Source: Escherichia coli
Lineage (GTDB): Bacteria; Pseudomonadota; Gammaproteobacteria; Enterobacterales; Enterobacteriaceae
Length of the DNA stretch: 64,000 bases
Assembly: GCF_045037415.1 (NCBI RefSeq)
Contig: NZ_CP173438.1
Direction: 5' to 3' (one strand)
Numbering within the stretch: position 1 is the stretch's first letter; every line of letters starts with the position of its first letter. Below, one piece after another: positions 1 through 64,000 of the stretch. The position numbers and the translations under genes are program-made. The notes beneath the pieces were generated by a model, which was not told where the DNA came from, ran no database searches, and worked only from the letters and a program-made list of their open reading frames with translations.

Positions 1-2527
<2,527 letters not shown>

Positions 2528-2533
2528 GTGCGG

Positions 2534-2962
2534 TTAACCTCCCGTAAGTGGAACTAACAGCACATCGACCTCACTTGAGGTAATCACTCTTTTCGCCGAG
2601 CAGGATGCTCGCGAAAAGAAACTGTGATTGTGATTACCGCAAATCACCAAATCGAAATGATGTTTGCGACAAACTTCCAGAATATGTTCGCTTAACTCAC
2701 CGTAGGCAATAAACGTCTTGTCAACGGGATACCCCGCATCCTGAATTAACTTATCAAGAAAGCTTTGCGTTTCTTCCTGCATCACGTTGCGTAAATCTTC
2801 AAGCATCGGCGCAGCTAATTGATTGTACATTTCCGGGTCGGAAGCGAGAGTAATTAAACTGATGTGTCCCTTTACTGGCCTGGCGATAGATACCGCTTTT
2901 GCCAGCAGTTGCTGACTTTCCGGTGTAACCGCAACGGCGACAAGAATATTGCTATAGCTCAT
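2534..2962 (-). CDS. uspC: universal stress protein C
   Basis: 142-aa ORF MSYSNILVAVAV... matches UspC (YecG); convergent with otsA with 6 bp between stop codons. Confidence 0.9.
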   Translation of the reverse strand: MSYSNILVAVAVTPESQQLLAKAVSIARPVKGHISLITLASDPEMYNQLAAPMLEDLRNVMQEETQSFLDKLIQDAGYPVDKTFIAYGELSEHILEVCRKHHFDLVICGNHNHSFFSRASCSAKRVITSSEVDVLLVPLTGG

Positions 2963-3741
2963 AACCTGTTCCTTATTCTGTGAACTTCAGGTGACATTAA
3001 AGCTTTACTCCTAATGGAGAAACGACGCAATCCCAACTCAGTTAAACAGGTAAATATTAGTCTGGTCATTAGTAAATACAATTAATCAATTGCTCTTGGT
3101 TATCATATGATTTCAACTGTATTTATAAGAAAATAATGTACTGATTTCCCATATTGAACAAGTGGTTAATATATGTAAAGCATTTTATTAACATTAGGTT
3201 GATTGTTGCCTTTCTTTGTAGTTAATTAGTTTGTTGTGCGGTAAGTGTTTGTTTAAAAATGGCTTACCTGGTATTGCATTAAAGCGATTATTTATAGCAG
3301 ATGATTATTTACGGTGAGTTATTTTAACTGTACGCAACATCCCATTTCGATTATTCCTGTTTCATTTTTGCTTGCCAGTGTAGCGAAAAATTTTTTAACA
3401 GATTGAAATACACCCAAAACAAAAGTATGACTTATACATTTATGTTAAGTAATTGAGCGTTTTGTGTGATCTGCATCACACATTATTGAAAATCGCAGCC
3501 CCCCTCCGTTGTATGTGCGTGTAGTGACGAGTACAGTTGCGTCGATTTAGGAAAAATCTTAGATAAGTGTAAAGACCCCCTTCTATTTGTAAGGACTTAT
3601 TAAACCAAAAAGGTGGGTCTGCTTATTGCAGCTTATCGCAACTATTCTAATGCTAATTATTTTTTACCGGGGCTTCCCGGCGACATCACGGGGTGCGGTG
3701 AGACCGCATAAAAATAAAGTTGGTTATTCTGGGTGGGAATA
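2963..3741 (+). promoter_or_regulatory. flhDC upstream regulatory region and long 5' leader (no IS element present)
   Basis: About 780 bp AT-rich intergenic region between uspC and flhD; position corresponds to the class I flagellar master promoter region; individual binding sites not mapped. Confidence 0.5.
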
Positions 3742-4092
3742 ATGCATACCTCCGAGTTGCTGAAACACATTTATGACATCAACTTGTCATATTTACTACT
3801 TGCACAGCGTCTGATTGTTCAGGACAAAGCGTCCGCTATGTTTCGTCTCGGCATAAATGAAGAAATGGCGACAACGTTAGCGGCACTGACTCTTCCGCAA
3901 ATGGTTAAGCTGGCAGAAACCAATCAACTGGTTTGTCACTTCCGTTTTGACAGCCACCAGACGATTACTCAGTTGACGCAAGATTCCCGCGTTGACGATC
4001 TCCAGCAAATTCATACCGGCATCATGCTCTCAACACGCTTGCTGAATGATGTTAATCAGCCTGAAGAAGCGCTGCGCAAGAAAAGGGCCTGA
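3742..4092 (+). CDS. flhD: flagellar master regulator FlhD
   Basis: ORF 3733..4092; [24 protein letters not shown]... matches FlhD; start placed at MHTSEL. Confidence 0.92.
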
Positions 4093-4094
4093 TC

Positions 4095-4673
4095 ATGAGT
4101 GAAAAAAGCATTGTTCAGGAAGCGCGGGATATTCAGCTGGCAATGGAATTGATCACCCTGGGCGCTCGTTTGCAGATGCTGGAAAGCGAAACACAGTTAA
4201 GTCGCGGACGTCTGATAAAACTCTATAAAGAACTGCGCGGAAGCCCACCGCCGAAAGGCATGCTGCCATTTTCAACCGACTGGTTTATGACCTGGGAACA
4301 AAATGTTCATGCTTCGATGTTCTGTAATGCATGGCAGTTTTTACTGAAAACTGGCTTGTGTAATGGCGTCGATGCGGTGATCAAAGCCTACCGTTTATAC
4401 CTTGAACAGTGCCCGCAAGCAGAAGAAGGACCGCTGCTGGCATTAACCCGTGCCTGGACATTGGTGCGGTTTGTTGAAAGTGGATTACTGCAACTTTCCA
4501 GCTGCAACTGCTGCGGCGGCAATTTTATTACCCATGCTCACCAGCCTGTTGGCAGCTTTGCCTGCAGCTTATGTCAGCCGCCATCCCGGGCAGTAAAAAG
4601 ACGTAAACTTTCCCAGAATCCTGCCGATATTATCCCACAACTGCTGGATGAACAGAGAGTACAGGCTGTTTAA
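4095..4673 (+). CDS. flhC: flagellar master regulator FlhC
   Basis: 192-aa ORF with the zinc-binding cysteine cluster (CNCCGGNF...CSLC) typical of FlhC; immediately follows flhD. Confidence 0.93.
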
Positions 4674-4697
4674 CTGATACGGTGTGGCGAAACATTC

Positions 4698-4731
4698 CAG
4701 CAGCGGTAACGACGTACCGCTGCTTTTTTTT
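4698..4731 (+). terminator. intrinsic terminator after flhDC
   Basis: GC-rich inverted repeat cagcagcggtaacgacgtaccgctg followed by a T8 run. Confidence 0.5.
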
Positions 4732-4799
4732 GCCCCTATCGCGTGTTAACGCCTGACGACTGAACATCCTGTCATGGTCAACAGTGGAAGGATGATGTC

Positions 4800-5683
4800 G
4801 TGCTTATCTTATTAGGTTACCTGGTTGTTCTCGGTACAGTTTTCGGCGGTTATTTGATGACCGGTGGAAGCCTTGGAGCACTCTATCAACCCGCTGAACT
4901 GGTGATTATTGCCGGTGCAGGGATTGGGTCGTTTATCGTCGGCAATAATGGCAAAGCGATTAAAGGCACGCTGAAGGCGCTGCCGTTGCTGTTTCGTCGC
5001 TCCAAATACACCAAAGCAATGTATATGGATCTGCTGGCTCTGCTTTATCGGTTGATGGCGAAATCGCGGCAGATGGGGATGTTTTCGCTGGAACGCGATA
5101 TTGAAAATCCCCGTGAGAGCGAGATCTTCGCCAGCTACCCACGCATCCTTGCGGATAGCGTCATGCTTGAATTTATCGTCGATTATCTGCGCCTGATTAT
5201 CAGCGGTCACATGAACACCTTCGAAATCGAAGCCCTGATGGATGAAGAAATTGAGACGCACGAAAGCGAGGCAGAAGTCCCGGCGAACAGTCTGGCGCTG
5301 GTCGGGGACTCACTTCCGGCTTTTGGTATTGTTGCGGCTGTAATGGGGGTAGTTCACGCGTTAGGTTCAGCCGATCGTCCTGCCGCCGAGCTGGGGGCGC
5401 TTATCGCTCATGCGATGGTGGGGACTTTCCTCGGTATTTTATTGGCTTACGGATTTATTTCCCCATTAGCGAGTGTTTTACGTCAGAAAAGCGCCGAAAC
5501 CAGCAAAATGATGCAGTGCGTCAAAGTCACTCTGCTTTCAAATCTGAACGGTTACGCACCGCCTATCGCCGTTGAGTTTGGTCGCAAAACGCTCTATTCC
5601 AGCGAACGTCCGTCGTTTATTGAGCTGGAAGAGCATGTGCGTGCGGTGAAAAATCCGCAACAACAGACGACAACCGAGGAAGC

Positions 5684-5687
<4 letters not shown>
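4800..5687 (+). CDS. motA: flagellar motor stator protein MotA
   Basis: 295-aa ORF, GTG start, [17 protein letters not shown]... matches MotA. Confidence 0.93.
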
Positions 5688-8579
<2,892 letters not shown>

Positions 8580-8599
8580 ATGAGTAAAAAGGTAACAAT

Positions 8600-9103
8600 A
8601 TGACCGGTATGACGAATGTAACAAAGCTGGCCAGCGAGCCGTCAGGCCAGGAATTTCTGGTATTTACCCTTGGTGATGAAGAGTACGGTATTGATATTCT
8701 GAAAGTGCAGGAGATCCGTGGCTACGATCAGGTGACACGGATTGCGAACACGCCAGCGTTTATCAAAGGCGTCACGAATCTGCGCGGCGTTATTGTGCCG
8801 ATTGTTGACTTACGAATTAAGTTCAGCCAGGTGGATGTGGACTATAACGACAACACGGTAGTTATCGTCCTGAATCTCGGACAGCGGGTGGTCGGCATCG
8901 TGGTTGACGGCGTCTCAGACGTGCTTTCATTGACGGCGGAGCAAATTCGTCCGGCACCGGAATTTGCCGTGACGCTTTCAACCGAATATCTCACAGGACT
9001 GGGCGCACTGGGCGACCGCATGTTGATTCTGGTGAACATCGAAAAACTGCTGAACAGCGAAGAGATGGCGCTGTTAGATAGCGCGGCGTCAGAAGTGGCG
9101 TAA
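8600..9103 (+). CDS. cheW: chemotaxis coupling protein CheW
   Basis: 167-aa [36 protein letters not shown]... matches CheW. Confidence 0.93.
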
Positions 9104-9129
9104 TTCTCCCGATGTCCTCAATTGAAATG

Positions 9130-9158
9130 AACCCGATGATCTGCGCATCGGGTTTTTT
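9130..9158 (+). terminator. intrinsic terminator after the motAB-cheAW operon
   Basis: Hairpin aacccgatgatctgcgcatcgggtt followed by a T6 run. Confidence 0.5.
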
Positions 9159-9247
9159 ATTTCAATTTCGCGGCGGGTGGCATCAGCAATAAAGTTTCCC
9201 CCCTCCTTGCCGATAACGAGATCAACTTGTTTTCAGGAAGGTGCCTT

Positions 9248-10909
9248 ATGATTAACCGTATCCGCGTAGTCACGCTGTTGGTAATGGTGCTGGGGGTATT
9301 CGCACTGTTACAGCTTATTTCCGGCAGTCTGTTTTTTTCTTCCCTTCACCATAGCCAGAAGAGCTTTGTGGTTTCCAATCAATTACGGGAACAGCAGAGC
9401 GAGCTGACGTCAACATGGGATTTAATGCTACAAACGCGCATTAACCTGAGTCGTTCAGCGGTGCGGATGATGATGGATTCATCCAATCAGCAAAGTAATG
9501 CCAAAGTTGAATTGCTCGATAGCGCCAGGAAAACATTGGCCCAGGCCGCGACTCATTATAAAAAATTCAAAAGCATGGCACCGTTACCTGAAATGGTCGC
9601 TACCAGTCGTAATATTGATGAAAAATATAAAAACTATCACACAGCGTTAACTGAACTGATTGATTATCTTGATTATGGCAATACTGGAGCTTATTTCGCT
9701 CAGCCAACCCAGGGAATGCAAAATGCAATGGGAGAAGCGTTTGCTCAGTACGCCCTCAGCAGTGAAAAACTGTATCGCGATATCGTCACTGACAACGCAG
9801 ATGATTACCGATTTGCCCAGTGGCAACTGGCGGTTATCGCGCTGGTGGTGGTATTGATTCTGCTGGCGGCGTGGTACGGCATTCGCCGTATGTTGCTTAC
9901 ACCGCTGGCAAAAATTATTGCGCATATTCGCGAAATTGCCGGTGGTAACCTGGCGAATACCCTGACCATTGACGGGCGCAGTGAAATGGGCGACCTGGCG
10001 CAGAGCGTTTCACATATGCAACGCTCTTTGACTGACACCGTCACTCATGTGCGCGAAGGTTCAGATGCCATCTATGCCGGTACCCGTGAAATTGCGGCGG
10101 GCAACACCGATCTTTCCTCCCGTACTGAACAGCAGGCATCCGCGCTGGAAGAAACTGCCGCCAGCATGGAGCAGCTCGCCGCGACAGTGAAGCAAAACGC
10201 CGATAACGCCCGCCAGGCCTCGCAACTGGCGCAAAGTGCCTCCGACACCGCCCAGCACGGCGGCAAAGTGGTGGATGGCGTAGTGAAAACGATGCATGAG
10301 ATCGCCGATAGTTCGAAGAAAATTGCCGACATTATCAGCGTTATCGATGGTATTGCCTTCCAGACTAATATCCTCGCGCTGAATGCCGCTGTTGAAGCCG
10401 CGCGAGCGGGTGAACAAGGCCGTGGTTTTGCCGTGGTGGCGGGCGAAGTGCGTAATCTTGCCAGTCGCAGCGCCCAGGCGGCAAAAGAGATCAAAGCCCT
10501 CATTGAAGACTCCGTCTCGCGCGTTGATACCGGTTCGGTGCTGGTCGAAAGCGCAGGGGAAACAATGAACAATATCGTCAATGCTGTCACTCGCGTGACT
10601 GACATTATGGGCGAGATTGCATCAGCATCGGATGAACAGAGTCGTGGCATCGATCAAGTCGCATTGGCGGTTTCGGAAATGGATCGCGTCACGCAACAGA
10701 ACGCATCGCTGGTGCAGGAATCAGCTGCCGCCGCAGCTGCGCTGGAAGAACAGGCGAGTCGTTTAACGCAAGCGGTTTCCGCGTTCCGTCTGGCAGCCAG
10801 CCCACTCACCAATAAACCGCAAACACCATCCCGTCCTGCCAGTGAGCAACCACCGGCACAGCCACGACTGCGAATTGCTGAACAAGATCCAAACTGGGAA
10901 ACATTTTGA
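9248..10909 (+). CDS. tar: methyl-accepting chemotaxis protein II (aspartate/maltose receptor)
   Basis: ORF 9227..10909; start placed at [16 protein letters not shown]...; C-terminal NWETF pentapeptide and MCP signalling domain present; position next to cheW. Confidence 0.9.
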
Positions 10910-10954
10910 CGAGTATTTACTAAAGCGGTCATTGCCGCCTGATGGGGAGCGTTG

Positions 10955-11180
10955 ATGTTTAATCGTATTCGAATTTCGACCACGCTGTTTTTAATTTTGA
11001 TTCTCTGCGGGATCTTGCAGATTGGCAGTAACGGCATGTCTTTTGGGCATTTCGCGACGATTTGCAACGACTGAATCAGGCCGACCATCTTTCGTCGCGT
11101 GTGGCGGTATTTACCCTTGAAGAACATGAAGTAGCACGACATGAGTCGGCGCAGTTACAAATTGCGCCAGTGGTATCCTG
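10955..11180 (+). pseudogene. tap: tap (dipeptide chemoreceptor) remnant: N-terminal about 30 codons joined to the C-terminal about 45 codons, with a frame break
   Basis: ATG at 10955 gives MFNRIRISTTLFLILILCGILQIGSNGMSF then a stop at 11072 after a T4 run; the +1 frame continues WAFRDDLQRLNQADHLSSRVAVFTLEEHEVARHESAQLQIAPVVS* ending at 11180; full-length Tap is about 533 aa. Confidence 0.75.
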
Positions 11181-11199
11181 AAGTGATTGAGAAGGCGCT

Positions 11200-12060
11200 A
11201 TGACTTCATCTCTGCCCTGTGGGCAAACGTCTTTATTGTTACAGATGACCGAGCGCCTGGCGCTTTCCGACGCGCATTTTCGGCGGATAAGTCAATTGAT
11301 CTATCAACGCGCCGGGATCGTTCTGGCTGACCATAAACGCGACATGGTTTACAACCGACTGGTTCGTCGTTTGCGTGCGCTGGGACTGGCGGATTTCGGT
11401 CATTACCTGAACTTGCTGGAATCTAATCAGCACAGCGGTGAGTGGCAGGCGTTTATCAATTCGCTGACCACGAATCTGACGGCATTTTTCCGTGAGGCAC
11501 ACCATTTTCCTCTGCTCGCGGATCACGCACGTCGCCGTTCTGGCGAGTATCGCGTATGGAGCGCGGCGGCTTCAACCGGCGAAGAGCCGTACAGCATAGC
11601 GATGACGCTGGCTGATACATTGGGCACCGCGCCCGGACGCTGGAAAGTGTTTGCCAGCGATATCGACACCGAAGTGCTGGAAAAAGCCAGAAGCGGTATT
11701 TATCGCCATGAAGAGTTGAAAAACCTGACGCCGCAGCAACTGCAACGGTATTTCATGCGAGGGACGGGACCGCATGAAGGGCTGGTACGCGTGCGTCAGG
11801 AGCTGGCGAACTATGTTGATTTTGCCCCGCTGAATTTGCTGGCGAAACAGTACACCGTGCCGGGGCCGTTTGATGCGATCTTCTGTCGTAACGTCATGAT
11901 CTACTTCGATCAAACTACCCAGCAGGAGATTTTGCGCCGCTTTGTTTCGCTCCTTAAACCCGACGGATTGCTGTTTGCGGGTCACTCTGAAAACTTTAGC
12001 CACCTTGAGCGCCGCTTCACGCTGCGTGGTCAGACGGTGTATGCGCTAAGTAAGGATTAA
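11200..12060 (+). CDS. cheR: chemotaxis protein methyltransferase CheR
   Basis: 286-aa [32 protein letters not shown]... matches CheR. Confidence 0.93.
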
Positions 12061-12062
12061 CG

Positions 12063-13516
<1,454 letters not shown>

Positions 13517-13526
13517 GGATGCGACT

Positions 13527-14171
13527 ATGATGCAACCATCAATCAAACCTGCTGACGAGCATTCAGCTGGCGATATCATTGCGCGCATCGGCAGCCTGAC
13601 GCGTATGCTGCGCGACAGTTTGCGGGAACTGGGGCTGGATCAGGCCATTGCCGAAGCAGCGGAAGCCATCCCCGATGCGCGCGATCGTTTGTACTATGTT
13701 GTGCAGATGACCGCCCAGGCTGCGGAGCGGGCGCTGAACAGTGTTGAGGCGTCACAACCGCATCAGGATCAAATGGAGAAATCAGCAAAAGCGTTAACCC
13801 AACGTTGGGATGACTGGTTTGCCGATCCGATTGACCTTGCCGACGCCCGTGAACTGGTGATCGATACACGGCAATTTCTGGCAGATGTCCCCGCGCATAC
13901 CAGCTTTACTAACGCGCAACTGCTGGAAATCATGATGGCGCAGGATTTTCAGGATCTCACCGGGCAGGTCATTAAGCGGATGATGGATGTCATTCAGGAG
14001 ATCGAACGTCAGTTGCTGATGGTGTTGTTGGAAAACATCCCGGAACAGGAGTCGCGTCCAAAACGTGAAAACCAGAGTTTGCTTAATGGACCTCAGGTCG
14101 ATACCAGCAAAGCCGGTGTGGTAGCCAGTCAGGGTCAGGTGGACGATTTGTTGGATAGTCTTGGATTTTGA
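13527..14171 (+). CDS. cheZ: CheY-P phosphatase CheZ
   Basis: ORF 13497..14171; start placed at [12 protein letters not shown]... to give the 214-aa product. Confidence 0.9.
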
Positions 14172-14359
14172 TTTGTATTGCCTGATGTGACGTGACCACG
14201 TCATATCAGGCGATGACGCCGCATCCGACAAACGCATACTATGCTTGATGTGTGGCAGTAAAAGCCCTAAATCCCGCCTGTTTTGCCCCTTACTCAAACC
14301 ATTGAACGCTTTGCGCTCTGGCATCATTTACGCTTAATACTCTTTCCAGGATTGGCGAC

Positions 14360-15508
14360 GTGTCTGACGAGAGCGACGACAAAACAGAGGCCCCCACACC
14401 TCACCGACTAGAAAAAGCGCGGGAAGAGGGGCAAATCCCGCGTTCCCGTGAACTGACTTCACTGCTGATTTTGCTGGTGGGCGTTAGTGTTATCTGGTTT
14501 GGCGGTGTGTCGCTGGCCCGTCGATTGTCGGGCATGCTCTCCGCAGGGCTACATTTTGATCACAGTATTATCAATGACCCGAATCTGATCCTCGGGCAGA
14601 TTATTCTGCTGATCAGAGAAGCCATGCTGGCGCTGCTACCGCTGATTAGCGGCGTGGTGCTGGTGGCGATTATTTCTCCGGTTATGCTGGGGGGGCTGGT
14701 ATTTAGCGGAAAATCCTTGCAGCCGAAGTTTTCCAAACTCAACCCGCTACCGGGCATTAAACGGACGTTCTCGGCACAGACTGGCGCGGAGTTGCTTAAG
14801 GCAATTTTGAAAACCATCCTGGTTGGCAGCGTGACGGGGTTTTTTCTCTGGTATCACTGGCCGCAGATGATGCGCTTAATGGCCGAGTCTCCGATTACCG
14901 CCATGGGTAATGCAATGGATCTGGTAGGGCTATGCGCGCTGCTGGTGGTGCTTGGTGTCATTCCAATGGTGGGATTTGACGTCTTTTTCCAAATCTTCAG
15001 CCACCTGAAAAAGCTGCGAATGTCACGGCAGGATATTCGTGATGAGTTCAAACAAAGCGAAGGCGACCCCCATGTTAAAGGGCGGATCCGTCAGATGCAG
15101 CGAGCGGCCGCACGGCGTCGGATGATGGCCGATGTGCCGAAAGCGGATGTCATTGTCAATAACCCGACCCACTATTCGGTAGCGTTGCAGTATGACGAAA
15201 ACAAAATGAGCGCACCGAAAGTGGTCGCTAAAGGTGCAGGGCTGGTCGCGCTGCGCATTCGTGAAATTGGCGCTGAAAATAACGTCCCGACGCTTGAAGC
15301 GCCGCCGCTGGCGCGTGCGCTGTATCGACATGCGGAGATCGGTCAACAAATCCCGGGTCAACTGTACGCCGCGGTGGCGGAAGTGCTGGCCTGGGTCTGG
15401 CAACTGAAACGCTGGCGTCTGGCTGGTGGACAGCGCCCTGTACAACCTACTCATCTTCCGGTGCCGGAAGCCCTGGATTTTATTAACGAGAAACCGACCC
15501 ATGAGTAA
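14360..15508 (+). CDS. flhB: flagellar export apparatus protein FlhB
   Basis: 382-aa ORF, GTG start; the NPTH autocleavage motif (VIVNNPTHYSVAL) is present. Confidence 0.9.
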   Translation: MSDESDDKTEAPTPHRLEKAREEGQIPRSRELTSLLILLVGVSVIWFGGVSLARRLSGMLSAGLHFDHSIINDPNLILGQIILLIREAMLALLPLISGVVLVAIISPVMLGGLVFSGKSLQPKFSKLNPLPGIKRTFSAQTGAELLKAILKTILVGSVTGFFLWYHWPQMMRLMAESPITAMGNAMDLVGLCALLVVLGVIPMVGFDVFFQIFSHLKKLRMSRQDIRDEFKQSEGDPHVKGRIRQMQRAAARRRMMADVPKADVIVNNPTHYSVALQYDENKMSAPKVVAKGAGLVALRIREIGAENNVPTLEAPPLARALYRHAEIGQQIPGQLYAAVAEVLAWVWQLKRWRLAGGQRPVQPTHLPVPEALDFINEKPTHE

Positions 15509-17579
15509 TCTGGCCGCGATGCTGCGCCTGCCCGCAAACCTGAAATCGACACAATGGCAGATCCTTGCCGGACCGATTTTGATCCTGTTGATCTTGTCGA
15601 TGATGGTGCTGCCACTGCCCGCATTCATACTCGACCTGCTGTTTACCTTCAATATTGCCTTGTCGATCATGGTGTTGCTGGTGGCGATGTTTACCCAGCG
15701 CACGCTCGAGTTTGCTGCGTTTCCGACCATTCTGTTGTTTACCACGCTGTTGCGTCTGGCACTTAACGTGGCTTCAACCCGTATCATTTTGATGGAAGGG
15801 CATACCGGCGCGGCGGCGGCTGGAAAGGTGGTCGAAGCGTTCGGTCACTTCCTCGTCGGTGGCAATTTCGCTATCGGTATCGTGGTGTTCGTCATTCTCG
15901 TGATCATCAACTTTATGGTTATCACCAAAGGTGCCGGGCGTATTGCGGAAGTGGGCGCGCGCTTTGTTCTCGATGGTATGCCGGGTAAGCAGATGGCGAT
16001 TGACGCCGACCTTAACGCCGGATTGATTGGTGAAGATGAAGCGAAAAAACGCCGCTCCGAAGTGACTCAGGAAGCCGATTTTTACGGCTCGATGGACGGG
16101 GCAAGTAAGTTTGTTCGCGGCGATGCCATCGCCGGGATCCTCATCATGGTCATTAACGTTGTCGGCGGATTGCTGGTCGGTGTGCTGCAACATGGCATGA
16201 GCATGGGGCACGCGGCGGAAAGTTATACGCTATTGACCATTGGCGACGGTCTGGTGGCACAAATTCCGGCGTTGGTGATTTCTACCGCCGCGGGGGTCAT
16301 CGTTACGCGTGTCAGCACCGATCAGGATGTTGGCGAGCAGATGGTGAATCAGCTTTTCAGTAACCCAAGCGTTATGTTATTAAGCGCCGCCGTGCTCGGT
16401 TTACTCGGCCTGGTGCCTGGAATGCCAAACCTGGTATTTTTGCTGTTCACTGCCGGATTGCTGGGGCTGGCCTGGTGGATCCGCGGACGTGAACAAAAAG
16501 CGCCTGCCGAACCAAAACCGGTAAAAATGGCAGAGAATAATTCGGTAGTCGAAGCAACGTGGAACGATGTACAACTGGAAGATTCTCTGGGAATGGAAGT
16601 GGGGTATCGGTTGATCCCGATGGTTGATTTTCAGCAGGATGGTGAGTTGTTGGGCCGTATACGCAGTATCCGCAAGAAATTTGCCCAGGAGATGGGCTTC
16701 CTACCCCCAGTGGTGCACATCCGCGATAACATGGATTTGCAACCAGCCCGCTATCGTATCTTGATGAAAGGTGTCGAAATGGGGAGTGGTGATGCTTATC
16801 CGGGGCGCTGGCTGGCAATTAATCCAGGCACTGCCGCCGGAACATTACCTGGTGAAGCGACCGTTGATCCGGCATTTGGCCTGAATGCTATCTGGATTGA
16901 AAGTGCGCTTAAAGAACAGGCGCAGATTCAGGGGTACACCGTGGTTGAGGCCAGCACGGTGGTGGCAACGCATCTTAACCACCTCATTAGCCAGCATGCC
17001 GCAGAGCTGTTTGGTCGTCAGGAGGCACAACAGCTGCTGGATCGCGTCGCCCAGGAGATGCCAAAGCTGACGGAAGATCTCGTTCCTGGCGTCGTCACGC
17101 TTACCACACTGCATAAAGTGCTGCAAAATCTGCTCGATGAAAAAGTGCCGATTCGCGATATGCGCACCATTCTCGAAACGCTGGCGGAACATGCGCCCAT
17201 CCAAAGCGATCCGCATGAATTAACCGCTGTCGTGCGCGTAGCGTTGGGACGGGCGATTACCCAGCAGTGGTTTCCTGGCAAAGATGAAGTCCATGTTATT
17301 GGCCTCGATACACCGCTGGAACGTTTGTTGCTACAGGCGTTGCAAGGCGGTGGTGGACTGGAGCCAGGGCTGGCGGATCGTTTACTGGCGCAAACTCAGG
17401 AAGCGCTATCCCGTCAGGAGATGTTGGGTGCGCCGCCGGTATTGTTGGTGAACCACGCGCTACGACCATTATTGTCTCGCTTCCTGCGCCGCAGCTTGCC
17501 GCAGTTAGTGGTGCTGTCGAATCTGGAACTATCAGATAACCGACATATCCGTATGACGGCGACGATTGGCGGCAAATAA
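15501..17579 (+). CDS. flhA: flagellar export apparatus protein FlhA
   Basis: ORF 15426..17579; start placed at MSNLAAMLRLPANLKSTQWQ... (692 aa); overlaps the flhB 3' end by 8 bp. Confidence 0.92.
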   Translation: MSNLAAMLRLPANLKSTQWQILAGPILILLILSMMVLPLPAFILDLLFTFNIALSIMVLLVAMFTQRTLEFAAFPTILLFTTLLRLALNVASTRIILMEGHTGAAAAGKVVEAFGHFLVGGNFAIGIVVFVILVIINFMVITKGAGRIAEVGARFVLDGMPGKQMAIDADLNAGLIGEDEAKKRRSEVTQEADFYGSMDGASKFVRGDAIAGILIMVINVVGGLLVGVLQHGMSMGHAAESYTLLTIGDGLVAQIPALVISTAAGVIVTRVSTDQDVGEQMVNQLFSNPSVMLLSAAVLGLLGLVPGMPNLVFLLFTAGLLGLAWWIRGREQKAPAEPKPVKMAENNSVVEATWNDVQLEDSLGMEVGYRLIPMVDFQQDGELLGRIRSIRKKFAQEMGFLPPVVHIRDNMDLQPARYRILMKGVEMGSGDAYPGRWLAINPGTAAGTLPGEATVDPAFGLNAIWIESALKEQAQIQGYTVVEASTVVATHLNHLISQHAAELFGRQEAQQLLDRVAQEMPKLTEDLVPGVVTLTTLHKVLQNLLDEKVPIRDMRTILETLAEHAPIQSDPHELTAVVRVALGRAITQQWFPGKDEVHVIGLDTPLERLLLQALQGGGGLEPGLADRLLAQTQEALSRQEMLGAPPVLLVNHALRPLLSRFLRRSLPQLVVLSNLELSDNRHIRMTATIGGK

Positions 17580-17971
17580 TGAGAGCCTTATTAGCAATAT
17601 TATTGTTTCCGCTGCTGGTGCAAGCCGCCGGGGAGGGGATGTGGCAGGCGAGTAGCGTGGGCGTTACGCTAAATCATCGCGGTGAATCGATGTCGTCAGC
17701 GCCTCTTTCTACGCGACAACCTGCTTCAGGATTGATGACGCTGGTGGCGTGGCGTTATCAGCTTATCGGTCCGACACCTGCAGGACTGCGGGTTCGCTTG
17801 TGTTCACAATCTCGTTGTGTCGAATTGGAGGGGCAGAGTGGAACCACCATGGCCTTTTCCGGTATACCGGCGGCAGAACCGTTGCGCTTTATCTGGGAAG
17901 TGCCTGGCGGTGGGCGGCTAACTCCGCCGCTAAAGATTCAACGGAATGAAGTGATTGTAAATTATCGTTAA
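17579..17971 (+). CDS. flhE: flagellar protein FlhE
   Basis: 130-aa ORF with signal peptide MRALLAILLFPLLVQAAGEG...; follows flhA. Confidence 0.88.
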   Translation: MRALLAILLFPLLVQAAGEGMWQASSVGVTLNHRGESMSSAPLSTRQPASGLMTLVAWRYQLIGPTPAGLRVRLCSQSRCVELEGQSGTTMAFSGIPAAEPLRFIWEVPGGGRLTPPLKIQRNEVIVNYR

Positions 17972-17975
17972 TGAT

Positions 17976-18010
17976 AAAAAAGCCGATGTCTGCAATGACA
18001 TCGGCTGTTG
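17976..18010. terminator. bidirectional intrinsic terminator between convergent flhE and argS
   Basis: Hairpin agccgatgtctgcaatgacatcggct flanked by an A-run upstream and a T-rich stretch downstream. Confidence 0.5.
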
Positions 18011-18023
18011 CCGTATAACGCGA

Positions 18024-19757
18024 TTACATACGCTCTACTGTCTCAATACCCAGCGTATCCAGACCCAGCTTCAGCGTCTTCGCCGTCAGTTGTGCCAGTT
18101 TCAGACGGCTGTTACGCACTTCTTCGTTTTCTGCGCTGAGGATCGGGCAGTGCTCATAGAAGCCAGAGAACAGACCGGCCAGATCGTACAGGTAAGCACA
18201 CATCACATGCGGCGTGCCTTCACGGGCAACCACAGTGAGGGTTTCTTCAAACTGCAGCAGGCGAGCTGCCAGTTGCGCTTCACGATCTTCACGGATGATT
18301 ACCGGAGCTGCAGCCAGTTGCTCTTCGTTAATTTCTGCTTTACGGAACACGGACAATACACGCGTGTAAGCATACTGCATGTATGGCGCGGTATTACCCT
18401 CAAACGCCAGCATGTTGTCCCAGTCGAAGATGTAGTCCGTGGTGCGGTTTTTGGAGAGATCCGCATATTTCACCGCACCAATACCAACCGCGTTAGCCAG
18501 TTTTTCCAGCTCGTCGGCTGGCATATCCGGGTTCTTTTCTGCCACCAGACGACGTGCACGCTCCAGGGCTTCATCCAGCAGATCGGCCAGTTTCACCGTA
18601 CCGCCAGCGCGGGTTTTGAACGGTTTACCATCTTTGCCCAGCATCATGCCGAACATGTGGTGTTCCAGCGGTACGGATTCCGGTACATAGCCCGCTTTAC
18701 GGACGATCGCCCATGCCTGCATCAGGTGTTGATGCTGACGGGAATCGATGTAATACAGCACGCGATCGGCATGCAGTGTTTCATAACGATATTTCGCGCA
18801 GGCGATATCAGTGGTGGTGTAGAGATAGCCGCCATCTTTCTTCTGAATGATAACGCCCATCGGTTCGCCTTCCTTGTTTTTGAACTCATCAAGGAATACA
18901 ACGGTCGCGCCTTCACTTTCTACTGCCAGACCTTTGGCTTTCAGGTCCGCCACGATACCCGGCAGCATTGGGTTGTAGAGACTTTCACCCATGACGTCAT
19001 CGCGGGTCAACGTCACGTTCAGACGATCGTAGGTGATCTGGTTCTGCGTCATGGTGATGTCGACCAGTTTGCGCCACATCTCGCGGAAATATTCGTCACC
19101 GCTTTGCAGTTTTACCACGTAGTTACGTGCACGCTCGGCAAACTCTTCATCCTCGTCGTAATGCTTTTTCGCATCGCGGTAGAAACCTTCAAGGTCAGCC
19201 AGCTCCATTTCACCGGCGTTTTCCTGCTGCTGCTTTTCCAGCCATGCAATCAGCATACCGAACTGAGTGCCCCAGTCGCCGACGTGGTTTGCGCGAATCA
19301 CTTTGTGACCGAGGAACTCCAGAGTACGAACTGCTGCGTCACCAATAATGGTAGAGCGCAGGTGACCGACATGCATCTCTTTCGCCACGTTTGGCGCAGA
19401 GTAGTCAACCACAATGGTCTGTTTTTCTGGCGTAGCAACACCGAGACGATCGGACGCCAGCGCCTGCTGAACATGTTCAGCCAGGAATGCCGGATCAAGG
19501 AAAATGTTGATAAAGCCTGGACCGGCGATCTCAACTTTGCTGGCGATACCGTTAAGATCCAGATGAGTCAGCACCTGCTCTGCTAATTGTCGCGGTGCCA
19601 TACCCAGTTTTTTAGCAACTGCCATCATGCCGTTAGCCTGATAGTCGCCGAACTGAACTTTTGCTGACTGACGAACCTGCGGTTCGCAATCCGCAGGCGC
19701 GCCTGCCGCAATCATGGCCTGACGGACTTTTTCTGAGAGAAGAGCCTGAATATTCAC
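18024..19757 (-). CDS. argS: arginine--tRNA ligase
   Basis: 577-aa [22 protein letters not shown]... with the class I HVGH signature (EMHVGHLRS). Confidence 0.95.
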
Positions 19758-19972
19758 CGGAATACCTTACATTGATGAAGCGAGCAAAAATTACCCGCAC
19801 CAGTTAAAGAAATTAGGGCGGGAGTATACTGCAAATGGCTGTTTTCGTCAGCAACGTGCGCGTGGCGTATTGCCGTTTTCACTATTGCATCAGAAGCGGC
19901 GTGAAATCAGCGGTTGGTTGGCGCAGGGCAACAGGGTAAATTAACGCTTTTAATGAAAGACGAAGAATGATT

Positions 19973-20539
19973 ATGGCGAACTGGCAATCTATCGACGAGC
20001 TGCAGGATATTGCATCGGATTTACCGCGATTTACCCACGCATTAGATGAACTTTCCCGCCGTCTGGGGTTGGATATCACTCCGCTGACTGCCGATCACAT
20101 TTCTTTGCGTTGCCATCAAAACGTCACCGCTGAACGCTGGCGTCGCGGGTTTGAACAGTGCGGCGAGCTTTTGTCAGAAAATATGATCAATGGCAGACCG
20201 ATTTGTTTGTTTAAATTGCATGAACCGCTACAGGTTGCGCACTGGCAGTTTTCCATTGTGGAGCTACCGTGGCCCGGGGAAAAACGTTACCCGCACGAAG
20301 GTTGGGAACATATTGAAATCGTTCTACCGGGTGATCCAGAAACGCTGAATGCCCGTGCGCTGGCATTGCTTTCTGATGAAGGACTCAGCCTGCCGGGGAT
20401 CTCAGTTAAAACCAGTTCGCCAAAAGGTGAGCATGAACGATTACCGAATCCGACGCTGGCGGTCACCGATGGTAAAACAACCATTAAGTTTCATCCGTGG
20501 TCCATTGAAGAGATCGTTGCCAGCGAGCAGTCGGCGTAA
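19973..20539 (+). CDS. yecM: YecM (VOC-family protein of unknown function)
   Basis: ORF 19967..20539; MANWQSIDELQDIASDLPRF... matches YecM; divergent from argS. Confidence 0.85.
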   Translation: MANWQSIDELQDIASDLPRFTHALDELSRRLGLDITPLTADHISLRCHQNVTAERWRRGFEQCGELLSENMINGRPICLFKLHEPLQVAHWQFSIVELPWPGEKRYPHEGWEHIEIVLPGDPETLNARALALLSDEGLSLPGISVKTSSPKGEHERLPNPTLAVTDGKTTIKFHPWSIEEIVASEQSA

Positions 20540-20543
20540 CTAA

Positions 20544-21299
<756 letters not shown>

Positions 21300-21344
21300 T
21301 TTTTACCGTTGCATCATGTCGCCCAATATGATGCTTGCTCGTAC

Positions 21345-21378
21345 CAGGCCCCTGCAATTTCAACAGGGGCCTTTTTTT
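21345..21378 (+). terminator. intrinsic terminator after cutC
   Basis: Hairpin caggcccctgcaatttcaacaggggcc followed by a T7 run. Confidence 0.45.
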
Positions 21379-21686
21379 ATCCCTGAGTAGTATAAAAAAC
21401 GAACGATTGCCGTGATCTGTTGAGCGGGTGACAGTGCGCATAGCATTGTGCTAGAAATATTCTATATATTCACATTCATTATGTGATTTAAATTGCCAAA
21501 ACTGACAAATATATATTCTAAATAACAACTGGGTTATTCCTTAGCAATTAATGATTACATTGTAATAAATCATATTCTTTATCGATTATTTCAGGCAGTG
21601 TTGTGCCGAATTAAGCAAGTAGTCAATTCGTTGTATATTTATTTATACAATGGTATCGGTGTCCTGGAATTTAATTAGAGGAATCT

Positions 21687-22787
21687 ATGCGAGGGAAAAA
21701 ACGCATTGGGTTATTGTTTTTGCTGATAGCGGTTGTGGTTGGTGGCGGCGGGTTATTGCTGGCGCAAAAAGCCTTACATAAAACGTCGGATACTGCATTT
21801 TGCCTTTCCTGCCACTCGATGAGTAAACCTTTTGAGGAATATCAGGGAACTGTCCACTTTTCGAACCAAAAAGGTATACGCGCGGAATGTGCCGATTGCC
21901 ATATTCCAAAGTCAGGGATGGATTATTTATTTGCTAAATTAAAAGCATCTAAAGATATTTATCATGAATTTGTTAGCGGCAAAATAGACAGTGACGATAA
22001 GTTCGAAGCTCATCGCCAGGAAATGGCCGAAACAGTATGGAAAGAATTAAAAGCAACTGACTCTGCAACCTGCCGTAGTTGCCATTCTTTTGATGCCATG
22101 GATATTTCCTCGCAAAGTGAATCTGCGCAGAAAATGCATAATAAAGCGCAAAAGGACGGCGAAACTTGTATCGATTGCCATAAAGGCATTGCCCATTTCC
22201 CGCCAGAAATAAAAATGGATGACAACGCGGCGCATGAGCTGGAAAGTCAGGCCGCTACTTCAGTTACTAATGGCGCACATATTTATCCTTTCAAAACTTC
22301 TCGCATAGGCGACCTGGCTACCGTGACTCCTGGTACCGATCTCACCGTCGTTGATGTCAGTGGTAAACAGCCAATTGTTCGGTTGCAGGGTTATCAAATG
22401 CAGGGCAGTGAAAACACGCTCTACCTGGCGGCAGGTCAACGGCTGGCGCTCGCCACATTAAGTGAAGAAGGTATCAAGGCGCTAACGGTAAACGGGGAAT
22501 GGCAGGCTGACGAATACGGCAATCAATGGCGTCAGGCGTCTTTACAGGGTGCGCTAACCGATTCCGCATTAGCGGACCGTAAACCACTATGGCAATACGC
22601 TGAAAAACTTGACGATACCTATTGCGCTGGCTGCCATGCCCCTATTGCCGCCGACCATTACACCGTCAATGCATGGCCGTCCATTGCCAAAGGAATGGGT
22701 GCGCGAACCAGCATGAGCGAAAACGAACTGGACATTTTGACGCGGTACTTCCAGTACAACGCCAAAGATATTACCGAGAAACAGTGA
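21687..22787 (+). CDS. torY: pentaheme c-type cytochrome TorY (NapC/NirT family)
   Basis: 366-aa ORF with five CxxCH haem-binding motifs (CLSCH, CADCH, CRSCH, CIDCH, CAGCH) and an N-terminal membrane anchor. Confidence 0.92.
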
Positions 22788-22811
22788 TCCTCGTTGATCA
22801 GGGAGGAAGTT

Positions 22812-25241
22812 ATGACATTAACAAGACGCGAATTTATTAAACATAGCGGTATTGCCGCTGGGGCGCTGGTGGTGACATCGGCTGCACCGTTACCTGCATG
22901 GGCAGAAGAGAAGGGCGGCAAAATTCTCACCGCGGGACGTTGGGGAGCGATGAACGTAGAAGTGAAGGACGGCAAGATTGTTTCTTCGACAGGCGCGCTG
23001 GCGAAGACCATACCGAACTCCTTACAGTCTACGGCGGCGGATCAGGTACACACCACGGCGCGTATTCAGCATCCGATGGTGAGAAAAAGCTATCTCGATA
23101 ATCCACTGCAACCGGCGAAAGGTCGTGGCGAAGATACCTATGTACAGGTGAGCTGGGAACAAGCATTAAAACTGATTCATGAGCAACACGATCATATTCG
23201 TAAAGCTAACGGACCATCGGCCATTTTTGCCGGATCTTACGGCTGGCGTTCTTCTGGCGTGTTGCATAAAGCGCAAACCTTACTGCAACGTTATATGAAC
23301 CTGGCGGGCGGTTATTCCGGGCATAGCGGCGATTATTCAACCGGAGCGGCACAGGTGATCATGCCGCATGTGGTCGGTTCTGTGGAGGTCTATGAACAGC
23401 AGACTTCCTGGCCGCTGATTCTGGAAAACAGTCAGGTGGTGGTGTTGTGGGGCATGAACCCGCTGAATACCTTAAAAATTGCCTGGAGCAGTACCGATGA
23501 ACAAGGGCTGGAATACTTCCATCAGCTGAAAAAATCTGGCAAACCAGTGATTGCCATTGATCCTATCCGCTCCGAAACCATCGAATTCTTTGGCGATAAT
23601 GCCACCTGGATCGCACCGAATATGGGCACCGACGTGGCACTGATGTTAGGGATTGCGCATACCCTGATGACACAAGGCAAACACGATAAAGTGTTCCTTG
23701 AAAAATACACTACCGGGTATCCGCAGTTTGAAGAGTATCTGACAGGCAAGAACGATAATACGCCGAAGAGTGCGGCCTGGGCGGCGGAAATTACTGGCGT
23801 GCCGGAAGCGCAGATTGTGAAACTTGCAGAACTGATGGCGGCAAATCGCACAATGCTGATGGCAGGCTGGGGAATTCAGCGCCAGCAATACGGTGAACAG
23901 AAACACTGGATGCTGGTGACGCTGGCGGCGATGTTAGGGCAAATTGGTACACCGGGCGGCGGGTTTGGTTTCTCTTATCATTACTCCAACGGTGGCAACC
24001 CGACGCGTGTTGGCGGCGTGCTACCAGAAATGTCTGCGGCGATTGCCGGACAGGCCAGCGAGGCCGCTGATGATGGCGGAATGACGGCGATTCCTGTTGC
24101 CCGTATCGTCGATGCGCTGGAAAATCCTGGCGGCAAATATCAGCATAACGGTAAAGAACAAACGTATCCGAATATCAAAATGATCTGGTGGGCGGGTGGC
24201 GGTAACTTTACCCATCACCAGGATACTAATCGTCTGATTAAAGCATGGCAGAAACCGGAGATGATCGTCGTTTCTGAATGCTACTGGACCGCAGCAGCCA
24301 AACACGCAGATATCGTATTACCGATCACCACATCGTTTGAGCGCAATGACCTGACGATGACCGGTGATTACAGCAACCAGCATATTGTGCCGATGAAGCA
24401 GGCTGTCGCTCCGCAATTTGAAGCGCGCAACGATTTTGACGTGTTTGCCGATCTTGCTGAATTACTCAAACCTGGCGGAAAAGAGATCTATACCGAAGGT
24501 AAAGATGAAATGGCGTGGCTGAAATTTTTCTATGATGCCGCTCAGAAAGGTGCCCGTGCGCAACGCGTGACGATGCCGATGTTTAATGCCTTCTGGCAGC
24601 AAAATAAACTGATCGAAATGCGCCGCAGCGAGAAGAACGAACAGTACATTCGTTATGGTGATTTCCGCGCCGATCCGGTGAAAAATGCGCTGGGTACGCC
24701 AAGCGGCAAAATTGAGATTTACTCCAGAACGCTGGAAAAATTTGGCTATAAGGATTGCCCGGCACACCCAACCTGGCTTGCGCCTGATGAGTGGAAGGGT
24801 ACCGCCGACGAGAAGCAGTTGCAGCTTCTGACCGCACATCCGGCACACCGTTTACACAGTCAGCTTAACTATGCGGAACTGCGTAAAAAATATGCGGTTG
24901 CCGATCGTGAACCAATCACTATTCACACCGAAGATGCTGCTCGCTTTGGTATTGCGAATGGCGATCTGGTGCGTGTCTGGAACAAACGTGGTCAGATTCT
25001 GACAGGCGCGGTGGTGACTGACGGGATCAAAAAAGGCGTGGTATGCGTGCATGAAGGTGCATGGCCAGATCTGGAAAATGGCTTGTGTAAAAACGGTAGT
25101 GCGAACGTGTTAACGGCGGATATCCCCAGCTCGCAGCTGGCGAATGCCTGTGCCGGTAACTCTGCGCTGGTGTATATCGAAAAATATACGGGCAATGCGC
25201 TGAAGTTAACGGCGTTTGATCAGCCAGCTATTCAGGCATAA
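22812..25241 (+). CDS. torZ: TMAO/N-oxide reductase TorZ (BisZ), molybdopterin oxidoreductase
   Basis: ORF 22794..25241; start placed at [18 protein letters not shown]... (twin-arginine signal RREFIK); about 809 aa, molybdopterin oxidoreductase family. Confidence 0.92.
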
Positions 25242-25248
25242 GACGTAA

Positions 25249-25275
25249 AAAGCGCCCGGAAACGGGCGCTAAATT
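25249..25275. terminator. bidirectional terminator between convergent torZ and cmoB
   Basis: Hairpin agcgcccggaaacgggcgct with a flanking A-run and T-run. Confidence 0.5.
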
Positions 25276-25276
25276 T

Positions 25277-27424
<2,148 letters not shown>

Positions 27425-27476
27425 ACAAACTCCCTTTAAAATGGCCGATGGCACCTGTCTATGATAGGTGGCAAAT

Positions 27477-28217
27477 TCAGAAAAGAGAAGATTGCTGTGG
27501 AATAGCCGGAACTGCTCCGATCTCTGGAAGCGTTTTACGTAAGTCTTCCCACAGGGTATGTACCAGTTCCGGGGCCTGGGCAATATCTGGCGTATGTAAA
27601 AAAAGATAAGGCGTAGTGGTCTGATGCCACTGCGCTAATTTTTGTAACCAGACCTGAAATAATTCCCGGTTTTGCGTCATATCATCACTACCGATAAAAC
27701 GGATCAGTGGATTTTTCGCCGTCAGTACAGCATGTACCGGAACTTTAGGTTTTTTTCGTTGAGCGTAGCGAATAGCTTCACTGTGTGGACGTGCTGCATG
27801 AACCGGGCGGCTGTCTAAAATCACCCGATTAACGCCGCGCTGATGTAAACCGCGATTAAGCGTTTGTTCCTCTTCCCCTTTGGCGAAAAACTGTGGATGG
27901 CGGACTTCCACACCATAATTAAATTCGCCGGGAAGAGAATCGAGAAAATGCCAAAGCGCAGGCAGCTCCCGTGGGCCGAATGTGGCAGGCAGTTGCAGCC
28001 AGTATTGTCCAATGCGCGGAGCCAACGGTGACATGCGGGTCAAAAATTCAGTCACTAAATCATCGCAATGCCGTAATGCTGCCTGATGCGAAATAGTCGC
28101 CGGAAACTTAAAACAGAAGCGGAAGTCATCTGTGGTCTGCTCACGCCAGCGCAGGACAACCTCGGGTTTCGGCAGGGCATAAAGCGTGGTGTTACCCTCC
28201 ACACAGTTAACATGACG
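27477..28217 (-). pseudogene. yecE: yecE (DUF72 family) lacking about 29 N-terminal codons; disrupted by prophage integration
   Basis: Frame matches YecE from ...RH(V)NCVEGNTTLYALPKPEV to the C-terminus ...AIPQQSSLF; upstream of about 28217 the frame continues into phage sequence with no ATG and an in-frame stop at 28260-28262. Confidence 0.75.
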
Positions 28218-28228
28218 GGTATTAAGGA

Positions 28229-29542
28229 TTAACTTACTGATTTTAATAAGCCTCTGGTGTCACTTTGGTGACTATGGGGCATCATTGGGACATAATCTGT
28301 CAGCTTCTGATTCAGCATTGCGATCTGTTCTGCATTGCTGTCAGTCATCCATGCTCCGTATACATTGAATACCATCTGGGCACTTGCATGGCCCATCTGG
28401 CTGGCAATGAAGCTTGGGTTTGCTCCGGCAGATAATGACCAGCACGCATAAGTGTGTCGTGACTGGTATGCCTTTCGATGCCTGATCCCTGCACGCTTAA
28501 TGGCTGTTTCCCATGAGTCACCTACAGAATCGACTTTGTAGACAAAACCTACCTGTTCGCTTTTTCTAACCACTTGAGGGTTAAACACGAAAGTACATTC
28601 ATGGTTCACTGAACGTCCATATTCACGTAGTTGCACCTTGATGTTGTACTGCTTACCCAGTCTTGTCATTTCAGCCTGATTTTTCAGGACACTGATAGCG
28701 GGCTGGATAAGGTGCACAACCCTGTTTGTGCTTGCTTCAGTTTTCGGTAGAGTGAACTCACCAAGTTTCGTATAATTGCGCCTGATGGTAATTGTTCCTG
28801 CCTTCAGATCGATATCTTCCCAGGCCAGGGAAACCAGTTCACCGTGACGCATTCCTGTGTACACAGCCAATGACCACAGGTTTTTCGTCTGCTGATGTCG
28901 GCAAGCATCTATCAGGCGAATAAATTCGTCACGAGTTAGCGGATCTGGCTCTGCCCTGGCTCTTTTAAGAGGCTTAATTCCCTGGAAGGGATTTGCTTCT
29001 AAGTAACCGTGATCTGCAGCAAACTGAAACATTCCAGCGATTGTCGTCATGTAATAATTTACAGTAACGACGCTCCGTCCTTTTGCTGCTGCTTTGTTTT
29101 TCGTTGAATTCTGATACCCGGTAAGCAAATCTTTCCTGATATACAGCAATTCCTCTTTGGTTACCGATGACACCAGTCTACTGCCTCCAATTTTCGGAAC
29201 CATCGTTCTTGCAACGGATTCATAGCGATTGAATGCATTTGCAGAGATTTCCATTCGTTTCAGATCCAGCCACTTTTCTTCAAGTTCCTTCACCGTAATT
29301 TCTTTTTTACTTACCCCAAAAGCCTGAAGGTTGGGGGAGTCAGGGAACTGTGCAGCATAATCAAAGCTTCCTGTGCGGATGGCAAAACATACTGATGTCC
29401 GCAGTTCCCCGGCGATCTTCCTGTTCTTGGCAGTGTCAGGGACACCAAGATTTTCCCTGACACGTTTACCTTTAAAATTAAACCAGATGCGTAATGTGCC
29501 GCCGTGGTTTTCGACGCCTGTTGGATATTTGACTTTATCCAT
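28229..29542 (-). CDS. int: phage integrase (tyrosine recombinase)
   Basis: 437-aa ORF; C-terminal catalytic region with R...HxxR...Y arrangement (HTYACWS...GHASAQMVFNVYGAWM) typical of lambdoid integrases; abuts the attL junction. Confidence 0.9.
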   Translation of the reverse strand: MDKVKYPTGVENHGGTLRIWFNFKGKRVRENLGVPDTAKNRKIAGELRTSVCFAIRTGSFDYAAQFPDSPNLQAFGVSKKEITVKELEEKWLDLKRMEISANAFNRYESVARTMVPKIGGSRLVSSVTKEELLYIRKDLLTGYQNSTKNKAAAKGRSVVTVNYYMTTIAGMFQFAADHGYLEANPFQGIKPLKRARAEPDPLTRDEFIRLIDACRHQQTKNLWSLAVYTGMRHGELVSLAWEDIDLKAGTITIRRNYTKLGEFTLPKTEASTNRVVHLIQPAISVLKNQAEMTRLGKQYNIKVQLREYGRSVNHECTFVFNPQVVRKSEQVGFVYKVDSVGDSWETAIKRAGIRHRKAYQSRHTYACWSLSAGANPSFIASQMGHASAQMVFNVYGAWMTDSNAEQIAMLNQKLTDYVPMMPHSHQSDTRGLLKSVS

Positions 29543-29597
29543 CGATACCTCCAGACGCCCAAGAGCGATACGAGCTTACATATTTCATGATATTAAA

Positions 29598-29834
29598 TCA
29601 CCTGGGTTGTTTGTTTTTCATTGAGGCGACCCAGGCATCTATTGCTTTTCTGTTATACATACATTCACTGGAAGGCTTTGGATTACCGTCTGGTGATACG
29701 TGAATATACTCTCTTCCAACCATCCAGCATTCTTTCCGGGCCCGAAGAATTGTGCCTGGTTTGAGCCCGGTAATTGCGATAAGAACGCTTTCACAAACCC
29801 ATTCATTGGGAGCCAGTTGAATCACATTGCCCAT
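29598..29834 (-). CDS. excisionase-like DNA-binding protein
   Basis: 78-aa ORF immediately upstream of int on the same strand; weak resemblance to lambda Xis (GREY..H..S region); assignment positional. Confidence 0.55.
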   Translation of the reverse strand: MGNVIQLAPNEWVCESVLIAITGLKPGTILRARKECWMVGREYIHVSPDGNPKPSSECMYNRKAIDAWVASMKNKQPR

Positions 29835-29992
29835 GTATTACCTCACACAACACTCAGCCCACGGCAGTGGCAACACACTTCAAACATTCGCTTCACAACT
29901 TCACGACAGTAGAAGCCGTCAACATCTCGCGTCAGGTCATAGCGATTGCCGTAACGCTGGTGGACCCATCGTTCAAATGCTTTATTCATTCT

Positions 29993-30235
29993 TTACTTCC
30001 TTTTTATGGCTCGTAATTTTTTCAGGTGCTTTTCCTGCTCAGTGTCCGCGAGAATTTTGCGGTACTCCTGGTGGTCAATATGTTCGAACAGGCAGTTTAA
30101 CTCACCAATGCGTACCCGCCCGGATCGTCCGTCCATCCGTCGAAAGAACACTGAGTGCTCAGTGATGCGAGTAATCACCACGGGGTATCCGGCTCTGTCC
30201 GTGTATATCTGACCGCGTTGAATCAAAGCGAACAT
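29993..30235 (-). CDS. hypothetical phage protein
   Basis: ORF 29993..30289; start placed at MFALIQRGQ... with a GGGGA Shine-Dalgarno upstream. Confidence 0.35.
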   Translation of the reverse strand: MFALIQRGQIYTDRAGYPVVITRITEHSVFFRRMDGRSGRVRIGELNCLFEHIDHQEYRKILADTEQEKHLKKLRAIKRK

Positions 30236-30319
30236 GTGGTTATCCCCAGCGGCAAATCGAATACACCACCAGCGCCACCGCCATCGCAATTCCTACCGTT
30301 GTTAATGCTTCAGGCCAGG

Positions 30320-30664
30320 TCATCGTAAAATATCCTCCACGCTTATCAGTCCGTTCCGCTCCAGATAACTCATCGCCTTATCCGGTAATTTGCAGTCTGG
30401 CTTCGCTTTCCTCAGTTGCCAGGTTAACTGCTTTACCAGCATGGTTAACTCATCGACCAGACGCTGATATCCCACTGGTTTGTATTCATGCAATTTACCG
30501 GCTGGCTCTGCTACCAGCGATACCAGTGCGATTTCCAGAACAGCAATATCCATCTTATATGTGCGGATGATGTCATGGTCGATTGTGCCCGGTATGCACA
30601 GTCTCTGTGCTTCAATAGTCTCCTCTGCGTGAGCTATTAACTGCTCTCTGGTAAAAGTCGTCAT
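30320..30664 (-). CDS. hypothetical phage protein (carries an ...[17 protein letters not shown]... motif)
   Basis: 114-aa ORF; its ATG overlaps the stop of the upstream small ORF (ATGA). Confidence 0.45.
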
Positions 30665-30828
30665 GCCGTAGCCCCTTCTTGATATTTTTCAAACCAGAAC
30701 ACAACCGGCTCTGCTTCCAGCGATACCAGCGCAATCCGTGCCAGTTCCATTTGTTCACCACGGGTAAGCCCGTTTTCAAGCGGATTTTTAATGAACAATT
30801 CAATACGTTCTTTGGTAATAGTGGTCAT
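30661..30828 (-). CDS. small hypothetical protein, paralog of the N-terminus of the 31104..31514 product
   Basis: 55-aa ORF below the ORF-track size cutoff, [44 protein letters not shown]...; near-identical to [44 protein letters not shown]... Confidence 0.35.
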
Positions 30829-30838
30829 GTGTTACTCC

Positions 30839-31102
30839 TTAACCCGCAGTGCTTTCAACTGATGAGGGGAACAAAATCTTTTCATCAAACCCTGCATTCA
30901 TATCATGGACAGCAACACACCAATCCATTGACGAACGATTATCAAGAGCCTCCATGATTTCATCCATGCGGCGCAGGTCATACAGGTAAATGCTTTTATC
31001 GCCAATGGTGTAAAAACCAATTTTTTTCGGTGATGGGCAGCGATCAAGAACGTCCTGTAATTCGTTCAACCATGCCCGTTCTTTTTTTGTTAAAGTTGCC
31101 AT
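30839..31102 (-). CDS. hypothetical phage protein
   Basis: ORF 30839..31213; start placed at MATLTKKERAWLNELQ... behind a strong AAGGAGAG Shine-Dalgarno. Confidence 0.4.
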   Translation of the reverse strand: MATLTKKERAWLNELQDVLDRCPSPKKIGFYTIGDKSIYLYDLRRMDEIMEALDNRSSMDWCVAVHDMNAGFDEKILFPSSVESTAG

Positions 31103-31103
31103 A

Positions 31104-31514
31104 TCACTCTCCTTTCCCATGAAGCATAGCGGCGCGGCAGGCGTTCCAGCCTGTAGCGTATGCAGCCGCTTTGCTGCTGCCTTCAACTGGCGCATCCTGC
31201 CAATACATTTCATCCGGCACTACCGGCGCTGGCAAGGCAGCGTGATAGTAGAGTGGCATAGTTTTGTACAGTGGTTCGCCAGGACTTCCGTCAACCTGAT
31301 TCCATTCTTCAACCCAGGCATCAACAACCGCTTTGCTGGTTGATACATGTTCTTCTGAATCTACATTTTGTCCTGATATACAGAACATAACTGCCTCTGC
31401 TTCCAGCGATGCCAGAGCAATTCGTGCCAGTTCCATTTGTTCGCCACGAGTAAGTCCGTTATCAAGCGGATTTTTAATGAATAATTTGATACGTTCTTTG
31501 GTTATAGCGTTCAT
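31104..31514 (-). CDS. hypothetical phage protein (N-terminal paralog motif)
   Basis: ORF 31104..31556; start placed at MNAITKERIKLF... behind an AAGGAGAG Shine-Dalgarno. Confidence 0.45.
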   Translation of the reverse strand: MNAITKERIKLFIKNPLDNGLTRGEQMELARIALASLEAEAVMFCISGQNVDSEEHVSTSKAVVDAWVEEWNQVDGSPGEPLYKTMPLYYHAALPAPVVPDEMYWQDAPVEGSSKAAAYATGWNACRAAMLHGKGE

Positions 31515-31515
31515 C

Positions 31516-32331
31516 TCACTCTCCTTTGATGCGAATGCCAGTAGCGCGGATTGCATCGATGACTTCAGAAACTTTGTATGCCATTACCGTTTGGTAATCA
31601 TCGTGAAAATCTGTTCGATGAAGCATGCTGCTACGTTCCGGGAGCGATATTTCCCGAGCATCCAGTTCCTTAACGCGCTCCTCCAGTTCGTAGACCCTGC
31701 ATTGTTCTCTATCATCAATCAGATATAACCCAAGACATTCGCTTTCTACCCAACCGCCAAAATCATGATCGTAACGCTCACATGAAAACTCACCGTCACC
31801 GTCCTTTGTTGGAATGGTGTAACTATCTAATGGGCCACCATATGTCGGCACATTTCCCAATGTTGGATGCTCAATCCACATGAAAAATGCACGTCCGGTT
31901 ATTGGGCAAATATCTGGCCGCCATTGGTTACGAACAGCCTTGGTTTCGGATAATTCTTCAGCGTGTTGTTTTACTTCCTCAAGCTCAACTCTCAGCTTCC
32001 CAACCGTAAGAGCAATATCCTCGTTCTTCTGGTCGCGGCGTTTGATGTATTGCTGGTTTCTTTCCAGCTCATCCAGCAGCGCCAAGACGGTAGCCGGATT
32101 GGCTGCAGCGATGAATTCAGCATTGGCCTGCTGTTCCATTTGGAAATCTTCATCGAAACCGCTTTCAGGATGCGCTCCTTCAATTCTGCAAATGGGAATA
32201 TATCCAGCAGCCTCGCGATGAATTAGCGCATCATCACCATCAAATCGGCCCTCTCCATATTCGAGCGACCACTCACCACACGTTGCTTTCTCTGCCTTTT
32301 CACGCAGTGCCTGATAGTCAATCTTGCTCAC
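31516..32331 (-). CDS. Ead/Ea22-like early protein
   Basis: 271-aa ORF MSKIDYQALREKAEKATCGEW... resembling the recalled Ead/Ea22-like family common in lambdoid prophages; memory-based. Confidence 0.5.
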   Translation of the reverse strand: MSKIDYQALREKAEKATCGEWSLEYGEGRFDGDDALIHREAAGYIPICRIEGAHPESGFDEDFQMEQQANAEFIAAANPATVLALLDELERNQQYIKRRDQKNEDIALTVGKLRVELEEVKQHAEELSETKAVRNQWRPDICPITGRAFFMWIEHPTLGNVPTYGGPLDSYTIPTKDGDGEFSCERYDHDFGGWVESECLGLYLIDDREQCRVYELEERVKELDAREISLPERSSMLHRTDFHDDYQTVMAYKVSEVIDAIRATGIRIKGE

Positions 32332-32632
32332 TGGTTGCCTCCTTTGCCGGGATTTCTAACTTTTGAGTGGTTGTATCAAATTCAAACAACTTAACCACGT
32401 CATCAAACAGGACATAATCACCATCAGGATCTTCAGTCATATCTGCGCCACAATCCTGACCGCACGAGTCGCAACCATCCATATCAAGCTCGTATCGCTT
32501 CAGGTTTGCGATATTTGATAAATTCAGCGCCAGTACAGCCAGGTCATAAACCTCTTCGGCAGTGACATCGCTGTTCAGTCCCATTTCATGGCGATATATG
32601 ATTTTTTCTACTCGTTGTTTTGTGATCGTCAT
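32318..32632 (-). CDS. hypothetical phage protein
   Basis: ORF 32318..32656; start placed at MTITKQRVEKIIYRHEMG... Confidence 0.35.
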   Translation of the reverse strand: MTITKQRVEKIIYRHEMGLNSDVTAEEVYDLAVLALNLSNIANLKRYELDMDGCDSCGQDCGADMTEDPDGDYVLFDDVVKLFEFDTTTQKLEIPAKEATSEQD

Positions 32633-32892
32633 TTTTCTCTTCACTCCGATATACAAGGATTACCACACCCCCTCTGCTGATTGCGCGAGCTGGATCCCCT
32701 GGTTCCATGCCGTCAATTCCGAAGGCTTCGGAAAACGCATTCATTGCCTTCTGGCGTTCATCCTGCTTACGGCGTTTATTCCATTTTTTCAGGAACAACA
32801 GCGACAGCCACCGTCCGCTGCAGAACACGATGTAAAAATAACCAAGGAGCGCCAGGCCGACATTCAGGGCCGTTTCTATGGTTAGTTGTGAG

Positions 32893-33141
32893 TCAGTTGC
32901 CATTTCTTACCTGTTTAAGTAACTGGTTGAACATAACACTTAGGGGATTGCTGTATCCAAACGGCAGATTGTTTACGCAGTACAGAATCATTTTGTTTTT
33001 TTCTCCAGTTCGTACTATTAACCCATTCCACAATAACCGTGATAATTCATTACTGATAGAAGTTGCGCTTCTTCCAAGTGCGAGGGATATATCTTCTCTA
33101 CTGCAATCTGGATTTTCCTGGATATACTCGATAACGGTCAT
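32893..33141 (-). CDS. putative winged-helix DNA-binding protein
   Basis: ORF 32893..33183; start placed at MTVIEYIQENPDCSREDISLALGRSATSISNELSRLLWNGLIV..., helix-turn-helix-like pattern. Confidence 0.35.
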   Translation of the reverse strand: MTVIEYIQENPDCSREDISLALGRSATSISNELSRLLWNGLIVRTGEKNKMILYCVNNLPFGYSNPLSVMFNQLLKQVRNGN

Positions 33142-33151
33142 GTGGTCCCTT

Positions 33152-33733
33152 TTACTTAATATCTGTTTCGGATTGCATGCCATGAGTATTCATTTCGTTA
33201 ATAATTTCATCCAGAAGGATTTCAAGCCCTTCTCGACCCATATCTGAAAGAATGAAACCTTTATCAGGGGAAGTAGTGAGCATTTTCTGATAAAGAAACA
33301 GCGCTCTTCCCATTCCTTCAGCTTCGCCGTATTTTTGAATTAAATTCCATTCAATATACTGTTGTAAGGCAAATCGAATGGGGCCGGGATATATCGTCAT
33401 AAACCCATACATCCCGTTATATACCACGGCGTGTTCAGTTGTTCCGTGTTCATTCAGGATATCAATTGTGCCGTTCTTGTCTTCTTCTTCGTTGATGAAT
33501 GTCGTCACATACAACCATCGCCACTGAGCAACCTTCATCTCAACCGGAAGTTTACCCAGTAATCCTGCTTCGTCGGCTTGCGCCAGACACTGAAGGATAC
33601 GTAAACCTCGCACATTAGGAGTATCGAATTCTCCGGCATCCAGACGACGTATGGCGTCGTGATAATCAATCGTCATACTGCCAGTTCGTATACCATTGGC
33701 TGTTGCTTCAGCCTGGAATTCATCGTATTGCAT
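33152..33733 (-). CDS. hypothetical phage protein
   Basis: 193-aa ORF with no recognisable motifs. Confidence 0.45.
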   Translation of the reverse strand: MQYDEFQAEATANGIRTGSMTIDYHDAIRRLDAGEFDTPNVRGLRILQCLAQADEAGLLGKLPVEMKVAQWRWLYVTTFINEEEDKNGTIDILNEHGTTEHAVVYNGMYGFMTIYPGPIRFALQQYIEWNLIQKYGEAEGMGRALFLYQKMLTTSPDKGFILSDMGREGLEILLDEIINEMNTHGMQSETDIK

Positions 33734-33738
33734 GATAT

Positions 33739-33921
33739 TTATTCCTCATCTTCATCTGCTGGTGCAATAACGTCATATCCTGCCTTTTCTGCAATAAACA
33801 GGAATGTTGAAAGAGTTCCTACAAGTTCATCGTCATGAACATGGCGAATGAATATTACTTTCCCGTTTTTGATGGTCAGCAATACTCTGGTTTGTTCGTG
33901 TTCTGCTGTTTTCTGATGCAT
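33739..33921 (-). CDS. hypothetical small phage protein
   Basis: 60-aa ORF tightly packed after the upstream gene. Confidence 0.3.
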   Translation of the reverse strand: MHQKTAEHEQTRVLLTIKNGKVIFIRHVHDDELVGTLSTFLFIAEKAGYDVIAPADEDEE

Positions 33922-34115
33922 TATTATCTCCCGTATGCTTTACGCAGAAATAAGCAGGCAATATGCATGTAATTTTCACCGTATTGTGCAATAAGGCAGG
34001 CGGTCTTGTGTGATGCCATATTCTTTATAAAAGTCACAATAAAGCCTCCTGTGGATTAAGGTTGTAACAATCCCCGGCGATAAAACCGCAATAAACGTTC
34101 AGGGCATATTTGTTG

Positions 34116-34481
34116 TTATTGCGCTAATTCTTTTTCGGCAGCAGCTTTTGTATACTCACATGCAAAATTCAGAATTTCGCTGCCGAGTGTTTTCGTTTCG
34201 TGATTACTGGACATATGTAATACCTGTGTTGCATGCAATAAATGATAAACATTTACCGCAAATGAATCAGGCTCCAGGCAAATGCCTTCGTAATTATCTT
34301 GCTGTGAGGTTGTTTCTGTCATTGCTCCTGAAGTGCATACGAGCCTGTTTTTGACAATTCTCTTTTCTCTAATCACTATATCGGCAACATCTATTGCCTT
34401 TACAACCTCCGGGAGAAGTTCCGGGTTTGTATAATCAAAGTCATCAACATGGAGAACAGTTATGTTTTCGAACTTTTTCAT
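34116..34481 (-). CDS. hypothetical protein in the cI-downstream (rex-equivalent) slot
   Basis: 121-aa ORF with no recognisable motifs, preceded by a 128-bp intergenic region. Confidence 0.45.
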   Translation of the reverse strand: MKKFENITVLHVDDFDYTNPELLPEVVKAIDVADIVIREKRIVKNRLVCTSGAMTETTSQQDNYEGICLEPDSFAVNVYHLLHATQVLHMSSNHETKTLGSEILNFACEYTKAAAEKELAQ

Positions 34482-34609
34482 GGTTTCCTCAGCTGACTTA
34501 TATGTTCTGCTATATAGCGAGTCTCAGAAGTGTTTTCATATTAAGACTGTTTCCGCAATGATTGATAAAAATGTTCGCATGTACCTTGAGGGGCGAAGCG
34601 GCGATTATG

Positions 34610-35113
34610 TCACCATTGGTATTGGTTCTTCCGTAGAAGAGCTTCGCGAGATAAGGGGCAAACTTGTTGAGATGCGTCATGGTGTTGCTGCTCCTCACTT
34701 TTTGGTTGCTCCGGAGGAGTAACCTCACCAGTTAACAGCCACATCGCATCGCAGCCAAGAATATTTGCCAGTGGGATAAGCATACTGATAGTTGGTTCAT
34801 ACTCTCCGCTCTCCCACTGGATGATAATTTCTTCATCGAGATCGAGCAGCCTGGCGAGTTCGGCGGTTGTTAAGCCGCAGGCTTCGCGTTGGGTGCGAAG
34901 ACGGTTGTTGATTGCAGAATTTTTGTTCTGTAAAAGCATTGCTGACGATAGCTTTCTGGATATGCTATTTGTCATATCCCATGCCAGTCCTGCGCATGAC
35001 TCTATATCGCTAGAGAGCGTAGCATCAGGTGTTGCTTTTGCTATTAGTGTAATGAGGCTGCCGAGGTTTTTCAGTTCTTCGAGACAGTCAAGAGTTGTAG
35101 CTTTATTGATCAT
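34610..35113 (-). CDS. HTH-XRE family DNA-binding protein with an unusual N-terminal extension
   Basis: 167-aa ORF; classic XRE helix-turn-helix segment NNRLRTQREACGLTTAELARLLDLDEEIIIQWESGEYEPTISMLIPLANILGCDAMWLL located in the C-terminal half; true start uncertain (internal Met candidates). Confidence 0.55.
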   Translation of the reverse strand: MINKATTLDCLEELKNLGSLITLIAKATPDATLSSDIESCAGLAWDMTNSISRKLSSAMLLQNKNSAINNRLRTQREACGLTTAELARLLDLDEEIIIQWESGEYEPTISMLIPLANILGCDAMWLLTGEVTPPEQPKSEEQQHHDASQQVCPLSREALLRKNQYQW

Positions 35114-35216
35114 GAGATGATACCTCAGTTACGAACTTTGTTTTATGGTAACTAAGGTATCAAGGTGTGGCAAGTGATTTTTGATACTTTGGTTTCTTTT
35201 TGTGTTTTGTTTCTGG

Positions 35217-35873
35217 TCAGAAAATATCCCACCTGGCATCAACCACAACACCTACTATTTCGCAATCATTGTCCATTTCTATGATTGGATATTGTGGATT
35301 AAGGGGCTTTAGAAACGCCTTTCCCATGTCAGAAATATATTTTTTGAATGTTGCTTCATTGGTAGATTTTTTTCTGGCGATGACGTAACACCCTGAAAAA
35401 ACTTCTTTATCTGGGTTGACAAGGATCGACATTCCTTCAGGAAATGTTATTCCTACGGGCGAAGTCATTGAGTCTCCGTGCACTTCCAGCCAGAACCCCC
35501 TCTCACCAGCGTATTTTACAGAATGCCTCCAATTATCCTGATCATACATGTTGTAGTCATCACCAGAAGTTGCGAATAATCCTGCCTGAACCCAGTTAAT
35601 TACAGGGTAAGAGTGTGCTGTGTCTCTCTGTGGGCAGCTCTTAACATTATTTTCCCAATGCTTATCTTTTTCATCTCCGTTCTGAAGCCACTGCGGTGAA
35701 CACCGCAGTGCAGCTGCAACTTTAAAAAGGGTGTCACCGTTGAAACTTTTTGTAAGGCCTTGCTCGGCTTTACTGATTGCAACTCTGGTGATCCCAGCTT
35801 TTTTAGCCAACGCATCTTGTGTTAACCCAGCTTTTTGCCGTGCGTTGATGAGACGTTCACCTAAAGACTTCAT
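35217..35873 (-). CDS. CI-like prophage repressor (N-terminal HTH plus C-terminal S24 LexA-like peptidase)
   Basis: ORF 35217..35948; start placed at MKSLGERLINARQKAGLTQDALAKKAGITRVAISKAEQG; C-terminal domain has VHGDSM (Ser) and downstream Lys of the S24 autoprotease. Confidence 0.82.
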   Translation of the reverse strand: MKSLGERLINARQKAGLTQDALAKKAGITRVAISKAEQGLTKSFNGDTLFKVAAALRCSPQWLQNGDEKDKHWENNVKSCPQRDTAHSYPVINWVQAGLFATSGDDYNMYDQDNWRHSVKYAGERGFWLEVHGDSMTSPVGITFPEGMSILVNPDKEVFSGCYVIARKKSTNEATFKKYISDMGKAFLKPLNPQYPIIEMDNDCEIVGVVVDARWDIF

Positions 35874-35984
35874 TTTTCTTCTCCTCTCATGGCTGTTGAT
35901 ACTAAAGTAACAGAATTTCTTGATACTTTGGATTCCTGTGGTTAACATCGTTGAATAACAAAGTATCTGGTGTGAGACTAAAGA

Positions 35985-36212
35985 ATGACCCTTTATGAAA
36001 TATTAAAAATTCAATTTAAAACCAATGCCGCTATTGGTCGCAGGTTCCCAAAGAAAGGAAGGCCTCGTGGCAGTCAAGGTGTTGGAAAGTGGAAAACGCG
36101 AGGTGTTCCGGAGGATGTTGCCATTCTTTGTCATCTGGATCCGAGCATTCCATATACACACCCAAGTCTAGCGAATACAGAAGATGACAAGCCCACAGGA
36201 GACCAACAATGA
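35985..36212 (+). CDS. ORF in the cro position (divergent from the repressor); function unverified
   Basis: 75-aa ORF divergent from the cI-like gene; no clear helix-turn-helix by eye, assignment positional only. Confidence 0.3.
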   Translation: MTLYEILKIQFKTNAAIGRRFPKKGRPRGSQGVGKWKTRGVPEDVAILCHLDPSIPYTHPSLANTEDDKPTGDQQ

Positions 36213-36916
36213 ACACCGCAATTTTTAACGGCAAAGCATCCATGACCAGCGTTGAGATCGCAGAGCTGGTGGGAAGCCGACCAGATAGTGTTAAGAGAAC
36301 TATTGAAACACTGGCTAAAAAGGGAATCATCCAATTTCCACAGACTGTGGAAATTGAGAATAAACAATCACTTGGGCCTCGCCGATTTTCTAGCGCGTAT
36401 GTATTCGAAGGTGAACGAGGTAAGCGCGACAGCATCATTGTCGTCGCACAGCTCTGTCCTGAATTCACAGCTCGCCTGGTAGATCGCTGGCGCGAACTGG
36501 AAGAACAGATCCGTAAGCCAATGAGCGAAATCGAAATGGTTGCCGCGATGGCTCTTGAAGCCGTTCGCCAACAGAAACGGATCACTCAGGTGGAAGAAAA
36601 AGTCAGCCACGTTGCTGAAACAGTCGAGCAAATTAAAAAGGGCACTATTCGTGAGGGCTATGCCGGATATCGCCAACTGAAAGCAAAAACCGGTTTGTCA
36701 GATGATAAATGCCGCAATCTGGTGAACGCCTATCAAATTCCTACAGACACACATGAGTTCATGACGCCGGACGGATTGTTGTCACGTCGCGCAATTGTTG
36801 CTGTGGAACCGTTTATGGCTGCTTTTTATCGGGTTATGGAGGAAGCAGAACCGCGAGGGACTCGCTGGTATCACCCGAAAATGGGGTTATTTCAGGTTAT
36901 TGGTTGGCAGCGGTGA
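36209..36916 (+). CDS. Rha-like / antirepressor-like phage regulatory protein
   Basis: 235-aa ORF; N-terminal segment MTSVEIAELVGSRPDSVKRTIETL resembles the Rha-type DNA-binding motif pattern. Confidence 0.45.
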   Translation: MNTAIFNGKASMTSVEIAELVGSRPDSVKRTIETLAKKGIIQFPQTVEIENKQSLGPRRFSSAYVFEGERGKRDSIIVVAQLCPEFTARLVDRWRELEEQIRKPMSEIEMVAAMALEAVRQQKRITQVEEKVSHVAETVEQIKKGTIREGYAGYRQLKAKTGLSDDKCRNLVNAYQIPTDTHEFMTPDGLLSRRAIVAVEPFMAAFYRVMEEAEPRGTRWYHPKMGLFQVIGWQR

Positions 36917-37024
36917 AAAAAAGCCGGGAGTAACCCGGCTCACTCAACATCAATAACGGGGAGCTGTTTCGCATAAAACGGCTCCGAAACATCCAAGAAC
37001 AGTTCTAAAGATATCAGCAGCTAT

Positions 37025-37325
37025 ATGATCATTTCAAGACCAAATATTGATTCTGCAATTTCGGGACGTTACACTGTCTCCGCACCTTATAAAGCGGGTG
37101 CCGGGATTGGCGTCCTGAAATTGTCAACGGCGATGTATGACGCGCCAGCGTCTTTTTTATCGTCCGCATTTGCTCACATCCAGATTATGGTGGGCTGGGC
37201 GGGGGCACCGAAAGGTGCGCCGGTTCTCCGTTGACGCCGGTTACGCCAACCCCGTCCAGTTCACCACCAGTGAAATTGGCGTTTCCGGTGGTGGAAGTTT
37301 TTCACTGTCAACGGAGGCTGCCATC
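37025..37325 (+). repeat. about 300-bp leader repeat, copy 1 (terminator-like hairpin plus GAAA-tetraloop stem)
   Basis: Direct repeat of 37685-37984; the first about 60 nt are near-identical (atattgattctgcaatt.cgggacgttacactg...accttataaagcgggtgccggg); contains gacgcgccagcgtc followed by T6, and gcaccGAAAggtgc. Confidence 0.5.
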
Positions 37326-37688
37326 ATGGCTACTGTCCTAACTTCCCCATTCCTAAAAATCGAAGTCGTCAACGGCAAGGCCGTTATTTTCTCCCTGCAT
37401 GTTGCCTGCCATTTCAAGCGCATGCACCAGAACATCGTTGACAAAATCGAGTATCTGAACTGCTCACGCGAGTTTTTTACCCGCAATTTCATACCGGGTA
37501 CTTATCACATCTACGGTGACTCCCTGCGTGGTTATTACATCACCCTTGATGGTCTGATGATGCTTCAGCTTGGGTTAAGTCTGCGCACAATGCGGTACTA
37601 CGAGAGCTGTATTGAAGCATTCCATGAGGCTGAAACCGTCCAGGGTCACTCCGCGTTCCGTCGTAATCAACGGGAGGTGCACCTATGA
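37326..37688 (+). CDS. Rha-family regulatory protein (short form)
   Basis: Start placed at MATVLTSPFLKIEVVNGKAVIFSLHVACHFKRMHQNIVDKIEYL... behind a GGAGG Shine-Dalgarno; the Rha N-terminal pattern parallels the next gene. Confidence 0.55.
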   Translation: MATVLTSPFLKIEVVNGKAVIFSLHVACHFKRMHQNIVDKIEYLNCSREFFTRNFIPGTYHIYGDSLRGYYITLDGLMMLQLGLSLRTMRYYESCIEAFHEAETVQGHSAFRRNQREVHL

Positions 37689-37984
37689 TCCGCCACCAGC
37701 ATATTGATTCTGCAATTCCGGGACGTTACACTGCTCAGGCACCTTATAAAGCGGGTGCCGGGCGTGGAAACCCGAAATTCAATATAGAGCACAACCGCGC
37801 TCATGCGGTTTTTTCGTGTCATGAGCATCGTTACACCCAAATTATGGTGGGGCGTGCAGGGCCAACTTCGGTTGGGCCGGGTTCTATGTTGACCGGTATT
37901 TCCACCCCTGTACGTCTCACCACCTATATGGTCGTGGAAAGCCTTGGTGGTGAGTTCATTGAATTCAACATAGGGGCTGTCACC
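37685..37984 (+). repeat. about 300-bp leader repeat, copy 2 (terminator-like hairpin plus UUCG-tetraloop stem)
   Basis: Direct repeat of 37025-37325; contains ccgcgctcatgcgg followed by T6, and ccaacTTCGgttgg; in frame with the downstream Rha ORF, so it could alternatively be coding. Confidence 0.45.
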
Positions 37985-38536
37985 ATGACTACTCTCCCAA
38001 CCCAATCTCACCCTGAAATCACGATTATCAATGGTCGCGTTGTCACCACATCTCTTGCAGTAGCTAATTACTTTACTAAACGGCATGAGCGGGTTTTAGA
38101 TAGAATTAGAAACCTCGAATGTTCCGCTGAATTTACTGAACACAATTTTGTGTTAAGTGAATACACCGACGCATCAGGCCGCAAACTCCCTTGTTACCAA
38201 ATCACCCGCGACGGTTTTGCGTTTCTTGCCATGGGCTTCACTGGTAAACGTGCTGCCCAGTTCAAAGAGGCATACATCAACGCCTTTAACCTGATGGAGA
38301 AGAGTTTATCAGGTGCCGATGCGTCTGATATGTCAGCTGTCGCACGAAACGCCAGAGGCGTATACCTGCATTTGCGTGAAATCCATCAAATCTGGACAAG
38401 CCAGCTTTATCCAATGCTTAAGGCCGTTGAATCTCCGCTGGCTAGCAAACTGTACGACCGTGTTGGTGATGCTGTTTTTGGCGCTGCACTTGTTGATTCC
38501 AGGCTGAATGGTTCTGACAAGGAGGTTCGCCCATGA
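37985..38536 (+). CDS. phage regulatory protein Rha
   Basis: ORF 37685..38536; Rha-like segment EITIINGRVVTTSLAVANYFTKRHERVLDRIRNLECSAEF...YQITRDGFAFLAMGFTGKRAAQFKEAYINAFNLME; start placed at MTTLP behind an AGGGG Shine-Dalgarno. Confidence 0.65.
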   Translation: MTTLPTQSHPEITIINGRVVTTSLAVANYFTKRHERVLDRIRNLECSAEFTEHNFVLSEYTDASGRKLPCYQITRDGFAFLAMGFTGKRAAQFKEAYINAFNLMEKSLSGADASDMSAVARNARGVYLHLREIHQIWTSQLYPMLKAVESPLASKLYDRVGDAVFGAALVDSRLNGSDKEVRP

Positions 38537-38727
38537 TTAGTTACGAAATCATCATCTCCACTACGGAATACAGAAACGATGTATCAGTTCGCACGGATGT
38601 ATCTGTCTGGCACCGTCGCTATAAATCCAGAAAAACAGCGGAACTGAAAGCGGCAGAGATGTGTGAAACCATCTCAATGAAAGGTAGCCCGGTTAAATAC
38701 GTAACTACGGCGGAGGTGCGTCCATGA
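38533..38727 (+). CDS. hypothetical small phage protein
   Basis: 64-aa ORF, ATGA-overlap packing with neighbours. Confidence 0.35.
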   Translation: MISYEIIISTTEYRNDVSVRTDVSVWHRRYKSRKTAELKAAEMCETISMKGSPVKYVTTAEVRP

Positions 38728-38948
38728 TCCGCCACATCGTTAATTCCCTGTATCACCGATACAACCGTTGCCCCCGTGTGGGGCAGTGGTTCGCCACCAG
38801 CAACGGTCACGTTCTGCGGGTTTGCCTAGTCAACGCTGAAAGCCAGAAAGTCGTGTGCGAACTACAGGGGCGTAGCTACACCATCAGTTACCCTCTGGCG
38901 GTATTTCTGTCTGGAAAAATGTTTAAGCGTCTGGGAGGTGTGGCGTGA
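38724..38948 (+). CDS. hypothetical small phage protein
   Basis: 74-aa ORF, overlapping-stop packing. Confidence 0.35.
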   Translation: MIRHIVNSLYHRYNRCPRVGQWFATSNGHVLRVCLVNAESQKVVCELQGRSYTISYPLAVFLSGKMFKRLGGVA

Positions 38949-39244
38949 ACTGTTTTCAGTTTGTGTGCGGATGTGCTTTCGATAACCCGATTCAGCGCCT
39001 AATTATGTTGCGTGTTTTGATGTCGGGTTCTTCAGACGGTGAAGGCGAGAGAGTTATTGATCATCAGGTGCTTGCTGATTTCTGCTGTTGTTCTAAGCAA
39101 GCGATATTCAGGGAAACCCTGGCACTGGAAAGAGCTGGTTATCTTCATATCCGAAAAATTGCAACGCTTACTATTGATGCAAAAGCCAGACTACAACCTG
39201 CGCGTGGCTACACAATTCTCATGCCGCGGAAGGAGGTTGTATGA
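38945..39244 (+). CDS. hypothetical protein, possible DNA-binding
   Basis: 99-aa ORF directly upstream of the replication module. Confidence 0.35.
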   Translation: MNCFQFVCGCAFDNPIQRLIMLRVLMSGSSDGEGERVIDHQVLADFCCCSKQAIFRETLALERAGYLHIRKIATLTIDAKARLQPARGYTILMPRKEVV

Positions 39245-40227
39245 GCCGTTACGCCCCCACACCGGAAGTTATGGCTATTGGTCAAATTAATATTTCCGGC
39301 AATGTTACACCTGCGAACTGGTGGAAATATATTCGACTACCCAGTGGGCGTCCGGATGCGACGGCTATCGCTCTGCTTTCAGAGATCGTTTACTGGTACC
39401 GCCCGACAGAGGTCAGGGATGAGCACACCGGAGCGTTGCTGGGATATCGCAAGCGTTTTCAGGGCGACAAACTGCAAAGAAGCTACCAGGCGTTTGCTGA
39501 GCAGTTTGGTTTCGGGAAAAGGGAAACCGCAGATGCGCTGAAGCGTCTGCGCGATGCAGGGTTTATTACTCTGGATTTACGCACGGTGGAAATGCTCGAT
39601 GGGGTGAAATGCAGCAATATTTTGTTTGTCGGGATCAACCCACAGGCAATTGCGGCCATCACCACACCTTCTTCTGTTTCGCCAGAAAGTAACAGCAATA
39701 ATGCAATCAGCGATACAGCTATTACGTTAAAACGGAACACCCCCCGACGTCATAACGGAACAGGGGATACGCCGAATGTTGATACAAATACAGAGATTAC
39801 TACAGAGATTACAACGGAGACTAAAAACACTATTGATGCATCCGCTGACGCGTCTGCGCGTTCTGCCCGACAGGAATATTCACCGGAATTTGAACAGGCC
39901 TGGCAGGAATATCCCAAACGTGCTGGTGGCAATTCCAAGTCAGCAGCCTTCAAAGCCTGGAAAGCCCGTATCAGGGAGGGAATAAAACCGGAGACCATGC
40001 TTGATGGCGTGAAGCGGTATGCCGCCTGGGTACGTGCTACAGGAAATACCGGCACACAGTTCGTGAAGCAGGCTGCGACGTTCTTTGGACCCGATCGTCA
40101 CTTCGAAGATTACTGGCAACAGCCAGCCGCTCACGGAGGTGGGCGACAGCGACAGGTCGATGTCCTGGCTGGCCTGGGAGCCATGTCTGACAAATTCGGT
40201 AAATCCAGTAACAAATTGACATTCTGA
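39241..40227 (+). CDS. replication initiator (lambda O-like position) with internal iteron-like repeats
   Basis: 328-aa ORF preceding the DnaC-like and DnaB-like genes; linker region TEITTEITTE encoded by the direct repeats cagagattac(ta) and cagagattac(aa). Confidence 0.55.
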   Translation: MSRYAPTPEVMAIGQINISGNVTPANWWKYIRLPSGRPDATAIALLSEIVYWYRPTEVRDEHTGALLGYRKRFQGDKLQRSYQAFAEQFGFGKRETADALKRLRDAGFITLDLRTVEMLDGVKCSNILFVGINPQAIAAITTPSSVSPESNSNNAISDTAITLKRNTPRRHNGTGDTPNVDTNTEITTEITTETKNTIDASADASARSARQEYSPEFEQAWQEYPKRAGGNSKSAAFKAWKARIREGIKPETMLDGVKRYAAWVRATGNTGTQFVKQAATFFGPDRHFEDYWQQPAAHGGGRQRQVDVLAGLGAMSDKFGKSSNKLTF

Positions 40228-40228
40228 G

Positions 40229-41137
40229 GTGACAGCGATGATGACGATTGACCAACGTGAGAAACAAACAAGACTACAGGCGCGAATGGATGAGTTACGG
40301 GCAGAAATGGATGAGTTACGGGCAGAGATTGCATTTGCTCAGAAGGGCGAAAAGCCATGGCCTTATCGTTCCTGCCTGATGCGTGAAGGTCGCGGATATT
40401 GCGAAAAACACGGTAAATATCGTACGCATATACTGGTGTGGATCGATCGTAATGGCGAGGACAGAGAAAAAATTTCATGCTGCCCTGACTGCTTGATCGC
40501 TGAGGCCAGTGATTTGACCATGGAACTGTCGTCCCTCAAGGCGGAAGAACTGACTGATAACGCCGGAATTGCTCTGCGTTTTCGGGACTGCGAGTTTGAT
40601 AATTATCTGGAGGTTAATCCTGACGCAGCCAGAAATCTTGCGGCCTGTCGCCGCTATGCGGAGAACTGGCCAGATATGCTGGAGAACGGTACCAGTCTTG
40701 TTATGACCGGCAGTTGCGGTACCGGGAAAAATCATCTGGCGGTATCAATGGCAAAACACATCATCCGTAACTATCTGGCCAGTGTGGAGATCACCGACGT
40801 GATGCGCCTTACCCGGGCTGTGAAAAACTGCTGGCGGAATGACAGTGAAAAAACAGCGGATGACGTCATTGAGCATTATGCGTCACTGGATTTGCTGATT
40901 GTCGACGAAGTCGGCGTTCAGTTTGGCAGTGCGGCTGAAATGGCCATTTTGCAGGAAATTATCAATGCCCGGTATGAGGGTATTTTGCCAACTATCCTGA
41001 TCAGCAACCTTTCACCGGAAGAATTGTGGGCGTTCATCAGTCCCCGGATTGCCGACAGGATCACCGATGGCGGGCGCAACTGGTTGTCGTTTAACTGGCC
41101 CAGCTACCGTTCTCGTATCGGAGGTGTTGCCGCATGA
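40229..41137 (+). CDS. DnaC-like helicase loader (AAA+ ATPase)
   Basis: 302-aa ORF with Walker A GSCGTGKNHL and Walker B LLIVDEVG. Confidence 0.75.
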   Translation: MTAMMTIDQREKQTRLQARMDELRAEMDELRAEIAFAQKGEKPWPYRSCLMREGRGYCEKHGKYRTHILVWIDRNGEDREKISCCPDCLIAEASDLTMELSSLKAEELTDNAGIALRFRDCEFDNYLEVNPDAARNLAACRRYAENWPDMLENGTSLVMTGSCGTGKNHLAVSMAKHIIRNYLASVEITDVMRLTRAVKNCWRNDSEKTADDVIEHYASLDLLIVDEVGVQFGSAAEMAILQEIINARYEGILPTILISNLSPEELWAFISPRIADRITDGGRNWLSFNWPSYRSRIGGVAA

Positions 41138-42534
41138 CCAGCCAGAACACCCCGGCATGGCGTAACGATGACCTGGAAGGCGCTGTCATCGGTGCGTTTT
41201 TTCTGCGTGGGGCCGATCCGGAAGTGATGGATATTCTGGCCACACTTCCGGCGGATGTATTTTTTGTGCGTCAGTACCGGGATATTTACGCGGGGATTTG
41301 CAGACAGGCTCGCATATCCGGCGTCATTGACCCCGTACTGCTGTGCAATGAGATGCCGGAACTTGCCCCGGTGATTACCGACACCGGACGCAAAACCTGG
41401 GTGAAGTCTTCACTGGAGCACTATGTCGCAGCGTTGCGGCGCAATGCCGCACTGCGTGATGCAGAAAAAACACTGACTGAAGCATTACAGAATTTACGTG
41501 ATGCGTATACCTGTGAAGCAGCCGAGGATGCCCTGAAGGATGCGCAGAACATGATGGCCTCACTGTCGACCGGAAAGGGCGTCATTCAGCCGGTTCACAT
41601 TGATGATGTCCTTCCGGAAGTGGTCGACCGTGTTGAATGCCGCAATCAGGGACTGGAGAAATCCAGGGCGCTGATGACCGGTATTGATGAACTGGACGCA
41701 AAAACGGGCGGTATGGAGCCCGGAGACCTGGTATTCATTGCCGCCCGTCCTTCGATGGGGAAAACCGAACTTGCGCTGGACATCATCGACAAGGTGACTG
41801 AGCAGGGGCATGGCGTGCTTCTGTTCACCATGGAGATGGCGAACATCCAGATTGGTGAACGTATGGTGTCTGCTGCCGGTGGAATGCCGGTATCCCGTCT
41901 TAAGTCTGTTGCCCGTTTTGAAGATGAAGACTGGGCGCGTTTCTCGCAGGGCGTGGGACGAATGACGGGGCGTAATATCTGGATGGTGGACCAGGCAAAC
42001 CTGACCATTGATGAGATATGTGCAACCACGAAGCACCACCGGATGAAGCATCCGGAAACGGCGCTGGTTGTGGTCGATTACCTCGGCCTGATTAAAACCC
42101 GCAGCACGGGGCGTCACGACCTTGCTGTGGGGGAAATCTCAAAGGGACTTAAAAGCCTGGCAAAATCCGGCGGTTTTCCGCTGATTGCTCTGAGCCAGCT
42201 CTCCCGTGGCGTGGAATCCAGACCCAATAAACGCCCAATGAACTCGGACCTGAAAAACTCCGGGGAAATCGAGGCGGATGCCGACATCATTCTGATGCTT
42301 TACAGGGAGGAGGTATACAACCCGGAAACTCAGGCCAGAGGCATAGCAGAAATCAACATCACGAAACAGCGTAATGGCACGCTCGGGACCATTTACCGGC
42401 GTTTTCATAACGGACATTTTCTGCCTGTGGACCAGGAGAGTGCCCGGGTTCTTTCCACACCAATGCAACAGCCCCAGCCGCGCAGATACAGCAACAAACG
42501 AACTGACAGCAGTAAGATGGAGCGTTTCTTTTGA
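41134..42534 (+). CDS. DnaB-family replicative DNA helicase
   Basis: 466-aa ORF with Walker A ARPSMGKTELALD and DnaB-like C-terminal domain motifs (VVVDYLGLI, LSQLSRG). Confidence 0.85.
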   Translation: MTSQNTPAWRNDDLEGAVIGAFFLRGADPEVMDILATLPADVFFVRQYRDIYAGICRQARISGVIDPVLLCNEMPELAPVITDTGRKTWVKSSLEHYVAALRRNAALRDAEKTLTEALQNLRDAYTCEAAEDALKDAQNMMASLSTGKGVIQPVHIDDVLPEVVDRVECRNQGLEKSRALMTGIDELDAKTGGMEPGDLVFIAARPSMGKTELALDIIDKVTEQGHGVLLFTMEMANIQIGERMVSAAGGMPVSRLKSVARFEDEDWARFSQGVGRMTGRNIWMVDQANLTIDEICATTKHHRMKHPETALVVVDYLGLIKTRSTGRHDLAVGEISKGLKSLAKSGGFPLIALSQLSRGVESRPNKRPMNSDLKNSGEIEADADIILMLYREEVYNPETQARGIAEINITKQRNGTLGTIYRRFHNGHFLPVDQESARVLSTPMQQPQPRRYSNKRTDSSKMERFF

Positions 42535-42788
42535 ACAACCAGACAATGACTTTTACCCCTGAGCAATTACGTAAACAGGCACAGGAAATGTTGCGGCAGG
42601 CGGAACAACTGGAAAAAACAGGTGTAACAAAAGATGCCATTCGTCGGGATATGGTGCCAGCGCTCAGGGAACTGATGCAGGCAAAACACCGTGCACAAAA
42701 AGCAGTGGATGAGCTGGTGGATTGTGTGGCAGAGCTGGAAACCAGAGTTGGTAAGTTTGAAAAACTGGTGCAGGAGGTACTGCGCTGA
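42531..42788 (+). CDS. hypothetical coiled-coil protein
   Basis: 85-aa ORF, overlapping-stop packing. Confidence 0.4.
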   Translation: MNNQTMTFTPEQLRKQAQEMLRQAEQLEKTGVTKDAIRRDMVPALRELMQAKHRAQKAVDELVDCVAELETRVGKFEKLVQEVLR

Positions 42789-43156
42789 TGCGTGATATGT
42801 ACGAAGTTTTAGATCGTTGGGGGGCCTGGGCTGCAGCAGATAACAGTGGTGTGGACTGGCAGCCGATAGCAGCAGGCTTCAAGGGGCTTTTACCACACGG
42901 TAAAAAGTCACGTCTCCAGTGTGATGATGACGAAGGTATCATGATAGACGGTTGTGTGGCTCGGTTGCGAAAGTATAAACCCGAAGAGTATGAGTTGATC
43001 ATTGCTCACTTTGTTATTGGTATCTCATTACGCGCTATTGCTAAAAAACGGAAATGTTCAGATGGAACAATACGGAAAGAGATGCAAACAGCAATGGGGT
43101 TTATTGATGGCTGCTTGTCATTTTTCATTTACTACAATGACTTAAGTTCTATGTAA
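42788..43156 (+). CDS. late-gene antiterminator Q-like protein (QuuD-type)
   Basis: 122-aa ORF MRDMYEVLDRWGAWAAADNSGVDWQPIAAGFKGLLP... resembling the recalled short Q/QuuD family of E. coli prophages; sits directly before the late cargo and lysis region. Confidence 0.6.
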   Translation: MRDMYEVLDRWGAWAAADNSGVDWQPIAAGFKGLLPHGKKSRLQCDDDEGIMIDGCVARLRKYKPEEYELIIAHFVIGISLRAIAKKRKCSDGTIRKEMQTAMGFIDGCLSFFIYYNDLSSM

Positions 43157-43219
43157 AATCGTTCTACTTTCCCAACTTTTATGTGTATATAATACCAGGA
43201 TAAAGTAACGGAGAATCTT

Positions 43220-44260
43220 GTGAACATTCAGGCAGTAGACATTTTTTGTGGTGCGGGGGGCTTAACTTTTGGGCTAAAAAAAGCCGGGATTGAGGTTTCT
43301 CATGGTATTGATATTGATGAATCCTGCCGTTTTGCTATTGAGAGCAATAATCCTTTAACGCAGTTCATTAATCAGTCAGTTACAGAACTGCAATCCTGCG
43401 ATGTGTCTGCTATGTTCAAGGAAGGAAATATTAGATTGCTTGCTGGATGTGCTCCTTGCCAACCGTTTTCCAAGTATCGTAATCCAAATAGCCGTAAAGA
43501 CGATACAAAGTGGCGTTTGTTATATGAGTTTCAAAGGCTTGTAAGTGATGTCATGCCAGAGCTTGTGACGATGGAGAATGTTCCTCAACTTAGAAACCAT
43601 AAGGTTTTTGAAGGGTTTGTTAGTGCATTAAAGACTCTTGGATATCATTTGTGGTACGACGTTGTAAGATGTTCTGAGTATGGCTTACCTCAAAATAGAC
43701 GTAGATTAATTCTAATTGGTTCCCAATTGGGGCCGATCAGCCTTGATCAAAAAAAAGTTAGCCGTAAAGTTACTGTTAAGGATGCTATTGGTAGGTTGCC
43801 AAAAGTAGGGGCAGGTGAGAAGCTGGAAAGCGATCCCTTGCATCGTTCGCCTAAATTGATGGATATCAATCTTAAACGAATCATGCATTCTTTACCTGGT
43901 GGTACGTGGGATGACTGGCCTGAAGAAATTAGAGCAGACTGTCATAAAAAGAATTCAGGTGCTACCTATAAAAGCGTTTATGGACGGATGGTTTGGGACG
44001 ATACTAGCCCTACGATAACTACCCAGTGTTATGGATATGGAAATGGACGATTTGGCCATCCTGAGCAAAATCGCGCCATAACTTTGCGTGAAGCTGCGAT
44101 TTTGCAATCCTTTCCAATGGATTATAAATTCCTTGACAAGGAGACGCCTTTTTCATTCCAAAAATTGGGGACAATGATTGGAAATGCTGTTCCCCCTATA
44201 ATTGGTCAGATAATAGGGGAAACATTTATCAGACATGTTGAGGGGATAAATACCCGTTAG
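43220..44260 (+). CDS. DNA (cytosine-5)-methyltransferase, Dcm family
   Basis: 346-aa ORF, GTG start; C5-MTase motifs I FCGAGG, IV PCQPFS, VI ENV, VIII QNRRR and X GNAV are all visible. Confidence 0.85.
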   Translation: MNIQAVDIFCGAGGLTFGLKKAGIEVSHGIDIDESCRFAIESNNPLTQFINQSVTELQSCDVSAMFKEGNIRLLAGCAPCQPFSKYRNPNSRKDDTKWRLLYEFQRLVSDVMPELVTMENVPQLRNHKVFEGFVSALKTLGYHLWYDVVRCSEYGLPQNRRRLILIGSQLGPISLDQKKVSRKVTVKDAIGRLPKVGAGEKLESDPLHRSPKLMDINLKRIMHSLPGGTWDDWPEEIRADCHKKNSGATYKSVYGRMVWDDTSPTITTQCYGYGNGRFGHPEQNRAITLREAAILQSFPMDYKFLDKETPFSFQKLGTMIGNAVPPIIGQIIGETFIRHVEGINTR

Positions 44261-44918
44261 AGGTAATATAATTTTCTGTTGAGTTGATTAATAAACGCAA
44301 ATATAGATCAATTCTTTCTGACCTCGATTTGACTTCTTCTAAAGGGTCTATTTGACCTTTTTTAGAAAAGCTGGTACTTCCATGTGCCAGCTCATTTCTG
44401 ATATCTTTAAGTAAATCTAAGTCAACACCATTTCTACACTCTGGTGAGTTTGCAACAGTTATTCCGTAAGCTTGTGTTATTTTGTGCAATACAGACTTGC
44501 AAACATTACCATTGAATTCTTTACGTATGTTTAATGAGGCTGAAATGATCCTTTTAGATATATCGGAACCAATTTTTTGATAAAGAGATTTTCCCGATTC
44601 ATTATCTGAAATGATACGGTGCAAGATATTTACTTGGAATTTCTCCCTGAGTGATGCGTAATTTACTTCATTATCTTGCAAATGGTCATAAATTGACTCA
44701 ATGCATCCTCTGGCAGTGTTTTCAACCTGATTGTACAGCATCATGTGCACGGATGATTTTAAAATGTTAACCCTAAGGGTATTTGATTCTATTTCATCTT
44801 TATGCGTTTGCTGATCTAACTGCTGAGTCTGAGCCTCTAAAGATGACGCAAGAGAAAGCAATTCCATAATATCTCTTGCTCTTTCTTCGTATTCATCTCT
44901 TAAATCAATCAAACTCAT
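44229..44918 (-). CDS. HEPN-domain protein (predicted RNase/nuclease), partner of the DUF262 protein
   Basis: 229-aa ORF; C-terminal Rx4H HEPN motif (DIRNELAHG); ATG 2 nt after the stop of the upstream DUF262 gene with an AGGA Shine-Dalgarno inside that gene's 3' end. Confidence 0.65.
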   Translation of the reverse strand: MSLIDLRDEYEERARDIMELLSLASSLEAQTQQLDQQTHKDEIESNTLRVNILKSSVHMMLYNQVENTARGCIESIYDHLQDNEVNYASLREKFQVNILHRIISDNESGKSLYQKIGSDISKRIISASLNIRKEFNGNVCKSVLHKITQAYGITVANSPECRNGVDLDLLKDIRNELAHGSTSFSKKGQIDPLEEVKSRSERIDLYLRLLINSTENYITSNGYLSPQHV

Positions 44919-44920
44919 AG

Positions 44921-46078
44921 TTACATTCCTAATAATTTATCTTTGACATAAAATATTCTGTTTTTGAGTTGGCTGGTGTTGTTGGCACTATCAGCAGTAA
45001 CTATGGTTTCAAATTCCTCCCCAAACAGCCAGTCTCCTACAGGAATAACCGGAGCCTGTAGATGTGGATTGGCTTTTAAGGCAAGAGCAGTTCCCACTGC
45101 TATGGCTTCGTATCTAGCACGGGGGGTGGTTTTGCTTGTTGGTGTCTTTTTAAACCCCATAGGGAAATGAGCATCTACAAAAGCAAGCATGCTTTCAAAA
45201 TCATGTTTAAATTTGTCTACATCTTGTTGTGTGACCCTTTCGGCCTGAACATTAAGATAATTGTCAATAAAAGGAGCGACATAACCCTTATAATTTTCTA
45301 AATCATTTAAGTATGCAAAAAATCTCAAAACTAACTCACGATGATCGCCATTCGAACGTTTCCGGTCTGATAATGGAGCTAGACTAGCGAAAAGTGGATT
45401 TGTTGAGCAAGGAGTCACAACATCCCTATAGAAAATTGAAGTGGCCGCATCTGAACCATGTCTAACCTCCATCGCTTCCAGTCTCTTAACACCTGAATTT
45501 ATTCTTTCGAATAAATCTCTTCTATGTTGCTCCTCAACATCACCTTTCAATTCAATAAATCTTAGTGATGCCCTTAAAAATCGCCTCTGGCGGCTAGCCA
45601 AAAGATCTGAAAATTTGAAGCCCTCTAAACTTTTGAGTTCTTTTAAGTCTTTCAATTCAAACTGATTGTTCCAAAAGTAGTAAATTGAGCGAATCCTTTG
45701 TGAACCGTCAATAATTTCTACACGACCATCCAACTCAGGATCTTCATTAAATACGTCGGAGATGTAGAGGTACGGGATTGGAAAATCTAATAATATACTT
45801 TCGATGAATCGAGAGGCTGTTTTGATATCCCATTTGTAATCGCGTTGATAATCAGGAATAAAAAGTTCGTTTTTGTCAGTTTCAAGATTATTGCCATACT
45901 TTTGTACAATTAATTCAACGGTCCATTCACGTACGTTGTATCCAATATTTCTCTGAGCAAGCCTAATCTCGTTGTCGGCAGAAGTGACCAAGGCTGCAAT
46001 TTCAGCTTTTTTTCTATTTTTCGCGTTTTCATCTTGAATCTGAGCAAGCTCTTCTTTGAGTTCTTTGAGTGTGGTCAT
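44921..46078 (-). CDS. DUF262 (ParB/Srx-like, GmrS-N-type) domain protein without an HNH/DUF1524 domain
   Basis: 385-aa ORF; DUF262 hallmarks FIPDYQRDYKW and IIDGSQR near the N-terminus; long helical C-terminal region with no nuclease motif. Confidence 0.75.
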   Translation of the reverse strand: MTTLKELKEELAQIQDENAKNRKKAEIAALVTSADNEIRLAQRNIGYNVREWTVELIVQKYGNNLETDKNELFIPDYQRDYKWDIKTASRFIESILLDFPIPYLYISDVFNEDPELDGRVEIIDGSQRIRSIYYFWNNQFELKDLKELKSLEGFKFSDLLASRQRRFLRASLRFIELKGDVEEQHRRDLFERINSGVKRLEAMEVRHGSDAATSIFYRDVVTPCSTNPLFASLAPLSDRKRSNGDHRELVLRFFAYLNDLENYKGYVAPFIDNYLNVQAERVTQQDVDKFKHDFESMLAFVDAHFPMGFKKTPTSKTTPRARYEAIAVGTALALKANPHLQAPVIPVGDWLFGEEFETIVTADSANNTSQLKNRIFYVKDKLLGM

Positions 46079-46186
46079 ATCACTGTTCCTTTAATTGGAG
46101 TTGGAAATAGATTGTAAGAAAACTATAACGCGTACGCAAAAAATATTATATCGTGTTAAGAGTGGTTACTACGCCACACAGCTTAA

Positions 46187-46212
46187 ACCCGCCGCCAGGC
46201 GGTTTTTTGTGT
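46187..46212 (+). terminator. intrinsic terminator on the + strand (candidate late tR'-type terminator)
   Basis: cccgccgccaggcgg hairpin followed by a T6 run, between the DUF262 gene start and the next + strand ORF. Confidence 0.45.
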
Positions 46213-46331
46213 CCGAAAAACGGCGCAGTACGTTAAACGTGCTGGTGGTTGCGAATACCGGTCTTTCAGCTTGCTGGCTTTTCAGACAAGAGTTATTGGT
46301 ATGTCACGTTAACCAGAAAAGGGAAAAAGAC

Positions 46332-46529
46332 ATGCTAAAACAGCAGGATATGACCGAAACTGCCAGAGTGGTGTTTAATGAATTAAGCGTCACCGAACCG
46401 GCGACCGTCGGGGAAATTGCGCAGAATACTTACCTTTCACGCGAACGCTGCCAGCTAATACTGACCCAGCTTGTTATGGCGGGTCTGGCAGATTATCAGT
46501 TCGGTTGTTACAGACGCCTTCCGCAGTGA
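46332..46529 (+). CDS. hypothetical small protein, possible winged helix
   Basis: ORF 46095..46529; start placed at MLKQQDMTETARVVFNELSV... Confidence 0.35.
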   Translation: MLKQQDMTETARVVFNELSVTEPATVGEIAQNTYLSRERCQLILTQLVMAGLADYQFGCYRRLPQ

Positions 46530-46679
46530 AGGCTTTTTTATTTGTGGTAATGGGCGGCTGGTGGGTGTTAGCGGCACCTGCCAGCCATCTGCTCATGCGT
46601 TGGGGTCACAAGCAAACCTCAGGCCCATCTGCTTTGCGCAAAAGCGGTATGAGCCTATCAGAGAAGTGCTTATTGATCT

Positions 46680-47420
46680 ATGGCTAATACTGTAAAAATA
46701 TCCAGTTGTGAGTTAATCAACGCCGACTGCCTGGAATTTATCCGGTCGTTACCCGAAAATTCTGTTGACCTGATAGTCACGGACCCGCCGTACTTTAAAG
46801 TGAAGCCTGAGGGCTGGGATAACCAGTGGAAGGGCGACGATGATTACCTGAAGTGGCTGGACCAGTGTCTGGCGCAGTTCTGGCGGGTGCTGAAACCTGC
46901 CGGAAGTCTTTACCTGTTCTGTGGTCATCGCCTGGCATCTGATATCGAAATCATGATGCGTGAACGCTTCAGTGTGCTGAACCATATTATCTGGGCGAAG
47001 CCGTCCGGACGCTGGAACGGATGCAACAAGGAAAGCCTGCGGGCGTATTTCCCCGCCACAGAGCGCATTCTGTTCGCGGAACATTATCAGGGGCCGTATC
47101 GTCCGAAAGATGCCGGGTATACGGCGAAGGGCAGTACGGCTGTGTCGGACAGGGCTTACATATTGCCAAAAAACTGCTTCCGTATATCCCTAATAACGCG
47201 GGGATCCTGCTGGTACCATGCTGTCGTGGTGGTTCGGCATTCACCCAGGGCACGGAGGGGACATTCAGCGAGTCCACGGGGGCCAGTCAGGATTCGGCTC
47301 GCTGGGGAGTGGGTAAGCCGTTATATCAGGATCTGCTTTTCCGCACGAAGGCAGCATTGCAGAAAAACCCGAAAAACGTTTTGCTGGCGATATGCTGGAT
47401 GCAGGGGGAATTCGATATGA
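46680..47420 (+). pseudogene. N6-adenine/N4-cytosine-type DNA methyltransferase, N-terminal fragment only (frame lost after about 140 codons)
   Basis: Motif IV TDPPYF and ...LNHIIWAKP... are present, but no motif I follows; the frame degenerates into low-complexity sequence while the overlapping frame becomes NanS-like. Confidence 0.45.
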
Positions 47421-48562
47421 CGAATGCCAGTTACGCCCAGCAGCCAGCAGCATTTCTTGCAATGGTACAGCAGTTCCGTGCTGACCTTGCCGGGCTGGCG
47501 GCGCAGTGTCACGGTGGAAGTCCGGCATCAGTCCCCTGGATTTGTGGCGACACGACATACGTGTGGAAACAAGAACACGGTACGCAATATGAAGTGGTAT
47601 ATGGTGCATATAAAGGTAAAGAATCCCAGCAGATTTATTTTGTTCCCTTTATGACCGATGGTAGCGGAGTTAATACACCGACAAACAACCCGTCAGAAGA
47701 TCCTGATATTGCCGGGTCTGGTTATTACGGTTCGGCATCCCGAACGAACAAAAACTGGGTATCATCAAATCGCCCGACGCATTTCAGCTCATGGGCGCGT
47801 CGTGGCATTATTCCCGATCGTATGGCAACTGCTATTCTGAACGTAGCCGGTCGCACCTTAGCCTTCATTAGTGGTAAGGCACCGGAAATCAAACCCTCGC
47901 CCGGCGGCGACACTCCATCGGGGCCGTCTGATGGTGACACATCCGTTCGTACAGTCTCCCTGCTGCCGACAGCCGGAGAGGCTGCTGCGCAGGGCTGGAC
48001 CATCACCGGCGGCAGTGTTGCGCTGGAAGATGGTGTGTTTAAGGTTACCAAGCAGAGCAATAAAACTTGGTCCCTGATGCATCCGGTGGATGACGCAGTC
48101 TCCCTGCTGACACGGGGTGGCAGACTGAGCTGTAAGTTTCGACTGTCAGGCGCACTGACCAACAACCAGTTCGGTCTGGGAATTTATCTGTGTACCGATG
48201 TAGCGTTACCTGACGTCGTGGCGATGACCGGGACTGGTAACCCGTTCCTGATGTCGTTCTTCACCCAGACCACAGACGGCAAACTGAATCTGATGCATCA
48301 CAGGAAAGCAGGAAACACAAAGTTGGGCGAGTTCGGGAATTACAGTAACGACTGGCAGACGCTGGAGCTGGTGTTCACCGCCGGCAGTGCCACGGTTACT
48401 CCGAAACTGAATGGAGTGGCTGGCCCGGCATTCCAGGTCATAAAAGACAGTCTGACACTGGGGCTGAATGCGCTGACGCTGACGGATATTACCAAAAATG
48501 CAGCGTATGGCGTTGAGATAGAAAGTCTGGTGCTGGAGATAAATGCACCAGCATCATCATAA
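47021..48562 (+). CDS. prophage NanS-like sialate O-acetylesterase (NanS-p type), apparently 5'-truncated
   Basis: Frame matches recalled YjhS/NanS from ...QYGCVGQGLHIAKKLLPYIPNNAGILLVPCCRGGSAFTQGTEGTFSE... onward, plus a C-terminal extension; the N-terminal GQSN-containing region was not seen. Confidence 0.55.
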   Translation: MQQGKPAGVFPRHRAHSVRGTLSGAVSSERCRVYGEGQYGCVGQGLHIAKKLLPYIPNNAGILLVPCCRGGSAFTQGTEGTFSESTGASQDSARWGVGKPLYQDLLFRTKAALQKNPKNVLLAICWMQGEFDMTNASYAQQPAAFLAMVQQFRADLAGLAAQCHGGSPASVPWICGDTTYVWKQEHGTQYEVVYGAYKGKESQQIYFVPFMTDGSGVNTPTNNPSEDPDIAGSGYYGSASRTNKNWVSSNRPTHFSSWARRGIIPDRMATAILNVAGRTLAFISGKAPEIKPSPGGDTPSGPSDGDTSVRTVSLLPTAGEAAAQGWTITGGSVALEDGVFKVTKQSNKTWSLMHPVDDAVSLLTRGGRLSCKFRLSGALTNNQFGLGIYLCTDVALPDVVAMTGTGNPFLMSFFTQTTDGKLNLMHHRKAGNTKLGEFGNYSNDWQTLELVFTAGSATVTPKLNGVAGPAFQVIKDSLTLGLNALTLTDITKNAAYGVEIESLVLEINAPASS

Positions 48563-48712
48563 AAAGTGAGCCAGTCAAATGGAAGGTATCGTTAAACTCA
48601 CCGGTAGTGTCAGTGGGTCGTCTGAGATGCCTGCATGAGTTATCAGAGCCATCAGTACTTAACTGGTGGCTTTTTTTATTGTTGTCAGCTTCCGGATAAC
48701 GGGAGACGGGGT

Positions 48713-48928
48713 ATGTACCAGATGGAAAAAATCACAACAGGTGTGTCATACACCACGTCAGCGGTGGGAACGGGCTACTGGTTCCTGCAGTTGCTGGACA
48801 GGGTTTCCCCGTCTCAGTGGGCGGCAATAGGCGTGCTGGGGAGTCTGCTGTTTGGGCTGCTGACATATCTGACTAACCTGTATTTCAAAATCAGAGAGGA
48901 CCGTCGTAAGGCTGCACGGGGAGAGTAA
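48713..48928 (+). CDS. S: holin, phage 21 S-like pinholin
   Basis: ORF 48635..48928; [71 protein letters not shown] resembles S21; tandem Met starts (MYQM) and a GGGAGACGGGG Shine-Dalgarno. Confidence 0.8.
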
Positions 48929-48932
48929 TTCA

Positions 48933-49283
48933 ATGACTCAAAACTATGAACTGATTGTGAAAGGGATCCGCAATTTTGAGAATAAAGTTACGGTAACTTT
49001 AGCGTTACGGGACAAAAAACGCTTTGACGGTGAAATTTTTGACCTGGACATCTCGCTGGACCGTGTTGAAGGTGCCGCGCTGGAGTTTTATGAGGCAGCA
49101 GCCAGAAGGAGCATCAGACAGGTCTTCCTGGATGTTGCTGCCGGGTTATGTGAAGGGGATGAGCAGTCGCCGGAAAAGCGCCCCGTAATTTTAGAGGCGC
49201 AGAATGTATGGATAACCTACAAAGGAAAGCTACCGGGAAGAATTACTGGTTCTCTGAAGACTCCTCCGGAATCACAACCTTAA
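48933..49283 (+). CDS. hypothetical protein inserted between holin and endolysin
   Basis: 116-aa ORF with no recognisable motifs. Confidence 0.4.
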   Translation: MTQNYELIVKGIRNFENKVTVTLALRDKKRFDGEIFDLDISLDRVEGAALEFYEAAARRSIRQVFLDVAAGLCEGDEQSPEKRPVILEAQNVWITYKGKLPGRITGSLKTPPESQP

Positions 49284-49346
49284 GTCACTGACCGGAACAG
49301 ATAAACCTGTCCGTGGGCAGAAACCGATAAATCCTGATAAATATCC

Positions 49347-49880
49347 ATGAACACCAAAATCAAATACGGCCTGTCGGCTGCCGTTCTGGCGCTGATTGCC
49401 GCTGGTGCGCCTGCGCCTGACATTCTCGACCAGTTTCTGGATGAAAAGGAAGGTAACCACACCACGGCATACCGTGATGGCGCGGGTATCTGGACCATCT
49501 GCCGCGGTGCCATCCTGGTGGATGGCAAACCTGTCGTTCCGGGCATGAAGTTGTCGAAGGAAAAATGCGACCGGGTTAACGCCATTGAGCGTGATAAGGC
49601 GCTGGCATGGGTGGAGAAAAACATCAAAGTGCCATTGACCGAACCCCAGAAAGCGGGGATCGCGTCATTCTGTCCGTACAACATTGGTCCCGGTAAGTGT
49701 TTCCCGTCGACGTTTTACAGACGAATTAATGCTGGCGATCGCAGGGGAGCATGTGAGGCGATTCGCTGGTGGATTAAGGACGGTGGCAGAGACTGCCGTA
49801 TTCGTTCAAATAACTGCTATGGACAGGTCTCACGGCGTGACCAGGAGAGCGCGCTGGCGTGCTGGGGAATTGACAAATAA
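49347..49880 (+). CDS. R: SAR endolysin (lysozyme, GH24-like) R
   Basis: 177-aa ORF; N-terminal weakly hydrophobic Gly/Ala-rich signal-arrest-release segment (YGLSAAVLALIAAGAPAP) followed by a lysozyme-like domain. Confidence 0.8.
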   Translation: MNTKIKYGLSAAVLALIAAGAPAPDILDQFLDEKEGNHTTAYRDGAGIWTICRGAILVDGKPVVPGMKLSKEKCDRVNAIERDKALAWVEKNIKVPLTEPQKAGIASFCPYNIGPGKCFPSTFYRRINAGDRRGACEAIRWWIKDGGRDCRIRSNNCYGQVSRRDQESALACWGIDK

Positions 49881-50039
49881 GCAGAATATTTTGTTGAAAA
49901 ATGACGTTGGCTAATACGGACGGATAACACGAAATCCTGAGAACTGGCAAAACCTAAGTGAATAAAAGTAAAAACCCCGTTTGTTGGCTGCAAGCGGGGT
50001 TTTGTGTTTCCTGACTCTGGAAAAGTCAAAGGAGAAAGT

Positions 50040-50177
50040 GTGTTTGATTTTAGCAAACTGATTCGGGAGATTCGAGTGATGGCTGAAAAATTATCCACCT
50101 GGAAGTTCATTCTTATCTGGCTGGTGTTTGTGATTATGGCCTCCGGTTATTTCATCGGTCAGATACGCTGGTGGTGA
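50040..50177 (+). CDS. possible small membrane protein between R and Rz
   Basis: GTG start after an AAAGGAGAAAG Shine-Dalgarno; product contains the hydrophobic stretch KFILIWLVFVIMASGYFIG; below the ORF-track size cutoff. Confidence 0.25.
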   Translation: MFDFSKLIREIRVMAEKLSTWKFILIWLVFVIMASGYFIGQIRWW

Positions 50178-50178
50178 A

Positions 50179-50646
50179 ATGAACCGCGTACTGTGCGTGG
50201 TCATCATTGCCCTGCTGGTGGCCTGTGGTGCGCTTAGTCTGGGGCTGAATCATTACCGTGATAACGCCATAACCTACAAAGAGCAGCGCGATAAAAAAGT
50301 CAGTGAGCTGGAGCTGGCAAATGCAACCATTACTGATATGCAGCAGCGCCAGCGTGATGTTGCTGCACTTGATGCCAGATACTCGAGGGAATTAGCCGAT
50401 GCGAGAGCTGAAAATGAAACTCTTCGCGCTGACGTTGCCGCTGGTCACCGCAGCCTGCGGATCAACGCCACCTGTCCAGGTCCCGTGCGTGAAGCCACCG
50501 GCACCGCCCGCGTGGATAATGCAACCGGCCCCCAACTGGCAGACACCGTTACACGGGATTATTTCACCCTCAGAGAGCGGCTGATGACGATGCAGAAGCA
50601 ACTGGAAGGGGCACAGGACTATATCCGCACTCAGTGCCTGAAATAA
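50179..50646 (+). CDS. Rz: i-spanin Rz
   Basis: 155-aa ORF MNRVLCVVIIALLVACGALSLGLNHYRDNAITYK... closely resembles lambda Rz. Confidence 0.82.
   Translation: MNRVLCVVIIALLVACGALSLGLNHYRDNAITYKEQRDKKVSELELANATITDMQQRQRDVAALDARYSRELADARAENETLRADVAAGHRSLRINATCPGPVREATGTARVDNATGPQLADTVTRDYFTLRERLMTMQKQLEGAQDYIRTQCLK
50414..50584 (+). CDS. Rz1: o-spanin Rz1 (lipoprotein) embedded in the +1 frame of Rz
   Basis: MKLFALTLPLVTAACGS...CVKPPAPPAWIMQPAPNWQTPLHGIISPSE closely resembles lambda Rz1, including the lipobox cysteine and proline-rich region. Confidence 0.72.
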   Translation: MKLFALTLPLVTAACGSTPPVQVPCVKPPAPPAWIMQPAPNWQTPLHGIISPSESG

Positions 50647-51269
50647 GTTTTGCTGATGCGCGGTATTGTCGCCGTATCCCCGCATTAACAGAGACCGCAG
50701 CCCGACAGGGAGACTCCTCTGCGCGAGTGTGCGGGGATAATCAAAAACGATACACACCGGGGTTTACCGCGTTAACGGAGCGCGGCGTTGTCCCCTCATA
50801 GTCGCCTGTCCGGTGCGATGGTGGAAGAAGCCGGATGTTTATCACTATTAATTGATGACACAGAAATGGATTCATTGAATTTCAGCACGTTTTTGTATTC
50901 GTGTTATTGAACATCTGTTTATTTTACTTTTAACATATTGATAATAAAAAGAGCTGTAAATCTTTAGATGAGTCGATTTTGTCCGGGGAAGTTCAAATGG
51001 ATTTTATGCTGACGGTTTCTGGTGTGGTTATCCTGTCCATTGCTTATACTGCAGATAAATATGGCTGCCATTTGTTATCACGTATTGGCGCTTATTGTTC
51101 GTTGATGCTGATTTTCTCGTCGCTTTTTTTTGAGTAAGTTATATTAATTATAACAAATAATTTTCTGTGTTATTTTTTCAGGCTATCCCGTCAGAGGGGA
51201 AGCCTGTACTGCCAGGGAGCGAATGGAAAACTGATGTGTCCGGTAACTGCGTGTTCTGTGAACACCATG

Positions 51270-51455
51270 TTACTTAATTATGTAATTCATACCCGAACTC
51301 TCTGTTGACAGCCTTCTTCTGCAGGCTTCAATAACCCACGCTGAAAAGTTTCCTGAACCTTTCAGATCAAGAGCGATGTTAATTTGTTCAATCATCTGGT
51401 TTGGAAATCGGATGTTGCGGGTTGTTGTTCTGCGCGTTCTGTTCTTTGATGACAT
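51270..51455 (-). CDS. small Arc/ribbon-helix-helix-like DNA-binding protein
   Basis: 61-aa ORF; ...NIRFPNQMIEQINIALDLKG..NFSAWVIEACRRRL resembles the RHH pattern; lies in the lambda-like right-end region. Confidence 0.4.
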   Translation of the reverse strand: MSSKNRTRRTTTRNIRFPNQMIEQINIALDLKGSGNFSAWVIEACRRRLSTESSGMNYIIK

Positions 51456-51661
51456 AATGTTTCCCCATATTCAGTGTTGCTGATTTGTATTATCAGAAGT
51501 TGCTTTTACGTTAATTTGACGCAGATCAATTAATACGATACCTGCGTCATAATTGATTATTTCTCGTGGTTTGATGGCGTACACACATGTTGTGATAAAC
51601 CTTATATAGATGATAATCATTATCATTTCGTGGGTCCTTTCCGGCGATCCGACCGGTTACG

Positions 51662-51673
51662 GGGCGGCGACCT
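51662..51673 (+). other. cosN cohesive-end site (lambda-type 12-nt gggcggcgacct)
   Basis: Exact lambda cosN 12-mer, flanked upstream by ...gggtcctttccggcgatccgaccggttacg and downstream by cgcgggttttcgctatttatgaaaattt, both recalled lambda right-end and left-end sequences. Confidence 0.75.
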
Positions 51674-51842
51674 CGCGGGTTTTCGCTATTTATGAAAATT
51701 TTTAGGGAAAAATCAGATCCGTTCTTCTTCTTTTTAACTGATTGATTATCAATAGAATTTTAAAAATATAAAAGGATCTGACAAAGGCTGTTTTTGTTAG
51801 AAAACGCCATTTTCAGATCCTTTCTGGTTCCCGGGGGAGTGT

Positions 51843-52391
51843 ATGAACGTCAATAAGAAAAAACTGGCCGATATTTTTGGCGTTGATGTCAGGACCATCA
51901 CCGCCTGGCAGAGTCAGGGGTTACCACTAGTTTCTGGTGGAGGGAAAGGGACTGAATCAGTTTTTGATACAACTGCTGCCATTCAGTGGTATGCGCAGAG
52001 GGAAGCTGATATTGAAAACGAAAAACTCCGTAAAGAGATCGAGGATTTGAGGGCTGCCAGCGAATCAGACCTTCAGCCCGGCACCATTGATTACGAACGT
52101 TACCGACTGACGAAGGCACAGGCCGATGCACAGGAGCTGAAAAATGCTCGTGAGGAAGGCCTTGTCCTCGAGACGGAGTTATTTACCTACATCTTTCAGC
52201 GAGTGGCACAGAATATATCAGGGATCCTTGTCCGTGTCCCTCAGACACTGCAGCGTAAATACCCTGATATATCACCCGTACATCTTGATGCTGTGAAAAC
52301 TGAAATCGCGAAAGCATCCGATGTGGCTTCTGAAGCCGGTGAGAATGTGCGCAGGTGGATTGATGATTTCAGACGAACTGAGGGCGGCTAA
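51843..52391 (+). CDS. nu1: terminase small subunit Nu1
   Basis: 182-aa [39 protein letters not shown]... closely resembles lambda Nu1. Confidence 0.88.
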
Positions 52392-54291
52392 TTCTGCAGG
52401 AGCGATAGCAACCGGCCTCCTTGCGCTAAAAATTCCTGTCCCTCTGACGACAGTTCAGTGGGCAGATCGACATTATTACCTTCCGAAAGAGTCATCTTAC
52501 ACCCCGGGGCGGTGGGAAACACTGCCGTTTCAGGTTGCCATCATGAACAGCATGGGGAATGACCGGATCCGCACTGTTAATCTGATTAAATCTGCCCGTG
52601 TTGGTTATACAAAGATGTTGCTGGGAGTGGAGGCTTATTTTATTGAGCATAAATCACGCAACAGCCTTCTTTTCCAGCCCACGGATTCTGCTGCTGAAGA
52701 TTTTATGAAATCTCATGTGGAACCCACGATCAGGGATGTGCCGGTTTTACTCGATCTTGCACCGTGGTTTGGGCGTAAACATCGTGATAATACCCTCACG
52801 CTGAAACGTTTTTCATCGGGCGTGGGCTTCTGGTGCCTGGGCGGGGCTGCCGCTAAAAACTACCGTGAAAAATCCGTGGACGTGGTCTGCTATGACGAAC
52901 TTTCCTCGTTCGAACCGGATGTCGAAAAAGAGGGTTCGCCAACCCTGCTTGGGGATAAACGTATTGAGGGCTCTGTATGGCCCAAATCCATTCGCGGCTC
53001 GACGCCTAAAATCAAAGGCACCTGCCAGATCGAAAAAGCGGCCAACGAGTCGGCGCATTTCATGCGTTTTTATGTGCCCTGCCCACACTGTGGGGAGGAG
53101 CAGTATCTGAAATTTGGCGATGAATCCACGCCTTTTGGCCTTAAATGGGAGAAGGACAGCCCCGAAAGCGTTTTCTACCTCTGTGAACATCATGGCTGCG
53201 TGATCCATCAGTCTGAGCTTGACCAGAGCAACGGGCGGTGGATCTGTGAAAACACGGGGATGTGGACCCGTGACGGTCTGACGTTTTTCAGCGCCGCGGA
53301 TAATGAAATTCCGCCGCCGCGCTCCATCACGTTCCATATCTGGACGGCGTACAGTCCGTTCACCACCTGGGTACAGATAGTCTATGACTGGCTGGATGCA
53401 CTGAAAGATCCCAACGGCCTGAAAACCTTTGTGAACACCACGCTGGGCGAGACCTGGGAAGAGGCCGTGGGCGAAAAACTCGATCACCAGGTACTGATGG
53501 ATAAGGTCGTGCATTACACGGCGGCGGTGCCAGCCCGGGTGGTTTATCTGACGGCGGGCATTGACTCGCAGCGAAACCGTTTTGAGATGTATGTCTGGGG
53601 ATGGGCACCGGGAGAGGAAGCTTTTCTGGTGGATAAAATCATCATTATGGGCCGTCCCGATGAGGAAGAGACGCTGTTACGTGTGGATGCGGCGATCAAC
53701 AAAAAATACTGCCATGCAGACGGAACCGAAATGACCATTTCCCGTGTCTGCTGGGACACCGGGGGGATCGATGGTGAAATTGTCTATCAGAGGTCAAAAA
53801 AACACGGTGTTTTCCGGGTGCTGCCGGTAAAAGGCGCATCTGTCTATGGCAAGCCGGTGATCACCATGCCGAAAACCCGCAATCAGCGGGGCGTGTATCT
53901 GTGTGAAGTGGGGACGGACACCGCAAAAGAAATTCTCTATGCCCGTATGAAAGCCGATCCCACGCCTGCGGATGAAGCCACGTCGTATGCCATCCGTTTT
54001 CCTGATGATCCGGAGATTTTTTCGCAGACAGAGGCGCAGCAACTGGTCGCGGAAGAGCTTGTGGAGAAGTGGGAAAAAGGAAAGATGCGTCTGCTGTGGG
54101 ATAACAAAAAGCGGCGTAACGAAGCGCTGGACTGCCTGGTGTATGCCTATGCGGCATTACGTGTGTCCGTGCAACGCTGGCAGCTTGATCTGGCTGTACT
54201 GGCAAAATCCCGGGAAGAAGAGACGACCCGGCCAACCCTTAAAGAACTGGCAGCGAAGCTGTCCGGAGGAGTGAATGGTTACAGTCGCTGA
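52363..54291 (+). CDS. A: terminase large subunit A
   Basis: ORF 52321..54291 resembles lambda gpA throughout ([12 protein letters not shown]..., [14 protein letters not shown]..., [11 protein letters not shown]...); start placed at MISDEL, overlapping the Nu1 3' end. Confidence 0.9.
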
Positions 54292-54481
54292 ACTACAGGC
54301 GCTGCGTCAGGCGCGCCTTGATTTATTAACCGGTAAACGGGTGGTGTCTGTCCAGAAAGATGGTCGCAGAATTGAATATACGGCGGCTTCTCTGGATGAG
54401 CTTAACCGGGCGATCAATGATGCGGAGTCGGTACTGGGGACAACCCGACGTCGCCGTCGTCCGCTGGGAGTGAGGTTATGA
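54275..54481 (+). CDS. W: head-tail joining protein W
   Basis: 68-aa ORF ...LLTGKRVVSVQKDGRRIEYTAASL... resembles lambda gpW. Confidence 0.8.
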   Translation: MVTVAELQALRQARLDLLTGKRVVSVQKDGRRIEYTAASLDELNRAINDAESVLGTTRRRRRPLGVRL

Positions 54482-56070
54482 AACGAACGCCTGTCCTGAT
54501 TGATGTGAACGGCGTTCCGCTTCGTGAGAGTCTCAGCTACAACGGGAGCGGCGCAGGATTTGGCGGGCAAATGGCGGAGTGGTTGCCACCGGCGCAGAGT
54601 GCCGATGCGGCCCTGCTACCCGCGTTGCGTCTGGGGAATGCCCGGGCAGATGATCTGGTGCGCAATAACGGAATAGCGGCTAATGCGGTGGCTCTGCATA
54701 AGGATCACATTGTCGGGCATATGTTTCTGATCAGCTACCGTCCGAACTGGCGCTGGCTGGGGATGCGGGAGACCGCAGCAAAAAGCTTTGTCGATGAGGT
54801 GGAGGCGGCCTGGTCGGAATACGCCGAAGGGATGTTTGGTGAGATCGACGTGGAAGGAAAACGCACGTTCACGGAATTTATCCGTGAAGGTGTGGGCGTT
54901 CATGCGTTTAACGGCGAAATCTTTGTGCAGCCGGTCTGGGATACGGAAACCACGCAGTTATTCCGTACGCGTTTTAAAGCCGTGAGTCCGAAACGGGTGG
55001 ACACGCCTGGACACGGTATGGGGAACCGTTTTCTGCGGGCCGGTGTGGAGGTCGATCGATATGGCCGTGCCGTCGCGTACCATATTTGTGAGGACGATTT
55101 TCCGTTCTCTGGTAGTGGACGATGGGAACGGATCCCGCGTGAACTTCCCACCGGGCGTCCGGCCATGCTGCATATTTTCGAGCCGGTGGAGGACGGGCAG
55201 ACCCGTGGGGCTAATCAGTTTTACAGCGTCATGGAACGGCTGAAGATGCTCGATTCCCTGCAGGCAACACAGCTTCAGTCGGCCATAGTGAAGGCGATGT
55301 ATGCAGCGACGATTGAAAGTGAACTTGATACCGAAAAGGCCTTTGAATATATCGCCGGTGCGCCGCAGGGGCAGAAGGATAATCCGCTTATTAATATTCT
55401 GGATAAGTTCTCCACCTGGTATGACACGAATCACGTGACGCTGGGCGGTGTCAAAATTCCGCACCTTTTCCCCGGTGATGATCTGAAACTTCAGACCGCG
55501 CAGGATTCAGACAATGGATTTTCAGCGCTTGAACAGGCGCTGCTGCGGTATATCGCCGCCGGTCTTGGCGTTTCCTACGAACAGTTGTCCCGTGATTACT
55601 CGAAGGTCAGTTATTCAAGTGCCCGCGCCTCCGCCAATGAGTCGTGGCGCTATTTTATGGGGCGGCGAAAATTTATTGCGTCCCGGCTGGCCACGCAGAT
55701 GTTTTCCTGCTGGCTGGAAGAGGCACTTCTTCGGGGGATTATTCGTCCGCCACGGGCACGTTTTGATTTTTATCAGGCGCGATCAGCCTGGTCACGGGCT
55801 GAGTGGATTGGAGCCGGAAGAATGGCCATTGACGGGCTCAAGGAGGTTCAGGAATCAGTGATGCGCATTGAGGCCGGACTGAGCACGTATGAGAAAGAGC
55901 TGGCGCTGATGGGCGAGGATTATCAGGACATTTTCCGCCAGCAGGTCAGGGAATCTGCAGAGCGGGAAAAAGCCGGACTCTCACGTCCGGTGTGGATAGC
56001 GCAGGCGTATCAGCAGCAGATAGCGGAGAGTCGCAGGCCGGAAGAGGAGACAACACCACGTGAGACGTAA
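54478..56070 (+). CDS. B: portal protein B
   Basis: 530-aa ORF resembling lambda gpB (ADDLVRNNG..., FEPVEDGQTRGAN.FYSVME, AIVKAMYAATIESELDT...). Confidence 0.9.
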   Translation: MKRTPVLIDVNGVPLRESLSYNGSGAGFGGQMAEWLPPAQSADAALLPALRLGNARADDLVRNNGIAANAVALHKDHIVGHMFLISYRPNWRWLGMRETAAKSFVDEVEAAWSEYAEGMFGEIDVEGKRTFTEFIREGVGVHAFNGEIFVQPVWDTETTQLFRTRFKAVSPKRVDTPGHGMGNRFLRAGVEVDRYGRAVAYHICEDDFPFSGSGRWERIPRELPTGRPAMLHIFEPVEDGQTRGANQFYSVMERLKMLDSLQATQLQSAIVKAMYAATIESELDTEKAFEYIAGAPQGQKDNPLINILDKFSTWYDTNHVTLGGVKIPHLFPGDDLKLQTAQDSDNGFSALEQALLRYIAAGLGVSYEQLSRDYSKVSYSSARASANESWRYFMGRRKFIASRLATQMFSCWLEEALLRGIIRPPRARFDFYQARSAWSRAEWIGAGRMAIDGLKEVQESVMRIEAGLSTYEKELALMGEDYQDIFRQQVRESAEREKAGLSRPVWIAQAYQQQIAESRRPEEETTPRET

Positions 56071-57565
56071 TCTTTCACACATTATTGCCGCAGCATTCAA
56101 TGAACCGCTGCTTCTGGAGCCCGCCTATGCGCGGGTTTTCTTTTGCGCGCTCGGGCGCGAGATGGGGGCAGCAAGTCTTTCGGTACCACAACAGCAGGTA
56201 CAGCTTGATGCTCCCGGAATGCTGGCTGAAACGGACGAGTACATGGCCGGAGGTAAACGACCGGCCCGTGTTTACCGGGTGGTGAACGGTATTGCGGTAC
56301 TGCCGGTGAGCGGCACGCTGGTGCACCGGCTGGGGGGGATGCGGCCATTTTCCGGAATGACTGGCTATGACGGCATTGTCGCCTGTCTTCAGCAGGCAAT
56401 GGCAGATAGCCAGGTGCGGGGCATACTGCTGGACATTGACAGTCCGGGCGGGCAGGCCGCCGGCGCGTTTGACTGCGCTGACATGATTTACCGCCTCCGT
56501 CAGCAGAAGCCGGTCTGGGCACTGTGCAATGACACGGCCTGTTCTGCAGCCATGCTGCTGGCGTCGGCCTGCTCCCGACGGCTGGTTACCCAGACATCCC
56601 GTATCGGCTCCATTGGCGTGATGATGAGCCATGTCAGCTATGCCGGTCATCTGGCGCAGGCCGGTGTGGATATCACGCTGATTTATGCCGGGGCGCACAA
56701 GGTGGATGGCAATCAGTTTGAAGCGTTGCCGGCAGAGGTTCGCCAGGATATGCAGCAGCGGATTGATGCGGCGCACCGGATGTTTGCCGAAAAAGTGGCG
56801 ATGTATACCGGGTTGTCTGTGGATGCGGTCACGGGAACAGAGGCCGCCGTTTTTGAAGGTCAGTCCGGCATTGAGGCCGGGCTGGCGGATGAATTAATCA
56901 ATGCGTCGGATGCCATCAGTGTGATGGCCACGGCGCTGAACAGTAATGTCAGAGGAGGCACTATGCCGCAATTAACTGCAACGGAAGCCGCCGTGCAGGA
57001 GAACCAGCGAGTGATGGGGATCCTGACATGCCAGGAAGCGAAAGGACGTGAACAGCTTGCCACGATGCTGGCAGGGCAACAGGGCATGAGCGTTGAACAG
57101 GCCCGGGCGATTCTGGCCGCGGCGGCACCGCAGCAGCCGGTGGCATCCGCGCAGAGTGAAGCCGATCGCATTATGGCGTGTGAAGAAGCGAACGGTCGTG
57201 AACAACTGGCAGTAACGCTGGCGGCGATGCCGGAGATGACGGTGGAAAAAGCCCGCCCGATCCTGGCTGCTTCACCGCAGGCGAATGCCGGACCATCACT
57301 CCGTGATCAGATCATGGCCCTGGATGAGGCAAAAGGGGCTGAGGCGCAGGCTGAACAGCTGGCTGCCTGCCCGGGAATGACCGTGGAGAGCGCCCGGGCT
57401 GTGCTGGCTGCGGGATCAGGTAAGGCAGAACCGGTCTCTGCATCCACAACCGCCCTGTTTGAACATTTCATGGCGAACCATTCACCGGCTGCGGTCCAGG
57501 GGGGCGTGTCACAGGCGTCAGAAGACGGTGATGCGGACGTGAAAATGCTCATGGCCATGCCATGA
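56060..57565 (+). CDS. C: head maturation protease C (S49 family) with nested scaffold (Nu3-like) C-terminal region containing tandem repeats
   Basis: 501-aa ORF; N-terminal S49/ClpP-like protease region; C-terminal three roughly 38-aa tandem repeats (I[ML]xxEEAxGREQLAxxLAxxxxMTVExARxILAA). Confidence 0.82.
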   Translation: MRRNLSHIIAAAFNEPLLLEPAYARVFFCALGREMGAASLSVPQQQVQLDAPGMLAETDEYMAGGKRPARVYRVVNGIAVLPVSGTLVHRLGGMRPFSGMTGYDGIVACLQQAMADSQVRGILLDIDSPGGQAAGAFDCADMIYRLRQQKPVWALCNDTACSAAMLLASACSRRLVTQTSRIGSIGVMMSHVSYAGHLAQAGVDITLIYAGAHKVDGNQFEALPAEVRQDMQQRIDAAHRMFAEKVAMYTGLSVDAVTGTEAAVFEGQSGIEAGLADELINASDAISVMATALNSNVRGGTMPQLTATEAAVQENQRVMGILTCQEAKGREQLATMLAGQQGMSVEQARAILAAAAPQQPVASAQSEADRIMACEEANGREQLAVTLAAMPEMTVEKARPILAASPQANAGPSLRDQIMALDEAKGAEAQAEQLAACPGMTVESARAVLAAGSGKAEPVSASTTALFEHFMANHSPAAVQGGVSQASEDGDADVKMLMAMP

Positions 57566-57601
57566 AGTCAGTGCTGAACATCAATACGAGGTTTTAACAA
57601 T

Positions 57602-57949
57602 ATGGTGACGAAAACCATCACTGAACAGCGTGCGGAAGTACGTATTTTTGCCGGTAATGATCCGGCTCACACCGCCACAGGCAGCAGCGGGATTTCCTCG
57701 GCAACACCGGCACTGACACCCCTGATGCTGGATGGGGCCACCGGGAAACTGGTGGTCTGGGACGGACAGAAAGCCGGTAGTGCGGTTGGCATACTGGTAC
57801 TGCCGCTTGAAGGCACAGAGGCGGTGCTGACCTATTACAAGTCGGGGACCTTTGCGACGGAGGCAATCCGCTGGCCTGAAAGTGTGGATGAACACAAAAA
57901 GGCCAACGCCTTTACCGGCAGTGCCCTGAGTCACGCGGCGCTGCCGTAA
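57602..57949 (+). CDS. D: head decoration protein D
   Basis: 115-aa ORF ...NDPAHTATGSSG...TPLMLD...KLVVWDG...AVGIL...YKSGTF... resembles lambda gpD. Confidence 0.85.
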   Translation: MVTKTITEQRAEVRIFAGNDPAHTATGSSGISSATPALTPLMLDGATGKLVVWDGQKAGSAVGILVLPLEGTEAVLTYYKSGTFATEAIRWPESVDEHKKANAFTGSALSHAALP

Positions 57950-58006
57950 CACGTTATCAGGCCACCGCGTTGGCCTGACTGATTTCTTAATGAAAGGAAC
58001 TGATTT

Positions 58007-59035
58007 ATGGGATTGTTTACGACCCGCCAGTTACTCGGTTATACCGAACAAAAAGTTAAATTCCGTGCGCTGTTTCTGGAGCTGTTTTTCCGCCGTACGG
58101 TGAATTTCCACACCGAAGAGGTGATGCTGGACAAAATTACCGGAAAAACGCCGGTGGCGGCCTATGTCTCCCCGATCGTTGAAGGAAAAGTGCTTCGCCA
58201 TCGCGGTGGTGAAACCCGCGTGTTACGTCCGGGCTACGTCAAGCCCAAACACGAATTTAATTACCAGCAGGCGGTTGAGCGCCTTCCTGGTGAAGATCCG
58301 GCTCAGCTGAACGACCCGGCCTACCGTCGTCTGCGTATCATTACCGATAACCTCAAACAGGAAGAGCACGCCATTGTCCAGGTGGAAGAAATGCAGGCGG
58401 TGAATGCCGTGCTGTATGGCAAATACACCATGGAAGGGGAACAGTTTGACACGGTCGAGGTGGATTTCGGACGCTCTGAAGGAAATAACATTGAGCAGGC
58501 CGACGGTAAAAAATGGTCTGAGCAGGACCGTGATACGTTTGATCCGACGCATGATATTGACCTTTACTGCGATCAGGCCAGCGGTCTTGTAAATATTGCC
58601 ATTATGGACGGTACGGTCTGGCGTCTGCTGAATGGCTTTAAGCTGTTCCGCGAAAAACTGGATACCCGTCGCGGCTCAAATTCACAACTCGAAACGGCAG
58701 TGAAAGACCTGGGAGCGGTGGTGTCTTTCAAAGGGTATTACGGTGATCTGGCCATTGTGGTGGCGAAAACGTCTTATGTGGCAGACGACGGTACCGAAAA
58801 ACGTTATCTGCCGGTGGGCACACTGGTCCTGGGGAATACGGCAGCAGAGGGCATTCGTTGCTATGGTGCCATTCAGGATGCGCAGGCGTTGTCCGAAGGT
58901 GTGGTGGCCTCTTCCCGTTATCCGAAACACTGGCTGACTGTGGGCGATCCGGCCCGTGAATTCACCATGACGCAGTCCGCACCGCTGATGGTGCTGCCGG
59001 ATCCGGATGAGTTTGTGGTGGTGCAGGTGAAATAA
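58007..59035 (+). CDS. E: major capsid protein E
   Basis: 342-aa ORF resembling lambda gpE (YVSPIV.G.V.R.RGG, PGYVKPKHE, TRRGSNS.LETAVKDLG, TTGDPAREFTM.QSAPLM). Confidence 0.9.
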   Translation: MGLFTTRQLLGYTEQKVKFRALFLELFFRRTVNFHTEEVMLDKITGKTPVAAYVSPIVEGKVLRHRGGETRVLRPGYVKPKHEFNYQQAVERLPGEDPAQLNDPAYRRLRIITDNLKQEEHAIVQVEEMQAVNAVLYGKYTMEGEQFDTVEVDFGRSEGNNIEQADGKKWSEQDRDTFDPTHDIDLYCDQASGLVNIAIMDGTVWRLLNGFKLFREKLDTRRGSNSQLETAVKDLGAVVSFKGYYGDLAIVVAKTSYVADDGTEKRYLPVGTLVLGNTAAEGIRCYGAIQDAQALSEGVVASSRYPKHWLTVGDPAREFTMTQSAPLMVLPDPDEFVVVQVK

Positions 59036-59086
59036 TCCGTGAGCGGGGGCGAAATGCCCCCGTGTCTTTTTTCACAGGAGGCTGAG

Positions 59087-59470
59087 ATGGCAACAAAAGA
59101 AGAAAATCTGAATCGTCTTCGTCAACTGGCTGGCCTGCTGGGGCGCGAGGCGGATATGTCGGGGAGTGCTGCGGATATTGCGCAACGTGTGTCTGAGTGG
59201 GAAGAGGAGCTTGCTGTTTCCCCGGAGGGCATTATGCACTCTGATGAGAGCGGGGCTGATCAAAATCACACAGACGATGGTGAGCAGTTGAACAACACGG
59301 ATGCTCCGGATGATGTTAAAGCCGTCCGGGTACGGAAGTGCCTGCAAGTAATGGGGTATTGCCCGGAGACAGGTCGTCCCGTTGAGCTGGCGTTACGGGG
59401 TATGCGTGTTCTGGTGCCATCATCACTGGCAACGGCCATGATACAGCACGGAACGGCTGAATATGCGTGA
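59087..59470 (+). CDS. DNA-packaging protein FI-like
   Basis: ORF 59039..59470; start placed at MATKEENLNRL... behind an AGGAGG Shine-Dalgarno; positional equivalent of lambda FI with weak similarity. Confidence 0.5.
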   Translation: MATKEENLNRLRQLAGLLGREADMSGSAADIAQRVSEWEEELAVSPEGIMHSDESGADQNHTDDGEQLNNTDAPDDVKAVRVRKCLQVMGYCPETGRPVELALRGMRVLVPSSLATAMIQHGTAEYA

Positions 59471-59816
59471 TTTTCAGAATGCCTTTGATGCTGCCCTCGC
59501 CGGGGTAGACAGTACGATCGTTGAAGTGATGGGACTCTGTGCGCAGTTCACCTCGGGGGCACAGTGTGGCAGCGAAGTTCAGGGGGTTTTTGACGATCCG
59601 GAGTCGCTGGGGGTTGCCGGTGGCGGGGTCCGTATTGAAGGAAGCTGCCCGTCATTATTTGTGCGGACGGATACGGTTCGTGCCGTGCGGCGTGGTGACA
59701 CGCTGACCATTAATGGTGAGACATTCTGGGTGGATCGTGTTTCTCCGGATGACGGGGGCAGCTGTTATCTCTGGCTCAACCGTGGGCAACCACCCGCAGT
59801 TAACCGGCGACGATAA
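59463..59816 (+). CDS. head-tail connector protein FII
   Basis: 117-aa ORF whose C-terminal half (GVFDDPE...VRIEGS.PSLFVRTD.VR..RRGDTLTI....FWVDRVSPDDGGSC.LWL.RG.PPAVNRRR) matches recalled lambda FII. Confidence 0.85.
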   Translation: MRDFQNAFDAALAGVDSTIVEVMGLCAQFTSGAQCGSEVQGVFDDPESLGVAGGGVRIEGSCPSLFVRTDTVRAVRRGDTLTINGETFWVDRVSPDDGGSCYLWLNRGQPPAVNRRR

Positions 59817-59830
59817 ACGCAGGGTGAATT

Positions 59831-60406
59831 ATGGCGATAAAAGGGCTTGATCAGGCGATTGACAATCTGAGCCGGGTTCGTAAAAACGCCATTCCGGCTG
59901 CTTCTGCAATGACCATTAACCGCGTGGCCATAACGGCGATTAATCAGTCTTCGTCACAGGTTGCCCGGGAAACCAGGGTGAGACGGAAACTGGTAAAGGA
60001 ACGGTCCAGACTGAAACGGGCGACGGTCAGAAATCCGAATGCCAGAATTATCGTTAACCGCGGTGATCTCCCTGTGATTAAGCTGGGGATCAGAATGCTG
60101 GGGCGTCGTCCGAACAGCATACTCAAAGCCGGTCAGCATCGTTATCAGCGGGCATTTATCCAGCGATTAAATAATGGGCGCTGGCATGTTATGCAACGTC
60201 TTCCCCAGGCCAGATATGAGGAGGGCAATGACGACAAGGGAAGGAAAAAGCGTAATCGCCTTCCCATTCAGGTGGTGAAAATCCCGATGGCGGCCCCACT
60301 GAAACAGGCATTTGATGAGAATGTTGACCGTATCCGGCGTGAACGCCTGCCTAAAGAACTGGCATACGCGCTGAAACAACAACTGAGGATTGCGATAAAA
60401 CGATGA
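59831..60406 (+). CDS. Z: tail completion protein Z
   Basis: 191-aa ORF in the lambda gpZ position and of matching length. Confidence 0.75.
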   Translation: MAIKGLDQAIDNLSRVRKNAIPAASAMTINRVAITAINQSSSQVARETRVRRKLVKERSRLKRATVRNPNARIIVNRGDLPVIKLGIRMLGRRPNSILKAGQHRYQRAFIQRLNNGRWHVMQRLPQARYEEGNDDKGRKKRNRLPIQVVKIPMAAPLKQAFDENVDRIRRERLPKELAYALKQQLRIAIKR

Positions 60407-60798
60407 AACACACTGACATTCGTGCCGCAGTGCTGGATGCACTCGAGCAGCATGAACACGGGGCGACGCTGTTTGATGGTCGCCCCGTTGTTTTTGACGA
60501 AGAGGATTTTCCTGCGATCGCGGTTTATCTGACGGATGCAGAGTATACCGGTGAAGAGCTGGATGCAGATACCTGGCGGGCCACGCTGCATATTGAGGTG
60601 TTTTTACCGGCACAGGTACCGGATTCAGAGCTTGATCAGTGGATGGAAAGCCGGATTTACCCGGCGATGACCGCGATCCCGGCACTGGCAGGACTGATTA
60701 CCACGATGGTTACGCAGGGCTATGAGTATCGTCGTGATGACGATATGGCGTTATGGAGTTCTGCAGATCTGACTTATTCCATTACATACGAGATGTGA
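60403..60798 (+). CDS. U: tail terminator protein U
   Basis: 131-aa ORF in the lambda gpU position and of matching length. Confidence 0.8.
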
Positions 60799-60805
60799 GG
60801 ACGAT

Positions 60806-61558
60806 ATGGCAACACCAAATCCCCTTGAGCCGGTAAAAGGTGCCGGTACCACTCTGTGGGTTTACAACGGCAAGGGTGATGCTTATGCAAACCCGTTGTC
60901 AGACGATGACTGGCAGCGACTGGCTAAGGTGAAGGATCTGACGCCGGGCGAGATGACGGCAGAATCCTACGATGATAACTACCTGGATGATGAAGACGCG
61001 GACTGGACCGCGACCGGGCAGGGGCAGAAATCTGCAGGTGATACCAGTTTTACGCTGGCCTGGAAACCGGGAGAGGAAGGCCAGAAAGGGCTTATAGGCT
61101 GGTTTGAAAGCGGCGATGTCCGGGCCTATAAAATCCGTTTTCCGAATGGCACGGTGGATGTGTTTCGTGGCTGGGTCAGCAGTATCGGTAAGGCCGTGAC
61201 GGCGAAAGAAGTGATCACCCGCACGGTGAAAGTCACTAACGTGGGTAAACCTTCTGTAGCGGAAGAACGCAGCAAAATTACGCCGGTCAGTGCGATTAAG
61301 GTGACGCCGACATCCGGTACGGTGGCAAAAGGGAAAACAACCACCCTGACGGTTTCTTTTGAGCCGGAAAGTGCAACCGACAAGACGTTCAGAGCGGTTT
61401 CCGCCGATCCGTCGAAAGCCACCATTAGTGTGAAAGATATGACAATTACGGTAAACGGCGTGGCGACAGGTAAGGTGCAGATCCCTGTGGTGAGCGGAAA
61501 TGGTCAGTTCGCCGCAGTGGCTGAAGTCACCGTTACTGAAGCGGGCGCTGCAGGGTAA
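60806..61558 (+). CDS. V: major tail tube protein V
   Basis: 250-aa ORF closely resembling lambda gpV ([71 protein letters not shown]...). Confidence 0.9.
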
Positions 61559-61571
61559 ACGGAGGTAATAC

Positions 61572-62003
61572 ATGTTTCTGAAAACAGAACAATTTGAATA
61601 TAACGGTGTGTCTGTCACGCTTTCCGAATTGTCTGCGCTGCAGCGTATCGAGCATCTTGCCCTCCTGAAACGGCGTGCAGAACAGGCAGAATCCTGCGGC
61701 AACCTGCAGGTAAGCGTGGAAGATCTCGTCAGAACCGGCGCGTTTCTGGTGGCGATGTCCCTGTGGCATAACCATCCACAGAAAACGCAGTCACCGTCAA
61801 TGAATGAGGCCGTGATGAAGATAGAGCAGGAAGTGCTCACCACCTGGCCTGCCGATGCCATTGCCCGGGCGGAAGACGTGGTGTTGTGCCTGTCCGGGAT
61901 GATCGAAGCTGTTCGTCCGGATACTGATATTACTGAAGTGGCGAAAAATAACACGCTGACTGATGATGATTTTTCTGCGGGAAAGTCTTCGACGGCGAGC
62001 TGA
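61572..62003 (+). CDS. G: tail assembly chaperone G
   Basis: 143-aa ORF MFLKTEQFEYNGVSVTLSELSALQRIEHLAL... resembles lambda gpG. Confidence 0.85.
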   Translation: MFLKTEQFEYNGVSVTLSELSALQRIEHLALLKRRAEQAESCGNLQVSVEDLVRTGAFLVAMSLWHNHPQKTQSPSMNEAVMKIEQEVLTTWPADAIARAEDVVLCLSGMIEAVRPDTDITEVAKNNTLTDDDFSAGKSSTAS

Positions 62004-62443
62004 ACTTTGCCCTCAGACTGGCGCGTGAGATGGGGAGACCCGACTGGCGCGCCATGCTTGCCGGGATGACATCCACCGAATATGCCGACTGGCACCGTTT
62101 TTACCGCACGCATTATTTTCAGGATACCCAGCTGGATATGCATTTTTCCGGGCTGACGTACGCTGTACTCAGCCTGTTTTTTTGCGATCCGGATATGCAT
62201 CCCTCTGATTTCAGTCTGCTTGTCCCCCGGCATGAGGAAGAGCAGGTGGAGAGGCCGGATGAGGACAAAATGCTGATGCAGAAAGCGGCAGGACTTGCCG
62301 GAGGCGTCCGGTTCGGTGGGGACGGAGGGCGCGATATTTTATCGTCTGCGGATGTGGCGGATGTCATGGTGGATGATGCCGCATTAATGATGGCTTCAGC
62401 GGGGATTCCGGGAGGTGTGAGATATGTCCCAGCCGGTTGGTGA
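61572..62443 (+). CDS. tail assembly chaperone G-T fusion made by programmed -1 ribosomal frameshift
   Basis: Slippery heptamer G GGA AAG at 61979-61985 in the G frame; the -1 frame ORF 62030..62443 encodes a gpT-like sequence ending just inside the start of H. Confidence 0.7.
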
Positions 62444-64000
62444 TCTTGTTATTGACCTGAGTCTGGATGCTGTCCGTTTCGATGAGCAGATGAGCCGGGT
62501 AAGGCGTCATTTTTCAGGTCTGGATACCGACGCCAGAAAAACCGCCAGTGCTGTTGAACAGGGCCTGAGCCGCCAGGCGCTGGCTGCACAAAAAGCCGGG
62601 ATTTCCGTCGGGCAGTATAAAGCGGCCATGCGAACCCTGCCCGCACAGTTTACGGATATCGCCACGCAGCTTGCAGGTGGTCAGAATCCCTGGCTGATCC
62701 TGCTGCAACAGGGCGGTCAGGTGAAGGACTCCTTCGGCGGGATGATCCCCATGTTCAGGGGGCTTGCCGGTGCGATCACCCTGCCGATGGTCGGGGTCAC
62801 CTCGCTGGCGGTGGCGACAGGTGCGCTGGTGTACGCCTGGTACCAGGGAGATTCCACGCTTTCAGCGTTTAATAAAACCCTGGTTCTTTCCGGTAATCAG
62901 TCCGGACTGACTGCCGATCGTATGCTGACTCTCTCAAGAGCCGGGCAGGCAGCAGGGCTGACGTTTAACCAGGCGAGAGAGTCACTGGCAGCCCTGGTGA
63001 ATGCCGGTGTGCGTGGTGGTGAACAGTTTGATGCCATCAACCAGAGTGTCGCGCGTTTTGCGTCTGCATCCGGTGTGGAGGTGGATAAAGTCGCTGAAGC
63101 CTTCGGGAAGCTGACCACTGACCCGACGTCGGGACTGATGGCGATGGCGCGCCAGTTCCGTAACGTGACGGCAGAGCAGATTGCGTATGTTGCACAGCTG
63201 CAGCGTTCCGGAGACGAGGCCGGGGCATTGCAGGCGGCGAACGATATCGCCACGAAAGGCTTTGATGAGCAGACCCGTCGCCTGAAAGAAAACATGGGAA
63301 CACTGGAGACCTGGGCGGATAAAACAGGGAAGGCATTCAAATCGATGTGGGATGCCATTCTGGATATCGGTCGTCCGGAATCCTCAGCGGATATGCTCGC
63401 CAGTGCGCAGAAGGCATTTGATGAGGCGGATAAAAAATGGCAGTGGTACCAGAGCCGGAGCCAGCGCCGCGGTAAAACCTCCTCTTTCCGGGCCAACCTT
63501 CAGGGCGCATGGGATGACCGGGAAAATGCCCGTCTGGGTCTGGCAGCGGCAACGCTGCAGTCGGATATGGAAAAAGCCGGTGAACTGGCGGCAAGGGACA
63601 GGGCTGAGCGTGAGTCGTCACAGCTGAAGTATACCGGAGAGGCGCAGAAGGCGTATGAGCGCCTGCTGACGCCACTGGAGAAATATACCGCCCGGCAGGA
63701 AGAGCTGAATAAGGCCCTGAAAGACGGGAAAATCCTGCAGGCGGATTACAACACGCTGATGGCGTCGGCAAAAAAGGATTATGAGTCGACGCAGAAAAAG
63801 CCGTCCGGTGTGAAGGTGTCTGCCGGTGAGCGCCAGGAAGACCAGGCGCATGCAGCCCTGCTGGCGCTTGAAACCGAGCTCAGGACGCTGGAAAAACACA
63901 GCGGTGTGAATGAGAAAATCAGCCAGCAGCGCCGGGATTTATGGGAAGCGGAAAATCAGTATGTGGTCCTGAAAGAGGCCGCCACGAAACGGCAGTTATC
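62424..64000 (+). CDS. H: tail tape measure protein H (5' portion; continues beyond the window)
   Basis: ATG at 62424 opens a frame reading MSQPVGDLVIDLSLDAVRFDEQMSRVRRHF...AGISVGQYKAAMRTLPAQFTD... that resembles lambda gpH and stays open to the window end. Confidence 0.88.
   Translation, partial: MSQPVGDLVIDLSLDAVRFDEQMSRVRRHFSGLDTDARKTASAVEQGLSRQALAAQKAGISVGQYKAAMRTLPAQFTDIATQLAGGQNPWLILLQQGGQVKDSFGGMIPMFRGLAGAITLPMVGVTSLAVATGALVYAWYQGDSTLSAFNKTLVLSGNQSGLTADRMLTLSRAGQAAGLTFNQARESLAALVNAGVRGGEQFDAINQSVARFASASGVEVDKVAEAFGKLTTDPTSGLMAMARQFRNVTAEQIAYVAQLQRSGDEAGALQAANDIATKGFDEQTRRLKENMGTLETWADKTGKAFKSMWDAILDIGRPESSADMLASAQKAFDEADKKWQWYQSRSQRRGKTSSFRANLQGAWDDRENARLGLAAATLQSDMEKAGELAARDRAERESSQLKYTGEAQKAYERLLTPLEKYTARQEELNKALKDGKILQADYNTLMASAKKDYESTQKKPSGVKVSAGERQEDQAHAALLALETELRTLEKHSGVNEKISQQRRDLWEAENQYVVLKEAATKRQL

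What the first reader, a model, noticed from the sequence alone, without database searches (positions are those of the whole stretch)
39791..39826. Iteron-like direct repeats inside the O-like replication initiator gene
The repeats cagagattac(ta), cagagattac(aa) and cggagactaaaa lie in the linker region of the O-like gene and encode TEITTEITTE. By analogy with ori-lambda, which lies within the O gene, this may mark the phage origin, although there are only two or three repeats and no obvious AT-rich tract follows.
Basis: inference. Interest (0 to 1): 0.2.

Follow-up and report, generated by a model that had tools for sequence, protein, structure and literature searches.

The report
Phage origin inside its initiator gene
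The short repeats are real and are part of a probable phage replication origin hidden inside the replication-initiator gene, but they are a 12-base DNA motif shared almost letter for letter by very different phages, while the initiator's own specific binding repeats lie just upstream and were missed.

Summary
Observation confirmed: TACAGAGATTAC x2.7 at 39789-39820, in frame (TEITTEITTE, aa 184-193), in the disordered linker of a 328-aa prophage replication initiator (39241-40227) that is followed by DnaC-like and DnaB-like genes.

Interpretation partly supported. The linker DNA (about 39718-39831) is under DNA-level selection. Synonymous-codon identity among 12 homologues is 0.8-0.92 there, against 0.3-0.6 in the rest of the gene.

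The element has two parts.
1. Lineage-specific, roughly palindromic repeats with a 22-23 bp period. In the window they lie at 39720-39788, with cores TACGTTAAAACGGAAC and GACGTCATAACGGAAC. They are read in three frames and become degenerate where TTGAAA would create an in-frame TGA. These are the likely iterons.
2. They are nearly invariant (TACAGAGANTAC) in phages of Enterobacterales, Acinetobacter, Bacillus, Geobacillus, Staphylococcus and others. They occur beside unrelated iterons and at least 14 C-terminal domain types, and in two reading frames (TEIT or YRDY).

The order matches lambda ori and SPP1 oriL (iterons, then an AT-rich unwinding tract). The array is the least stable 40 bp of the gene. 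I therefore read it as the unwinding-side element, not as specificity iterons. No binding or replication data exist. I found no description of the 12-mer motif.

The parts
39241..40227 (+). Replication initiator gene (328 aa): N-terminal winged-helix domain, disordered linker, C-terminal helical domain
   Evidence: ORF. phrog_270 'replication initiation protein' at 3e-75. No Pfam or NCBIfam hit. RefSeq annotates identical copies as hypothetical protein, or (WP_000092417.1) as 'LvrA C-terminal domain-related protein'. AF2 model: aa 1-141 and 212-290 have pLDDT >90, aa ~145-211 have pLDDT <55.
39241..39663 (+). Coding region of the N-terminal winged-helix (presumed origin-binding) domain, aa 1-141
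   Evidence: AF2 fold H-H-strand-strand-H-H-wing. Foldseek and HMM hits are only to winged-helix proteins, including the DnaD N-domains 2v79 and 2vn2, and are weak. Homologues with 43-55% identity occur in Geobacillus, Acinetobacter, Bacillus and Eggerthella phages. 2713 representative relatives.
39718..39831 (+). Stretch of linker-coding DNA under DNA-level constraint (proposed origin core)
   Evidence: Synonymous-codon identity among 12 homologues with 54-84% aa identity is 0.80-0.92 here, against 0.30-0.50 in the N-domain and 0.35-0.69 (mostly 0.40-0.60) in the C-domain.
39720..39742 (+). Iteron-like unit A (23 bp), core TACGTTAAAACGGAAC at 39723-39738, read as T-L-K-R-N-T
   Evidence: One mismatch from the family consensus TACGTTGAAACGGAAC. 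Member of direct repeat D17. 23-bp register.
39743..39765 (+). Iteron-like unit B (23 bp), core GACGTCATAACGGAAC at 39746-39761, read in another frame as R-R-H-N-G-T
   Evidence: Direct repeat D17: 16 nt, 88% identity, spacing 23. Copies in this codon phase never carry TTGAAA (0 of 11, against 17 of 22 in the other phases), which avoids an in-frame TGA.
39766..39788 (+). Degenerate third 23-bp unit (GATACGCCGAATGTTGATACAAA) that abuts the 12-mer array
   Evidence: Register taken from relatives. AATGTTGATACAAATACAGAGA is identical in a Bacillota MAG homologue with 39% aa identity.
39789..39824 (+). The reported repeats: a 12-mer array of 2 perfect TACAGAGATTAC units plus a degenerate AACGGAGACTAA unit. 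Proposed unwinding-side (DUE-like) element of the origin
   Evidence: Position matrix from 19 genes chosen by protein similarity (55 units): third-codon positions are almost invariant and one second-codon position is free. The same DNA is read as YRDY in L232. Least stable 40 bp of the gene.
39874..40110 (+). Coding region of the C-terminal helical domain (aa 212-290), presumed to recruit the helicase loader or helicase
   Evidence: pLDDT >95. Shared at >90% DNA identity with Stx phages and phiP27, which carry other N-domains. phrog_1701 'DnaD-like helicase loader'. The C-terminal tail differs in relatives that lack dnaC/dnaB-like genes.
40238..41137 (+). DnaC-like helicase loader gene
   Evidence: PF01695 IstB_IS21 at 4e-14 and phrog_50 at 1e-87. 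RefSeq CDS coordinates transferred from L001.
41134..42534 (+). DnaB-like replicative helicase gene
   Evidence: PF03796 DnaB_C at 1e-73 and phrog_19.
38945..39244 (+). Small upstream ORF (99 aa) whose stop overlaps the initiator start; possible accessory protein
   Evidence: phrog_4617 'replication initiation protein' at 2e-29. Annotated in E. coli relatives. ORFs of 101-105 aa ending at or overlapping the initiator start are also called in three of the Salmonella/Serratia-type loci.

Best explanation
The repeats belong to the prophage's replication origin, which lies inside the linker-coding middle of its initiator gene. The proposed mechanism is as follows. Dimers of the initiator's N-terminal winged-helix domain bind the roughly palindromic 23-bp-period iterons at 39720-39788. 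The nucleoprotein complex then strains the adjacent 12-mer array (39789-39824). This array is the least stable stretch of the gene and opens. The initiator's C-terminal domain brings the phage DnaC-like and DnaB-like proteins to the opened strands. On this reading the reported 12-mers (consensus TACAGAGANTAC) are the conserved unwinding-side element of the origin. They correspond to the AT-rich tract of lambda ori, the DUE of SPP1 oriL and the 13-mers of iteron plasmids. They are not the initiator-specific iterons. Shown: the DNA-level constraint, the two-part architecture and its conservation, the domain layout and the local instability. Inferred: binding, unwinding, helicase loading, and that replication starts here.
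For: 1. DNA-level selection. Synonymous-codon identity is 0.80-0.92 over aa 160-197, against 0.3-0.6 elsewhere. Within the 12-mer, third-codon positions are nearly invariant while one second-codon position is free. The same array is translated as TEIT in most lineages and as YRDY or YKDY in L232 and L233. The 23-bp repeat is read in all three frames, and the copy that would give TGA is always altered.

2. Architecture. In 35 of 38 diverse lineages, 3-4 repeats with a 22-23 bp period directly abut 2-5 12-mers.

3. Covariation. The upstream repeats differ between lineages (for example GGGGAAAGTCCATTCCG, AAGGGCGGAAC, TTACGTTGAAACGTAA), whereas the 12-mer does not.

4. Same order and polarity as experimentally defined origins. 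Lambda has iterons at 39034-39118 followed by an AT-rich tract inside O (PMC7466680). SPP1 oriL, with AB boxes plus a DUE, is embedded in gene 38 and is sufficient for replication in vitro (PMC5737612).

5. Stability. 39775-39814 is the least stable 40 bp of the gene (-44.5 kcal/mol against a mean of -56.2, sd 3.9).

6. Protein layout. The linker is predicted disordered and lies between a winged-helix N-domain and a helical C-domain. The gene is followed by a helicase loader and a helicase.

7. Genomic association. A BLAST search with the 36-mer finds 119 phage records, almost all inside genes annotated as replication initiators.

8. Persistence outside an intact gene. An orphan iteron plus 12-mer cassette is present on pBSG3-type plasmids.
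Against: There are no binding, unwinding or origin-mapping data for any member of this family. The window itself has only two good iterons and one degenerate unit, and on its own that pair would not be significant. The 12-mer is conserved at 11 of 12 positions, far more than passive melting requires. In phages with 29-35% GC it is not more AT-rich than the rest of the genome. It may therefore be a sequence-specific protein site, in double- or single-stranded form. In SPP1 the repeats in the corresponding part of the gene 38 linker are themselves short tandem units of about 11 bp (they are presumably the AB boxes of PMC5737612). One relative (L102) has a decayed array. The IMG/VR set was selected by the motif itself, so only the sets chosen by protein similarity are unbiased.
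Confidence: 0.6

Rival explanations
1. The 12-mers are true initiator-binding repeats. They would be either the ancestral iterons or a second class of site. The part of the winged-helix N-domain that is conserved across the whole superfamily would bind them, and the 23-bp repeats would add lineage specificity.
For: All initiators carrying the 12-mer have homologous N-domains (hhalign probability 95.6% between the two main groups). 11 of 12 positions are conserved, as expected for a protein site. In SPP1 the gene 38 linker carries short tandem repeats of about 11 bp in the equivalent place. Lambda O is reported to bind single-stranded AT-rich origin DNA (PMC7466680).
Against: The motif is invariant while the N-domains diverge to 15-22% identity and the putative recognition-helix segment varies between subfamilies. 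The 12-mers are direct, non-palindromic and tightly tandem. The neighbouring repeats have the 22-23 bp period and dyad symmetry typical of sites bound by winged-helix initiator dimers. The 12-mers occupy the position of the unwinding tract in lambda and SPP1.
Confidence: 0.22
2. The 12-mer array is kept mainly as a shared patch of homology at which phages recombine. This would allow exchange of the N-domain plus iteron module against the C-domain plus helicase-loader module. On this reading it has no direct role in initiation.
For: DNA homology between the window and Stx-phage initiators starts exactly at the first 12-mer, at query position 550. Two or three N-domain groups combine with 14 C-domain groups around the array.
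Against: Second-order selection is unlikely to hold 11 of 12 bases constant across Proteobacteria, Firmicutes and other phyla, or to fix the array against the last iteron in every lineage. Crossovers at the array are expected as a by-product of any conserved sequence.
Confidence: 0.08
3. The conserved DNA serves another cis function: an RNA element, an overlapping gene, or an operator for autoregulation or a transcriptional roadblock.
For: The conservation proves constraint at the nucleic-acid level but does not say which function it serves. Mechanical ORFs overlap the region on both strands.
Against: The RNA fold is no better than shuffled sequence (z = 0.06). There is no Rfam match and no promoter-like site. 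The constraint covers only about 110 bp and does not extend along the overlapping ORFs. An overlapping gene would not tolerate the 12-bp copy-number changes and lineage-specific 23-bp units in the same way.
Confidence: 0.06
4. The repeat is an ordinary slippage-prone repeat encoding a flexible Thr/Glu-rich protein linker, with no function at the DNA level.
For: Copy number varies from 1 to 4 among close relatives. The linker is predicted disordered.
Against: Codon choice is fixed (ACA GAG AnT ACT) across phyla while the encoded residue at one position varies. The same DNA encodes YRDY in another frame. An orphan copy persists outside any intact gene.
Confidence: 0.02

Closest known systems
Lambda ori within gene O (four 18-bp iterons plus an AT-rich tract, bound by the O protein N-domain)
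   Same: The origin lies in the linker-coding middle of the initiator gene. The iterons are spaced 20-24 bp apart and have dyad symmetry. An easily melted, A-rich tract follows immediately downstream in the direction of transcription. The C-terminal part of the protein deals with the helicase loader (PMC7466680; general lambda knowledge).
   Different: The protein is not a Pfam Phage_rep_O member. The helicase module is DnaC-like plus DnaB-like rather than P plus host DnaB. The window has two good iterons rather than four. The AT-rich side is a precise tandem 12-mer shared across phyla, not a lambda-type A-run. A sequence alignment of the two tracts was unconvincing.
Bacillus phage SPP1 oriL within gene 38 (AB boxes bound by G38P, plus an adjacent DUE)
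   Same: The origin is embedded in the initiator gene's linker and consists of repeats followed by an AT-rich unwinding element. A 356-bp fragment is sufficient for replication in vitro (PMC5737612; sequence). G38P belongs to PF09524, the C-domain found in several 12-mer-bearing relatives.
   Different: The SPP1 N-domain and repeats are different (GAAAAAGACAC-type units of about 11 bp). SPP1 has no TACAGAGANTAC array. The window protein gives no PF09524 hit.
Iteron plasmid origins (RK2 oriV, F, pSC101, R6K): iterons with a ~22-bp period plus an AT-rich DUE that contains tandem 13-mers
   Same: Winged-helix initiator, a 22-23 bp iteron period, and tandem 12-13-mers on one side as the opening region. 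Rep proteins are reported to bind one strand of the DUE (own knowledge; reviewed in PMC4980987, which I listed but did not read).
   Different: Plasmid origins lie outside the rep gene. No sequence similarity was tested or seen. The plasmids usually depend on host DnaA boxes, and none is present here.
RepA_N plasmids of Gram-positive bacteria (pSK41, pAD1, pLS32), in which oriV lies in the central repeat region of repA
   Same: The origin repeats lie inside the initiator gene, between a DNA-binding N-domain with a DnaD-like winged-helix fold and a host-specific C-domain (own knowledge, not tested here).
   Different: No sequence or profile match was obtained. The Foldseek match to the DnaD N-domain is weak (rank 47). 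The RepA_N repeats are different.

Membership tests
Intragenic phage origin of the lambda ori / SPP1 oriL kind | Lies in the DNA that encodes the flexible linker between the initiator's DNA-binding domain and its C-terminal domain | tested here: met
   AF2: aa 1-141 and 212-290 are confident and aa ~145-211 are disordered; the repeats encode aa 160-195.
Intragenic phage origin of the lambda ori / SPP1 oriL kind | Two or more direct repeats (iterons) with a period of about 20-24 bp | tested here: met
   The window has two units 23 bp apart (88% over 16 nt) plus a degenerate third. Relatives have 3-4 units with a 22-23 bp period in 35 of 38 lineages.
Intragenic phage origin of the lambda ori / SPP1 oriL kind | An easily melted tract directly next to the last iteron | tested here: met
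   39775-39814 is the least stable 40 bp of the gene, about 3 sd above the mean.
Intragenic phage origin of the lambda ori / SPP1 oriL kind | Sequence constrained as DNA, independently of the protein it encodes | tested here: met
   Synonymous-site peak, codon-position inversion, alternative reading frames.
Intragenic phage origin of the lambda ori / SPP1 oriL kind | The initiator binds the repeats and replication starts there | not testable with these tools
   Needs EMSA or footprinting, origin cloning, or marker-frequency analysis.
Lambda O protein family (Pfam PF04492 Phage_rep_O) | The N-terminal domain matches the Phage_rep_O profile | tested here: not met
   No Pfam family at E <= 0.01. 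Only weak hits to PHROG 'O-like' families (7e-7 and 1e-4).
Iterons in the strict sense, applied to the reported 12-mers | The repeat sequence covaries with the specificity of the initiator's DNA-binding domain | tested here: not met
   The 12-mer is essentially identical next to unrelated upstream repeats and in N-domain groups with 15-22% identity.
Iterons in the strict sense, applied to the reported 12-mers | Bound by the initiator protein | not testable with these tools
   No experimental data were found.
DNA unwinding element (as in the oriC or RK2 13-mers and the SPP1 DUE), applied to the 12-mers | Tandem short repeats flanking the initiator sites, with the lowest local helix stability | tested here: inconclusive
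   Met in the window and in phages of medium or high GC content (median 96.5th percentile of instability). Not distinctive in phages with 29-35% GC. The lineage set was selected by the motif itself.
DNA unwinding element (as in the oriC or RK2 13-mers and the SPP1 DUE), applied to the 12-mers | Strand opening shown on supercoiled DNA in the presence of the initiator | not testable with these tools
   Needs KMnO4 or P1 nuclease probing.
SPP1 G38P-type replisome organizer (PF09524 Phg_2220_C) or DnaD-like (PF07261 DnaB_2) C-domain | The C-terminal domain matches the profile | tested here: not met
   The window protein has no hit. Of 47 proteins that carry the 12-mer array or are close homologues of the window protein, 6 have PF09524 and 5 have PF07261.
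RepA_N plasmid initiators | RepA_N N-terminal domain with the origin in the central repeats of repA | not tested
   No Pfam RepA_N hit appeared. The resemblance is architectural and recalled from the literature.

The most novel reading that the evidence does not exclude
TACAGAGANTAC in tandem is a previously undescribed origin element conserved across bacterial phyla. A large superfamily of winged-helix phage and plasmid initiators (about 2,700 representative clusters for one N-domain group alone) would place it directly after their lineage-specific iterons. It would act as a sequence-specific site for a step common to all of them, for example initiator binding to one strand of the opened DNA, or helicase or primase entry. 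It would be independent of host, of iteron sequence and of the type of helicase loader. It would also be a usable marker for predicting phage origins, and the joint at which specificity modules and helicase-recruitment modules are shuffled.
Probability: 0.35. Interest if true: 0.72.

Novelty: new variant of a known kind. Interest (0 to 1): 0.55.

Why it matters
Origins are experimentally mapped for very few phages. Here the sequence alone yields a precise, testable origin for a widespread E. coli prophage family: the initiator gene matches 479 of 5426 complete genomes, and 219 of those hold at least 80% of it. The initiator is un-annotated (no Pfam domain).

The result also shows a general rule for a large initiator superfamily: variable iterons followed by one invariant 12-mer array. 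If the 12-mer is functional, it marks a mechanistic step shared by phages of Gram-negative and Gram-positive hosts. It would also allow origin prediction, the design of origin-decoy (Per-type) phage resistance, and the design of phage-dependent plasmids. The orphan cassette on pBSG3-type Bacillus plasmids may be a natural example of the last two.

The locus is also a clear case of one DNA stretch under two constraints at once: iterons read in three reading frames with stop-codon avoidance, and a motif read in two frames.

Tried and rejected
- Pfam and NCBIfam scans of the initiator gave nothing.
- The single genome-contig scan returned only 5 loci. The protein-based viral scan returned only close relatives. 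Divergent DNA therefore had to be fetched one protein at a time.
- RNA explanation rejected: the fold z-score is 0.06 and Rfam gave only a spurious snoRNA hit at E = 0.11.
- Promoter or terminator explanation rejected.
- Overlapping-gene explanation rejected, because the constraint covers only about 110 bp.
- There are no DnaA boxes or IHF sites in 38900-40300.
- Foldseek and PDB profile searches identify only a generic winged helix. The DnaD N-domain hits are weak, so no family assignment follows.
- An alignment of the lambda AT-rich tract with the 12-mer arrays was unconvincing, so I claim positional equivalence only, not homology.
- Literature searches for the DNA motif and the peptide found nothing relevant: one unrelated primer and noise. 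The Eru papers on non-lambdoid Stx phages do not discuss iterons. Weigel & Seitz 2006 is not held, so prior description in closed-access literature cannot be excluded.
- I considered primase trinucleotides, DnaA-trio-like and DnaD TnnT-like readings of the 12-mer. None could be tested, and the matches are short enough to arise by chance.

Full report
**What is there.** The window is part of an E. coli prophage. The initiator gene matches 479 of 5426 complete E. coli genomes, always on the chromosome, with many copies 100% identical. The early-right region reads: LexA-type repressor, Rha and ash regulators, small ORFs, a 99-aa ORF (38945-39244), a 328-aa ORF (39241-40227), a DnaC-like gene, a DnaB-like helicase gene, and antiterminator Q.

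The 328-aa protein has no Pfam or NCBIfam domain. It matches PHROG 270 'replication initiation protein' at 3e-75.

The reported repeat is real. TRF finds a period of 12, 2.7 copies and score 50 at 39789-39820. The array is in frame and encodes TEITTEITTE at aa 184-193. Within the window alone it is only modestly above chance.

**Domain layout.** An AlphaFold model built on 47 sequences gives a confident N-terminal winged-helix domain (aa 1-141). It also gives a low-confidence linker (aa ~145-211) and a confident helical C-domain (aa 212-290). Structure and profile searches return only generic winged-helix proteins, with the DnaD N-domain among the weak hits.

The C-domain is shared at >90% DNA identity with Stx phages and phiP27, whose N-domains are different. 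The homology with the Stx phages begins at query position 550, which is the first 12-mer. The homology with phiP27 begins just after the array. Relatives that lack the dnaC- and dnaB-like genes have a different C-terminal tail.

**Copy number.** Among 87 close relatives the number of full units is 1 (one locus), 2 (72 loci), 3 (13 loci) or 4 (one locus).

**The DNA, not the peptide, is under selection.**
- I made a codon alignment of the window gene with 11 homologues chosen by protein similarity (54-74% aa identity to the window). They come from Salmonella, Pectobacterium, Serratia, Yersinia, Pseudocitrobacter and metagenomes. Among pairs with the same amino acid, codon identity is 0.30-0.50 in the N-domain and 0.35-0.69 in the C-domain. 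It is 0.80-0.92 across aa 160-197, about 39718-39831.
- I then examined 19 protein-selected genes (55 units). They include phages of Geobacillus, Bacillus, Acinetobacter and Eggerthella, and a Bacillota MAG. In these the 12-mer is T-A-C-A-G-A-G-A-N-T-A-C.
- The four third-codon positions are nearly invariant, and the one free position is a second-codon position. This is the reverse of what protein-level selection produces.
- In two lineages the same array is translated in another frame, as YRDYNRDY (L232) and YKDYNKDY (L233).

- Directly upstream of the 12-mers, relatives carry 3-4 repeats with a 22-23 bp period. For example, L100 has four copies of TACGTTGAAACGGAAC at 23-bp spacing, and Geobacillus phage PT9.1 has four GACGTTnnAACGTCAGGGGTG units.
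- In the window the units are 39720-39742 (core TACGTTAAAACGGAAC), 39743-39765 (core GACGTCATAACGGAAC) and a degenerate third at 39766-39788.
- Because 23 is not a multiple of 3, the same motif is read in three frames (PTLKRN, YVETE, LRxD). Copies in the phase where TTGAAA would give an in-frame TGA never have TTGAAA: 0 of 11, against 17 of 22 in the other phases.
- The cores are near-palindromes, as expected for sites bound by dimers.

**The 12-mer is universal and the 23-bp repeats are not.**
- The array lies mid-ORF wherever the ORF is intact. In 35 of 38 diverse lineages it abuts 3-4 lineage-specific repeats with a 22-23 bp period and unrelated sequences.
- The proteins fall into two main N-domain groups. 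The groups are homologous (hhalign probability 95.6%) but share only 15-22% identity. They combine with 14 C-domain groups, including PF09524 and DnaD-like domains.
- A BLAST search with a 36-mer finds 119 isolated phages. Almost all hits fall inside genes annotated as replication initiators. The hosts include:
  - Acinetobacter, Bacillus, Klebsiella and Staphylococcus
  - Stx phages, Pseudomonas and Erwinia
  - Burkholderia, Vibrio and Synechococcus
- The same search finds 68 plasmids.
- A profile of the window-type N-domain finds 2713 representative proteins. Of the 138 full-length proteins among the top 150, 80 carry two or more strict tandem units, and many others carry degenerate or alternative-frame versions.

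**Comparison with known systems.** In lambda the four iterons (39034-39118, spaced 20-24 bp) are followed immediately by the AT-rich tract, all inside O. Two iterons plus the AT-rich tract suffice for unwinding, and O binds AT-rich single strands (PMC7466680). In SPP1, oriL (AB boxes plus a DUE) is embedded in gene 38, and a 356-bp fragment is sufficient in vitro (PMC5737612; sequence). The order and polarity are the same here, and 39775-39814 is the least stable 40 bp of the gene.

I therefore read the 23-bp units as the iterons and the 12-mer array as the unwinding-side element. I put about 0.85 on an origin lying here and about 0.5-0.6 on this assignment of roles. The main rival is that the 12-mers are themselves protein sites. 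Their 11-of-12 conservation exceeds what passive melting needs, and in low-GC phages they are not unusually AT-rich.

**Other readings.** I tested and rejected an RNA structure, an Rfam family, a promoter, an overlapping gene, and DnaA or IHF sites. A purely protein-level repeat is excluded by the frame and codon data.

**Novelty.** An origin inside an initiator gene is classical. The invariant 12-mer array next to variable iterons, spanning several phyla, was not found in the searchable literature. Closed-access reviews could not be read. I file it as a new variant of a known kind.

Noticed in passing
window 40285-40326: A perfect 21-bp tandem duplication (AATGGATGAGTTACGGGCAGA x2) near the start of the DnaC-like gene, encoding MDELRAE twice. 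It is polymorphic: 31 related loci carry the duplication and 20 have a single copy.
   Followed up: partly
L231 (plasmid pBSG3, NC_014104.1) 700-842: A small 8.4-kb rolling-circle Bacillus plasmid, and at least three near-identical plasmids, carry an orphan cassette without the initiator gene. The cassette has 3-4 PM1-type iterons (CTTTACCTACAGGGAAAGA), three TACAGAGATTAC units and about 60 bp of C-domain coding remnant. It could be a natural phage-origin decoy, a phage-dependent amplification site, or a gene remnant.
   Followed up: partly
L232 2020-2080 and L233 2100-2150: In these initiator genes the same 12-mer array is translated in a different reading frame (YRDYNRDYYGDYNRDY and YKDYNKDYNKDY) instead of TEIT.
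   Followed up: yes
window 37025-37688 (extra T at about 37224): Compared with E. coli strain 20332, the window has a 1-bp insertion (CCGGTTCTCC against CCGGTCTCC). This splits the 'ash family protein' gene into two ORFs. It is either a frameshifted pseudogene or a sequencing error.
   Followed up: yes
window 37025-37234 and 37685-38536: Two neighbouring genes begin with similar N-termini (RPNIDSAISGRYTVSAPYKAGAGIG and HQHIDSAIPGRYTAQAPYKAGAGRG). This suggests a duplicated ash-like N-terminal module fused to different C-terminal parts (ash and Rha-type).
   Followed up: no
window 38945-39244: A 99-aa ORF (phrog_4617 'replication initiation protein', 2e-29) whose stop overlaps the initiator start codon. 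ORFs of 101-105 aa in the same position are called in three of the Salmonella/Serratia-type relatives. It may be an accessory origin protein.
   Followed up: no
L006-L008 (E. coli AR_0017, PU-1, MZ1211), initiator C-terminus: In relatives where the initiator is not followed by dnaC- and dnaB-like genes, the last ~35 residues of the initiator are replaced by a different tail. The tail therefore probably contacts the phage helicase module.
   Followed up: partly
window about 39861-39866 (ASADAS/ARSAR): A 6-bp indel polymorphism (GCACCA, 'AP') lies just downstream of the array. The window and a few identical copies lack it, and most relatives have it.
   Followed up: no
L003 (phiP27 L17) about 2990-3040, and PF13730-type relatives (P0074, P0081): Initiators that share the window's C-domain but have other N-domains carry their own linker repeats. 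One type has AAACATGATCCGCAAG x2 at 21-bp spacing (KHDPQ); the other has EPVKEPVNEPVNE. These are probably the origins of those types. In the protein list, P0102 carries an extra repeat unit.
   Followed up: no
P0121, P0129, P0158 (643-728 aa): Some representative relatives contain two copies of the N-terminal winged-helix domain in one long protein.
   Followed up: no
L228 (lambda) 519-565: The lambda AT-rich tract after iteron 4 (CACAAAAGACACTATTACAAAAGAAAAAAGAAAAGATTAT, encoding TKDTITKEKRKDY) has a loose resemblance to the 12-mer arrays (TACAAAGATTAC, KDY). The alignment was not convincing.
   Followed up: partly

What the first reader, a model, noticed from the sequence alone, without database searches (positions are those of the whole stretch)
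40285..40326. Perfect 21-bp tandem duplication within the DnaC-like gene
aatggatgagttacgggcaga occurs twice in tandem, giving the protein repeat RMDELRAE-MDELRAE in the N-terminal coiled-coil region. It is an in-frame 7-codon duplication, probably a recent slippage event.
Basis: seen in the sequence. Interest (0 to 1): 0.15.

Follow-up and report, generated by a model that had tools for sequence, protein, structure and literature searches.

The report
Heptad duplication in prophage helicase loader
A perfect 21-base tandem duplication adds one seven-residue turn-pair to an N-terminal helix of a prophage DnaC-like helicase loader; it is real and widespread in E. coli, but it is an ordinary in-frame length polymorphism with no sign of a special function.

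Summary
AATGGATGAGTTACGGGCAGA occurs twice head-to-tail at 40285-40326, far beyond chance. It lies in frame in a 299-aa DnaC-like AAA+ helicase loader (40238-41137), between an initiator gene and a DnaB-family helicase gene of a lambdoid prophage.

The duplication is derived. Three sequenced phages and almost all other family members (292-293 aa) have one copy. E. coli 20AR0300 carries a one-copy allele identical to the window's gene at all 879 shared bases.

It is neither an artefact nor a private mutation. 142 of 5,426 complete E. coli genomes and 43 IMG/VR contigs carry the junction. It sits behind four different initiator types, and 13 genomes have one substitution in copy 1. No allele with three or more copies was found.

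The duplicated MDELRAE is one heptad of a confidently predicted helix (residues 4-36). In the model, that helix pairs antiparallel with helix 83-108 beneath a small Cys/His beta-domain.

Nothing points to a DNA-level role. The unit is unique in the window, and there is no AT-rich tract, promoter, terminator or hairpin nearby.

The junction has no microhomology, so "slippage" is inferred, not shown.

Verdict: a real, tolerated and ordinary polymorphism of low interest.

The parts
40285..40305 (+). Copy 1 of the 21-nt unit AATGGATGAGTTACGGGCAGA. It encodes the third base of R16, M17 to A22, and the first two bases of E23.
   Evidence: This is the copy that carries G->T (E19D) in 13 E. coli genomes.
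40306..40326 (+). Copy 2 of the 21-nt unit, identical to copy 1. It encodes the third base of E23, M24 to A29, and the first two bases of E30.
   Evidence: Alignments show the single copy in relatives against these positions, though which copy is 'extra' is formally arbitrary.
40238..41137 (+). DnaC-like AAA+ helicase loader gene, 299 aa, identical to RefSeq WP_000988266.1. The likely start is ATG 40238, with GAGG at 40226-40229 as the ribosome-binding site. The longest ORF begins at GTG 40229.
   Evidence: ORF list. RefSeq start in O55:H7, whose gene is 900/900 identical. Pfam IstB_IS21 and Bac_DnaA. phrog_50. E. coli DnaC 6QEL at 3.9e-29. Foldseek 6qem_G.
40247..40345 (+). Coding region for predicted helix alpha-1 (residues 4-36), which contains both repeat copies.
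   Evidence: AlphaFold2 full-length model with pLDDT 90.4 and N-terminal fragment model with pLDDT 85.8; both give H4-36 with block pLDDT 82-96. Conserved hydrophobic stripe at L13, L20/L27, I31, F33.
40376..40492 (+). Coding region for the small beta-domain (strands 47-55, 59-69, 75-79) and the family-invariant C55, H58, C82, C85, a putative zinc site, at the tip of the helical hairpin.
   Evidence: Zinc binding is inferred from the invariant Cys/His residues only.
39241..40227 (+). Upstream replication-initiator-like gene (328 aa). Its stop codon TGA (40225-40227) lies 10 nt before the loader's ATG.
   Evidence: phrog_270 'replication initiation protein' at 3e-75, with no Pfam or NCBIfam hit. 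Mosaic architecture.
41134..42534 (+). Downstream DnaB-family replicative helicase gene (466 aa). Its ATG overlaps the loader's stop codon (ATGA at 41134-41137).
   Evidence: Pfam DnaB_C at 9.8e-74 and DnaB N-terminal domain. phrog_19. ORF coordinates.

Best explanation
The repeat is a derived, in-frame tandem duplication of 21 bp inside a prophage gene for a DnaC-like helicase loader.

Shown: the ancestral state is one copy. The duplication adds exactly seven residues (MDELRAE) to a family whose N-terminal helix otherwise has a fixed length. The allele is stably inherited and has been shuffled among lambdoid replication modules.

Predicted from models: the seven residues are one heptad of helix alpha-1 (residues 4-36). 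This helix pairs antiparallel with helix alpha-2 (83-108) to form a stalk, with a Cys/His beta-domain at its tip and the AAA+ core below.

Inferred: because the insert is exactly one heptad, it continues the conserved hydrophobic stripe (L13-L20-L27-I31) in register. It lengthens alpha-1 by about two turns (about 10 Å) without breaking the fold. The loader therefore stays functional, and the allele behaves as a tolerated, near-neutral length polymorphism.

Also inferred: the most likely origin is a single strand-misalignment event during replication. A pre-existing weak 21-nt periodicity (TACAGGC ... TACGGGC, reflecting LQAR / LRAE) may have helped. The allele then spread by prophage transfer and recombination.
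For: - Real and non-random.
- Derived: phiP27, PhiR49_2 and Stx2_EH2201 have one copy in an otherwise colinear alignment.
- Unusual length: of 120 cluster representatives across Enterobacterales, 91 are 292-293 aa and only the window's own cluster is 299 aa. In the 71-sequence alignment the 7 inserted columns are filled by the query alone.
- Young on the substitution clock: the one-copy gene in 20AR0300 equals the window's gene at 879/879 positions. The identical helicase protein WP_000203849.1 sits beside both the one-copy and the two-copy loader.
- Established allele: 142 of 5,426 complete E. coli genomes carry the junction, as do 43 IMG/VR contigs. The exact protein was seen on at least 1000 contigs, against 328 for its one-copy twin.
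- Single origin with recombination: the junction is identical everywhere. All 5 differences in the O121:H19 allele match the Stx2_EH2201 one-copy states. The two-copy allele lies behind four initiator types.
- Persistence: 13 genomes have E19D in copy 1.
- Loader identity.
Against: - The junction has no microhomology (G|A on the left, A|G on the right). Neither strand folds better than shuffled sequence (z from -0.4 to +1.3). The slippage mechanism therefore has no specific support.
- Neutrality is inferred from persistence, not measured. The high share of two-copy alleles, about half of the genomes that carry the gene, may reflect oversampling of ST131, but positive selection is not excluded.
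- Whether these prophages still replicate is unknown.
- The hairpin packing rests on AlphaFold models whose coordinates I could not inspect. No solved structure covers the N-terminal 92 residues.
Confidence: 0.8

Rival explanations
1. Adaptive length change. The extra heptad lengthens the N-terminal stalk of the loader and changes how it engages the phage (or host) DnaB helicase, or lets it evade a host or rival-phage factor. The two-copy allele would then have been selected rather than merely tolerated.
For: The helix length is otherwise strongly conserved in the family, so a change of 7 residues is unusual. The allele is frequent (142 genomes; at least 1000 contigs) and has spread into four module backgrounds. 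From established knowledge of E. coli DnaC (6QEL/6QEM) and DnaI (4M4W), the N-terminal regions of these loaders are the helicase-binding parts.
Against: The identical helicase protein is paired with both the one-copy and the two-copy loader, so there is no partner co-variation. The one-copy twin is also common, at 328 contigs. Frequency is confounded by ST131 sampling. No functional data exist.
Confidence: 0.1
2. DNA-level element. The two 21-mers act as protein-binding sites (iterons of the phage origin or an operator) that happen to lie inside the coding sequence.
For: Lambdoid origins often lie inside replication genes and consist of direct repeats of about 20 bp (established knowledge for lambda ori in gene O). 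The 21-nt period is close to two helical turns of DNA.
Against: There are only two copies, and functional relatives have one. The unit occurs nowhere else in the window on either strand, even with 5 mismatches. There is no AT-rich tract; local GC is 0.43-0.52. No promoter or terminator is predicted and there are no inverted repeats. Better origin candidates lie in the initiator gene at 39724-39820.
Confidence: 0.03
3. Assembly or sequencing artefact. The true sequence would have one copy.
Against: The same junction is found in 142 independently assembled complete genomes, in 43 IMG/VR contigs, and in a protein seen on at least 1000 contigs. A sublineage also has a substitution in only one of the copies.
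Confidence: 0.01
4. Hypermutable contingency repeat. Copy number would switch frequently (1, 2, 3 and more) to modulate loader function.
For: One-copy and two-copy alleles exist on the same haplotype with no other difference, which frequent gain and loss would also produce.
Against: No allele with three or more copies was found in 5,426 E. coli genomes or in IMG/VR. The two-copy allele is stable enough to accumulate a substitution and to recombine into other backgrounds. All changes are in frame, so no on/off switch is possible.
Confidence: 0.04

Closest known systems
E. coli DnaC helicase loader (PDB 6QEL/6QEM; NCBIfam NF005931)
   Same: The AAA+ core and the preceding linker helix match. Residues 93-296 align to DnaC 44-242 at 3.9e-29. 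Foldseek gives TM 0.73 on the target over about 212 columns. Walker A (G158-N165) and Walker B (D218-E224) residues are invariant. The gene is adjacent to a DnaB-family helicase gene.
   Different: The score of 124.9 bits is far below the equivalog cut-off of 357. The N-terminal 92 residues (long helix, Cys/His beta-domain, second helix) have no counterpart in DnaC's short N-terminal domain and match no solved structure by sequence. The duplication lies in this non-homologous part.
Phage DnaC-like helicase loaders, PHROG phrog_50 (for example phiP27 L18, NP_543070.1)
   Same: This is the family the protein belongs to: 1.9e-87 over residues 17-297. The phiP27 gene is 93% identical at the DNA level and sits in the same initiator-loader-helicase order.
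   Different: phiP27 and the other sequenced phages have one MDELRAE heptad and 292 aa. No record in the phage collection carries the two-copy junction.
DnaI helicase loader of Firmicutes (PDB 4M4W, 2W58), with an N-terminal zinc-binding helicase-interaction domain
   Same: The general layout is shared: an N-terminal, probably metal-binding domain, then a linker helix, then a DnaC/IstB-clade AAA+ domain. The AAA+ domains match at 1e-3 by sequence and at 2.9e-8 by Foldseek.
In-frame tandem duplications and deletions from strand misalignment in bacterial and phage genes
   Same: Perfect head-to-tail copies, a length that is a multiple of three, a single copy in relatives, and one-copy and two-copy alleles on one haplotype.
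   Different: Textbook slippage events are flanked by short direct repeats. This junction has none. The 6-nt deletion in the neighbouring gene, by contrast, is flanked by GCGC/GCGC.

Membership tests
DnaC/DnaI/IstB-clade AAA+ helicase loader | AAA+ ATPase core with Walker A (GxxGxGK[N/T]) and Walker B (hhhhDE) motifs | tested here: met
   G158, G161, T162, G163, K164, N165 and D218-L-L-x-x-D223-E224 are invariant in 71 homologues. Pfam IstB_IS21 scores 53.1 bits against a cut-off of 24.1, and Bac_DnaA 25.8 against 23.
DnaC/DnaI/IstB-clade AAA+ helicase loader | Sequence and fold similarity to solved loaders | tested here: met
   6QEL DnaC at 3.9e-29. Foldseek 6qem_G at 6.9e-14, followed by Aquifex DnaC, IstB and DnaI.
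DnaC/DnaI/IstB-clade AAA+ helicase loader | Genomic pairing with a DnaB-family replicative helicase | tested here: met
   The helicase gene at 41134-42534 overlaps the loader's stop codon. DnaB_C at 9.8e-74.
DnaC/DnaI/IstB-clade AAA+ helicase loader | Loads the helicase onto DNA in an ATP-dependent manner | not testable with these tools
   Needs biochemistry.
Chromosomal DnaC (NCBIfam NF005931 equivalog) | Score at or above the curated equivalog cut-off | tested here: not met
   124.9 bits against a cut-off of 357. The protein is DnaC-like, not DnaC.
Coiled coil (antiparallel two-helix) | Long helix with hydrophobic residues recurring at a 7-residue period | tested here: met
   Helix 4-36. L13, L20/L27, I31 and F33 are 100% hydrophobic in the family. 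The 'a' position M17/M24 is hydrophobic in only 15% of homologues, so this is one stripe rather than a full a/d core.
Coiled coil (antiparallel two-helix) | Two helices packed side by side along their length | tested here: inconclusive
Slipped-strand tandem duplication | Perfect head-to-tail copies where relatives have one copy | tested here: met
Slipped-strand tandem duplication | Short direct repeat (microhomology) at the duplication endpoints | tested here: not met
   0 nt are shared at either boundary. There is only a weak 21-nt-spaced similarity, TACAGGC/TACGGGC, that does not coincide with the junction (family D4).
Origin iterons / operator repeats | Multiple conserved copies, usually next to an AT-rich tract, retained in related replicons | tested here: not met
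   Two copies here and one in relatives. No other copy in the window. GC 0.43-0.52.
DnaI-type N-terminal zinc-binding domain | Sequence match to the family, and zinc ligands | tested here: inconclusive
   No Pfam match at E<=10 and no PDB sequence match. However, C55, H58, C82 and C85 are invariant. Metal binding was not tested.

The most novel reading that the evidence does not exclude
The extra heptad is a selected 'ruler' change. By lengthening the antiparallel stalk of an uncharacterised N-terminal domain found in phrog_50 phage helicase loaders, it would retune how the loader docks on its helicase, or which helicase it can capture, whether the phage's own or the host's. That would give prophages carrying it, for example those in ST131, a replication or competition advantage.
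Probability: 0.08. Interest if true: 0.4.

Novelty: already known. Interest (0 to 1): 0.1.

Why it matters
It matters little. The finding is a clean, well-documented natural one-copy versus two-copy pair that differs by nothing else across 879 nt. That makes it a ready-made isogenic test of how much length change the N-terminal stalk of a phage DnaC-like loader tolerates. The 40-nt junction is also a simple marker for tracking this replication module among E. coli and Shigella prophages. The more interesting by-product is that the N-terminal 92 residues of this widespread loader family (helical hairpin plus an invariant Cys/His beta-domain) have no solved or annotated counterpart.

Tried and rejected
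- Coverage-based allele counting: synthetic one-copy and three-copy queries did not work as planned, because the tool joins split pieces into one place. I used record spans and piece counts instead, then a junction-centred 40-mer that gave a clean count.
- Hairpin-driven misalignment: DNA folding of both strands of both alleles gave nothing better than shuffles. Rejected.
- Unequal exchange at the TACAGGC/TACGGGC quasi-repeat (D4): this would give the junction ...TACGGGC|GCGAATGG, not the observed ...GGGCAGA|AATGG. Rejected.
- Iteron or operator reading: rejected.
- Alleles with three or more copies: none in E. coli complete genomes or IMG/VR.
- Other ORFs over the repeat (+ strand 40248-40379, 43 aa; - strand 40131-40478, 115 aa): treated as spurious, because the loader frame is the one conserved across the family.
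- Sequence search of the N-terminal domain against PDB and Pfam: only sub-threshold coiled-coil-type hits.
- Literature search for this loader's N-terminal domain: nothing specific found.
- Direct inspection of helix packing: not possible, because model coordinates are not exposed.

Full report
**1. Observation**

Window 40285-40326 reads AATGGATGAGTTACGGGCAGA twice, head to tail and 21/21 identical. Tandem Repeats Finder reports period 21, 2.0 copies, 100% matches and score 84, the best tandem in the 64-kb window.

The repeat is exactly 42 nt. The base before copy 1 is G and the base before copy 2 is A. The base after copy 1 is A and the base after copy 2 is G.

Chance is excluded. The analytic expectation is about 1.5e-8. 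In 100 Markov shuffles of the window, the longest perfect two-copy tandem had a period of 7-11, and 14 in one shuffle. The unit occurs nowhere else in the window on either strand, even with five mismatches allowed.

**2. Gene context**

The repeat lies in an ORF that ends at 41137. The longest ORF starts at GTG 40229. RefSeq starts the identical gene of E. coli O55:H7 RM12579 at the ATG that corresponds to 40238, giving 299 aa (WP_000988266.1, 'ATP-binding protein'). GAGG at 40226-40229 is a suitable ribosome-binding site for that ATG, as read from the sequence.

The protein is a DnaC-like AAA+ helicase loader:
- Pfam IstB_IS21 and Bac_DnaA score above their cut-offs.
- PHROG phrog_50 'DnaC-like helicase loader' matches at 1.9e-87.
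- Residues 93-296 align with E. coli DnaC residues 44-242 of 6QEL at 3.9e-29.
- Foldseek's best hits for the model are DnaC in the DnaB-DnaC complex, then Aquifex DnaC, IstB and DnaI.

It is not DnaC proper, because the NCBIfam equivalog scores 124.9 bits against a cut-off of 357.

Upstream lies a replication-initiator-like gene (39241-40227; phrog_270 at 3e-75). Downstream lies a DnaB-family helicase gene (41134-42534; DnaB_C at 9.8e-74) whose ATG overlaps the loader's stop codon. In related records the surrounding genes are Cro/Rha/Roi-type regulators, RusA, Q antiterminators and tRNAs. This is therefore the replication module of a lambdoid prophage.

**3. Direction of change**

In a colinear DNA alignment, phages phiP27, PhiR49_2 and Stx2_EH2201 have a single copy (...GCGCG|AATGGATGAGTTACGGGCAGA|GATTGC...), and their genes are 879 nt rather than 900.

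Among 120 cluster representatives from Escherichia, Klebsiella, Enterobacter, Salmonella, Citrobacter, Serratia and others, 91 are 292-293 aa. Only the window's own cluster contains a full-length protein of 299 aa. In a 71-sequence alignment, the seven inserted columns are occupied by the query alone. One copy is therefore ancestral and two copies derived.

**4. Age and spread**

The one-copy gene of E. coli 20AR0300 is identical to the window's gene at all 879 shared positions. It also sits next to the same helicase protein (WP_000203849.1) that accompanies the two-copy allele in O55:H7. On the substitution clock, the event, or its reversal, is therefore young.

The allele is nevertheless not new or private:
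- A junction-centred 40-mer, which one-copy genomes cannot match, hits 142 of 5,426 complete E. coli genomes. About 282 genomes carry the gene at all, so roughly half of the carriers have two copies.
- The same junction is found in 43 IMG/VR contigs. It is found in no record of the phage collection searched (INPHARED, GenBank phage records).
- The exact 299-aa protein was seen on at least 1000 contigs, including O25b:H4-ST131 and Shigella. Its one-copy twin was seen on 328 contigs.
- In 13 of the 142 genomes, copy 1 has a G->T change (E19D, giving MDDLRAE-MDELRAE).
- The O121:H19 two-copy allele differs from the window at five sites. All five are the states of the Stx2_EH2201 one-copy allele, which indicates a recombinant 3' end.
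- Across the IMG/VR loci, the two-copy allele lies behind four unrelated initiator N-terminal types and beside several helicase variants.

The most economical reading is one duplication event followed by vertical inheritance, prophage transfer and module recombination.

No allele with three or more copies exists in the E. coli genomes, where the best hit to a three-copy query spans only 132 nt, or in IMG/VR.

**5. What the duplicated residues are**

AlphaFold2 with a 71-sequence alignment gives a confident model (mean pLDDT 90.4). Its elements are helix 4-36, strands 47-55, 59-69 and 75-79, helix 83-107, and then the AAA+ core. An independent model of residues 1-125 gives the same elements (pLDDT 85.8).

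The two copies encode M17-E23 and M24-E30, in the middle of helix 4-36. The family-conserved hydrophobic residues form a single stripe (L13, L20, I24 and F26 in one-copy numbering). In the two-copy protein this becomes L13, L20, L27, I31 and F33, so the inserted heptad keeps the register.

C55, H58, C82 and C85 are invariant, which suggests a zinc site in the beta-domain at the tip.

No Pfam family matches the N-terminal 125 residues above threshold, and no PDB sequence matches the N-terminal alignment profile. The only Pfam hits are weak leucine-zipper-type matches over residues 4-35.

The coiled coil appears to be intramolecular and antiparallel.

**6. Mechanism**

Shown: this is a derived, in-frame, one-heptad insertion in a helix of conserved length, and it is stably inherited.

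Inferred: the insertion adds about two turns (about 10 Å) to alpha-1 while keeping its hydrophobic stripe in phase. In the one-copy protein, alpha-1 (26 residues) and alpha-2 (25-26 residues) are matched in length. In the two-copy protein, the N-terminal end of alpha-1 should overhang towards the AAA+ side. In E. coli DnaC and in DnaI, the N-terminal regions are the helicase-binding parts (established knowledge from 6QEL/6QEM and 4M4W), so an effect on helicase docking is conceivable. However, the same helicase protein accompanies both alleles, and both alleles are common, so tolerance or near-neutrality is the better-supported reading.

The mutational origin is most likely strand misalignment, but this is not demonstrated. 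There is no junctional microhomology and no significant hairpin. The only local feature is a weak pre-existing 21-nt periodicity (TACAGGC/TACGGGC, reflecting LQAR/LRAE) whose position does not match the junction.

**7. Rivals**

- Assembly artefact: refuted.
- DNA-level element such as iterons or an operator: not supported. The unit is single-copy in relatives and unique in the window, with no AT-rich tract, promoter, terminator or inverted repeat nearby.
- Contingency repeat: not supported. There are no alleles with three or more copies, the repeat is stable enough to diverge and recombine, and it is always in frame.
- Adaptive length change: not excluded, but without positive evidence.

**8. 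Comparison and verdict**

The gene belongs to the known phage DnaC-like loader family (phrog_50). The protein sequence is already in RefSeq and UniRef. The feature is an ordinary in-frame tandem-duplication polymorphism.

Interest is about 0.1.

Noticed in passing
window 39855-39856 (initiator-like gene 39241-40227): The window's copy lacks 6 nt (GCGCCA, the dipeptide 'AP') that O55:H7, 20AR0300 and three phages all have. The deletion lies between GCGC/GCGC direct repeats, as expected for a slippage deletion. It is a second in-frame indel in the same replication module.
   Followed up: partly
window 39789-39820: A perfect 12-nt tandem, TACAGAGATTAC x2 plus a partial third copy, encodes TEITTEITTET in the linker of the initiator-like protein. 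It is also present in O55:H7 and 20AR0300, and absent where the N-terminal half of the gene is of another type.
   Followed up: partly
window 39724-39762: Two 16-mers, ACGTTAAAACGGAACA and ACGTCATAACGGAACA, lie 23 nt apart in the lowest-GC (0.41-0.44), A-rich part of the initiator gene, just upstream of the 12-nt tandem. This is a candidate phage origin with iterons inside the initiator gene, as in lambda. Not tested.
   Followed up: no
window 39241-40227 versus L001, L002, L004: The initiator proteins are mosaic. Their N-terminal halves are unrelated between phages, while their C-terminal halves (from ...SADAS(AP)ARSARQEYSPEFEQ onward, about window 39830) are nearly identical. The recombination boundary sits just upstream of the loader gene, which explains how the two-copy loader allele came to lie behind four initiator types.
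   Followed up: partly
window 40238-40513 (loader residues 1-92): The N-terminal 92 residues of this widespread phage loader family consist of a helical hairpin plus a beta-domain with invariant C55, H58, C82 and C85. They match no Pfam family and no PDB sequence. This looks like an uncharacterised, probably zinc-binding, helicase-interaction domain.
   Followed up: partly
L001 3008-3886 (phiP27, NC_003356.1 P27p18): RefSeq annotates the phiP27 loader from an internal start (locus 3128, 759 nt). The conserved ATG used in all E. coli homologues lies 120 nt upstream and gives an intact 292-aa protein. The annotated phiP27 protein therefore lacks the helix that carries the MDELRAE heptad.
   Followed up: partly
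L008 and L009 (E. coli MS20645, SCU-387), loader gene 953-1852: A sublineage of 13 complete genomes carries a two-copy allele with G->T in copy 1 (E19D) and one further substitution at gene position 822. Here the allele lies behind a different, HTH-type initiator gene.
   Followed up: yes

What the first reader, a model, noticed from the sequence alone, without database searches (positions are those of the whole stretch)
43157..46215. AT-rich cargo island with its own promoter-like element after Q and a + strand intrinsic terminator at its far edge
Immediately after the Q-like gene there is a promoter-like sequence (ttctac...tatgtgtatataat) about 25 bp upstream of the MTase GTG. At the other edge (46187-46212) a GC hairpin followed by T6 is oriented for + strand termination, just before the next + strand ORF. 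The three genes between look compositionally distinct (AT-rich) by eye. This could be a self-contained moron inserted between Q and the late-promoter/terminator region; the hairpin at 46187-46212 could be the Q-controlled tR'-type terminator.
Basis: inference. Interest (0 to 1): 0.4.

Follow-up and report, generated by a model that had tools for sequence, protein, structure and literature searches.

The report
Defence cassette between Q and late promoter
A 3-kb AT-rich three-gene module (a DNA cytosine methylase plus a DUF262 sensor and a HEPN nuclease) sits in an E. coli lambdoid prophage between the late-gene activator Q and Q's own promoter-terminator site, a gap where related prophages carry many other anti-phage genes; it is a tidy example of a known kind, not a new one.

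Summary
GC is 0.38 for 43111-46110 against 0.48-0.51 in the flanks. The hairpin plus T6 at 46189-46208 is real. TATAAT is at 43188-43193.

- The island is about 43111 to about 46110. Its left junction lies inside Q, so Q's last 15 codons are cassette DNA.
- The hairpin is not part of the island. It belongs to a conserved backbone module (46119-46208) homologous to the annotated pR'/qut/terminator of phage 933W and present in K-12 DLP12.
- In that module a dyad (GCGTACGC, 46130-37) matches the class of the Q helix-turn-helix in all 102 loci examined. A TAnnnT -10 (46149-54) is fixed, and the terminator follows about 48 nt later.
- Related prophages have Q directly abutting this module. Others hold one of at least 33 other cargoes there, mostly on the minus strand, including Kiwa.
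- The TATAAT has no usable -35 and is no more frequent than chance, but its intergenic region is the best-conserved part of the cassette.

The three genes travel and diverge as a unit, in lambdoid prophages of six Enterobacterales genera and in a Tn7-like element. This fits a methylation-keyed, restriction-modification-like defence system related to PD-T4-2. That mechanism is inferred, not shown.

The parts
42788..43156 (+). Antiterminator Q (122 aa), small Q21/QuuD-type. Codons from 43111 onward (the last 15) are cassette DNA.
   Evidence: phrog_79 Q-like, 4.9e-49. Weak match to Q21 chains 6P18/6JNX, E=0.0012. Weak ECF sigma region-4 hits, as expected for Q21 (10.1101/651190). Homology to other Q alleles ends at 43104-43110.
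43111..46110 (.). The AT-rich cargo cassette (about 3.0 kb).
   Evidence: GC 0.382 against 0.48/0.51 in the flanks. Junctions were mapped against the empty site L042 and other cargoes. The right edge is only known to within about 46105-46120.
43157..43219 (+). Intergenic region upstream of the methylase, with TATAAT (43188-93) and a Shine-Dalgarno GGAG. Candidate methylase promoter and 5' UTR.
   Evidence: 96.8% identical between two cassette variants that are 84-90% identical elsewhere. TATATAATACCAGGA...GGAGAATCTTGTG is also kept in S. bongori, where no Q gene adjoins the methylase. Not called by the promoter scan; TATAAT count equals chance.
43220..44260 (+). C5-cytosine DNA methyltransferase (346 aa, GTG start).
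   Evidence: TIGR00675 dcm, 6e-35, above its cut-off. PADLOC MTase_II 1.6e-87. Motifs FCGAGG, PCQ, ENV, QNRRR and GNAVPP can be read in the translation.
44229..44918 (-). HEPN-like nuclease, MAE_28990 family (229 aa). Its 3' end overlaps the methylase by 32 bp.
   Evidence: Pfam PF18737 4.6e-16 and PF18735 8.7e-08. The Rx4H motif RNELAH is in the translation. RefSeq names it a MAE_28990/MAE_18760 family HEPN-like nuclease.
44921..46078 (-). DUF262 / ParB-like NTPase protein (385 aa), first gene of the minus-strand pair. Its stop lies 2 nt before the HEPN start codon.
   Evidence: Pfam GmrSD_N 3.6e-25. PADLOC NsnA 5.6e-46 and PD-T4-2_A 4.3e-27. Motifs QRDYKW, DGSQR and FERIN are present (motif definitions from PMC12065111).
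46111..46139 (-). Candidate promoter of the DUF262-HEPN pair. On the minus strand: TTGCGT (46139-34), 17 bp, TACAAT (46116-11).
   Evidence: Read from the sequence. The same TTGCGT-N17-TACAAT is kept in the L005 variant and in S. bongori. It scores 8 of 12 and is below the scan threshold. The -35 lies in the dyad that matches the Q class. Inference only.
46119..46154 (+). Late promoter pR' with the presumed Q-binding dyad: A-tract, dyad GCGTACGC (46130-37), -10 TATCGT (46149-54). Inferred start near A46161.
   Evidence: Aligns base for base with the 933W annotated pR' (TTTACG-N16-TATCAT), with the same dyad centre. TAnnnT occurs at this offset in 56 of 59 unique sequences. The dyad class matches the Q HTH class in all 102 loci. 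The start site is inferred from the Sakai dRNA-seq/Term-seq distance of 258 nt (PMC7547250).
46155..46188 (+). Nearly invariant leader, GTTAAGAGTGGTTACTACGCCACACAGCTTAAAC. It covers the position annotated 'qut' in 933W.
   Evidence: It forms a small 5' hairpin in the predicted about 48-nt RNA.
46189..46208 (+). Intrinsic terminator (tR'-type): the first terminator after pR'.
   Evidence: Homologous to the 933W 'possible rho-independent terminator' at 20726-20748.
46332..46529 (+). First ORF of the late transcription unit (65 aa, phrog_331), followed by a second terminator-like hairpin at 46516-46533 plus a T-run.
   Evidence: Present directly after the pR' module in the empty-site phage PPyecE_EH1910 and in phiP27.

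Best explanation
The window carries an E. coli lambdoid prophage; matching records include O25b:H4-ST131 strains. In this phage type, Q is normally followed at once by its target, a compact module made of the late promoter pR', a dyad that Q presumably binds, a short leader and a terminator.

Here a 3.0-kb AT-rich cassette (about 43111 to about 46110) has been recombined into the gap. It replaces Q's last 15 codons and pushes the pR'/terminator module (46119-46208) 3 kb downstream. RNA polymerase starting near 46161 should stop there after about 48 nt unless it has been modified by Q.

The cassette is one mobile unit of three intact genes: a C5-cytosine methylase on the + strand, convergent with and overlapping a minus-strand pair encoding a DUF262 (ParB-like NTPase) protein and a HEPN nuclease.

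Most likely mechanism (inferred): a restriction-modification-like defence system. The methylase marks resident DNA. The DUF262 protein reads the DNA modification state. The HEPN nuclease is the effector that stops an infecting phage.

Expression (inferred): the methylase has its own conserved promoter region and is also read through from Q. The sensor/effector pair is transcribed divergently from the pR' region, and early rightward transcription through Q runs antisense to it.

Shown: boundaries, composition, homology of the pR'/terminator module, the match between Q class and dyad class, and conservation of the triad. Inferred: promoter activities, the start site, and the defence mechanism, including which modification state is sensed.
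For: Insertion:
- Empty sites exist with the same Q class (L042), and in 27 of 102 loci the Q stop lies 21-46 bp from the module.
- At least 33 other cargo classes occupy the same gap; the window's gap of 2998 bp is among the largest.
- K-12 DLP12 has the same layout, with nmpC as cargo.
- Composition shift.

pR'/tR' module:
- Homology to the 933W annotated pR', qut and terminator.
- The Sakai pR' start and the 258-nt transcript fit the aligned -10 (PMC7547250).
- The dyad class matches the Q helix-turn-helix class without exception in 102 loci, and also in Yersinia and Serratia.
- TAnnnT at a fixed offset in 56 of 59 unique sequences.
- Hairpin plus T-run in 62 of 66 variants, with compensatory stem changes.

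Cassette as a unit:
- Same three genes in the same convergent overlapping order in S. bongori, Klebsiella, Serratia, Kosakonia and Yersinia prophages, and in a Pseudoalteromonas Tn7-like element.
- The three proteins diverge in step: methylase 94/80/67/53%, HEPN 91/69/59/41%, DUF262 90/82/71/57%.
- The cassette is also found in a different E. coli prophage backbone.

Gene identities and intact motifs.

Literature:
- PD-T4-2, listed among systems with DUF262 and with HEPN PF18735 domains, protects against T4 (PMC9519451, PMC10952713).

Methylase promoter region: 96.8% conserved against 84-90% elsewhere, and retained in S. bongori, where no Q gene adjoins the methylase.
Against: - No transcript data exist for this prophage. 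The start site is transferred from Sakai Stx phages.
- In those phages the accumulating pR' RNA is 258 nt long and ends at a second terminator. The homologous first hairpin may therefore terminate only partially there (PMC7547250).
- I could not identify a sigma-dependent pause element in the leader.
- The -35 position of this pR' (AACGCG/TAACGC) is poor.
- The methylase -10 has no -35 and TATAAT is at chance frequency.
- Characterised DUF262 proteins (GmrSD, BrxU, SspE) sense modified DNA, and HEPN domains are usually RNases. A simple 'cut unmethylated DNA' model is therefore unlikely as such.
- The PADLOC PD-T4-2_B model does not match the HEPN protein.
- No defence phenotype has been tested for this cassette.
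Confidence: 0.72

Rival explanations
1. The methylase and the DUF262-HEPN pair are functionally independent neighbours. The methylase would be an orphan, phage-protective (anti-restriction) enzyme. The pair would be a PD-T4-2-like or type IV-like system triggered by modified foreign DNA such as T-even hmC.
For: Characterised DUF262 sensors recognise modified DNA. PD-T4-2, listed among systems with DUF262 and HEPN domains, protects against T4; whether it includes a methylase was not established here (PMC9519451, PMC10952713, PMC12065111). Lambdoid phages often carry orphan methylases; one, now broken, lies 400 bp downstream.
Against: All eight contexts sampled keep the methylase, convergent and overlapping, down to 41% HEPN identity and outside prophages. 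The three proteins diverge in step. The family-level association was already noted in PMC3710099.
Confidence: 0.22
2. The TATAAT after Q is the late promoter pR' itself. The methylase would be the first late gene, and the hairpin at 46189 would be tR' lying 3 kb downstream of pR'.
For: In textbook lambdoid phages pR' directly follows Q. A perfect -10 lies 32 bp after the Q stop. No + strand terminator separates Q from the methylase.
Against: The element that tracks the Q allele and is homologous to the 933W pR'/qut lies at 46119-46188, not after Q. The TATAAT region travels with the cassette in S. bongori, where no Q gene adjoins the methylase. A late transcript from about 43200 would have to cross 1.8 kb of antisense coding sequence.
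Confidence: 0.04
3. The region is ancestral phage DNA rather than acquired cargo, and its AT-richness simply reflects lambdoid mosaicism.
For: The cassette is always linked to the same Q class in prophages of several genera. The association is therefore old, and it spreads with its flanks by recombination rather than by its own mobility genes.
Against: Empty sites exist with the same Q class, and many alternative cargoes occupy the identical position. The same triad occurs in a Tn7-like element. GC3 is 0.30-0.35 against 0.53-0.63. The Q tail is out of frame between cassette variants.
Confidence: 0.04

Closest known systems
pR'-qut-tR' late regulatory module of phages 933W / H-19B and prophage DLP12 (QuuD)
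   Same: Homologous sequence: dyad at the -35/spacer, a TAnnnT -10, the leader (G)TAAGAGTGGTTAC..GCCAC and a CCCGCC...GCGGG-T7 hairpin. Same position between Q and the lysis genes.
   Different: The dyad here is GCGTACGC, against TTTACGATCGTAAA in 933W and TTTACGTACGTAAA in DLP12, matching a different Q recognition helix. The module is separated from Q by 3 kb. 933W also has a second terminator 258 nt from the start, which ends StxS (PMC7547250). Here the next terminator-like site follows the 65-aa ORF.
Cargo between Q and the lysis genes in classical lambdoid elements (nmpC in DLP12)
   Same: A minus-strand, AT-rich accessory gene lies between Q and the same pR' block.
   Different: The cargo here is a three-gene nucleic-acid-targeting module rather than a porin.
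PD-T4-2 (Vassallo et al. 2022)
   Same: Both combine a DUF262 protein with a HEPN-domain protein, PF18735 in both (PMC10952713). Both come from the E. coli accessory genome.
   Different: The PD-T4-2_A model matches only moderately (93 bits) and the PD-T4-2_B model not at all. This cassette has an obligatorily linked m5C methylase. Its activity is untested.
MAE_28990 HEPN / ParB / DNA methylase operons (Anantharaman et al. 2013)
   Same: Exactly this three-component association was predicted by comparative genomics (PMC3710099). All three components are present and intact here.
   Different: That work gives no mechanism or experiment. Here the genes are convergent rather than in a single operon, and the cassette is embedded in a prophage regulatory gap.
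Menshen (NsnABC), GmrSD/BrxU and SspABCD-SspE
   Same: They share a DUF262 NTPase with QRxxxW, DGxQR and FxxxN motifs followed by a C-terminal domain; the best PADLOC hit is NsnA. SspE shows that a DUF262 sensor can be keyed to a modification made by partner genes (PMC10952713).
   Different: This cassette has no NsnB ATPase or NsnC, no DUF1524 HNH nuclease, and no phosphorothioation genes. Its effector is a separate HEPN protein.
phi80 Tai 'non-contiguous operon' (PMC11364771)
   Same: An immune gene lies antisense to a Q-controlled or early phage transcript, which that paper proposes as a way to switch the defence off during the phage's own lytic cycle.
   Different: In phi80 the gene sits inside the late operon. 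Here the cargo lies upstream of pR' and would be crossed by early transcription coming through Q. This is untested.

Membership tests
Lambdoid Q-dependent late regulatory cassette | A Q antiterminator gene | tested here: met
   phrog_79 4.9e-49. Q21 PDB chains E=0.0012. Q genes flanking cassette homologues in other genera carry PF06530.
Lambdoid Q-dependent late regulatory cassette | pR' immediately downstream of Q | tested here: not met
   In the window the module is 2998 bp from the Q stop. It is 21-46 bp away in 27 empty-site loci.
Lambdoid Q-dependent late regulatory cassette | A Q-binding element specific to the Q allele | tested here: met
   The dyad class matches the Q HTH class in 102 of 102 loci and in two further genera. 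Binding itself was not tested.
Lambdoid Q-dependent late regulatory cassette | A sigma-dependent pause element in the early transcribed region | tested here: inconclusive
   No convincing -10-like hexamer lies downstream of the inferred start. AAGAGT (46158-63) overlaps the start.
Lambdoid Q-dependent late regulatory cassette | An intrinsic terminator between pR' and the late genes | tested here: met
   46189-46208. Holin, lysozyme and Rz genes lie downstream.
Moron (Juhala/Hendrix sense) | Lies between genes or sites that are adjacent in related phages | tested here: met
   Empty sites L003 and L042, plus 25 others.
Moron (Juhala/Hendrix sense) | Base composition distinct from the phage backbone | tested here: met
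Moron (Juhala/Hendrix sense) | Its own promoter | tested here: inconclusive
   Conserved candidates exist on both strands. None passes the consensus scan.
Moron (Juhala/Hendrix sense) | Its own terminator | tested here: not met
   The two units converge and overlap by 32 bp with no convincing terminator between them. The hairpin at 46189 belongs to the backbone.
PD-T4-2 | DUF262 component (PD-T4-2_A) | tested here: met
   PADLOC PD-T4-2_A 4.3e-27, although NsnA scores higher.
PD-T4-2 | HEPN component (PD-T4-2_B) | tested here: not met
   No PD-T4-2_B hit even at E<=10. Only the shared Pfam PF18735 domain matches.
PD-T4-2 | Protection against T4 | not testable with these tools
   Needs a plaque assay.
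Menshen (NsnABC) | NsnA, a DUF262 protein | tested here: met
   5.6e-46.
Menshen (NsnABC) | NsnB ABC ATPase and NsnC effector adjacent | tested here: not met
   The only other cassette genes are HEPN and the methylase.
GmrSD type IV restriction | DUF1524 HNH nuclease domain fused or adjacent | tested here: not met
   Pfam finds only GmrSD_N.
Type II restriction-modification | A methyltransferase with complete catalytic motifs | tested here: met
Type II restriction-modification | A cognate restriction endonuclease of a known fold | tested here: not met
   The partners are DUF262 and HEPN.
MAE_28990 HEPN-ParB-methylase triad (PMC3710099) | MAE_28990-family HEPN with Rx4-6H, next to a ParB/DUF262 gene and a DNA methylase gene | tested here: met
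   PF18737 4.6e-16, RNELAH motif, and neighbours as required. The triad is kept in all eight contexts sampled (window); a second E. coli prophage backbone also carries it.

The most novel reading that the evidence does not exclude
The triad is an uncharacterised methylation-keyed immune system. A ParB-like NTPase reads m5C status and licenses a HEPN RNase, making it a restriction-modification/abortive-infection hybrid. Its expression is wired into the lambdoid switch in two ways. The -35 of the sensor/effector promoter lies inside Q's binding dyad. Early transcription through Q is sense for the methylase but antisense for the effector pair. The prophage would then raise protection and silence its own weapon when it goes lytic. 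More broadly, the gap between Q and pR' would be a dedicated, orientation-biased defence hotspot of QuuD/933W-type lambdoid phages.
Probability: 0.2. Interest if true: 0.65.

Novelty: new member of a known kind. Interest (0 to 1): 0.42.

Why it matters
This locates the late promoter, the presumed Q-binding site and the first late terminator of a prophage found in many clinical E. coli genomes, including O25b:H4-ST131 strains.

It shows that the short gap between Q and pR' is a recurrent landing site for anti-phage genes. That is useful for annotating prophages and for mining new defence systems: most two-gene cargoes seen there match nothing known.

It also gives a clean natural example of the DUF262 + HEPN + m5C methylase triad, which was predicted in 2013. 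I found no experimental test of it in the papers read. The module is compact (3 kb) and can be cloned with and without its methylase.

Tried and rejected
- Rfam scan of 42500-47000 at E<=1 found nothing. The short pR' leader is not a curated RNA family, and StxS of the Sakai phages is a different, longer RNA.
- The consensus promoter scan found fewer sites than shuffles (5 against 10.2) and none at the proposed promoter.
- A chimeric Q+module query returned no place covering at least 80% of the query in 5,426 E. coli genomes. The pattern scan of IMG/VR was what found empty sites.
- Full-text search for the invariant leader sequence returned only chance matches.
- Searches for a mapped essD/quuD promoter in K-12 found nothing usable.
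- The ST131 methylome paper does not cover this methylase; strain EC958 has only Dcm and M2.EcoMI as m5C enzymes.
- The Q21 structure paper gives the QBE and promoter sequences only in figures, so pR'21 could not be compared.
- I looked for a sigma-dependent pause element by eye and by offset statistics and could not assign one.
- A 'TCCCAA' -35 for the methylase was rejected because its spacing differs by 4 bp between E. coli and S. bongori.
- Structure prediction was not used. Domain assignments were already unambiguous.


Full report
**What is at the coordinates**

The region contains the following:
- A small antiterminator Q gene, 42788-43156 (+).
- A C5-cytosine DNA methyltransferase, 43220-44260 (+, GTG start).
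- A HEPN-like protein, 44229-44918 (-).
- A DUF262 protein, 44921-46078 (-).
- About 250 bp of non-coding DNA holding the hairpin, then a 65-aa ORF at 46332-46529 (+).
- Broken remains of an N6-adenine methylase fused to a DUF6645 (phrog_143) gene fragment, then holin, lysozyme and Rz genes.

The DNA is 100% identical to prophages in many E. coli genomes, including O25b:H4-ST131 strains. 104 of 5,426 complete genomes hold at least 80% of 42500-47000.

**Checking the observation**

- Composition: GC falls from 0.50-0.56 to 0.34-0.43 across the three genes. The cassette is 0.382, against 0.481 and 0.513 in the flanking 10 kb. GC3 is 0.30-0.35, against 0.53-0.63 for backbone genes.
- Hairpin: it is called by the terminator scan. 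The stem is CCGCC/GGCGG, the loop is GCCA, the tail is T6, and it spans 46189-46208.
- TATAAT: it lies at 43188-93, 26 bp before the GTG. The proposed -35 is 20 bp away. The scan does not call the site, and it finds fewer promoter-like sites than in shuffles (5 against 10.2). Exact TATAAT occurs 5 times in the cassette against 5.0 expected.
- Strand: two of the three genes are on the minus strand and converge on the methylase with a 32-bp overlap. The island cannot be one operon driven by that element.

**Is it an insertion, and where are its edges?**

Related phages answer this directly.
- In PPyecE_EH1910 the Q stop is followed within 38 bp by the sequence that in the window starts near 46132.
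- phiP27 has a + strand GIY-YIG gene in the gap. Stx1 phages have three minus-strand genes there. Another E. coli prophage has two.
- In 102 loci with a recognisable Q upstream, the distance from the Q stop to the conserved block ranges from 21-46 bp (27 loci, 'empty') up to 3011 bp. The window's 2998 bp is among the largest.
- L042 is an empty site with the window's own Q class. There Q ends ...GFIDGCICLILS*, 17 bp before the block.
- Alignment places the window's left junction at 43110/43111, inside Q. The last 15 codons of Q are cassette DNA. In the diverged cassette variant a 1-bp indel puts that tail in another frame (...CLSFFYLIQ*), so it is not a conserved part of Q.
- The right junction lies about 46105-46120.

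**The hairpin belongs to the late promoter module, not to the island**

Right of every cargo lies the same block. It consists of an A-run, a short dyad, about 11 variable bases, then the nearly invariant GTTAAGAGTGGTTACTWCGCCACA..CTTAAA, a GC hairpin and a T-run. I found it in more than 1,600 E. coli genomes, in 358 phage records, and in E. coli K-12 between nmpC and essD of prophage DLP12.

In the 933W GenBank record the homologous 80 bp are annotated as follows:
- 'pR'; putative late promoter': TTTACG-N16-TATCAT.
- 'qut'.
- 'possible rho-independent terminator'.

Aligned base for base, the window's equivalents are:
- The -35 position at 46127-32.
- The dyad GCGTACGC at 46130-37, with the same centre as 933W's TTTACGATCGTAAA.
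- The -10 TATCGT at 46149-54.
- The hairpin at 46189-46208.

Sy et al. mapped the pR' start in the Sakai Stx phages 258 nt upstream of the tR' 3' end (PMC7547250). Counting back 258 nt from the second 933W terminator gives a start 7 nt after TATCAT. I assume here that 933W and Sakai Sp5 are alike in this stretch. That position corresponds to A46161 in the window.

Three internal tests support the assignment.
1. The dyad class matches the class of Q's helix-turn-helix region in all 102 loci:
   - ISLRxIAKKRKCSDGTIRK with TAACGCGTACGC.
   - ISKRKLAKxRKKDEKLIR with GCGGTCCGC.
   - ARKHGCSD..IGKRLQ with TTTACGATCG or TTTACGTACG.
   - LGVKLGISLNQVV with TGTTATAACA.
   - The phiP27 Q with GGAATTCC.
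   - The same pairing holds in Yersinia and Serratia prophages.
2. A TAnnnT hexamer sits at exactly one offset in 56 of 59 unique upstream sequences, and no other offset exceeds 39%.
3. A hairpin followed by at least four T lies 47-52 nt after the block start in 62 of 66 downstream variants (two variants with a different hairpin have it at 58 nt). Loops vary. Stems show compensatory or wobble changes (CCCGT/ACGGG, CCTGC/GCGGG), and two variants have a wholly different hairpin.

The predicted about 48-nt RNA folds into a 5' hairpin plus the terminator at -18 kcal/mol, z = -2.3.

Caveats:
- I could not identify the sigma-dependent pause element.
- The -35 position is poor in this Q class.
- In Sakai the RNA that accumulates ends at the second terminator, so the first hairpin may be leaky there.

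**What the cargo is**

- Methylase: it passes the NCBIfam dcm cut-off and carries all the classical motifs.
- The 385-aa protein: it has the GmrSD_N/DUF262 domain with the QRxxxW, DGxQR and FxxxN motifs. Its best PADLOC match is Menshen NsnA (5.6e-46), then PD-T4-2_A (4.3e-27).
- The 229-aa protein: it is a MAE_28990-family HEPN (PF18737 4.6e-16; PF18735 8.7e-08) with an RNELAH motif.
- Absent: an NsnB or NsnC homologue, a DUF1524 nuclease, and any match to the PD-T4-2_B model.

The three genes behave as one unit.
- The same order and the same convergent 3' overlap occur in prophages of Salmonella bongori, Klebsiella quasipneumoniae, Serratia marcescens, Kosakonia cowanii and Yersinia mollaretii. 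They also occur in a Tn7-like element of Pseudoalteromonas.
- Identities to the window fall in parallel: methylase 94/80/67/53%, HEPN 91/69/59/41%, DUF262 90/82/71/57%.
- In Klebsiella, Serratia, Kosakonia and Yersinia the cassette lies between a PF06530 Q gene and the holin, the same site as in the window.
- In E. coli it occurs in at least two different prophage backbones and with different downstream sequences.
- There is no integrase or transposase. Spread is best explained by recombination in the conserved flanks, namely the 3' part of Q and the invariant leader.
- Anantharaman et al. [quoted passage not shown]
- PD-T4-2, listed among systems with DUF262 and HEPN domains, protects E. coli against T4 (PMC9519451, PMC10952713).

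**How it most likely works (inference)**

The obligatory, convergent methylase points to a restriction-modification-like logic in which m5C marks self. Known DUF262 proteins are NTPase sensors of DNA modification state (GmrSD, BrxU, SspE; PMC10952713, PMC12065111). HEPN domains are usually RNases.

My preferred model is therefore a sensor (DUF262) that reads whether DNA carries the cassette's mark and then licenses the HEPN effector. I cannot tell whether it fires on unmarked foreign DNA or, as with SspE, needs the self mark as a cofactor. The main rival, an orphan methylase next to an independent PD-T4-2-like pair, is weakened by the triad's conservation but is not excluded.

**Expression**

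- The Q-methylase intergenic region is the best-conserved part of the cassette: 96.8% against 84-90% between the two E. coli variants, 2 differences where about 7.6 are expected. Its TATATAATACCAGGA...GGAGAATCTTGTG core is also kept in S. bongori, where no Q gene adjoins the methylase. A methylase promoter and 5' UTR is therefore plausible despite the missing -35.
- No terminator separates Q from the methylase. Early transcription through Q should also express the methylase and then run antisense into the HEPN and DUF262 genes.
- On the minus strand, TTGCGT-N17-TACAAT (46139-46111) precedes the DUF262 gene. It is kept in the diverged variant and in S. bongori. Its -35 lies in the presumed Q-binding dyad.
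- A comparable antisense arrangement was proposed to silence the Tai defence gene of phi80 during lytic growth (PMC11364771).
- None of this has been tested here.

**The wider pattern**

Among the 102 loci I counted 33 distinct cargo classes longer than 300 bp, with GC 0.31-0.41 in most. Of their genes, 44 are on the minus strand and 9 on the plus strand.

Of 20 representative cargo proteins, 7 match PADLOC models:
- Kiwa KwaB (2.3e-150), with a membrane partner.
- PDC-S20 (KAP NTPase).
- PDC-S33 (RelA/SpoT-like).
- PDC-M53A.
- PDC-M68A (HNH).
- An OLD/Gabija-like ATPase next to another m5C methylase.

The rest, mostly pairs of a soluble protein with a membrane protein, match nothing. In the papers I could search I found no description of this gap as a defence hotspot. 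That is not proof that none exists.

**Verdict**

The thing itself is a new member of known kinds: a prophage-borne defence cassette of a predicted but uncharacterised triad family, sitting in a recurrent cargo slot upstream of a well-known type of late promoter. Interest is moderate.

Noticed in passing
window 46119-46154, and loci L001-L135: The short dyad at the -35/spacer of pR' falls into discrete classes (GCGTACGC, GCGGTCCGC, TTTACGATCGTAAA, TGTTATAACA, GGAATTCC, TGTAATTACA, TTCGTTACGAA). Each class pairs with one class of Q helix-turn-helix sequence, without exception in 102 loci. The sites are palindromic, whereas the Q21 binding element is described as a direct repeat (10.1101/651190).
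   Followed up: partly
gap between the Q stop and the pR' block in L004-L126 (window equivalent 43157-46118): The Q-to-pR' gap holds at least 33 different AT-rich cargo classes. Genes are 44:9 in favour of the strand opposite to Q. The cargoes include Kiwa, PDC-S20, PDC-S33, PDC-M53, PDC-M68 and an ATPase+methylase pair, plus many unassigned soluble+membrane gene pairs. It looks like a defence hotspot.
   Followed up: partly
window 46111-46139 (minus strand) and the same position in other cargo-bearing loci: In the GCGTACGC class, the minus-strand reading TTGCGT of the dyad is followed after 16-18 bp by a TAnnnT-like hexamer in nearly every independent cargo context examined by eye. Cargo genes may therefore be transcribed from a promoter whose -35 is Q's binding site.
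   Followed up: partly
window 47124-47134: Relative to phage PPyecE_EH1910, about 3.1 kb is deleted. The deletion joins the 5' part of an N6-adenine methylase gene to the 3' part of a DUF6645 (phrog_143) gene, annotated yjhS (9-O-acetyl-N-acetylneuraminic acid deacetylase) in that phage, across an 11-bp overlap of the two alignments. RefSeq marks both as pseudogenes.
   Followed up: partly
L079 (IMG/VR contig), block +27 onward: One contig has the pR' leader but lacks the terminator hairpin: the leader runs straight into the sequence that normally follows the terminator. This would be a natural tR' deletion if it is not an assembly error.
   Followed up: no
L004 (Stx1a phage Stx1_14040), about 6860-7300: This Stx1 phage has the QuuD-type pR' block with its first hairpin. 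About 230 bp further on lies the GCCAGCCTCCCCCAGTGGCTGGC-T terminator that ends StxS in the Sakai phages, so the leader is a mosaic of two module types.
   Followed up: no
window 50800-51800: A second AT-rich stretch (GC 0.36-0.43) lies between the Rz-like gene and the next long + strand ORF (51843-52391). It has almost no ORF of 60 aa or more.
   Followed up: no
L128 (Pseudoalteromonas, Logan SRR17607628): The same DUF262-HEPN-methylase triad is cargo of a Tn7-like element (TnsC/TniQ-TnsD/TnsE next to it). The triad therefore moves between quite different mobile elements.
   Followed up: no

What the first reader, a model, noticed from the sequence alone, without database searches (positions are those of the whole stretch)
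44229..46078. Translationally coupled DUF262 (ParB/GmrS-like) plus HEPN gene pair in the Q-to-lysis cargo slot: candidate uncharacterised defence module
Two minus-strand genes are packed with 2 nt between the stop of the first and the ATG of the second, whose Shine-Dalgarno lies inside the first gene. The upstream 385-aa product carries the DUF262 hallmarks (FIPDYQRDYKW and IIDGSQR) but has no DUF1524/HNH nuclease domain, as GmrSD, SspE or BrxU-type enzymes would. The downstream 229-aa product has an Rx4H HEPN motif (RNELAHG) near its C-terminus, so the nuclease function appears to be supplied in trans by a HEPN protein. The pair sits between Q and the lysis genes, the classic lambdoid moron position where stx or nmpC sit in other prophages, and the island looks AT-rich relative to the flanking phage genes. 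I cannot match this architecture to a named, experimentally characterised defence system from memory; DUF262-HEPN neighbourhoods have, as far as I recall, only been noted computationally.
Basis: partly seen in the sequence, partly recalled or inferred. Interest (0 to 1): 0.85.

Follow-up and report, generated by a model that had tools for sequence, protein, structure and literature searches.

The report
Prophage methyltransferase–DUF262–HEPN defence cassette
The two genes are real and correctly identified, but they belong to a widespread three-gene cassette that also includes a DNA cytosine methyltransferase; it looks like a restriction-modification-style anti-phage system whose layout was predicted in 2013, whose two-gene relative (PD-T4-2) is experimentally validated, and which has never itself been tested.

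Summary
Observation confirmed. Two minus-strand genes lie 2 nt apart: a 385-aa DUF262 (GmrSD_N) protein with no DUF1524, and a 229-aa MAE_28990-type HEPN protein with an invariant RNxLAH motif. They sit in an AT-rich cargo slot after the Q antiterminator.

The interpretation needs two corrections. First, DUF262+HEPN is not only a computational observation. PD-T4-2 (Vassallo 2022) is a validated anti-T4 pair with the same two Pfam families. This locus is only a distant relative: it hits the PD-T4-2_A profile at 93 bits and does not hit PD-T4-2_B.

A convergent C5 cytosine methyltransferase (43220-44260) overlaps the HEPN gene's 3' end. It has co-diverged with the pair across phyla. It is present in all 106 E. 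coli genomes that carry the pair, and in 44 of 65 judgeable species-representative loci. The 21 loci without it are all cyanobacterial. In several lineages it has been replaced by a non-orthologous C5 MTase. Anantharaman 2013 already listed this triad.

Best reading (inferred): an R-M-like system with a 5mC writer, a DUF262 ParB-like NTPase as DNA or modification sensor (nearest folds BrxU and SspE), and a HEPN effector. It is an uncharacterised variant of a known kind, of moderate interest.

The parts
43220..44260 (+). C5 DNA cytosine methyltransferase (346 aa), the third gene of the cassette. It is convergent with the DUF262-HEPN operon, and its last 32 nt overlap the 3' end of the HEPN gene.
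   Evidence: TIGR00675 dcm at 6e-35 and PADLOC MTase_II at 1.6e-87. Motifs FCGAGG, P79-C80-Q81, ENV, QNRRR and GNAVPP are visible in the translation. It is orthologous over its full length (53-58% identity) in Pseudoalteromonas, Photobacterium and Pseudomonas cassettes, and is present in all 106 E. coli genomes that carry the pair.
44229..44918 (-). MAE_28990-type HEPN protein (229 aa), the predicted effector (probably an RNase). Catalytic motif R174-N-E-L-A-H179.
44921..46078 (-). DUF262 (ParB-like NTPase) protein of 385 aa with a helical C-terminal domain and no DUF1524/HNH domain; the predicted DNA or modification sensor.
44927..44930 (-). Shine-Dalgarno AGGA for the HEPN gene, lying inside the DUF262 coding sequence. 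The gap between stop and start is 2 nt.
   Evidence: Read directly from the sequence. Junctions are equally tight in the other loci, with gaps of 1-6 nt.
46109..46186 (.). Non-coding block upstream of the DUF262 gene that is conserved more strongly than the coding sequence across four prophage backbones. On the minus strand it contains a candidate promoter: -35 TTGCGT (46139-46134), a 17-nt spacer, and -10 TACAAT (46116-46111).
   Evidence: Alignment A4 shows invariant runs over both hexamers. The consensus scan did not call it because the -35 matches only 3 of 6 positions. Its function is inferred, not shown.
46189..46208 (+). G+C-rich hairpin followed by a T-run (terminator-like). It marks the right-hand end of the block shared between prophages.
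   Evidence: Called by the scan. The stem shows compensatory changes between E. coli and Klebsiella copies. The shared block ends at 46185-46207. The same block flanks different cargo in other E. coli prophages.
43184..43194 (+). Invariant TGTATATAATA element (contains TATAAT) upstream of the methyltransferase gene, followed by GGAG (43210-43213) and the GTG start codon.
   Evidence: Alignment A3 of four prophage backbones and the sequence. A promoter function is inferred only.
42788..43156 (+). Antiterminator Q family gene. It is context, but it forms the left end of the block that travels with the cassette.
   Evidence: PGAP annotation. The similarity shared with L002, L007 and L009 begins at 42786-42788.

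Best explanation
The locus is a three-gene, restriction-modification-like anti-phage cassette carried as prophage cargo between the Q antiterminator gene and a conserved terminator. The C5 methyltransferase writes 5-methylcytosine on resident DNA, both host and prophage. The DUF262 protein is a ParB-like NTPase of the BrxU/SspE/DndI structural class with a helical C-terminal domain. It acts as the DNA or modification sensor, using nucleotide binding and hydrolysis (DGSQR) to tell marked DNA from unmarked or otherwise foreign DNA. The translationally coupled HEPN protein replaces the DUF1524/HNH nuclease of GmrSD-type enzymes as the effector supplied in trans. It is most probably an Rx4H RNase whose activation stops phage growth, possibly by abortive infection. 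Shown here: the gene content, the domain and fold assignments, the conservation of catalytic motifs, and the evolutionary linkage of the three genes. Inferred: that it defends against phages, that 5mC is the self mark, the direction of sensing, and that the HEPN substrate is RNA.
For: (1) Domains and folds. Catalytic motifs are invariant. (2) The three genes have co-diverged. Identity to the window in distant gamma-proteobacteria is DUF262 57-61%, MTase 53-58% and HEPN 35-41%, all over the full length. (3) The same triad appears in unrelated settings: two E. coli prophages, three Klebsiella prophage backbones, Tn7-like cargo in Pseudoalteromonas, chromosomal in Photobacterium, next to McrBC in Pseudomonas, Moraxella phages and P2-like phage P2_4B2. 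(4) In a survey of 80 species-representative genomes, HEPN is present in 74 of 75 judgeable loci and a C5 MTase in 44 of 65. All judgeable non-cyanobacterial loci have the MTase. (5) The MTase has been replaced by non-orthologous C5 MTases (L012 together with Vsr, L013, L015, L031, L043, L084) and occurs in three gene orders, but the linked MTase is a C5 enzyme in all 44 MTase-positive loci. A crude motif check found an amino-MTase-like ORF in only one of the 21 loci that lack a C5 MTase (L086). This argues that 5mC chemistry itself matters. (6) The AT-rich island covers all three genes. (7) There are precedents. PD-T4-2, a DUF262+HEPN pair, protects against T4 (PMC9519451). SspE and DndI are DUF262 readers of a self modification written by linked genes (PMC11662687). 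Anantharaman 2013 predicted that ParB + MAE_28990 HEPN + methylase operons are R-M-like.
Against: There is no experimental data for this cassette. Twenty-one cyanobacterial loci carry the pair with no MTase within 3 kb. P2_4B2 has a truncated or split MTase next to an intact pair. PD-T4-2 was cloned without a methylase, was tolerated in MG1655 and was active there. So the pair is not obligatorily lethal to unmethylated self DNA, as a classical restriction enzyme would be. Replacement of the MTase is not accompanied by obvious divergence of the DUF262 protein, so sequence-specific matching of reader and writer is not evident. Whether the MTase is expressed in the lysogen is unknown. No canonical sigma-70 promoter was called for either transcription unit. 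HEPN proteins are usually RNases, but that was not tested here.
Confidence: 0.5

Rival explanations
1. There are two independent modules. One is a PD-T4-2-like two-gene defence in which DUF262 senses infection or hypermodified (hmC-type) phage DNA and HEPN is the effector. The other is an orphan C5 methyltransferase that serves the mobile element in another way, such as anti-restriction or epigenetic control. On this view the methyltransferase is not needed for the pair to function.
For: The pair occurs without any nearby MTase in 21 cyanobacterial loci. PD-T4-2 works as a 1.8-kb two-gene clone. P2_4B2 has a truncated MTase. The nearest folds, BrxU and GmrSD, are modification-dependent (Type IV) enzymes. 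PD-T4-2 was selected on T4, and T4-selected systems generally also protected against T2 and T6.
Against: The 3' ends abut or overlap in 40 loci across phyla. All three proteins have co-diverged. Non-orthologous replacement always brings in another C5 MTase, and the linkage survives changes in gene order. Every judgeable non-cyanobacterial locus keeps the MTase. A sensor that attacked 5mC-type DNA would be self-destructive next to a C5 MTase.
Confidence: 0.22
2. The cassette is mainly a selfish addiction module that works by post-segregational killing. The HEPN/DUF262 pair is a toxin held in check by methylation, so it stabilises the prophage, transposon or island rather than defending against phages.
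For: The cassette always travels on mobile or variable DNA: prophage slots, Tn7-like cargo, the P2 hotspot. The convergent, overlapping layout is typical of Type II R-M systems, which do behave as addiction modules (established knowledge). HEPN toxins are common in toxin-antitoxin systems (PMC3710099).
Against: The same facts that argue against strict lethality without the MTase apply here. Addiction and defence are also not mutually exclusive in R-M systems.
Confidence: 0.1
3. The DUF262 protein, with HEPN, is a DndB-like regulator of DNA modification. It would be a ParB-like DNA binder that controls methyltransferase expression or activity, so the system is epigenetic or regulatory rather than an immune effector.
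For: DndB is a ParB/DUF262-like domain fused to HEPN and regulates the dnd modification genes (PMC3632139). HHpred on PD-T4-2A gave DndB at 96.7%. A conserved non-coding block lies upstream of the operon.
Against: The catalytic Rx4H of HEPN and DGSQR of DUF262 are strictly invariant, as expected for enzymes. The relative PD-T4-2 gives strong phage protection. The cargo-slot and defence-island contexts fit immunity better.
Confidence: 0.05

Closest known systems
PD-T4-2 (Vassallo et al. 2022, E. coli ECOR65)
   Same: A two-gene operon of a DUF262 protein lacking DUF1524, followed by a small HEPN protein of the RiboL-PSP/MAE_28990 type. It is found in E. coli. The window's DUF262 protein hits the PD-T4-2_A profile at 4.3e-27 over most of its length.
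   Different: The relationship is distant. The A score is only 93 bits and is lower than the score against Menshen NsnA. The 229-aa HEPN does not hit the PD-T4-2_B profile at E<=0.1, and PD-T4-2B is only about 165 aa. PD-T4-2 was cloned and is active without a methyltransferase, whereas this family is tightly linked to a C5 MTase outside cyanobacteria. The mechanism of PD-T4-2 is itself unknown. I could not make a direct pairwise comparison because the PD-T4-2 sequences were not retrievable.
ParB + MAE_28990-HEPN + DNA methylase operons (Anantharaman et al. 2013, computational)
   Same: This is the same thing. [quoted passage not shown] PGAP and Pfam place the 229-aa protein in this family.
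   Different: It is only a comparative-genomics entry, with no experiment, no system name and no mechanism. The survey here adds the numbers, the 3'-overlap geometry, the MTase replacement, the MTase-less cyanobacterial lineage and the prophage cargo slot.
SspABCD-SspE and DndBCDE-DndI (phosphorothioate-sensing DUF262 systems)
   Different: The modification there is phosphorothioate, not 5mC. The effector there is a fused DUF1524/HNH nickase, whereas here it is a separate HEPN protein. The correspondence of the sensing residues rests on the motif pattern only.
GmrSD / BrxU / TgvAB / GrwAB (Type IV, modification-dependent restriction)
   Different: Those enzymes carry a DUF1524 His-Me nuclease and attack modified DNA. 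This protein has no DUF1524 and is linked to a methyltransferase, which fits modification-dependent attack poorly.
Menshen (NsnABC)
   Same: The best PADLOC hit of the DUF262 protein is NsnA, at 5.6e-46 over profile positions 13-301 of 385. This means it shares the DUF262 domain plus the helical 'ParBDB' C-terminal domain.
   Different: There is no NsnB ABC-ATPase and no NsnC effector in the locus. The partners here are a HEPN protein and a C5 MTase instead.
PD-lambda-5 (ParB/HEPN fusion + methyltransferase; 'compacted RM+Abi')
   Same: The concept is the same: a ParB-like domain, a HEPN-like region and a methyltransferase carried in a prophage, validated as a broad defence.
   Different: It has a classical ParBc domain rather than DUF262 (DUF262 probability 36.6%), only a very weak HEPN signal, and a D12-class N6-adenine MTase. 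The window proteins give no PADLOC cross-hit to it. It is an analogue, not a homologue.

Membership tests
PD-T4-2 (PADLOC/DefenseFinder definition: A + B) | Component A is a DUF262 protein matching the PD-T4-2_A profile. | tested here: inconclusive
   The hit is 4.3e-27 and 93 bits over profile positions 52-313 of 363. However, NsnA scores higher at 155 bits. The same roughly 105-118-bit A hits occur for every DUF262+C-domain protein I tested. This shows superfamily-level similarity, not clear membership.
PD-T4-2 (PADLOC/DefenseFinder definition: A + B) | Component B is a small HEPN protein matching the PD-T4-2_B profile. | tested here: not met
   There is no PD-T4-2_B hit at E<=0.1. The only hit is RTasHEPN at 0.0078. 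B is 229 aa here against about 165 aa in PD-T4-2. The Pfam families are the same.
PD-T4-2 (PADLOC/DefenseFinder definition: A + B) | Protection against T-even phages by the two genes alone. | not testable with these tools
   This needs cloning and plaque assays.
MAE_28990 HEPN family (Pfam PF18737) | A profile match plus a conserved Rx4-6H motif. | tested here: met
MAE_28990 HEPN family (Pfam PF18737) | An operon with a ParB/DUF262 gene and a DNA methylase gene (Anantharaman 2013). | tested here: met
   In the survey, 74 of 75 loci have the DUF262-HEPN pair and 44 of 65 have a C5 MTase.
GmrSD/BrxU Type IV restriction enzymes | An N-terminal DUF262 NTPase domain with QR and DGQQR motifs. | tested here: met
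GmrSD/BrxU Type IV restriction enzymes | A C-terminal DUF1524 His-Me (HNH) nuclease domain. | tested here: not met
   There is no DUF1524 hit in Pfam. The C-terminal half of the model is purely helical.
Menshen (NsnABC) | An NsnA-like DUF262 + ParBDB protein. | tested here: met
   PADLOC NsnA at 5.6e-46.
Menshen (NsnABC) | An adjacent NsnB ABC-ATPase and an NsnC effector. | tested here: not met
   The neighbouring genes are a HEPN gene, a C5 MTase gene and phage genes, with no ATPase. The same holds in all related loci.
Type II restriction-modification system | A DNA methyltransferase with intact catalytic motifs next to the restriction component. | tested here: met
   A C5 MTase with motifs I, IV (P-C80-Q), VI, VIII and X. 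It is convergent with overlapping 3' ends.
Type II restriction-modification system | A sequence-specific endonuclease that is blocked by the cognate methylation. | not testable with these tools
   No recognisable REase fold was found. The window protein does not hit the PADLOC REase_II profile PDLC03418, although relatives do weakly (1e-5 to 4e-10). Biochemistry is needed.
SspE/DndI-type modification-sensing defence | A DUF262 reader genetically linked to a DNA-modification writer. | tested here: met
   The linkage to a C5 MTase is conserved and has co-diverged. The writer chemistry differs: 5mC here, phosphorothioate there.
SspE/DndI-type modification-sensing defence | NTPase activity modulated by the modification, with a fused DUF1524 nickase. 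| tested here: not met
   There is no DUF1524 domain. Whether the NTPase responds to 5mC cannot be tested in silico.

The most novel reading that the evidence does not exclude
The triad is a distinct class of restriction-modification-like immunity. A ParB-like DUF262 NTPase reads the 5-methylcytosine status of DNA, much as SspE and DndI read phosphorothioate. It then gates a separate HEPN RNase, so that the 'restriction' arm acts on RNA or causes abortive infection rather than cutting DNA. Because resident prophage DNA carries the mark, a prophage-encoded copy would spare its own phage. The MTase-less cyanobacterial pairs and PD-T4-2 would then depend on methylation supplied in trans by conserved host methyltransferases.
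Probability: 0.3. Interest if true: 0.75.

Novelty: new variant of a known kind. Interest (0 to 1): 0.45.

Why it matters
The cassette is common and clinically placed. It is in 106 of 5,426 complete E. coli genomes, including strains labelled O25b:H4-ST131. It is also in several Klebsiella pneumoniae prophage backbones, Moraxella phages and a P2-like phage, and relatives occur from Proteobacteria to Cyanobacteria. Despite this, PADLOC profiles do not assign it to any named system and no experiment exists.

It offers a compact three-gene model for two open questions. One is how DUF262 sensors that lack their usual HNH nuclease signal to an effector supplied in trans, which is also unknown for PD-T4-2, Menshen and Dazbog. 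The other is whether 5mC can serve as a self mark read by a ParB-like NTPase rather than by steric blocking of an endonuclease.

It also shows how a defence cassette can spread. It rides inside a block that runs from the antiterminator Q gene to a conserved downstream terminator, and that block is shared between different lambdoid prophages.

Tried and rejected
(1) Menshen membership. NsnA is the best PADLOC hit, but there are no NsnB or NsnC genes, so I rejected it.

(2) GmrSD/Type IV membership. There is no DUF1524 domain, so I rejected it.

(3) PD-lambda-5 as a homologue. It has a ParBc domain and a D12 adenine MTase, so it is only an analogue.

(4) DARNA as a mechanism for PD-T4-2. DARNA is PD-T7-3, so it is not relevant.

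(5) The V. cholerae DUF262 systems TgvAB and GrwAB. They carry DUF1524, so the architecture is different.

(6) The ST131 methylome paper. EC958 lacks this MTase, so it gives no data.

(7) The Rousset 2022 P2/P4 hotspot paper. A term search of its main text returned no mention of ParB, GmrSD, methyltransferase or methylase, and only generic mentions of HEPN.

(8) Retrieving the PD-T4-2 sequences (RCO39066.1; QOYX01000002:338334-339873) for direct alignment. Candidate stand-ins from phages (L094, L095, L098, L099) are not true PD-T4-2 by PADLOC.

(9) A test for co-variation between MTase replacement and the DUF262 C-terminal domain. There was no signal: L013 and L015 keep about 57% C-domain identity.

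(10) A crude motif search for other MTase classes near the MTase-negative pairs. It found none, apart from one DPPF-motif ORF in L086.

(11) The consensus promoter scan. It called no sigma-70 promoter for either transcription unit, so the candidates come only from conservation.

(12) Rfam on 42700-46700 gave no match.

(13) NCBIfam gave no hit for either the DUF262 or the HEPN protein.

(14) A sequence search of the PDB found no close solved relative of either protein.
Full report
**Observation.** The upstream TAA stop is followed by 'ct' and then the ATG of the second gene. An AGGA Shine-Dalgarno sequence sits 8 nt before that ATG, inside the first gene. The quoted motifs FIPDYQRDYKW, IIDGSQR and RNELAHG are all present. 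Pfam assigns the 385-aa protein to GmrSD_N/DUF262 (3.6e-25, residues 69-206) with no DUF1524. It assigns the 229-aa protein to HEPN_MAE_28990 (4.6e-16, nearly full length) and more weakly to HEPN_RiboL-PSP. GC content drops to 0.34-0.42 between about 42750 and 46250, against 0.50-0.56 on either side. The antiterminator Q gene lies at 42788-43156, and the holin and lysozyme genes lie downstream.

A third gene, 43220..44260 on the plus strand, encodes a 346-aa C5 cytosine methyltransferase. It hits TIGR00675 at 6e-35 and PADLOC MTase_II at 1.6e-87, and all the canonical motifs, including P79-C80-Q81, are visible. It converges on the operon and overlaps the HEPN gene by 32 nt, and it lies inside the same AT-rich island. 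All 106 complete E. coli genomes (of 5,426) that carry the pair also carry this gene. That includes 34 genomes with an allele about 87% identical that sits in a different, dusA-integrated prophage, again directly after a Q gene.

**The triad recurs in unrelated settings.** The layout DUF262 → HEPN ← C5-MTase appears in three Klebsiella prophage backbones and as Tn7-like cargo in Pseudoalteromonas. It is chromosomal next to fis/dusB in Photobacterium and lies beside McrBC in Pseudomonas. It also occurs in nine Moraxella phages and, with a truncated or split MTase, in the P2-like phage P2_4B2. The three proteins are orthologous over their full length and have diverged together. In the distant gamma-proteobacteria, identity to the window is 57-61% for DUF262, 53-58% for the MTase and 35-41% for HEPN.

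**Systematic survey.** A scan of one genome per species with the DUF262 alignment confirmed 168 relatives. I analysed the best 80 loci. They come from Gamma-, Beta- and Deltaproteobacteria, Cyanobacteria, Lentisphaerae, Bacteroidota and Vampirovibrio. I searched their six-frame ORFs with HMMs built from my own alignments:
- A HEPN gene follows the DUF262 gene directly in 74 of 75 loci with enough sequence to judge. The single exception is L089, where it has been lost.
- A C5 MTase lies within 3 kb in 44 of 65 judgeable loci.
- All 21 MTase-negative loci are cyanobacterial, are embedded among housekeeping genes, and share no alternative conserved neighbour.
- Every judgeable non-cyanobacterial locus has the MTase.
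- The MTase is convergent and downstream in 40 loci, and upstream on the same strand in 4.

In L013, L015, L031, L043 and L084 the MTase scores only 127-159 bits against my orthologue HMM, and in L012 only 60 bits. These are non-orthologous C5 enzymes. L012 was found separately, through a HEPN partner only 22% identical to the window's. There the MTase is divergent and is accompanied by a Vsr mismatch-repair gene, the usual companion of a cytosine methylase acting on its own genome. A crude motif check found a nearby amino-methyltransferase-like ORF in only one MTase-negative locus, L086. Linkage that survives changes in gene order and replacement by non-orthologues, yet always involves a C5 enzyme, is strong comparative evidence of functional coupling to 5mC.

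Within cyanobacteria, MTase-less pairs have a more diverged DUF262 C-terminal domain (about 33% identity to the window, against about 40% in MTase-linked loci). N-domain identity is the same in both groups at about 50%. This is suggestive, but it may simply reflect phylogeny.

**Prophage context.** Sequence shared with the other cassette-bearing prophages starts at the Q start codon (42786-42788) and ends at 46185-46207. That end lies just past a G+C-rich hairpin with a T-run at 46189-46208, whose stem shows compensatory changes between copies. The roughly 80 bp between the DUF262 start codon and the hairpin is conserved more strongly than the genes are. On the minus strand it contains a candidate promoter, TTGCGT-17 nt-TACAAT, that falls within invariant blocks. 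An invariant TGTATATAATA element and a GGAG precede the MTase gene. The hairpin block occurs in about 37 further E. coli genomes without the cassette. In strain A34, three unrelated minus-strand genes lie between a Q-family gene and the block. In NS-NP030, an ORF6N gene does. So this really is a variable cargo slot, bounded by Q and a conserved terminator. The cassette appears to move within that Q-to-terminator block. Whether the late promoter lies before or after the cassette remains unresolved.

**What is already known.** Table 1 of Anantharaman et al. [quoted passage not shown] PGAP annotates the three genes with the corresponding names. Both proteins fall in PHROG families of unknown function.

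Vassallo et al. 2022 selected PD-T4-2 experimentally. Their tables list it as 'DUF262, HEPN', with A = DUF262 at 99.7% and B = HEPN_RiboL-PSP at 97.8% or MAE_28990 at 96.9%. It protects MG1655 against T4, and deleting it sensitises its native strain ECOR65. The clone contains no methylase. Its mechanism was still described as uncharacterised in 2023-2025, and the 2026 DARNA work concerns PD-T7-3.

The window's DUF262 protein hits PADLOC PD-T4-2_A at 4.3e-27 but hits Menshen NsnA better, at 5.6e-46. The HEPN protein does not hit PD-T4-2_B. Every other DUF262-plus-partner pair I tested from phages behaves the same way. So this family is related to PD-T4-2 at the architecture and superfamily level, but it is not a member as the profiles define it. 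I found no paper in the library that tests the three-gene cassette.

**Mechanism.** Shown: the gene content, folds, invariant catalytic motifs and three-way evolutionary linkage. Inferred: the MTase marks resident DNA with 5mC. The DUF262 NTPase, with its helical C-terminal domain (the 'ParBDB' DNA-binding domain of NsnA and SspE), senses DNA or its modification state. The HEPN protein stands in for the missing DUF1524 nuclease as effector, probably as an RNase.

The best-documented precedents are the phosphorothioate systems, in which a linked writer marks self DNA and a DUF262 protein reads the mark. SspE needs the mark to become active and is harmless without it. DndI is always active and is released from self DNA by the mark. 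DndI's sensing patch, P23/Y25/Q26, has the same P-x-Y-Q pattern as the invariant P75-D-Y77-Q78 here. That correspondence rests on the motif pattern only.

The MTase-less cyanobacterial pairs, the truncated MTase in P2_4B2 and the MTase-free PD-T4-2 clone argue against a strictly classical R-M system in which unmethylated self DNA is lethal. They fit an SspE-like logic, methylation supplied in trans, or true independence of the pair. I therefore give the R-M-like writer/reader/effector model 0.5, two independent modules 0.22, an addiction module 0.1 and a DndB-like regulator 0.05.

**Verdict.** The finding is real and the domain calls are right. However, the architecture is neither unnamed nor unvalidated at the two-gene level, and the three-gene form was predicted in 2013. 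What remains new is that this specific, very widespread cassette is experimentally untouched, is not assigned to a system by current defence profiles, and has a clear, testable 5mC-linked hypothesis. I rate it a new variant of a known kind, with interest 0.45.

Noticed in passing
window 46109-46208: An ~80-bp non-coding block plus a hairpin/T-run terminator is conserved more strongly than the adjacent genes across E. coli and Klebsiella prophages, with compensatory changes in the stem. It may be the Q-dependent late promoter/terminator region, the promoter or operator of the DUF262 operon, or both. Rfam has no match.
   Followed up: partly
L096 1409-2959 (E. coli A34) and L097 2396-2962 (E. 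coli NS-NP030): The same slot, between a Q-family gene and the conserved hairpin block, holds other cargo: three unannotated minus-strand genes (154, 204 and 56 aa) in A34 and an ORF6N-domain gene in NS-NP030. The slot looks like a hotspot worth mining for further defence candidates.
   Followed up: no
window 46680-48562: PGAP marks two abutting pseudogene fragments here: the 5' part of a DNA methyltransferase gene (DPPY motif; 46680-47138) and the 3' part of a DUF6645 gene (47126-48562). An intact 353-aa methyltransferase occupies the equivalent position in E. coli NS-NP030. This looks like a deletion that fused the two genes.
   Followed up: partly
L094 1994-3041 (Peduovirus P2_4B2): In this P2-like phage the triad lies next to the replication gene A, but the C5 methyltransferase is only 234 aa (its N-terminal two-thirds), followed by a 37-aa ORF. 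It is either truncated, frameshifted or mis-sequenced, while the DUF262 and partner genes are intact.
   Followed up: partly
L048-L092 (21 cyanobacterial loci, e.g. L062, L073, L082, L091): A cyanobacterial lineage carries the DUF262-HEPN pair without any nearby methyltransferase, among housekeeping genes (aconitase-like, ClpB, ABC1 kinase). Its DUF262 C-terminal domain is more diverged (~33% identity to the window, against ~40% in MTase-linked cyanobacterial loci), while N-domain identity is the same.
   Followed up: partly
L012 938-2640: In a metagenomic locus whose HEPN is only 22% identical to the window's, the linked C5 methyltransferase is non-orthologous, divergently oriented and followed by a Vsr very-short-patch repair gene. 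This suggests the methylase acts on its own host's genome.
   Followed up: no
L007/L008/L010 (Klebsiella prophages) 4007-4638 and 10583-11158: In Klebsiella prophages the cassette is flanked by a HicAB toxin-antitoxin pair. Further along there is either a BsuBI/PstI-type restriction enzyme gene or a reverse-transcriptase gene, so these form small clusters of defence genes within the prophage.
   Followed up: no
L099 2309-4580 (Vibrio phage PE004); PADLOC profile PDLC03418: A REBASE-derived 'Type II REase' profile weakly matches the DUF262 domain of several relatives (1e-5 to 4e-10), though not the window protein. The depositors of a Vibrio phage labelled a DUF262 protein 'RM_Type_II REase' next to a 355-aa 'RiboL-PSP-HEPN' protein. 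Automated tools may therefore already call some of these loci Type II R-M systems.
   Followed up: no
L003 8472-11302: In Pseudoalteromonas the triad sits immediately beside TnsE_C and TniQ/TnsD genes, so it appears to be cargo of a Tn7-like transposon.
   Followed up: no

What the first reader, a model, noticed from the sequence alone, without database searches (positions are those of the whole stretch)
43220..44260. Dcm-family C5 methyltransferase whose 3' end overlaps the HEPN gene convergently by about 32 bp
A complete C5-MTase (motifs I, IV, VI, VIII and X all visible) ends at 44260 while the HEPN gene on the opposite strand ends at 44229, so the two 3' ends overlap. That tight convergent arrangement suggests co-acquisition and possible antisense interplay. 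It could be the modification partner of a restriction-like DUF262-HEPN module, an anti-restriction phage methylase, or a target-generating enzyme for a modification-dependent system. The last would be self-toxic unless specificities differ, which makes the pairing worth resolving.
Basis: partly seen in the sequence, partly recalled or inferred. Interest (0 to 1): 0.55.

Follow-up and report, generated by a model that had tools for sequence, protein, structure and literature searches.

The report
Methylase partner of a DUF262-HEPN defence cassette
The cytosine methylase is real and is the third gene of a mobile three-gene cassette (methylase, DUF262 sensor, HEPN RNase) found in prophages, satellites and transposons, which probably acts like a restriction-modification system but has never been tested experimentally.

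Summary
Window 43220-44260 (+) encodes an intact 346-aa C5-cytosine DNA methyltransferase. Its last 32 bp overlap the 3' end of a MAE_28990-type HEPN gene (44229-44918, -), which is translationally coupled to a DUF262/ParB-like NTPase gene (44921-46078, -).

The three genes form one low-GC, roughly 3-kb cassette (43180-46167). It sits directly downstream of the Q antiterminator of a phiP27-like prophage integrated next to a yecE-like (DUF72) gene in E. coli.

The methylase is a conserved partner, not a chance neighbour:
- In 5,426 complete E. coli genomes, the methylase and the DUF262-HEPN pair occur together in exactly the same 106 genomes.
- All 18 HEPN-homologue neighbourhoods I examined, down to 22% identity, have an adjacent C5-methylase gene.
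- These neighbourhoods include P2 and P4 hotspots, a Tn7-like element and Moraxella phages. Two of them are arranged divergently, not convergently.

The overlap length is not conserved: it ranges from a 52-nt overlap to a 39-nt gap.

This triad was noted computationally in 2013, and I found no experimental study of it. The most likely mechanism is R-M-like: 5mC marks self DNA, the DUF262 protein reads the mark, and the HEPN RNase is the effector. Methylase specificity and the direction of discrimination remain untested.

The parts
42788..43156 (+). Q-like antiterminator gene. This is context, marking the left flank of the hotspot that holds the cassette.
   Evidence: PHROG 79 'anti-termination protein Q-like', 4.9e-49. 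PGAP names it 'antiterminator Q family protein'. In phiP27 a GIY-YIG nuclease gene follows Q at the same place.
43180..46167 (.). The three-gene cassette as one mobile block: methylase, HEPN and DUF262 genes with their own upstream regions.
   Evidence: Homology to the Salmonella bongori prophage copy spans exactly 43180-46167 at 70% identity. Homology to phiP27 is interrupted between 42835 and 46147. GC is 38.2%, against 50-51% for the flanks.
43184..43193 (+). A -10-like element, TGTATATAAT, about 27 nt upstream of the methylase start. It is a putative promoter belonging to the cassette and is followed by a CCAGG site at 43195-43199.
   Evidence: It is conserved in the window, L003, L007 and L006. 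L004 and L012 have TGTTATAAT and TGTTATACT at the equivalent place. This is sequence conservation only; function was not tested.
43220..44260 (+). C5-cytosine DNA methyltransferase gene, 346 aa, GTG start, all catalytic motifs intact.
   Evidence: PADLOC type II MTase model 1.6e-87 and DrmMII model 4e-85. It is 52% identical over its full length to the methylase paired with a BbrUII/HgiDII-family restriction enzyme in a P2 hotspot.
44229..44260 (.). The 32-bp convergent overlap of the methylase and HEPN 3' ends.
   Evidence: The same 32 bp are present in L003. Other loci have overlaps of 35, 38, 4, 19, 15, 24, 52 and 4 nt, or gaps of 2, about 11, 29 and 39 nt.
44229..44918 (-). MAE_28990-family HEPN gene, 229 aa; the predicted RNase effector.
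44921..46078 (-). DUF262/ParB-like NTPase gene, 385 aa; the predicted DNA or modification sensor. Its stop codon lies 2 nt from the HEPN start, so the two form one operon.
46130..46150 (-). Putative control region of the DUF262-HEPN operon. On the minus strand it has a TATAAT (46145-46150), then a T-run, then the 8-bp palindrome GCGTACGC (46130-46137).
   Evidence: It is conserved in the window, L003 and L006; L007 has GCGTCAGC instead. Function was not tested.
46189..46212 (+). Intrinsic-terminator-like hairpin, CCGCCGCCAGGCGG followed by TTTTTTGTGT, at the right edge of the cassette in phage backbone sequence.
   Evidence: It lies in the stretch shared with phiP27 and Stx phages, which begins at 46148.

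Best explanation
The ORF is an intact C5-cytosine DNA methyltransferase and the modification gene of a conserved, horizontally mobile three-gene cassette. The layout is methylase, then, convergently, a HEPN (MAE_28990) gene and a DUF262/ParB-like NTPase gene. In this window the cassette fills the variable cargo slot just downstream of the Q antiterminator of a phiP27-like E. coli prophage.

Proposed mechanism, with each step marked:
1. Inferred from intact motifs: the methylase puts 5mC on its target sites in resident DNA, both chromosome and prophage.
2. Inferred from homology to BrxU, SspE and GmrSD sensors: the DUF262 protein binds DNA, uses NTP hydrolysis, and reads whether the mark is present.
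3. Inferred from the invariant Rx4H HEPN site and operon coupling: DNA without the mark, such as an incoming phage, makes the DUF262 protein license the HEPN RNase, which stops the infection by cutting RNA.

Methylation is therefore the 'self' label, as in restriction-modification or the Ssp system, but the effector arm is an RNase and not a DNA endonuclease.

The 32-bp 3' overlap is a by-product of tight packing in a convergent module. It is not a conserved regulatory device in itself.

What is shown: gene identity, intact motifs, cassette boundaries and universal linkage. What is not shown: the methylase's target sequence, the direction of discrimination and the effector's substrate.
For: Linkage within E. 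coli:
- The 3.9-kb region holding all three genes is contiguous in 106 of 5,426 complete genomes.
- The methylase alone is found at 80% coverage or more in 106 genomes, and the DUF262-HEPN pair alone in 106.
- The identity classes match: 72 genomes at 99% or more, and 34 at 85-91%.

Linkage across mobile elements and taxa. All 18 neighbourhoods of HEPN homologues that I examined (22-91% identity) carry an adjacent C5-methylase gene:
- a second lambdoid prophage;
- a P4-like satellite at ssrA;
- the P2 gpA/portal hotspot;
- a Tn7-like element in Pseudoalteromonas;
- Yersinia and S. bongori prophages;
- Psychromonas;
- metagenomic contigs;
- Moraxella phages.

Two distant loci have a divergent gene order with a different, longer C5-methylase, and one of them also has Vsr. 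The association therefore survives both rearrangement and methylase replacement.

Other support:
- The three proteins co-diverge: pairwise-identity correlations are 0.80-0.94.
- In one decayed allele the methylase and HEPN genes are both frameshifted.
- A 52%-identical methylase, similar through the target-recognition region, serves a bona fide type II restriction enzyme in the same P2 hotspot.
- All catalytic motifs are intact in all three proteins.
- The cassette is one low-GC block.
- Anantharaman et al. [quoted passage not shown]
Against: - I found no experimental data for this triad.
- Most characterised DUF262 sensors (GmrSD, BrxU, GrwAB, and by inference Dazbog) recognise modified DNA, not unmodified DNA.
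- PD-T4-2, the closest validated DUF262+HEPN pair, is defined as a two-gene system and blocks T4, a phage with modified DNA, with no methylase in its definition.
- The distant divergent loci use a non-orthologous methylase. That is awkward if the sensor is sequence-specific.
- Phage P2_4B2 has a frameshifted methylase beside apparently intact DUF262 and HEPN genes. The shift lies in a run of eight G and may be a sequencing error.
- The target sequence is unknown. Counts of GTCGAC and CCWGG in the window say nothing either way.
Confidence: 0.6

Rival explanations
1. Ssp-like licensing. 5mC on the host's own DNA is not an antidote but a required cofactor. The DUF262 protein binds methylated self sites, which stimulates its NTPase and arms the HEPN effector against unmarked invaders. 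Without the methylase the pair would be inert, not toxic.
Against: No data bear on it directly. [quoted passage not shown] In L020/L021 the methylase and HEPN genes decay together, which fits either model.
Confidence: 0.2
2. A type IV-like module plus an unrelated methylase. DUF262-HEPN attacks phages with modified cytosines, as PD-T4-2 and GmrSD do. The methylase serves another purpose, such as protecting the mobile element's DNA from host restriction enzymes or regulating genes epigenetically.
For: PD-T4-2 (DUF262 plus HEPN) defends against T4. BrxU, the best structural match, cuts modified DNA. Phage-borne orphan methylases are common, and the same prophage carries remnants of a second, N6-adenine methylase.
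Against: This model gives no reason for strict linkage. Yet 18 of 18 neighbourhoods have a C5-methylase, including non-phage contexts and a rearranged gene order. The E. coli co-occurrence is 106/106. The HEPN proteins do not match the PD-T4-2_B model. If the sensor recognised 5mC, the pairing would be self-toxic.
Confidence: 0.12
3. The methylase generates the target. 5mC made by the methylase is what DUF262-HEPN recognises, giving an addiction or toxin-like module held in check by expression control, for example by convergent transcription.
For: Convergent overlapping 3' ends could give mutual transcriptional interference. Most DUF262 sensors read modified DNA.
Against: It would be constitutively self-toxic in lysogens. 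The overlap is not conserved, and two loci are divergent, so antisense control cannot be a general safeguard. Nothing in the data calls for this model.
Confidence: 0.04
4. Chance neighbours. Two independent cargo genes happen to sit in the same prophage hotspot.
For: The Q-downstream slot is a variable cargo site; phiP27 has a GIY-YIG nuclease there.
Against: The two parts share boundaries, share low GC, are perfectly linked, and recur on P2, P4, Tn7-like and Moraxella phage backbones.
Confidence: 0.02

Closest known systems
Predicted 'MAE_28990 HEPN + ParB nuclease + DNA methylase' operon (Anantharaman, Makarova, Burroughs, Koonin and Aravind 2013, Biol Direct 8:15, Table 1)
   Same: The same three components: a PF18737 HEPN, a DUF262/ParB-like protein and a DNA methylase. 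The window cassette is an instance of this predicted operon.
   Different: The paper gives one table line. It offers no mechanism, no gene order, no mobile-element context and no experiment. This analysis adds the convergent and divergent architectures, the hotspot locations and the linkage statistics.
PD-T4-2 (Vassallo et al. 2022), an E. coli DUF262 + HEPN two-gene anti-T4 system
   Same: A DUF262 protein paired with a small HEPN protein, carried by E. coli. The DUF262 protein hits PD-T4-2_A at 4e-27 to 5e-35.
   Different: PD-T4-2_B (HEPN PF18735) does not match any HEPN protein of this clade in PADLOC. PD-T4-2 is defined without a methylase. The DUF262 protein scores higher on the NsnA model.
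SspABCD-SspE (phosphorothioate-sensing defence)
   Different: In Ssp the mark is a phosphorothioate, not 5mC. The effector is a fused DUF1524 nickase, not a separate HEPN RNase. No ssp genes are present here.
GmrSD / BrxU type IV restriction enzymes
   Different: There is no DUF1524/HNH nuclease domain. Those enzymes have no cognate methylase and target modified DNA.
Menshen (NsnABC)
   Same: The DUF262 protein gives its best PADLOC score to NsnA, 5.6e-46, covering residues 16-313.
   Different: There is no NsnB ABC-ATPase and no NsnC inPIN-nuclease gene. The partner is a HEPN protein, with a methylase in addition.
Classical type II R-M, for example the BbrUII/HgiDII-family system in the P2 hotspot of E. 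coli CB209
   Same: An orthologous-grade methylase: 52% identity over the full length, including the variable region. It sits in the same kind of prophage hotspot. The presumed logic of a self mark is shared.
   Different: The partner here is not a recognisable DNA endonuclease. It is a DUF262 NTPase plus a HEPN RNase.

Membership tests
C5-cytosine DNA methyltransferases (PF00145 / TIGR00675) | Profile match above the curated cut-off. | tested here: met
   PF00145 1.1e-53 over residues 4-336. TIGR00675 121.4 bits against a cut-off of 100.65.
C5-cytosine DNA methyltransferases (PF00145 / TIGR00675) | Conserved motifs I (FxGxG), IV (PCQ with the catalytic Cys), VI (ENV), VIII (QxRxR), IX and X (GNAVP). 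| tested here: met
   FCGAGG 9-14, PCQPFS 79-84, ENVP 119-122, QNRRR 158-162, TLREAAILQSFP 288-299, GNAVPP 321-326.
C5-cytosine DNA methyltransferases (PF00145 / TIGR00675) | Methyl transfer to C5 of cytosine at a defined DNA sequence. | not testable with these tools
   Needs bisulfite, EM-seq or nanopore 5mC mapping. The ST131 methylome study covers a strain without this gene and did not detect 5mC.
E. coli Dcm proper (NF007772, CCWGG) | Match to the Dcm subfamily model above its cut-off. | tested here: not met
   16.5 bits against a cut-off of 710.
MAE_28990 HEPN / ParB / methylase operon (Anantharaman 2013) | A HEPN protein of the MAE_28990 family with the Rx4-6H motif. | tested here: met
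   PF18737 4.6e-16. RNELAH at 174-179; R174 and H179 are invariant in 39 homologues.
MAE_28990 HEPN / ParB / methylase operon (Anantharaman 2013) | An adjacent ParB-like (DUF262) gene and a DNA methylase gene. | tested here: met
   The DUF262 stop lies 2 nt from the HEPN start, and the methylase is convergent with a 32-bp overlap. The same triad is present in 18 of 18 neighbourhoods.
PD-T4-2 | A PD-T4-2_A (DUF262) match. | tested here: met
   4.3e-27, 93 bits, but lower than the NsnA score of 155 bits.
PD-T4-2 | A PD-T4-2_B (HEPN) match. | tested here: not met
   No PD-T4-2_B hit at E of 0.01 or better for the window HEPN or for three related HEPNs.
GmrSD / BrxU / SspE family | A DUF262 N-terminal NTPase domain with the DGxQR motif. 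| tested here: met
GmrSD / BrxU / SspE family | A C-terminal DUF1524 His-Me (HNH) nuclease domain. | tested here: not met
   No DUF1524 hit in Pfam. Residues 207-385 are helical, with no nuclease match.
Menshen (NsnABC) | An NsnA-like DUF262 protein followed by an NsnB ABC-ATPase and an NsnC effector. | tested here: not met
   The NsnA model hits at 5.6e-46, but the only downstream gene is the HEPN gene. No ATPase gene lies in the cassette.
Type II restriction-modification system | A methylase plus a cognate DNA endonuclease that cuts unmethylated sites. | tested here: inconclusive
   The methylase matches PADLOC MTase_II at 1.6e-87. No recognisable restriction-endonuclease fold is present. 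Whether DUF262-HEPN restricts unmethylated DNA cannot be tested here.

The most novel reading that the evidence does not exclude
This would be a restriction-modification system whose restriction arm is an RNase. The DUF262 NTPase senses DNA that lacks the cassette's 5mC mark and unleashes the HEPN RNase, giving abortive or translational shut-off and not DNA cleavage.

In lambdoid prophages the cassette is always oriented with the methylase co-directional with Q-dependent late transcription. Induction would therefore boost methylation of progeny DNA while transcribing antisense through the effector operon, switching the module from 'defend' to 'mark progeny'.
Probability: 0.25. Interest if true: 0.7.

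Novelty: new member of a known kind. Interest (0 to 1): 0.42.

Why it matters
If the cassette works as proposed, it would be a compact defence system that discriminates by methylation and pairs a GmrSD-type sensor with an RNase effector.

This architecture is widespread:
- E. coli ST131-type strains, Klebsiella pneumoniae, Enterobacter, Vibrio and Pseudomonas;
- P2 and P4 hotspots, a Tn7-like element and Moraxella phages.

Its HEPN component has no model in PADLOC v2.0.0, so current annotation reports only an 'orphan' type II methylase and a DUF262 protein.

It offers a tractable case for asking how DUF262 sensors read DNA marks, and in particular whether a DUF262 sensor can read the absence of a mark. 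It also bears on whether HEPN RNases serve as effectors in R-M-like systems, as predicted in 2013.

For genome annotation, it shows that this prophage 'cytosine methylase' should not be read as a stand-alone anti-restriction or epigenetic enzyme.

Tried and rejected
- **Genome-collection scan with HEPN alignments.** The third returned only two loci, one of them spurious. I relied on exact-protein contig look-ups instead.
- **Methylase specificity from solved structures.** I obtained only generic hits to DNMT1, M.HaeIII and M.HhaI, with no close relative. The 52% identity to an HgiDII-system methylase is a lead towards GTCGAC-like specificity, not a result. GTCGAC (8 sites against 12 expected) and CCWGG counts are uninformative.
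- **ST131 methylome paper.** The strain studied lacks this gene and 5mC was not assayed.
- **Consensus promoter and terminator scan.** It gave fewer promoter-like sites than shuffled controls and no bidirectional terminator at the junction. Folding the two 3' regions gave z-scores of -1.4 and -2.2, with hairpins but no canonical U-tract terminators.
- **Rfam and tRNA scans.** The Rfam scan of 42000-49000 and the tRNA scan of the whole window found nothing.
- **Filing the locus as PD-T4-2, Menshen, GmrSD or Dcm.** Each was rejected because a defining component was tested and not met (see the membership table).
- **An essential overlap-based antisense mechanism.** I judged this unlikely to be essential, because the overlap length is not conserved and two loci are divergent.

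Full report
**Observation.** The ORF list gives 43220..44260 (+), 346 aa with a GTG start, and 44229..44918 (-), 229 aa. They share 44229-44260, which is 32 bp. A third ORF, 44921..46078 (-), 385 aa, ends 2 nt before the HEPN start, so those two genes form an operon. PGAP annotates the same three CDSs in identical E. coli chromosomes as 'DNA cytosine methyltransferase', 'MAE_28990/MAE_18760 family HEPN-like nuclease' and 'DUF262 domain-containing protein'.

The methylase matches PF00145 at 1.1e-53 and the TIGR00675 superfamily above its cut-off. It has motifs I, IV, VI, VIII, IX and X. It is not an orthologue of E. coli Dcm: NF007772 scores 16.5 bits against a cut-off of 710. The HEPN protein matches PF18737 at 4.6e-16 and has the Rx4H motif RNELAH. 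The DUF262 protein matches PF03235 at 3.6e-25 and has the QRxxxW, DGxQR and FxxxN motifs.

**Genomic setting.** The window is an E. coli chromosome segment, 100% identical to many ST131-type genomes. A lambdoid prophage is integrated next to a yecE-like DUF72 gene. The cassette follows the Q-like antiterminator (42788-43156; PHROG 79). It precedes a small TrmB-like ORF, a truncated N6-methylase gene, a DUF6645 pseudogene, and holin and lysozyme genes.

Phage phiP27 shares both flanks but has a GIY-YIG nuclease gene in the same slot. This is therefore a variable cargo site. The cassette has 38% GC against about 50% in the flanks. Homology to a 70%-identical copy in a Salmonella bongori prophage runs exactly from 43180 to 46167. 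That span reaches from about 40 nt upstream of the methylase start to about 90 nt upstream of the DUF262 start. The three genes are a single mobile block.

**Is the methylase a partner or a neighbour?** In 5,426 complete E. coli genomes:
- the contiguous three-gene region is present in 106 genomes;
- the methylase alone, at 80% coverage or more, is in 106;
- the DUF262-HEPN pair alone is in 106;
- the identity classes match, with 72 near-identical and 34 at 85-91%.

The 34 belong to a different lambdoid prophage, again right after Q and with the same 32-bp overlap. More diverged E. coli copies sit in a P4-like satellite next to its integrase at ssrA. Another sits in the P2 hotspot between the replication endonuclease and portal genes.

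Outside E. coli, every HEPN homologue whose neighbourhood I could read has a DUF262 gene upstream and a C5-methylase gene adjacent:
- Pseudoalteromonas, as Tn7-like cargo;
- Yersinia mollaretii and S. bongori prophages;
- Psychromonas;
- six metagenomic contigs with HEPN at 23-39% identity;
- phage P2_4B2 and Moraxella catarrhalis phages.

That makes 18 of 18 loci. Sixteen are convergent. Two distant ones are divergent, with the methylase gene facing away from a DUF262-then-HEPN operon. Those two use a different, longer C5-methylase, and one also has a Vsr mismatch endonuclease. The association thus survives both a change of gene order and a change of methylase clade. Pairwise identities of the three proteins across loci correlate, with r of 0.80-0.94.

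In one E. coli lineage the cassette is decaying. The methylase is frameshifted and HEPN is frameshifted after residue ~190. DUF262 is intact in one genome and split in another.

**The overlap itself.** Junctions range from a 52-nt overlap to a 39-nt gap. Tight packing is typical, but a particular overlap is not conserved. I found no canonical bidirectional terminator. Each transcript would have to end inside the other gene. Convergent transcription is therefore inherent to most copies, but an overlap-specific antisense mechanism cannot be essential.

In all lambdoid contexts the methylase is co-directional with the late genes. Late transcription would therefore run antisense through the effector operon. 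This is an inference from orientation only.

**What the parts look like.**
- Y62, N63, E66, R174 and H179 are invariant in 39 HEPN homologues.
- The methylase belongs to a very large clade of roughly 345-aa enzymes. A 52%-identical member, similar through the variable region, is the methylase of a BbrUII/HgiDII-family type II system in the same P2 hotspot. That shows this methylase clade serves as the modification arm of restriction systems.
- A -10-like TGTATATAAT upstream of the methylase gene is conserved among diverged enterobacterial copies. So are a TATAAT and the palindrome GCGTACGC upstream of the DUF262 gene.

**Mechanism.** The best-supported reading is an R-M-like system. The methylase marks resident DNA. 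The DUF262 NTPase reads the mark. The HEPN RNase is the effector released when unmarked DNA appears. Gene identity, intact catalytic motifs, cassette unity and universal linkage are shown. The methylase's target, the direction of discrimination and the RNase substrate are inferred.

The main variant is Ssp-like licensing, in which self methylation is an activating cofactor and not an antidote.

Against the R-M-like reading:
- most characterised DUF262 sensors read modified DNA;
- PD-T4-2, a DUF262+HEPN pair, blocks T4 and is defined without a methylase;
- phage P2_4B2 shows a frameshifted methylase beside intact effector genes, although the shift is in a run of eight G and may be an error.

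A type IV-like module with an unrelated methylase, a target-generating methylase and chance adjacency are all disfavoured by the linkage data.

**Comparison with what is known.** Anantharaman et al. [quoted passage not shown] Makarova et al. 2013 note that COG1479/DUF262 is associated with DNA modification systems and with HEPN. I found no experimental study of this triad.

- It is not PD-T4-2: the B component does not match.
- It is not Menshen: there is no NsnB or NsnC.
- It is not GmrSD, BrxU or SspE: there is no DUF1524 domain.
- It is not Dcm.

PADLOC v2.0.0 has no model that recognises the HEPN component. It flags only the methylase, as a generic type II, DrmMII or DruM methylase, and the DUF262 protein as NsnA-like.

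**Verdict.** The cassette is a new, well-delimited instance of a computationally predicted but experimentally uncharacterised system. It is not a new kind of system. Interest is moderate. The cassette is widespread, sits in recognised defence hotspots, is missed as a system by the defence-annotation library tested here (PADLOC v2.0.0), and is easy to test.

Noticed in passing
window 46680-48562: The N6-adenine methylase gene is cut short at about 47131, where homology to phiP27 ends. It is joined to an N-terminally truncated DUF6645 (nanS-like) pseudogene. phiP27 has tRNA genes and stx2e after this methylase, so this looks like a deletion scar at the toxin and tRNA cargo site. No tRNA genes are found anywhere in the window.
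   Followed up: partly
window 46130-46150 (minus strand): Upstream of the DUF262 gene there is a TATAAT, a T-run and the 8-bp palindrome GCGTACGC. They are conserved in three diverged enterobacterial cassettes and altered in a fourth. This could be an operator or a methylation-sensitive site.
   Followed up: partly
window 43184-43199: A conserved -10-like TGTATATAAT upstream of the methylase gene is followed at once by a CCAGG (Dcm-type) site in three of four related cassettes.
   Followed up: partly
L020 and L021 (E. coli CP184814 / CP184811), 2838-5700: A decaying copy of the cassette. The methylase is in three frames and HEPN is frameshifted after about residue 190. DUF262 is intact in one genome and split in the other.
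   Followed up: yes
L023 (phage P2_4B2, NC_049387.1), 2355-2370: The methylase gene of the triad is frameshifted within a run of eight G, while the DUF262 and HEPN genes appear intact. This could be a sequencing error or a phase-variable tract.
   Followed up: partly
L016, 1938-3640: In the divergently arranged distant triad, a Vsr very-short-patch repair endonuclease gene sits next to the longer C5-methylase gene. This is the classical companion for repairing 5mC deamination.
   Followed up: no
L018 (E. coli FDAARGOS_1058), 1369-4262: A 39%-identical C5-methylase is paired co-directionally with an 'ATP-dependent nuclease' in a Rac-like prophage. This is another alternative partner for the same methylase clade.
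   Followed up: no
window 46189-46212 (+): A strong intrinsic-terminator-like hairpin with a T6 tail lies at the first bases of backbone sequence shared with phiP27 and Stx phages. It is positioned to stop rightward transcription leaving the cassette unless that transcription is antiterminated.
   Followed up: no
window 10956-11107: A frameshifted fragment encoding a Tar ligand-binding domain lies between tar and cheR, where tap normally lies. This suggests loss of tap in this lineage.
   Followed up: no
whole window: CCWGG occurs 164 times against 108 +/- 11 expected from dinucleotide-preserving shuffles, and no shuffle reached 164.
   Followed up: no
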